NCBI GenBank assembly: GCA_029856435.1
Contig: JAHQXB010000025.1
Location: 1 to 18,958, forward strand
Direction: 5' to 3'
DNA: 18,958 nucleotides
Origin: Candidatus Jordarchaeia archaeon
Lineage (GTDB): Archaea > Asgardarchaeota > Jordiarchaeia > Jordiarchaeales > Jordiarchaeaceae
This document shows, in pieces, positions 1 to 18,958 of this stretch (its first letter is position 1; each line of letters starts with the position of its first letter). The translations under genes and the position numbers were made by a program. Below the pieces are notes generated by a model. That model had not been told where the DNA came from. It did not search any database and saw only the letters and a program-made list of their open reading frames with translations.

Positions 1-396
1 TTCTCCCTCAAAGTACTTTTTAGCGGTTTTTCCTTCATCTTTTGCCAGTTTAACTTTTTCGGCTTTGAGGTTGGGTAGGGCGCCTCCGTCCACAACTATT
101 AGTTTTGGTTCGTCATTGATTAGGAGTTCGAGGGCTTCGAAGGGACAGAGATGAACACAAATTCCACAAAAACTGCATTTCTTTTTGTCAACGAGCACTG
201 CAGGCACGTCGGACAGTTCTTTATCGGCGGCTCCTACCGGTCCTCTTTGAATGGCTTCCTTGGGACAGACGATTATGCATATTCCGCAACCGGTGCACTT
301 TTTTCTGTCAAGTATGAGTTTGGCGTCTACATCTATCATTTTCATTTCGGTTACTATTTTGTCCTTTTCAATTTGTTGACCATAATATGGGAACAT
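1..396 (-). CDS. fwdF: Polyferredoxin, FwdF-like (3' end truncated by window edge; absent from the ORF track)
   Basis: Manual translation from ATG at 396: MFPYYGQQIEKDKIVTEMKMIDVDAKLILDRKKCTGCGICIIVCPKEAI...KCSFCGICVHLCPFEAL...KKYFEGE, open to base 1. Two CxxCxxCxxxCP motifs are visible. GGTGA RBS upstream; lies directly downstream of a FwdG-like gene. Confidence 0.75.
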   Translation of the reverse strand, partial: MFPYYGQQIEKDKIVTEMKMIDVDAKLILDRKKCTGCGICIIVCPKEAIQRGPVGAADKELSDVPAVLVDKKKCSFCGICVHLCPFEALELLINDEPKLIVVDGGALPNLKAEKVKLAKDEGKTAKKYFEGE

Positions 397-403
397 TTCT
401 TTC

Positions 404-664
404 TCACCGTTCCTCAACGAGTTCAAGTTTTAAACTCCTAGTGGAGCAAGCTTCTACACATACTCCGCAGCCATCGCATGCATCGAGATTCACTACCTCA
501 CATTTTCCATTGCGTACACGGAGCGTGTAGAGCTCCTCATTGGGGTTGTTTTCCAGTCTCAGGCGCTCATTTATTGGACAGGCGGTTACACAGTCGCCAC
601 AGCCGTTACATAGTCTAGTTCTTACGTGAATCCGGTAAACGTTTTTGCGAGTTTCAGTTTCCAT
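404..664 (-). CDS. 2x[4Fe-4S] ferredoxin, FwdG-like
   Basis: CNGCGDCVTACP and CDGCGVCVEACS motifs in 86 aa; AGGAGAGG RBS; fwd gene context. Confidence 0.85.
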   Translation of the reverse strand: METETRKNVYRIHVRTRLCNGCGDCVTACPINERLRLENNPNEELYTLRVRNGKCEVVNLDACDGCGVCVEACSTRSLKLELVEER

Positions 665-1117
665 AGGAGTACCTCTCCTTTTTAGGGTTTCTTAGATTTA
701 TGGATTTATTTATTATTTTTTGCTGCCTTAGTGGTTGACATATTTCCGTCAGCCTACCAATAGATGGCAACTATTTATATTAATTTTCAGTCGGAACATT
801 GATTCAAGTTGTTTTTAAATTTATAGCCTTTTTTCTCGATATCAATGCTGTTTTAGTTTCCGATAAGGGTTCAGTAAAAGTTATTAACTTCATGGGAAAT
901 TGCTTCTGGTTTTGTTTCAGGCTCTATTCATGGAAAAAGAGTAGTATGGGAAGATATATAATTTAGATTTAATAAATAAATTTAAAATTACAGAAACAAA
1001 AACGGGTTTAGACCATTAATTCGAATTTTTTATCCCAATTTTTAAATACTGTTTTCAGGCACCTTTTTTAAGTGATACATTTATATTAGGGTAACATTTG
1101 TTTTAGTAGAAGTCAAG

Positions 1118-1375
1118 GTGTTCCACGTGGCAAGAGTAAAAATTGACAAAAAAATATGCCAGGGATGTGGCAATTGTGTAGCAGTATGTCCCTACGGAAT
1201 AGAGAGAAGACTTTATGAAAGCGGGTTCACCTCTTGCCAGGATGGGAACACAGATCAAGCTATCTGTGTAATTAACGGCGTAGCATGCGTAATTAAACCA
1301 GAACTATGCTCTAAATGCAAATATTGGGACTGCGAAAAGGTCTGCCCCAGCGGGGCACTCAAGATTGAAGTGTGA
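1118..1375 (+). CDS. 2x[4Fe-4S] ferredoxin, FwdG-like (true start may be GTG at 1127)
   Basis: CQGCGNCVAVCP and CSKCKYWDCEKVCP motifs; immediately upstream of fwdD and fwdB. Confidence 0.85.
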   Translation: MFHVARVKIDKKICQGCGNCVAVCPYGIERRLYESGFTSCQDGNTDQAICVINGVACVIKPELCSKCKYWDCEKVCPSGALKIEV

Positions 1376-1390
1376 GGAGGAAAAAGAATA

Positions 1391-1792
1391 ATGTCAAAAA
1401 ATAGCTCCATAAAAGCAATTTTGATAACAGGCAGAAGTCTAGACCAAGGCGTAGCCATAGAAAGCGATAAATCTGGAGATATTTACACCAGAGCTTGCGG
1501 AAAGGTCTTCATAGATCCCCAAGACATGAAAAAGCTGAAAATTCTAAGTGGAGACACAGTTTTAGTAAAAACCAAACATGGAGAAGTTGTAGTCAGGGCA
1601 GAAAAGTCACCAGACGCCCCTCACGAAGGAATTGTTTTCATTCCGATGGGCCCCTGGGCAAATCAGGTTGTAAATCCTTACACTGATTCCACAGGCATGC
1701 CTTCCTTTAAAGGGGTTGATGCCACAGTCGAGCCCGCTCCGGGTAAACCTGTTTTGAGCTCAATAGAACTGGCAAGAAAATTTTTGAAGTAA
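1391..1792 (+). CDS. fwdD: Formylmethanofuran dehydrogenase subunit D (molybdopterin-binding domain)
   Basis: LITGRSLDQG, FIPMGPWAN, TGMPSFKGV motifs; GAGGAGG RBS; upstream of fwdB. Confidence 0.92.
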   Translation: MSKNSSIKAILITGRSLDQGVAIESDKSGDIYTRACGKVFIDPQDMKKLKILSGDTVLVKTKHGEVVVRAEKSPDAPHEGIVFIPMGPWANQVVNPYTDSTGMPSFKGVDATVEPAPGKPVLSSIELARKFLK

Positions 1793-1818
1793 TAGAATGA
1801 TTACAGGAGGAACAAGTT

Positions 1819-3132
1819 TTGGCGCGGGAAGTTGTAACTGATGTTGTTTGCCCTTTTTGTGGCTCACTCTGTGATGATGGGGAAATCGTTCTTGAAGATG
1901 GAAAGATAGTTGAGACTAGGAATCTTTGCACTATTGGTACTACCAAGTTTTTGTCGTCTCAGAATGGACACAGGATAACCAAGCCCATGATTAGAGAGAA
2001 GGGCCAACTTAAAGAGACTACTTTTGATAAGGCAGTTAAAAAGGCGGCAGAGATTCTCGTGAACGCTGAAAGGCCGCTTCTTTATGGATGGGCCTCAACC
2101 GAGTGTGACGCCCATCGTGTTGGAATTGAACTGGCGGAGGAGCTCAACGCAGTTATAGACGATACTGCAAGTGTTTGCCACGGCCCTTCAACTATCGCAA
2201 AACAGGAGGTGGGCCTTCCATCCTGTACGTTAGGGCAAGTGAAAAATAGGGCAGACGTTATTATTTATTGGGGATGTAACCCAGCACATGCACACCCCAG
2301 ACATATGTCAAGATATACTACGTTCATTAGGGGCTTTTTCAGAGAACAGGGAAAACAAGATCGAACCTTGATAGTAGTTGATGTGCGCAATACGGATACC
2401 GCTAAGCTTGCAGACCACTTTTTGCAGGTTAAGCCGGGATACGATTATGAGGTTTTAAATGCCCTTAGAGCTGTAATTAAGGGGCAACCTATCCGCGGAG
2501 AAGATGTGGGTGGAGTACCCGTCTCTAAAATTAAAGAGGTAGCCGAAGTAATGATGAATGCGGGGTTTGGAGTCATTTTCTTCGGATTGGGGCTAACCAT
2601 GTCTAGAGGGAAGCATAGAAACGTGGAAAATGCCATTAAACTCACTATTGACTTGAATGAGTACGCCAAGTTTGTGATTATGGCTATGAGAGGACACTAC
2701 AATGTTGCAGGGTTCAGTATCGTCACTGGTTGGCAGACTGGTTATCCCTTTGGAATAGACTTCCAGAGAGGCTTTCCATACTATAATCCAGGTGAAACTA
2801 CCTCTAATGAGATTCTTCAAAGAGAAGAGGCAGACGCCGTGCTCGTTATAGCCTCAGACCCAGTCTCACACTTTCCCGCCAGCAGCATTTCCTACATGGC
2901 CAAACTTCCAGTAATTGTTATTGAGCCCCACGTAACTCCAACTACAGAAATCGCAACAGTAGTTTTACCTCCAGCTATAGCAGGGGTAGAGGAAGAAGGC
3001 ACCGCCTATCGAATGGATCACGTTCCCATTAGATTAAGAAAAGTTGTTGACCCCCCCGAAGGCTGCCTACCTGACAGAAAAATTCTAGAAGCCATCCTAA
3101 GCGAAGTCAGAAAACTCAAAAGTAAAACGTAA
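1819..3132 (+). CDS. fwdB: Formylmethanofuran dehydrogenase subunit B (W/Mo-pterin catalytic subunit, Cys form)
   Basis: CPFCGSLCDD N-terminal cluster motif, SVCHGP metal-ligand motif (TGC, Cys rather than Sec), WGCNPAHAHPRH, MRGHYNVAG; TTG start with AGGAGG RBS. Confidence 0.95.
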   Translation: MAREVVTDVVCPFCGSLCDDGEIVLEDGKIVETRNLCTIGTTKFLSSQNGHRITKPMIREKGQLKETTFDKAVKKAAEILVNAERPLLYGWASTECDAHRVGIELAEELNAVIDDTASVCHGPSTIAKQEVGLPSCTLGQVKNRADVIIYWGCNPAHAHPRHMSRYTTFIRGFFREQGKQDRTLIVVDVRNTDTAKLADHFLQVKPGYDYEVLNALRAVIKGQPIRGEDVGGVPVSKIKEVAEVMMNAGFGVIFFGLGLTMSRGKHRNVENAIKLTIDLNEYAKFVIMAMRGHYNVAGFSIVTGWQTGYPFGIDFQRGFPYYNPGETTSNEILQREEADAVLVIASDPVSHFPASSISYMAKLPVIVIEPHVTPTTEIATVVLPPAIAGVEEEGTAYRMDHVPIRLRKVVDPPEGCLPDRKILEAILSEVRKLKSKT

Positions 3133-3352
3133 AACCCTCTAATTATTTATATAAATTATAAAATATCTCAACATATTTTAAAAAGACTTATTTTTCTTTT
3201 AATCTCTACAATAAACTTCAAGATTCACCTAAAAAAAGCAACTTTTTTGCAAAATAAACTACAGGAAAATTTAGTCGAAGGGGAAAACCAAAAGCGGAGT
3301 ATTACATTGATGAAAGCGTTTCATGTTTTCACCAATAATAGACAAAAAGTAT

Positions 3353-3396
3353 GCTGGGTTTAAAGACCGACAGGAAATAGCACATTCCAACCCAGC
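3353..3396. terminator. Stem-loop between convergent genes (possible terminator or 3' UTR hairpin)
   Basis: GCTGGGTT (3353-3360) / AACCCAGC (3389-3396) perfect 8-bp inverted repeat, 10 nt beyond the stop of the 3407-3883 gene. Confidence 0.35.
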
Positions 3397-3406
3397 GTTA
3401 ACTTAT

Positions 3407-3883
3407 TTATTCTCTTCTGCTACGCATCCTAGCAAAAAGATCCTTTAATTCACCTTGTAGTTGCATTCTGGCGCTCATGGGACCTCCGCCTGCTGGACTT
3501 GGGCTTGACCCTAGGCTGGGACCGGGGCCCGGACTGCGAGCTGTAGTCATTCCCCCTGCTCCTCCGTATGATGGAGCTGGTGTTGGGCGTGGGTAGGGTG
3601 ATGGCTCTCTTCCGGTGGGTTTGTACTCATAGTCCTCTTCTTGTTCGTAGCCTGTAGGGGCTTTTCTTCTTGTATCTATGCTCAAAGAGGACCCGCCGGA
3701 ACGCTGAATATCGTTAATTTTGTTTTCTAAGCTGTTTAGTCTACCCTCTATTCCGTTCATTCTTCCTTCGAGCATATCTACTGCGTTTAGTATTATTTTT
3801 ACTACTCCCGATATGATTTCTGCTAATTCTTTTACCTTTTTATCGTTGGCAAACTCGAGGATCTCGCTAAAATCGTTAGACAT
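3407..3883 (-). CDS. Hypothetical protein: N-terminal coiled coil, Pro/Gly/Ser-rich linker, C-terminal amphipathic helix
   Basis: 158-aa ORF with AGGAG RBS; heptad-like LEGRMNGIEGRLNSLENKINDI; PSPYPRPTPAP and SPGPGPSLGSSPSP; ends SARMQLQGELKDLFARMRSRRE. Confidence 0.8.
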   Translation of the reverse strand: MSNDFSEILEFANDKKVKELAEIISGVVKIILNAVDMLEGRMNGIEGRLNSLENKINDIQRSGGSSLSIDTRRKAPTGYEQEEDYEYKPTGREPSPYPRPTPAPSYGGAGGMTTARSPGPGPSLGSSPSPAGGGPMSARMQLQGELKDLFARMRSRRE

Positions 3884-4181
3884 GCAAAGTCGCTCCTAAG
3901 CTATGAAAATTTTCTTTTTTGCAACATATAAAGGTTTTCACTAAACTGCTATGCACAGTTTGTAAGTTTTTAATGTGCTCTATAATTGATTGAAAAATCT
4001 TCAAAAAGGTCTGCATTATGTTAAAAATTTTTAGAACTTAAAGGTATTTGAAAAAATTGGAGAAATTGTACGAAAGCGTAACAGACAAGCCCATTTGCAA
4101 ATTGAATTGAGAGTCGGTGGGAATAGAAAGAAGGCTATGGAGTAGATTTTACAATTTCCCTTCCTGTTTTTTGGAGTAAAA

Positions 4182-5027
4182 TTATTTAATAGTATTTCCA
4201 TTTTTCTCTTGTTCCATTTTTTTCTGTTTTCCAATTCTGCGAATTCTTCCGCAGAGTTTTTCCCAGTCAACATATATTAGAGCTAGAAATATGATTACCA
4301 GTACTGCTATGCTTGCTACCATTGTTGTTAATCCTGCCTCGCCAGAGAACCATTCAAGTATTGTTTTGCCGAAAAACTCAACATTAGAGAGAGCCTGTGC
4401 ACCATAAGCTATAACGCTGCACATAATGACCTTACCAACGATCGTTGCGATAATAGCCTTTACGTAGGAGTAATCAACAAGGCCCAAGGCTAGCATGAGC
4501 ATATCGTCTGGAAGGGGAGTGGCGGCAAATAGAACAATGAAGGGAAAGCCCCAGCCTCGCTCTATTAGGTTTCCGTATCTGACTAGGCGTTGACCGTAGC
4601 TTGAATCCTTAATTAACTCTTGTCCTCCCCTGCCAATTAGCCAAGCACTGGTTTCGCCAATGGCAGCACCGAGACCAGCACAAAGACCAATAATTAAAGC
4701 ATTGGTCCAAGGCCTAAAAAGCATTAAGAACCATAGAAAAATGACATAGGGCACAGGAAGAATAACAGTTAAATTACCTGCGATACTGACAAGTAAAACT
4801 GCAAAGTATAATCCCATTTCGCCTCCGGGGAAGTAAAGGGTAAACCATATCATCGACCAAGCTAGAGGGTTCTGCCAGAGTGAGAGCATATCAAGGAAGA
4901 ATTGTGGGGGATAAAGGTACCAGACAAGAAAGTTATAGAAAAGGTAGGGAAACGTCATTGGATTTGCTATAAAAAAAAGGGGAGTACTCGCGAAAGCTAG
5001 GTATTTTTTCTTTCCCTCATTAAACAT
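4182..5027 (-). CDS. DedA/VTT-domain (SNARE-associated) membrane protein
   Basis: Hydrophobic 281 aa with PVPY, GLGAAIGETSAWLIGRGG and FAATPLPDD motifs typical of the VTT/DedA family. Confidence 0.85.
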   Translation of the reverse strand: MFNEGKKKYLAFASTPLFFIANPMTFPYLFYNFLVWYLYPPQFFLDMLSLWQNPLAWSMIWFTLYFPGGEMGLYFAVLLVSIAGNLTVILPVPYVIFLWFLMLFRPWTNALIIGLCAGLGAAIGETSAWLIGRGGQELIKDSSYGQRLVRYGNLIERGWGFPFIVLFAATPLPDDMLMLALGLVDYSYVKAIIATIVGKVIMCSVIAYGAQALSNVEFFGKTILEWFSGEAGLTTMVASIAVLVIIFLALIYVDWEKLCGRIRRIGKQKKMEQEKNGNTIK

Positions 5028-5152
5028 TTGATCGAAACCTCATTTCATTGGTTTACCTCTATAAAAGATGTTAAGGCCTAGAGAGGGTGATCAGCTTTAG
5101 ACTATAGAGATTTAGTGTTATTGATTCAACCTTTTTTGGATCTTTGATAAGA

Positions 5153-5311
5153 TTACTCCCAAGTGGCTCCGCATTCCCTGCATTTCCAGTGCTTCTTGTA
5201 GATGGGTGTCTGACCTGCATAGCTGAGGACTTTGCCTTTGTCTTGTTCCTGTTTGATGTTTATGCTACCACATTTAGGGCATTTTACTCTAACAGATCCA
5301 GTTTCTGCCAT
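5153..5311 (-). CDS. Small Zn-ribbon protein, 52 aa (below the ORF-track size cutoff)
   Basis: Manual translation: MAETGSVRVKCPKCGSINIKQEQDKGKVLSYAGQTPIYKKHWKCRECGATWE*. CxxC...CxxC pair; AGGTG RBS 6 nt upstream of ATG. Confidence 0.85.
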   Translation of the reverse strand: MAETGSVRVKCPKCGSINIKQEQDKGKVLSYAGQTPIYKKHWKCRECGATWE

Positions 5312-5514
5312 TTCAAACACCTTTATACTATTTTATGGTTTCCAAAATGGTTACCTTGTTGTTAAATAAATATTACTTAGGTTTAATATATTATTTCTTA
5401 ATACTTATAATCCTTTTTATTTTCGCATTTTTTTGAACGAAAAAATTTTCTGTCAATTTATTTTTACGGTGAAAATGTATTTAAAACACTGTTATTTACA
5501 TGTTAAATCTCCTT

Positions 5515-5798
5515 TTAACCCATTTTTCGCGGATTTGTGAATTCCTTGGTGGGGTTGTGGAGCTTCTCATCACGACACTTCCAGCTTTTGGGAGAATGTG
5601 GATGCGGAATCGGTATAAACGTCGAGGCATCTCCAAAACCGTTTTGAGAAAAGCAAATCGCCAAAATAGCTTCGCGGAATCTGCGAAATATCGGTTTTAA
5701 AGTAATATACTTATAAAGGAATAACCGCAAAACAGAGGAAAACATACATATATATTTCTTCGTAGCAGATGGGGTATCTGAGAAACCTTTTAAAATTT
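5515..5798. repeat. Dispersed hairpin repeat, copy A (MITE-like candidate)
   Basis: Similar to 14225-14495 in three collinear blocks and to 13361-13550 in reverse orientation. Internal inverted repeat 5525-5541 / 5671-5688. Confidence 0.65.
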
Positions 5799-5877
5799 AT
5801 AGCTTCATAAGTAAATCGCTTGTTCGTTTAAAAAATAAGCTTTCAGGATTCTAAAGTAAAAGTGTTGGTGATGGTTC

Positions 5878-6855
5878 GTGGATTTAAAGGCCTACATTCA
5901 AATTACACGGCCCGTCAACTGTTTTATGGGGGGCTTGACTGTACTTTCCGCAGTGCAGGTGGCTAACATTTTCTATAACCTGAATTTACAATTCTTTTGG
6001 TCAAAATTTCCAATTTTTCCACAAAGATTTTTTGAGATTTCCTTTATAGCCTTCTTCGTATACTATTTTATTGCCGCCGCGGGTATGGTCATCAATGACA
6101 TTTTTGACCTTGAAGTTGATAGGATTAACAAACCGAGCCGCCCCCTACCGAGAGGCGCGCTAACTGTTAAACAGGCTTGGATATACACAATAATCCTCTG
6201 GGGGGTGGGAATCGTATTAGCCTTTTTGATTAGTCTAGCTTCAGGAGTACTTGCTTTAATCTTTTCGTGTGTAGGATTATTGTACGCAGCCAAGGTCAAA
6301 GTTTTGGGAATACTGGGAAATTTTGTAGTTGCATTCAGCTTCGCTTTTGGATATCTTTACGGTTCTCTCATCACTTCACTTGAGAGAGGTTTTTGGTGGA
6401 TTCCAACTATGACCTGGCTTTTTTTCATCACCGCCTTTATGGTGTTACAGGGAAGAGAAATTATCAAGGGTATGGAAGACATCGAAGGAGATAAGCTCCG
6501 AGATGTAAAAACAATAGCTCGGGTTTACGGCTTAAAAAGAGCGGGAATTCTCGGAGCCACCTGCAACATTATAGGAATAATTAGTTTTACACTATGTTGG
6601 ATAATAGATATGTTCTTACCATGGTGGGCTCCTAAACTTCTTGGCTTCTGGTTTATTCCGTTCTACTTCTTAGGAGTCGCCGCGGTGGCTGTATCGAGCA
6701 CACTAGTTCTCTGGAAATATGACTCTCAAAAAGCAGCAAAAACATCCAGCTTATTTGACAAAATTGGCGCCCTATTTGGACTCATCGCATTCCTTTTAGG
6801 CCCCTTTACAGCCACCAATATAACAATACACCCATACTTATGGTTTTGGATATAG
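5878..6855 (+). CDS. UbiA-family prenyltransferase, digeranylgeranylglyceryl phosphate (DGGGP) synthase
   Basis: ITRPVNC, INDIFDLEVDRINKPSRPLP and REIIKGMEDIEGD aspartate-rich motifs; multi-TM; GGTGA RBS. Confidence 0.9.
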   Translation: MDLKAYIQITRPVNCFMGGLTVLSAVQVANIFYNLNLQFFWSKFPIFPQRFFEISFIAFFVYYFIAAAGMVINDIFDLEVDRINKPSRPLPRGALTVKQAWIYTIILWGVGIVLAFLISLASGVLALIFSCVGLLYAAKVKVLGILGNFVVAFSFAFGYLYGSLITSLERGFWWIPTMTWLFFITAFMVLQGREIIKGMEDIEGDKLRDVKTIARVYGLKRAGILGATCNIIGIISFTLCWIIDMFLPWWAPKLLGFWFIPFYFLGVAAVAVSSTLVLWKYDSQKAAKTSSLFDKIGALFGLIAFLLGPFTATNITIHPYLWFWI

Positions 6856-6970
6856 AACAGCTAACACATGTTAAAAATATTCAGCAAAAGTTATTAATCA
6901 GGGAACTTCACCCGAAAAGAATCTAACTATTAAATGATCTTGAAAAAAGTTGGAGGATCTATAAACAAGT

Positions 6971-7333
6971 TTATGCCTCAATTTGGCGGCCTTCCAGTTT
7001 TTCTATGGCAGTTTCTATTTGCTTTTTAACATTGGAATTCTTGGCAACTAATTTTAGTGAGGAGAGGTCAACAGCTCCAGCTTCGAAGGCTTCTAAGGCG
7101 ATGGTAAGTTGGGTTAAAGAGCTACAGAGGCCTTTTCGCAGGGTAAAATAGTAGGAAAAGTCTTTGCAGGTTTCCTCAAACTTGTCTAAAGTAATATAGC
7201 AACGGTCAATGTCAGCTATCAAACCTCGAATTTGCTCGGAGGAAATCTCTGCCAAGTTCAATATACTTGTGATTTCTTTATCTAGAATTGACAGTTCCTC
7301 TTTGAGTTGTTTGGCCATATCAGTAGCTACCAT
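6971..7333 (-). CDS. Hypothetical helical protein
   Basis: 120-aa ORF with amphipathic-helix composition, filling the gap between DGGGP synthase and adenine deaminase; no recognisable motif. Confidence 0.65.
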   Translation of the reverse strand: MVATDMAKQLKEELSILDKEITSILNLAEISSEQIRGLIADIDRCYITLDKFEETCKDFSYYFTLRKGLCSSLTQLTIALEAFEAGAVDLSSLKLVAKNSNVKKQIETAIEKLEGRQIEA

Positions 7334-7546
7334 TTGTGGGGCACCATCGCTTATGATTCCGCTCTCTCAACAGATGCATTGTCAGTATTAATAACTATGT
7401 AATAATTAATTATAAATAAATCGATAATCTTTACTAAACATTTTTTTAATTTTCTAATAATTTTAAAAAAATAAAACTGTTAATAAGTATGTAATACTAG
7501 TTGTTAAAATTTTTATTTATTAATATAACAATTAGTTTTAATTAGC

Positions 7547-7578
7547 ATGTTTACTAGTTAAGTAAACATTAAGTAAAC
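7547..7578. promoter_or_regulatory. Candidate operator upstream of adenine deaminase
   Basis: ATGTTTACT-5nt-AGTAAACAT perfect 9-bp inverted repeat (7547-7569), overlapped by a TTAAGTAAAC direct repeat (7558-7567, 7569-7578). AT-rich context lowers significance. Confidence 0.3.
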
Positions 7579-7690
7579 GTATATTTCATACCTTATTAGA
7601 AATCCAAGAAAAAGTATGAAAATAGAGGATTCCTGCCTCAAAAGAACATCCCAAATGGGTAATATTTCGCAGTAAACTAGAAGTTTTAAG

Positions 7691-9451
7691 GTGAATTTCA
7701 AGATGGAAGAAATAATAAAAACAGCTCTGGGTGAGATAAAAGCAGATCTAGTAATAAAGAATACAAGCATAATTAATGTTTGCACCGGCGAAATTGAACA
7801 GGGAGACATCGCAATTAAAAATAATAAAATCGCATTGGTAGGTGACGCCTCCCACACAGTAGGTGCAAAGACAAGAGTAATAGAGGGAAGAGATAAATTT
7901 GCCTCACCAGGATTTTTTGACGCACATATACATGTTGAATCCAGCGAGATTACAATAACGGAATTTACTAAAGTTTGTATTCCACACGGCACGACCTCGA
8001 TAATTTGGGACCCACACGAAATAGCAAATGTACGGGGAGTCAATGGAATAAAAGAGATTTTAGAAGAGTCAAAAAGGCTCCCACTTAACGTTTTTGTTAT
8101 GATACCAAGCTGTGTTCCTGCAACCTCACCAAAACTTGGAACCTCTGGTGCCACAATCAGTGTTAAGGATATCTTGGAACTTTCAAACTTAGAGGGAATA
8201 ATGGGCCTGGGAGAAGTGATGAACTATCCAGGCGTCCTAAACTGTGATGTGGGTGTTCTAGCTAAAATAAAAGCTGCAAAAAAATTTAGATCAATAGACG
8301 GTCATGCCCCGGGTCTAAGGGCTGAAAAACTCTGCGCCTATTTCTCAACCGGAATTCGCTCAGACCATGAATCTGTCTCTGGTGAGGAAGGATTAGAGAA
8401 GTTGAGGAGAGGAGTGTACCTCGCAATAAGGGAGGGAACAGCATCTAAAAATTTAGCCAGCCTGATTAGGCCAATTATTGAAATGAAGCTAGAAACGAGA
8501 CACTGCCTACTGGCAACAGATGATATAAGTCCAGAGGACTTAAAGAACCGGGGAGAGGTTGATTACCTTATCAGGAGATGTATCGAGGAGGGGTTGGATC
8601 CAATGAAGGCCTACCAGATGGCTACCCTTAACCCTGCCTGTTATCTAGGAGTAGATCACATGTTTGGAAGTATAACTCCGGGAAAAAACGCAGACATAGT
8701 TTTACTCAAAGACTTGGAAAAAGTGAAGGTAACCACTACGATTGTTTCGGGAATCCCAGTTGTGTCTGATGGAAAATTAGAGGTTAGTATTCCTCAGTAT
8801 GAGTATTCTAGGGAAACGAAGAGAAGTGTTAACGTCGGAAGAATTCCAGAGCCAGAAAAGTTCCAAGTCAAAGCCCACACAAAAGATACTCAGGAAGTTA
8901 AGGTAATAGGAGCGTCGGAGGGAACCCTCTTTACAAGCTTGGAAATCGAGAAGCTAAAGGTTGAAGGAGGATTGGTCATACCCGACCCTAAAAAGGATGT
9001 ATTGCAGGTAGCGGTGGTTGAAAGACACCACGCCTCAGGAGATATTGGTAAGGGATTCGTAAAGGGATTTGGTTTAAAAGAGGGAAGTATCGCTTCCACA
9101 GTTGCTCACGACTCGCATAACATTGTTGTGGTTGGAACAAATTGGGAGGATATGGCTAAAGCGGTTTTAGAAATAGTAGAAATGCAAGGAGGTATGGTGG
9201 CGGTAAAAAGGGGAGAATGTGTTGCCCGCTTAACACTAAACTTTGCGGGTCTTATGAGCACAGCCCCCATAGAAGAAGTTATCCAGGGAGCAGAGAAACT
9301 CAAAAAGACAGTAAAAGCAATGGGCTGCAAGCTGGAAGCCCCATTTATGACCCTATCCTTCCTGTCGTTACCAGTCATTCCGGAACTAAAGATTACGGAA
9401 AAAGGACTGATAGATGTTATTAATCAGGAGATAACAAGTGTACTGGTTTAA
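7691..9451 (+). CDS. ade: Adenine deaminase (AdeC/Ade, amidohydrolase superfamily); true start probably ATG at 7703
   Basis: DAHIHVESS, WDPHEIANV, GEVMNYPGV, DGHAP, SDHE, IREG, ATDD and AHDSHN motifs; AGGTGA RBS precedes ATG 7703. Confidence 0.95.
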   Translation: MNFKMEEIIKTALGEIKADLVIKNTSIINVCTGEIEQGDIAIKNNKIALVGDASHTVGAKTRVIEGRDKFASPGFFDAHIHVESSEITITEFTKVCIPHGTTSIIWDPHEIANVRGVNGIKEILEESKRLPLNVFVMIPSCVPATSPKLGTSGATISVKDILELSNLEGIMGLGEVMNYPGVLNCDVGVLAKIKAAKKFRSIDGHAPGLRAEKLCAYFSTGIRSDHESVSGEEGLEKLRRGVYLAIREGTASKNLASLIRPIIEMKLETRHCLLATDDISPEDLKNRGEVDYLIRRCIEEGLDPMKAYQMATLNPACYLGVDHMFGSITPGKNADIVLLKDLEKVKVTTTIVSGIPVVSDGKLEVSIPQYEYSRETKRSVNVGRIPEPEKFQVKAHTKDTQEVKVIGASEGTLFTSLEIEKLKVEGGLVIPDPKKDVLQVAVVERHHASGDIGKGFVKGFGLKEGSIASTVAHDSHNIVVVGTNWEDMAKAVLEIVEMQGGMVAVKRGECVARLTLNFAGLMSTAPIEEVIQGAEKLKKTVKAMGCKLEAPFMTLSFLSLPVIPELKITEKGLIDVINQEITSVLV

Positions 9452-9456
9452 CCTTT

Positions 9457-10266
9457 TTAGGAGTAGTTATATTGCGTCTGAGACTTGTAGATTTCTTCCA
9501 TCCATCTGTTCAAAAGGTTAGGATCAAAACTACTCTTATTTCTAGTACTTGTGAACTCGACTTGGTAGAACTGAGATTCTCCAAAAAATTCTGCTATGCT
9601 TTTCTTTATGAAGGAGGATACCTTATTTGTTTCTTCTCTTAACTGTACATCTTCACAAAATTGCAGGGCAATAATAGTTATTCTAATGCTTCCCTCCCCA
9701 CCTGCACTAACCCGAGCAGAATATCTAGCATCTTCGGTGATCCATTCCAGTACGGACATATCTTCTCCTAGGGAGCTCCCCACATAGCGGTAATGAGAAA
9801 ACCATTTTCCCTTAAGTTTTTTTGCGAGTATTTTGTGGTTTATTCTTCTGGGATTAACTCTTATTTCGACCTCGCAAGAAGGAAAATCACTATGCACTGA
9901 ATCAAGAGTATACCTAGCTTTATTATCACCATTACCAAACAAATTTGATATCAGGATTTTTCCATATTTGGTTAAAAAGTATTCTTTATCCTCGTTCTTA
10001 GCTATTATTCCCCTCCTGACCAGCCTTCTTAGAGCTATGGCAAGCCTCTGCTGGTGGATATCCAATCTTCTCTTTATTCCCTGAAAACCAAAAGAGAACC
10101 CTCTGGATTTTGCGTCTTCATTATTGAAAAGTAATAAGACCTCCATTTCGGGAAAGCTCAAAACGGGAGCATTAGATACAAAGGCATTTAGTGGTAGTAG
10201 ATAATCCTTATCAAGGTAAACATTTTGGCTATTTTTAATTAAAGCATTTTGAAGGTCTTCCTGCAA
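9457..10266 (-). CDS. Hypothetical protein with a winged-helix-like DNA-binding segment
   Basis: TTG start with AGGAGGAG RBS; FSFGFQGIKRRLDIHQQRLAIALRRLVRRGII...EYFLT resembles a wHTH recognition helix plus wing; C-terminal half unassigned. Confidence 0.75.
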   Translation of the reverse strand: MQEDLQNALIKNSQNVYLDKDYLLPLNAFVSNAPVLSFPEMEVLLLFNNEDAKSRGFSFGFQGIKRRLDIHQQRLAIALRRLVRRGIIAKNEDKEYFLTKYGKILISNLFGNGDNKARYTLDSVHSDFPSCEVEIRVNPRRINHKILAKKLKGKWFSHYRYVGSSLGEDMSVLEWITEDARYSARVSAGGEGSIRITIIALQFCEDVQLREETNKVSSFIKKSIAEFFGESQFYQVEFTSTRNKSSFDPNLLNRWMEEIYKSQTQYNYS

Positions 10267-10480
10267 TACAGACTCCTCCTAAAACTAGGAAAATGAACGC
10301 AGATTCCTTCCTTACAAATCATACCAAGCGAACAACATAAGTACTAACTTAAATTTCTTTCCAATAAGGAAAGCGACGACACTAATTCACTTAGTTCTAG
10401 CCCCACAATACAAGTTTCTAAATTGGAAAAAGAGGCTTTGAAAACTCCTTTTTCGGATGCTAAACAGAATGAAAATACAT

Positions 10481-10873
10481 CCGTTCTGACCCAGCGTTAA
10501 CCTTGCGTAACTTGTCTTCCTCCCTCAAGTTTCATGGGGAGGCCTCCTCCCGGAGAACGGTTGAAGCAGGCACATCTCTCTTGCTTTCGGTGGGGGGAGA
10601 CGGGCACTGTTAACTGAGTGGCGCCTATCATACGCTATACATTTTTCGGCTCAAACACCCTTCTCCTGAGCGTATCTGTGCGTTTTTCACCCTAGGGACA
10701 ACTGCGAGCATGCTCCCATAGGTGGCTTTGAACACTCTCCGAACGTGCACACAATAGGTAACACCTAAGTTAATTGTGTCGGGGGATGTTCCCAATTATG
10801 GCTCTACCCTCCTAGGCTTTTTCGAACTTCAACTCCGCATTCTGGGCTTGTCGGCTGCACGGCACATGCATGT
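10481..10873 (+). ncRNA. Candidate structured non-coding RNA of unrecognised family
   Basis: About 52% GC (hand count 10501-10860) versus 25% at 10921-10980; no ORF of 60 aa or more; multiple nested helices, with G-U pairs mostly favouring the + strand. Confidence 0.5.
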
Positions 10874-11177
10874 ATGGTTGTTTTTGAGGAATGATGGATT
10901 TAATGGTTTTTCTTTAACGTTAACAGTTGGAAGTTTCTAAAGTTAACAAACTTTATTCTAAATAGAACCAGTTTTAACATCCCATGGAGAAAAATGCATA
11001 ATAACTCAATTGGTAGATAAAATTGATATATAGATAGATTATTTGTATAGACCAACGAAGTTTCTAAAAAACTACACAAGTCATAGTTCTTAAAGACAAA
11101 TTATGAGATTATTTCTCATAGAAAACGTCATCCGAACTAAGAGGGTATGTTAAGTCAAAACCTTTTAGAGTTTTAAG

Positions 11178-12179
11178 GTGTCTAAATTGGCAAAGAAAAC
11201 TAAAGTTTGTCCAAGGTGCCAAGCCAAATATCCTCTAACTGATTTTGAATTTTGTAGGTATTGCGGAGCCAAACTTGAAGATATAGCGGACTCAGGTAAT
11301 TCCTTGGATATAGGTGAAACTGGTAAAGTAAAGCATAGGACACTTGCCTCGTGGGGCTGGATTCCAGCAGTATTGGGATACACAGCTTCATTTATTCTAC
11401 TTTTTCTTTTTCAAAACATCCTGTCCATTATAGGAGCGTTCTTAGGCCTCCCCTTTATGTTCATACCGCTATTTGATTCATGGGTTACAACACTGACCCC
11501 AGAGTTTCTTGTTTTCATCACTTTGGGCCAGCTCGGCCTAGTAGTAATTCCTCTTCTATACCTAAAGATAAGAAATTTACCTCTGAAAGAATTGGGATTT
11601 GACTTTAAGAATAAAAAAGAGGTTCAAAACGACATCATAATAGGTACTCTAGGTGGGGGGATAATGATGGGAATCTCTTTATTTGTATCTTGGGCATCAA
11701 CCCACACACTTGCGGCACTGTACTCCCCCTTAGACACTTATATGTCAGAAATATTTTCAAACATCAATAACGCATCTTTTATGGCAGTCCACCTTTACCA
11801 ATACGTACTGCTGGTTCTAAGCATGTTTCTTTTAGTCGCCCCCAGCGAAGAAATATCAACTCGAGCCTTCCTACAACAAGGACTGGAAAATAGTTTTGGA
11901 AGATGGATTGGCCTCATCACCACTGCAATAATATTTTCAACCCTACACATATTGCTCTACCCTCAAACTGCAACTGCAATAGGATTCCCAAGCTATATCG
12001 GCTCCATATCAGCCATAATAGCCATACCTTCTTATTTCGCCCTCTCCTTAACACTAGGCTTCCTACTCCAGATAAGGAAATATAGAATAATCACTACAAT
12101 AACAGCCCACGCGGTCTACATGGCAATACTAGTATCAATATACTATTTCCAAAACTACTGGATTTACCTTTACATCTAA
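11178..12179 (+). CDS. CPBP (Abi/CAAX-type) intramembrane metalloprotease with N-terminal Zn ribbon
   Basis: CPRCQ...CRYCG at the N-terminus; SEEISTR (EExxxR), FSTLH (FxxxH) and HAVYM motifs; multiple TM helices. Confidence 0.88.
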   Translation: MSKLAKKTKVCPRCQAKYPLTDFEFCRYCGAKLEDIADSGNSLDIGETGKVKHRTLASWGWIPAVLGYTASFILLFLFQNILSIIGAFLGLPFMFIPLFDSWVTTLTPEFLVFITLGQLGLVVIPLLYLKIRNLPLKELGFDFKNKKEVQNDIIIGTLGGGIMMGISLFVSWASTHTLAALYSPLDTYMSEIFSNINNASFMAVHLYQYVLLVLSMFLLVAPSEEISTRAFLQQGLENSFGRWIGLITTAIIFSTLHILLYPQTATAIGFPSYIGSISAIIAIPSYFALSLTLGFLLQIRKYRIITTITAHAVYMAILVSIYYFQNYWIYLYI

Positions 12180-12397
12180 AACCATAACACCAACCAAAAA
12201 AGGGAATCGCCATTATTCCACACCAGAGAAAAACGCTACCCCCCCAACGAAAAATATAAAACAAAACTACCCCAATATTATCATAGAACAAGTTGGGAAA
12301 GCCGAAGAATTTTTAAAAAAGATTACACATATCTTAATGATAAGGACTAAAAACATAAATTAAAATAGAAATATAACAAATAAAGAAGGGTTAAAAC

Positions 12398-13066
12398 TTG
12401 GGCAAGAAAGAAGAGAAACTATTACGATTCGTCTCAAAGGCATGTTCCTCCCTAATCAGCACCTCCAACAAGTATATCGAATCACTCAAAAAAGCACAAG
12501 AAGCCTACACCAAACAGATAGAAAAACTCCAAAAAGAACTCGAAAAAGCCGCGAAAGGAATGGAAATCGAACTCACAGCAGTAGACTTATCCATACCCAC
12601 AGCCACAGCAGAAGTTGCGGAGGAACCAATAATAACCACAACAAGTACACTAGAAACATTCGCCAGCAAAACCGCACCAGACGACGTATTTGATATGTTC
12701 TCAAAGTCTGGACCTCCAGCTGCAACAGTTACCAGTGCTCCACCAAGTGCTGGTGCCCCACCAAGAGTGGGTGCCCCACCAAGTGCTGGTGCCCCACCAA
12801 GAGTGGGTGCCCCACCAAGTGCTGGTGCCCCACCAAGAGTGGGTGCCCCACCAAGTGCTGGTGCCCCACCAAGTGCTGGTGCCCCACCAAGAGTGGGTGC
12901 CCCACCAAGTGCTGGTGCCCCACCAAGTGCTGGTGTGCCGAGTGTTTCTGTTTCTCCTCCTGTAGGGGCTGCCACAGTTCAGGATGCTGCCTCTATTACT
13001 GATCTTAGGAATGCTATGATGACTGAGCTTAGTAGACTGAAGAAGCTGTTTGCTGCAGAGGAATAA
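12398..13066 (+). CDS. Hypothetical protein: N-terminal coiled coil, PP(SA/RV)GA repeat tract, C-terminal helix
   Basis: 222-aa ORF; YIESLKKAQEAYTKQIEKLQKELEKAAK coiled coil; 11 hexapeptide repeats; ends DLRNAMMTELSRLKKLFAAEE. Confidence 0.85.
   Translation: MGKKEEKLLRFVSKACSSLISTSNKYIESLKKAQEAYTKQIEKLQKELEKAAKGMEIELTAVDLSIPTATAEVAEEPIITTTSTLETFASKTAPDDVFDMFSKSGPPAATVTSAPPSAGAPPRVGAPPSAGAPPRVGAPPSAGAPPRVGAPPSAGAPPSAGAPPRVGAPPSAGAPPSAGVPSVSVSPPVGAATVQDAASITDLRNAMMTELSRLKKLFAAEE
12740..12937 (+). repeat. In-frame tandem repeat, 11 x 18 bp
   Basis: Units A = CCACCAAGTGCTGGTGCC (PPSAGA) and B = CCACCAAGAGTGGGTGCC (PPRVGA) in the order ABABABAABAA; the last unit ends GTG. Confidence 0.97.
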
Positions 13067-13228
13067 TTAGGTAATGTTGAGGGGAGAGAATTTATTTTGT
13101 GAGTCTCCCTTCGTTATATGTCTTGGTAACTTTGTTCTTTGAGGGTTATTTTACTATCTCAATATGTTTTCTGGTTAGAGGATAGAGGTTCTGACAATAC
13201 GTTTTTAGCCGAATCATAGGGTATTTCA

Positions 13229-13242
13229 TATCGTATACGATA
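13229..13242. other. Perfect 14-bp palindrome TATCGTATACGATA
   Basis: Read directly in the intergenic region; function unknown. Confidence 0.5.
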
Positions 13243-13360
13243 GTATTGGCGTGTAGCGGTTTTCGGTTAATTGCTTCTACAAGCTTTTCTGGTTGGAAGA
13301 ACCTTTATTGCTTTGTTTTTTCCTTTTTCGGTTGCTTAGAGTTTCTTTGATTTATCGCAT

Positions 13361-13550
13361 CTCCGGGCGATGGATTCGCAAAATCTCGTGTTTTTGGGGC
13401 CTTTTTTGGCGCTTCTCAAAACTGTTTCTCACCACTTAAGGGGTGGAAATATTAAAAATTGAGGAAGAACACCGATAAAACCATAAATTATCAGGGAACA
13501 TGGCGGCAAAAAAAACCATAGCAAAGATCCTGCGAATCTATCGCCCGGGG
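13361..13550. repeat. Dispersed hairpin repeat, copy C (inverted relative to A and B), with 26-bp inverted arms
   Basis: Arms 13361-13386 / 13525-13550 pair at 22 of 26 positions, and all four differences are transitions. Internal TTTTGGCG..TTCTCAAAAC.GTTT matches the reverse complement of copy A. Confidence 0.7.
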
Positions 13551-13802
13551 AAGGCGGCTTTTCGCATCATTTAAAGGTAAGTGAGGGAGCATCTTGAGGG
13601 AGAGTGTGTTGGTTGTTGTAAGTTTGAGTTAGAGGATTATTACCAAAGAGGGGTAATATTTGATTTCTTAATTAGTTTTTGTTAAAAGGTATTATTTTTG
13701 TTTATTTTTTGAAGGTTTTACGTTTAGAAAATTAATAAATAGGGGTATTATTTGGGGACTTGTAAAGTTTTGAGGGGAATAGTTGTGCTAGGCTTATTTA
13801 TC

Positions 13803-14057
13803 TTATCTGTATTTTAACTCGTATAATTCGCTGCTGTTTGGTATGTAGAAGGAATCGTTGAAAAAGATCACAGGTTTTCGGAATAGAACTGCTAGTTTCA
13901 AAAATGGCGATATTTGTTCGTCTCCCTTAAATACAATTTTTGCGGAGATAGCTCCACCTTCCTTAAAATCTGCGGGAACTATTATTGGTACACGCTCTTC
14001 CTTTGCTTTGATTTTTACTTTTTCAGCGAATACTTTTTTCTCATCCTCTTTTGGCAT
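13803..14057 (-). CDS. Hypothetical protein, 84 aa
   Basis: Strong AGGAGG RBS before ATG; plausible alpha/beta composition; no recognised motif. Confidence 0.7.
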   Translation of the reverse strand: MPKEDEKKVFAEKVKIKAKEERVPIIVPADFKEGGAISAKIVFKGDEQISPFLKLAVLFRKPVIFFNDSFYIPNSSELYELKYR

Positions 14058-14224
14058 TAATTTTTCCTCCTGTAAGATTGAACTTTATTGTAATGAGATA
14101 TCATATTTTTATTACACAGATTAATGATTTTTTCGGATTTTCCATCTTTTTGATTAATATTTGGGAATAAGGTTATAATAACTTTTTTTATTTGACAACG
14201 ACGAACCCTAGTTATAACTGTTGA

Positions 14225-14495
14225 TTAACCCATTTTTCGAGAGGTTGAGAAACCTTTGTAAGAGTGGCAAAGCATCCTATCATCATAATTCTTTTTGAGA
14301 GTTTCTTATATTAGGCCAGTGAAACCACAACGAAAATCGGCGAACATATTAATGGAAGAACAATTGTCCAAATAGCTTCGAAGAATCCGCAAAATATGGA
14401 TTTTATAAACAATGTTTAATGAAGGCTTATGTTCCTATTTAAAATCAAGATGGTACTCTTTTCGGAAGGTGTGTCTGAATCAGTTTTTAAATTTT
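14225..14495. repeat. Dispersed hairpin repeat, copy B (decayed)
   Basis: Shares TTAACCCATTTTTCG, AAATAGCTTCG..GAATC.GC.AAATAT and a terminal GT.TCTGA block with copy A at near-identical spacing. Confidence 0.65.
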
Positions 14496-15813
14496 AAAAT
14501 ATGTGTCTAGGCTTTTTTGTTGTGTTTGCTTTGGAGTCTTTACTTCGCTCTTCTCTTCTTCTAAAATTATTTTTCCATAAACTCCATCAAAGCCGGGGCT
14601 AATCTTTATTTTTTCTTCTCGATTTCTGATTACTAGTTCAGCAATTTTTTCGTTAACCACTCCTGCTATATCTTCTTTAGGAACATTGAGCAGTATATTG
14701 TACTCATTATTGAATGAATGCACAAGTTTGTAGTATGTGTCCCAAATCTGTTTGGCGTAAAGGTTCTCAATTCCTAGGGCAACGGAAATTAGCTCGGATA
14801 AGGGTATTAATTTTTTATAGGGAATAAAATTTTTAGGAATATAGTTTTCTTCTCTATCTGCTAATTCGTCTACCCTGTGTTGTACCCCGATGGTCAGCTT
14901 TTTCCTACATATCGGGCAGATGTTACCTATCTTCTTTGCCTCTTTAGGGGACATACAAACCTCCTCACTTGAGGAGTGTTTATCTGCCCTATGACCATCG
15001 AAGTGGTATTTTACGGCTAACTGCGGGTCGAAGTTAGTTTCCGTATGCGGGGTCAACTTCAATGGTCATAAGGATTTTTTTCTTATTTTTTGTTTTTATG
15101 GCATCTAACAATTCGGTGTAGGATGGTTTTTCTAGTTCGTAAAGGTTTGCCTCCCTTCCGAGCCTCCAATTAAATGGGCTGTGGGAATCGCTGTTGCTCA
15201 TTAAGACGTATCTGTCCAGTTTGCTAAGTCTCCAGTTCATAGCTGGATCAGAAGATAGACCGGTTTCAACAGAATGTATATGTTTGACTTGGTCTTCGTA
15301 ACACTCTTCTAGGCTGTCGAAACCGTTTTCTCCTAATGCTCCAAACCAGCTGGTCCACAGGTGTGCGGGAACAATAAGTATTCGTTCGTCGATAGATATG
15401 AGATTCTCGACTAGTTCGGCGGGAGTGATACTTAGAACTGGTCTTCCATCAACCTCCAGATTTCCATAGTTCGCTAGGAATTCGTTTATTCGATCTACCA
15501 CTTCGAAATTGGGAGCGAATAAAATGTGATGAATCTTCTTGAAAGTATTTTTGTAATTGAAGACGGTTGACACCTCAGTAGAAAGAATAAAGAATACGTC
15601 ATTTTCGTCTTTAACCCTAAAAAAGCCCGAGTCCTCAATCTCTACCAGTTTGCTTTTTAACTCCGACAGCCATTTTGGATGAGAAAAGTCCCCTGAACCC
15701 AGAAGCTTTAAACCTTTAAGTTTAGCATGCCTTACCAAATTTTCAATATCCATTTTGTCACTAGTAGCCCTACTATATTTACTATGTATGTGTAGGTCAG
15801 AAAAAAACTGCAT
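14487..15813 (-). CDS. Endonuclease Q family (PHP-domain) nuclease, two exons: 15813-15039 and 15010-14487; 432 aa after splicing
   Basis: DLHIHSKYSRATS, GSGDFSHP, STEVS, PAHLWT, ETGLSSD, SNSDSHS and CPICRKKLTIGVQHRV motifs. Removing 28 nt joins ...EVDPAYG-K-YHFDGHR..., giving 1299 nt (433 codons including the stop). Confidence 0.88.
15011..15038 (-). other. 28-nt bulge-helix-bulge (BHB) intron in a protein-coding gene
   Basis: Minus strand: AT-ACGG-AAA-CTAACT-(9-nt loop)-AGTTAG-CCGT-AAA-AT. This gives a 4-bp central helix, two 3-nt bulges and flanking helices; it contains an in-frame TAA and a frameshift. Confidence 0.85.
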
Positions 15814-15976
15814 AAAACTCCTCCGTACTTGCCATAAGAGTATTATCTAAATCTTCACTATTAATGTATCTGTTTTCTTAAAAGGGTTTATCTTACAACT
15901 CTAAAAATGCATAGAAAAGGTAGGAGTATATTTCAATAGAAATAATAAAGTATTGCAGTGTGGAAGTACTGCCCTT

Positions 15977-17245
15977 TTATACACCTTTTAGGAGAGGGAG
16001 TGTCACAGCTCCCCAAGGAAATATTACACAATCCGCATTTTGCTTTCCAGTCTTTTCTATAGCGGTTTCTAGGTCTTCAGCATATTCTAGTCCGATTTTT
16101 TCTATGACCTTCTTTTCTATTCCATCAGTAACTACTATTATTTTGTGTTTACTTTTAACTAGGGAGTATAAGTAGAGGACGCAGCTTTCTCCGGGAAGTT
16201 TTCCTTTGTCTAGCATTTTAAACAATTTTTTTGGTTTAGGATTCTCCAAGAGCATTTTTTCAAAAATTTCGCTGTGGGATAGCCCATCCCAGCAGGGTGC
16301 TACATGTATTATGACACCATTTTGTTTAGCGGCTAGGGAAGAAGCGAACATAGCCTTCATCGATTTGCCAAAGGTGGCGTCCTTTGGGTGAGAACTAGCT
16401 ATTACAACATCCACCCTTTTTTCAAGACTCACACCATAAATTTTCTTTGCTTGTTCAACTGCTTTCTGGTGAGCACTGACAACATTTCCAGCGAATACGT
16501 CATATATATTTTCGTTAACGTCCATAGTGACATTTACAATCATATCTAATCCGAGCAACCTAGCAGCATCTTCACTATCTTTGCGTATTAGGTTTCCCTC
16601 AATTTTACCAAATTCTGCTCTAAATAATTTAATCATAGAATGGTTTTGGTTAATTGTTTGTCTCCCCGCAACGCCGGGTATAATGATTCCAGCTCCCCCC
16701 GTGAAGCCCATCAACTCGTGAGGGGTAACGCTGCCAATACCAATTTTTAACTCTGCCTCAACAACTTTTTTATTAATGAGTATCTCAACACCCTGAGGAG
16801 TTTTTCCAATGTGGGTTAAGTTGTTGTCGGGATCATGATTAAGTACGTTAACTCTCTCTAAAACAGTTTTACCTAGTTTCTTTTCCATATCTCTTTCATT
16901 AAGATGTTCGTGTAATCCCACTCCAATAATAACGGTAACTTTTCTATCAGAAATACCCGCGCGGTTTAACTCGTCAAGCAAAGGGGGTATGATAAGATTT
17001 GATGGAGTTGGACGTGCATTATCATCTGATATTATCACGGCGTCTCTTTTTCGCTGTGCGATGCTGTATAATTTTTCGGCGTCCACTGGATTTCTCACCG
17101 CTCTCAAAACCGCCTCATAAGAATCAAGTCTTTTATTAGTTACTTTAGGCGATAGGACGCCTAGTAGGTTCCAATCAGAGGGTATCCTGAATTTAATCTG
17201 TTTTTCGCCGTACGGAATTTGAATATCCCTCAACTTATTCACCAT
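15977..17245 (-). CDS. LarA-family (nickel-pincer-dependent lactate racemase-like) protein
   Basis: IPYG N-terminus, DDNARPTPS, GVGLHEH, PHELMGFTGG, NQNH and KSMKA match LarA-family motifs. Confidence 0.88.
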   Translation of the reverse strand: MVNKLRDIQIPYGEKQIKFRIPSDWNLLGVLSPKVTNKRLDSYEAVLRAVRNPVDAEKLYSIAQRKRDAVIISDDNARPTPSNLIIPPLLDELNRAGISDRKVTVIIGVGLHEHLNERDMEKKLGKTVLERVNVLNHDPDNNLTHIGKTPQGVEILINKKVVEAELKIGIGSVTPHELMGFTGGAGIIIPGVAGRQTINQNHSMIKLFRAEFGKIEGNLIRKDSEDAARLLGLDMIVNVTMDVNENIYDVFAGNVVSAHQKAVEQAKKIYGVSLEKRVDVVIASSHPKDATFGKSMKAMFASSLAAKQNGVIIHVAPCWDGLSHSEIFEKMLLENPKPKKLFKMLDKGKLPGESCVLYLYSLVKSKHKIIVVTDGIEKKVIEKIGLEYAEDLETAIEKTGKQNADCVIFPWGAVTLPLLKGV

Positions 17246-17305
17246 TTTTTGGAATGTTTATGGACTACAAGTATAATGAGGTTTTCAGTTTGCCGTGGTA
17301 CAATT

Positions 17306-18784
17306 CTAGTAGGCTTTGGCCACGTATACTACTGACTTTGCTTTTCCACCGCAGATTATGCAGTTGCCTTTCGGTTTTTCTTCTTTTCCGTAGAGTTTGC
17401 CTCTTACTTCGTATCCTCCAGTCTCTACTTTAATTACTTCTGCACACTTTGCATTATCACAGAAATCAATCTTTATGAAACCCCCCCTATTTTTCGCTAT
17501 TTCTAGAAACTCCTCTCTACTTTTTGCTTCATGGATGTTTTCTTCCAAGTCCTTTTCTCTCCGCGTCCTCAGCTCCTTTAAAATGTCCTCCCGCAATTGT
17601 TCTATGACTTCCAAAATTTTTCCCTCTTTGACCTGTATGCGTTCGCGTTTGTCCCTTCTAAAAACTGTTATCATACCTTTTTCTATATCCTTGGGACCTA
17701 TCTCAAGTCTTATGGGCACGCCTAACAGCTCCCAATGGTAGAATTTTGCTCCCGGGCGATCCTCCGAATTGTCAAGTTTAACTCGGTAGCCTCGGTCTTT
17801 AAGTTTATGATAGATTTCTTCGCACTTCTCCGTTATAAGTTCGTTCTGCCCCTTTTTAGGTATGGGAACTATAACAATTTGGGTTGGAGCCACGTGAAAG
17901 GGTAATATTAGGCCATAATTGTCTCCATGCATGCTGATAATGGTCGCGGCTATTCTCGATATTCCTATGCCGAAACATGTCTGTTGACCATATTTTTTGG
18001 TTCCATCTACATCCTCGAAAGTAATCTCGAAGGCTCTAGAGAAGTTCTCTCCTAGGAGGTGTGTGGTAGCAATCTGTAACACATTCCTGTCTGGGAAAAG
18101 AACATCGAACGCATACGATTTTTCTGCTCCCGCGAACCTGTCCCATTCCGGCCTTTCCATAAGTAGAAATGGAATACCCAGCTGATCATGGAGAACGTCT
18201 ATCGTTATTTTCATATCTTCTTTTACTTGTTTTACCGCATCTTCTAATGTCCTGTGAACGTCGTGTGCTTCTATCCAGTAGAACTCTCTGCCTCGAATCA
18301 AAGGTTTGGTGGCCTTAGTTTCATATCGGTAAACAGTATTGCTTTGATATAGTTTTAGGGGTAGATCACGGTAGCTGCGAATCCAATAGGCGTAGAGAGG
18401 ATACATTGCAGTTTCAGAAGTGGGCCTCAATAATAGCGCTTTATCAAGTTCAGTGTCGCCCGCCCGCGTCACCCAGAAAACTTCTCCAGAAAATCCCTTA
18501 ATATGTTCTGCTTCCTTTTGAAAGAATTCTAGGGGGATTACGACGGGAAAATTGCAAATTTGATGCCCATGTTCGTCTAACGCGTCTTCAAATAAGCGAT
18601 AGGTTTGCCTCATTATTGTTGCAATATTTGGACGATATACTATGAATCCCTTTACACCATAGCGGAGGTCTACTAATTCAGCTTTATGGATGATTTCATT
18701 ATACCATTCACTAAAGTTCTGTTCCTTGTCTGGCAAAGGAGGCGCAGCATCTTCAAGCATTAGACCACCAACCACGTGAAACAC
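17306..18784 (-). CDS. proS: Prolyl-tRNA synthetase, archaeal/eukaryote type (true start probably ATG at 18760)
   Basis: FSEWY, RPTSET, RGREFYWIEAH, QIATTHLLGENF, GIGISR motifs, anticodon-binding domain, and C-terminal Zn-binding C..C...CIICG ending in AKAY. Confidence 0.97.
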   Translation of the reverse strand: MFHVVGGLMLEDAAPPLPDKEQNFSEWYNEIIHKAELVDLRYGVKGFIVYRPNIATIMRQTYRLFEDALDEHGHQICNFPVVIPLEFFQKEAEHIKGFSGEVFWVTRAGDTELDKALLLRPTSETAMYPLYAYWIRSYRDLPLKLYQSNTVYRYETKATKPLIRGREFYWIEAHDVHRTLEDAVKQVKEDMKITIDVLHDQLGIPFLLMERPEWDRFAGAEKSYAFDVLFPDRNVLQIATTHLLGENFSRAFEITFEDVDGTKKYGQQTCFGIGISRIAATIISMHGDNYGLILPFHVAPTQIVIVPIPKKGQNELITEKCEEIYHKLKDRGYRVKLDNSEDRPGAKFYHWELLGVPIRLEIGPKDIEKGMITVFRRDKRERIQVKEGKILEVIEQLREDILKELRTRREKDLEENIHEAKSREEFLEIAKNRGGFIKIDFCDNAKCAEVIKVETGGYEVRGKLYGKEEKPKGNCIICGGKAKSVVYVAKAY

Positions 18785-18958
18785 ACCATCAATTTGATAA
18801 TCGATGCATAAGTCTTCAGCACAAACTAGACTACTAACACAAATGATTCTTGAAACATAACGAACACTTAATTACCAAAGTTTAACATTGGCTTAGATTT
18901 AAAACATTGTGTTTTCATATAAACTTTTTTCAGCATTTAGGTTGTCTCATAAAACGTT

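What the first reader, a model, noticed from the sequence alone, without database searches (positions are those of the whole stretch)
15004..15048. Canonical BHB (tRNA-type) intron interrupting an EndoQ-family DNA-repair nuclease mRNA
Seen in sequence: the two PHP/EndoQ ORFs are one gene with a 28-nt insertion. On the minus strand, ACGG (15044-15041) pairs with CCGT (15016-15013), each followed by a 3-nt AAA bulge (15040-15038 and 15012-15010). A perfect 6-bp intron helix CTAACT/AGTTAG closes a 9-nt loop, and the exon-side helix has 2 bp (T-A, A-T) plus a G-C after one mismatch. Established: the archaeal splicing endonuclease EndA cuts after the second nucleotide of each BHB bulge. Applying that rule removes exactly 15038-15011 and gives GCA TAC GGA AAA TAC CAC (A-Y-G-K-Y-H), restoring both the frame and the family GKYH motif. 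Unspliced mRNA stops at TAA inside the intron. To my knowledge BHB introns in archaeal mRNAs are documented mainly for cbf5 of crenarchaeotes, and I know of no report for EndoQ. Inference: expression of this deaminated-base repair nuclease depends on tRNA-splicing machinery, possibly as a regulatory switch. If the host is Asgard, this bears on the origin of mRNA splicing.
Basis: partly seen in the sequence, partly recalled or inferred. Interest (0 to 1): 0.95.

Follow-up and report, generated by a model that had tools for sequence, protein, structure and literature searches.

The report
tRNA-type intron splits Asgard EndoQ gene
The DNA-repair nuclease gene endoQ of this Asgard archaeon (Jordiarchaeia/Freyarchaeia) is interrupted by a 28-base intron shaped like a tRNA intron; all 11 species of the class keep it, so the mRNA almost certainly has to be cut and rejoined by the tRNA-splicing enzymes, which the papers I could search confirm inside only one archaeal coding sequence (cbf5).

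Summary
On the minus strand, ACGG/CCGT (4 bp) lies between two AAA bulges, above a 6-bp helix CTAACT/AGTTAG. Cutting after the second bulge nucleotide removes 15038-15011. That joins the two ORFs into a 432-aa EndoQ with the DPAYG|KYH motif, which 44 distinct intronless homologs encode without a gap.

The host is an Asgard archaeon of class Jordiarchaeia. All 11 species genomes of the class, plus 3 metagenome variants, carry an insert at this codon. Insert lengths are 24, 28, 29 or 32 nt, so the frame shift differs between species. The helices are kept by compensatory changes. Both exons show dN/dS of 0.04-0.11. These facts exclude a pseudogene, an assembly artefact, a frameshift or a hop.

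The genome encodes two EndA paralogs and RtcB. I also found BHB inserts in rtcB, cbf5 and ahcY. Atabeyarchaeia carry an insert at a different site in endoQ.

There is no RNA evidence, because the public runs did not cover the junction as RNA. Nothing supports a regulatory switch.

This scan has already reported the same kind of intron in other genes of this genome and of other Asgard genomes. The papers I could search confirm one only in cbf5 coding sequence, plus one Haloferax 5' UTR. Verdict: a new member of a known kind, with high confidence.

The parts
15039..15813 (-). Exon 1 of endoQ. ATG at 15813. It encodes the PHP nuclease domain up to ...EVDPAYG plus the first base of the Lys codon.
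   Evidence: ORF. PfuEndoQ residues 5-242 matched at E=5e-37. TIGR00375 positions 3-236 matched.
15011..15038 (-). 28-nt BHB intron: A + CTAACT + 9-nt loop + AGTTAG + CCGT + AA. It carries an in-frame TAA at 15036-15034.
   Evidence: The same site holds inserts of 24-32 nt in 14 distinct relatives.
14487..15010 (-). Exon 2 of endoQ. It starts with AA of the Lys codon (KYHFDGHR...) and encodes the Zn-binding and C-terminal helical domains. The stop codon is at 14489-14487.
   Evidence: PfuEndoQ residues 260-390 matched at E=1e-15. TIGR00375 positions 249-374 matched. dN/dS is 0.075-0.11.
15041..15044 (-). Central 4-bp helix, exon strand (ACGG, part of the Tyr-Gly codons).
   Evidence: It pairs with 15013-15016. 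A C-G to U-A double change occurs in 2 of the 11 genomes counted and in 2 further metagenome variants. The exon side of that change is a synonymous TAC>TAT.
15013..15016 (-). Central 4-bp helix, intron strand (CCGT).
15038..15040 (-). 5' bulge AAA. The predicted cut lies between 15039 and 15038.
   Evidence: The cut rule comes from established knowledge of the BHB motif.
15010..15012 (-). 3' bulge AAA. The predicted cut lies between 15011 and 15010.
15017..15037 (-). Intron-internal hairpin: 6-bp helix 15037-15032/15022-15017 closing the 9-nt loop 15031-15023.
   Evidence: Four of the 6 pairs show changes on both sides across relatives, and the loop varies freely.
15006..15009 (-). Outer helix, 3' strand (A15009, T15008, C15006), pairing with T15045, A15046 and G15048. 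This helix is short and weak.
   Evidence: 97% of cells are paired across the 11 genomes.

Best explanation
endoQ of this Jordiarchaeia (Asgard) archaeon is one gene interrupted by a 28-nt archaeal bulge-helix-bulge intron.

Shown here: the exons and the intron fold into helix / 3-nt bulge / 4-bp helix / 3-nt bulge / helix. Excision at the canonical positions restores a full-length 432-aa EndoQ. The element is ancestral to the class and is kept by selection on its structure. Both exons stay under purifying selection.

Inferred: the pre-mRNA is cut in both bulges by the splicing endonuclease EndA. Here that would be a catalytic subunit plus a paralog lacking the catalytic His, probably forming an (alpha-beta)2 enzyme. 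The exons are then joined by RtcB and the intron is released, probably as a circle. Unspliced mRNA would yield only a 259-aa PHP domain, without the Zn-binding and helical domains that hold DNA in PfuEndoQ. Active EndoQ therefore depends on the tRNA-splicing machinery.

The intron is most likely one of many that spread from tRNA genes into mRNAs in this intron-rich lineage, not a dedicated switch.
For: (1) Anatomy and coordinates are confirmed.

(2) 44 distinct intronless homologs read ...P-x-Y-G-K-Y-H with 0 nt between the Gly and Lys codons. The window's two ORFs stop and start exactly there. PfuEndoQ aligns up to G242 and again from residue 260.

(3) All 11 species genomes of the class carry the insert, and so do 3 further metagenome variants. 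Lengths are 24, 28, 29 and 32 nt, giving frame shifts of 0, +1 and +2.

(4) For the structure, 91.5% of cells are paired against 29-41% when the partners are slid. Five pairs show double changes, and 0 of 500 shuffles reach the observed covariation score.

(5) The Gly codon is GGA and the Lys codon is AAA in 14 of 14 intron-bearing genes, against 13 of 44 intronless ones. The exon bases that form the bulges are therefore constrained.

(6) dN/dS is 0.04-0.11 in both exons, with synonymous sites saturated between families.

(7) Two EndA genes are present. One is closest to the catalytic subunit of the Aeropyrum (alpha-beta)2 enzyme. RtcB is present.

(8) The same rule restores conserved motifs in rtcB (PD|AH), cbf5 (GTL|DP) and ahcY (TKWE|FDN) of this genome.

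(9) An independent Logan contig of the probable source run holds the insert at depth 76.
Against: No RNA read across the junction was available. The one true RNA contig covers only 15363-15768. Two contigs from libraries labelled metatranscriptomic keep the insert, but those runs are flagged as probably DNA.

The outer helix is only 2 bp, a mismatch and 1 more bp. In genus g2 of Jordiarchaeaceae the fourth central pair is G.A, or the helix is 3 bp, so the motif there is relaxed. The single-sequence fold z-score is modest at -2.14.

The RtcB gene that should join the exons is itself interrupted, so the pathway rests on inference from other archaea.
Confidence: 0.88

Rival explanations
1. Recoding during translation: a programmed +1 frameshift or a ribosomal hop (as in T4 gene 60) carries ribosomes across the 28 nt without any RNA processing.
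For: In G000 the +1 frame through the insert is open (TNFDPQLAV). A stop codon and a hairpin follow the GGA codon, which superficially resembles gene 60.
Against: Insert lengths of 24, 28, 29 and 32 nt would each need a different shift. L012 is in frame with a TAG. In L006, which is 96% identical, the exon-2 frame is closed 3 codons upstream. In L008 and L091 a +1 shift would not restore the frame. No landing codon matches GGA in frame. Selection acts on base pairing, not on a peptide.
Confidence: 0.02
2. A decayed or split gene: either a pseudogene, or two separately translated polypeptides (the PHP domain, and the Zn-binding plus helical domains).
For: Gene callers list two ORFs. A TTG lies 15-17 codons upstream of KYH in G000.
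Against: Both halves have dN/dS of 0.04-0.11 across saturated synonymous divergence, and no other lesion occurs in 14 sequences. Four of the 14 have no start codon in the exon-2 frame upstream of KYH, and no start is conserved. The break falls inside an invariant motif, directly before the residue equivalent to PfuEndoQ Lys243, whose K243A mutation strongly reduces activity (PMC5961232). The insert's structure covaries.
Confidence: 0.05
3. The insert is removed from the RNA, but by something other than EndA/RtcB, such as another nuclease or an unknown ligase.
For: No enzymology was done here, and rtcB itself is interrupted.
Against: The geometry is exactly that of the EndA substrate, and the canonical cut sites are the ones that restore the frame in every species. 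EndA and RtcB are the only known archaeal enzymes for this motif (established knowledge; PMC7714728).
Confidence: 0.04
4. Assembly or sequencing artefact.
For: The genome is a 181-contig MAG with 5.7% contamination.
Against: The insert is present in 11 independent assemblies, including a closed chromosome (CP147778). It is also in JGI metagenome contigs and in Logan's own contigs of 3 runs.
Confidence: 0.01

Closest known systems
BHB intron in the cbf5 pre-mRNA of Crenarchaeota (Desulfurococcales, Sulfolobales; Watanabe 2002; Yokobori 2009, PMC2738675)
   Same: A short BHB intron inside an archaeal protein-coding sequence. It is cut by the tRNA-splicing endonuclease, conserved across a clade, and breaks the reading frame when left unspliced.
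   Different: The gene differs (a DNA-repair nuclease, not a pseudouridine synthase) and so does the phylum (Asgard, not Thermoproteota). Splicing here is inferred, not shown. In this genome it is one of several such introns, and cbf5 itself carries a 31-nt one.
Archaeal tRNA introns, especially the many non-canonical ones of Freyarchaeia and Atabeyarchaeia (PMC11291895; bioRxiv 10.64898/2026.10.13.758758)
   Same: The same hBHBh' geometry, a similar size range, the same lineages, and presumably the same enzymes.
   Different: The host RNA is an mRNA, and the exon strands of the helices are codons. Neither paper mentions introns in protein-coding genes.
BHB intron in the 5' UTR of Haloferax volcanii HVO_1309 mRNA (PMC7714728)
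   Same: An mRNA processed by EndA, shown there both in vivo and in vitro.
   Different: That intron lies in the UTR and does not interrupt the reading frame.
HAC1/XBP1 unconventional mRNA splicing in eukaryotes (Ire1 with Trl1 or RtcB)
   Same: Protein-only endonuclease cuts at paired stem-loops, ligation of a 2',3'-cyclic phosphate end by a tRNA ligase (RtcB in animals), and a frame change on splicing.
   Different: The nuclease is different (Ire1) and the splicing is regulated by stress. No evidence of regulation was found here. This is an analogy from general knowledge and was not tested.

Membership tests
Archaeal BHB (hBHBh') intron | Two 3-nt bulges on opposite strands separated by a 4-bp helix | tested here: met
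   ACGG/CCGT between AAA 15040-15038 and AAA 15012-10. The feature is kept in genus g1 and in L010. In genus g2 the fourth pair is G.A.
Archaeal BHB (hBHBh') intron | Flanking helices h (outer) and h' (inner) | tested here: met
   The inner helix is 6 bp, with 4 covarying pairs. The outer helix is only 2 bp, a mismatch and 1 bp, but it is 97% paired across the 11 genomes.
Archaeal BHB (hBHBh') intron | Cuts after the second nucleotide of each bulge give a functional product | tested here: met
   The product is a 1299-nt open CDS that restores DPAYG|KYH. The same rule works for inserts of 24, 28, 29 and 32 nt.
Archaeal BHB (hBHBh') intron | Host encodes the splicing endonuclease EndA and the ligase RtcB | tested here: met
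   PF01974 hits at C104 and C64. The closest solved match is the catalytic subunit 3p1z_B. PF01139 hits at C93 with E=5e-174, although that gene has its own 30-nt insert.
Archaeal BHB (hBHBh') intron | Spliced RNA, circular intron, or in vitro cleavage observed | not testable with these tools
Endonuclease Q (TIGR00375 / PF27218) | Sequence match over the PHP, Zn-binding and helical domains | tested here: met
   Exon 1 matches PfuEndoQ residues 5-242 at E=5e-37, and exon 2 matches 260-390 at E=1e-15. TIGR00375 matches both halves, each below the whole-protein cut-off on its own. The best homologs are named endonuclease Q family.
Endonuclease Q (TIGR00375 / PF27218) | Metal ligands His8, His10, Glu76, His84, His139 and Asp193 of PfuEndoQ (PMC5961232) | tested here: met
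   The alignment has DLHIHS, STEV, IHHIL, PAH and SNSDSH opposite the Pfu motifs. I read this by eye from that alignment.
Endonuclease Q (TIGR00375 / PF27218) | Cleaves DNA 5' of dU/dI | not tested
   Biochemistry was not done. The function is inferred from P. furiosus.

The most novel reading that the evidence does not exclude
endoQ is one visible piece of routine, genome-wide mRNA splicing by the tRNA-splicing machinery in two intron-rich Asgard classes. BHB introns have entered many protein genes. They entered endoQ twice independently: at Gly|Lys in Jordiarchaeia, and after GTGD in Atabeyarchaeia. They also sit in the ligase gene rtcB and in cbf5. Expression of repair, metabolic and RNA-processing proteins would then be coupled to EndA/RtcB capacity. 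That would be a protein-only mRNA splicing system in the closest prokaryotic relatives of eukaryotes.
Probability: 0.75. Interest if true: 0.9.

Novelty: new member of a known kind. Interest (0 to 1): 0.75.

Why it matters
The papers I could search give only one BHB intron confirmed inside an archaeal coding sequence (cbf5, in Crenarchaeota), plus one in a Haloferax 5' UTR. The two papers on the extreme tRNA-intron load of Freyarchaeia and Atabeyarchaeia do not mention protein genes.

A class-wide, structurally covarying intron in a DNA-repair gene of Asgard archaea would show that mRNAs there must be spliced by EndA and RtcB. Gene callers therefore split or truncate real genes in these genomes: endoQ is called as two ORFs, and Pfam finds nothing in either half.

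The case also gives a clean, short substrate for testing archaeal mRNA splicing. It shows the same gene invaded at two sites in two lineages, which bears on how introns spread into coding sequence.

Tried and rejected
(1) RNA evidence. The true RNA run X22 holds one 406-nt contig of a 92%-identical relative, on exon 1 only. X8 and X10 are labelled metatranscriptomic but flagged as probably DNA, and they cross the site with the insert retained. No joints were reported. This says nothing for or against splicing.

(2) Genome-wide count. I scanned for strict BHB motifs (4-bp centre with at most 1 G-U, 4 inner pairs, at least 2 of 3 outer pairs) and added an ORF-fusion test. There were 417 hits at the true cut offset, against 422-447 at offsets shifted by 1-2 nt. 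Tighter filters gave 8 against 4-9, and 6 against 1-2. The scan is dominated by noise and cannot count mRNA introns. It did recover endoQ, rtcB, cbf5 and a candidate on C136.

(3) Mobile-element origin. blastn-short of the intron plus flanks finds no second copy in the genome.

(4) Pfam on the two half-ORFs returned nothing. NCBIfam and PDB were needed instead.

(5) ARAGORN and Rfam find almost no tRNA genes in this genome: 2 with default ARAGORN settings and 7 with RF00005, nearly all of them over-long. That fits the published intron load, but I could not derive a tRNA-intron consensus for comparison.

(6) Frameshift, hop, pseudogene, split-gene and artefact readings were rejected as set out under rival explanations.

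(7) The spliced protein could not be sent to the structure or family tools, because it has no reference. I examined only the single exons.

Full report
OBSERVATION. The minus strand of 15048-15003 reads GCAT ACGG AAA CTAACT TCGACCCGC AGTTAG CCGT AAA ATACCAC. ACGG (15044-15041) pairs with CCGT (15016-15013). Each is followed by an AAA bulge. The intron-internal helix CTAACT/AGTTAG closes a 9-nt loop. Outside these lie two pairs (T-A, A-T), a mismatch and a G-C pair.

This has the topology of a tRNA BHB: exon strand of the 4-bp helix, 5' bulge, intron hairpin, intron strand of the 4-bp helix, 3' bulge, outer helix. ViennaRNA gives the helix/bulge/helix as the minimum-energy fold, at -10.7 kcal/mol with z = -2.14. 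Cutting after the second nucleotide of each bulge removes 15038-15011 (28 nt). The two ORFs (15813..15034 and 15062..14487) then become one open CDS of 1299 nt, or 432 aa. Unspliced, the frame reads GGA AAC TAA.

WHAT THE GENE IS. Pfam finds nothing in either half-ORF. NCBIfam TIGR00375 matches the first half at profile positions 3-236 and the second at 249-374. Pyrococcus furiosus EndoQ (5zb8, 7k30) matches exon 1 over residues 5-242 (E=5e-37) and exon 2 over 260-390 (E=1e-15). More than 5,000 longer homologs exist, many named endonuclease Q family.

In an alignment with ten full-length homologs, the first half ends at ...DPAY and the second begins at KYH. The homologs read DPAYGKYH(W/Y/F)xGHR without a gap.

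In PfuEndoQ the PHP domain is residues 1-238 and the Zn-binding domain 239-303. The K243A mutation strongly lowers activity (PMC5961232). The intron therefore sits between the codons for G242 and K243, four residues into the Zn-binding domain. Unspliced mRNA would encode a PHP domain without the two domains that hold DNA.

WHO THE HOST IS. The window is contig C24 of a 3.54-Mb, 181-contig MAG with 42% G+C. The closest public records are named Candidatus Jordarchaeia, Freyarchaeota and Jordarchaeum, including the closed chromosome CP147778. In GTDB terms this is class Jordiarchaeia, families Freyrarchaeaceae and Jordiarchaeaceae (bioRxiv 10.64898/2026.10.13.758758). The host is thus an Asgard archaeon.

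Published work reports that 92-95% of tRNA genes in Freyarchaeia and Atabeyarchaeia carry introns, often several and at non-canonical sites (PMC11291895). In line with that, ARAGORN and Rfam find almost no ordinary tRNA genes here, and those they do find are over-long.

COMPARATIVE TEST. All 11 species genomes held for the class have an insert between the same Gly and Lys codons. So do three further metagenome variants. By contrast, 44 distinct homologs have zero bases there. These come from other Asgard families, Thermoproteota, Aenigmatarchaeota, Micrarchaeota and others.

The insert is 28 nt in seven of the nine distinct Freyrarchaeaceae-type sequences and 32 nt in the other two. It is 28 nt in L010, and 29, 24, 29 and 29 nt in the other Jordiarchaeaceae. 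The frame shift caused by the insert therefore differs between species (+1, +2 or 0). L012 is in frame but contains a TAG.

On an alignment of the 11 genomes, the proposed structure is paired in 91.5% of cells. Sliding the 3' partners by 1-3 columns gives 29-41%. Five pairs show changes on both sides. None of 500 shuffles reaches the observed percentage paired or the observed covariation score. The clearest case lies in the central helix. Where the Tyr codon is TAT instead of TAC, the intron has CCAT instead of CCGT (L008, L009, L067, L091). The loop varies freely.

The exon bases that form the bulges are frozen. The codons are GGA and AAA in 14 of 14 intron-bearing genes, against 13 of 44 intronless ones. 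In the four g2 Jordiarchaeaceae genomes the fourth central pair is G.A, or alternatively the helix is 3 bp with a GAA bulge. Only the register with the G.A pair restores the frame, so the motif there is relaxed.

THE GENE IS ALIVE. Nei-Gojobori dN/dS is 0.04-0.11 for exon 1 and 0.075-0.11 for exon 2, wherever dS is measurable. Synonymous sites are saturated between the deeper pairs. No other frameshift or stop occurs in any of the 14 sequences. The exon-1 frame ends 1-9 codons after the Gly in every species. Four of the 14 sequences have no ATG, GTG or TTG in the exon-2 frame between the closing stop and KYH. A separately translated C-terminal protein therefore has no conserved start.

These facts exclude a pseudogene and a two-polypeptide gene. 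The variable insert lengths exclude a conserved frameshift or hop. A Logan contig of the probable source run is identical to the window, with the insert, at depth 76. Contigs of two other runs (96% relatives) also carry the insert. Together with the 11 assemblies, this excludes an artefact. The intron has no second copy in the genome.

MACHINERY. The genome has two PF01974 genes. The C104 product (192 aa) shows Tyr, His and Lys where I expect the catalytic triad (read by eye) and is closest to the catalytic subunits of the Aeropyrum, Sulfolobus and Pyrobaculum enzymes. The C64 product (197 aa) lacks the His. This fits an (alpha-beta)2 enzyme, the type known for broad substrate range (PMC5829648 abstract). 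That assignment is an inference. RtcB is present at E=5e-174.

THE SAME KIND OF INTRON ELSEWHERE. While checking the machinery I found that rtcB is itself interrupted. The sequence is CCCG aca CATG...CATG CGGG aag (30 nt, with a TGA), and the BHB rule restores L-P-D|A-H-Q-G-Y-G. cbf5 has CACT aga GCTTCC...GGGGGC AGTG aaa (31 nt), restoring G-T-L|D-P-K-V-T-G. ahcY has TGGG aaa ... CCCA aat (30 nt), restoring T-K-W-E|F-D-N. SecY, RpoB, PGK and both EndA genes are uninterrupted.

In Atabeyarchaeia, the other tRNA-intron-rich Asgard class, endoQ has no insert at Gly|Lys. It does carry a 54-nt insert (G021) or a 41-nt insert (G031) after GTGD. The flanks there are GGAG/CTCC or GGGG/CTCC, followed by ACTC(G)/(C)GAGT. 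[quoted passage not shown]

Earlier notes of this scan report the same kind of intron in other genes of this genome (alba, ppsA, tyrS, gatE and others) and in many other Asgard genomes. I used them as leads. I verified ahcY myself, and I found rtcB and cbf5 on my own.

MECHANISM. Shown: the motif, its exact register, its conservation and covariation, selection on both exons, and the presence of the enzymes. Inferred: EndA cuts at 15039|15038 and 15011|15010, RtcB joins the exons, the 28-nt intron is released and probably circularised, and only spliced mRNA gives active EndoQ.

I found nothing that points to a regulatory switch. Similar introns sit in unrelated housekeeping genes, and the intron has been fixed across the class since before synonymous sites saturated. 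These facts fit neutral or selfish spread into sites that can fold into a BHB. The dependence on splicing would then be a consequence, not a purpose.

WHAT IS KNOWN. The papers I could search name cbf5 of Desulfurococcales and Sulfolobales as the only BHB intron confirmed inside an archaeal coding sequence. They also report a BHB intron in the 5' UTR of Haloferax HVO_1309. The 2009 paper states that introns in other protein genes were only predicted. The two papers on Asgard tRNA introns do not mention protein-coding introns, and a further search found none. Subscription journals are not covered.

VERDICT. The regulatory claim is unsupported. This is a new member of a known kind: a new gene and a new phylum for the cbf5-type intron. 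It is part of a wider pattern in this lineage that would be of high interest once shown in RNA.

Noticed in passing
G000 contig C93 (L065), minus strand, about 1545-1580, inside the RtcB match 302-1636: The only RtcB ligase gene is itself interrupted by a 30-nt in-frame BHB-type insert with a TGA: CCCG aca CATGAAGAGAATCGCCTCCCATG CGGG aag. It sits inside the conserved PD|AH motif. Making new ligase would therefore need ligase that is already present.
   Followed up: partly
G000 contig C73 (L102, about 1800-1830), minus strand, just upstream of the TruB_N match 22487-22798: cbf5, the classic intron-bearing archaeal gene, has a 31-nt BHB insert here too: CACT aga GCTTCC...GGGGGC AGTG aaa. Its removal restores GTL|DPKVTGVLP. 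I did not compare its position with the crenarchaeal cbf5 intron.
   Followed up: partly
G000 contig C81 (L064, about 2085-2115), plus strand, inside the AdoHcyase match 47639-48976: ahcY has a 30-nt in-frame insert with a TAA: TGGG aaa C-A-TAAACAC CCCCC GTGTTTA-A-G CCCA aat. Its removal restores TKWE|FDN.
   Followed up: partly
L021:2161-2214 and L026:2158-2198 (minus strands; Atabeyarchaeia genomes G021 and G031): endoQ of the other tRNA-intron-rich Asgard class has a BHB-like insert of 54 or 41 nt at a different site (after GTGD) and none at Gly|Lys. This is a second, independent invasion of the same gene.
   Followed up: partly
G000 contig C136, minus strand (reverse-complement index 5612): A further strict-BHB candidate of 28 nt: CGGG aca GTCTAGAAAACTTTTCTGGAC CCCG aaa. 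It would fuse open frames of 223 and 324 codons. The gene was not identified.
   Followed up: no
whole genome G000: ARAGORN with default settings finds 2 tRNA genes and Rfam RF00005 finds 7, in a genome that is 98% complete. Nearly all are 92-107 nt long. This fits the published finding that almost every tRNA gene of this class is interrupted.
   Followed up: partly
L002:1178-1756 (G000 C104) and L003:1195-1788 (G000 C64): There are two EndA paralogs. One has the Tyr/His/Lys catalytic residues and is closest to crenarchaeal catalytic subunits. The other lacks the His. This suggests an (alpha-beta)2 enzyme of broad specificity.
   Followed up: partly
window 15363-15768: A true metatranscriptome run (X22, sediment) holds a 406-nt contig 92% identical to exon 1. 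A relative's endoQ therefore appears to be transcribed. The contig does not reach the junction.
   Followed up: yes
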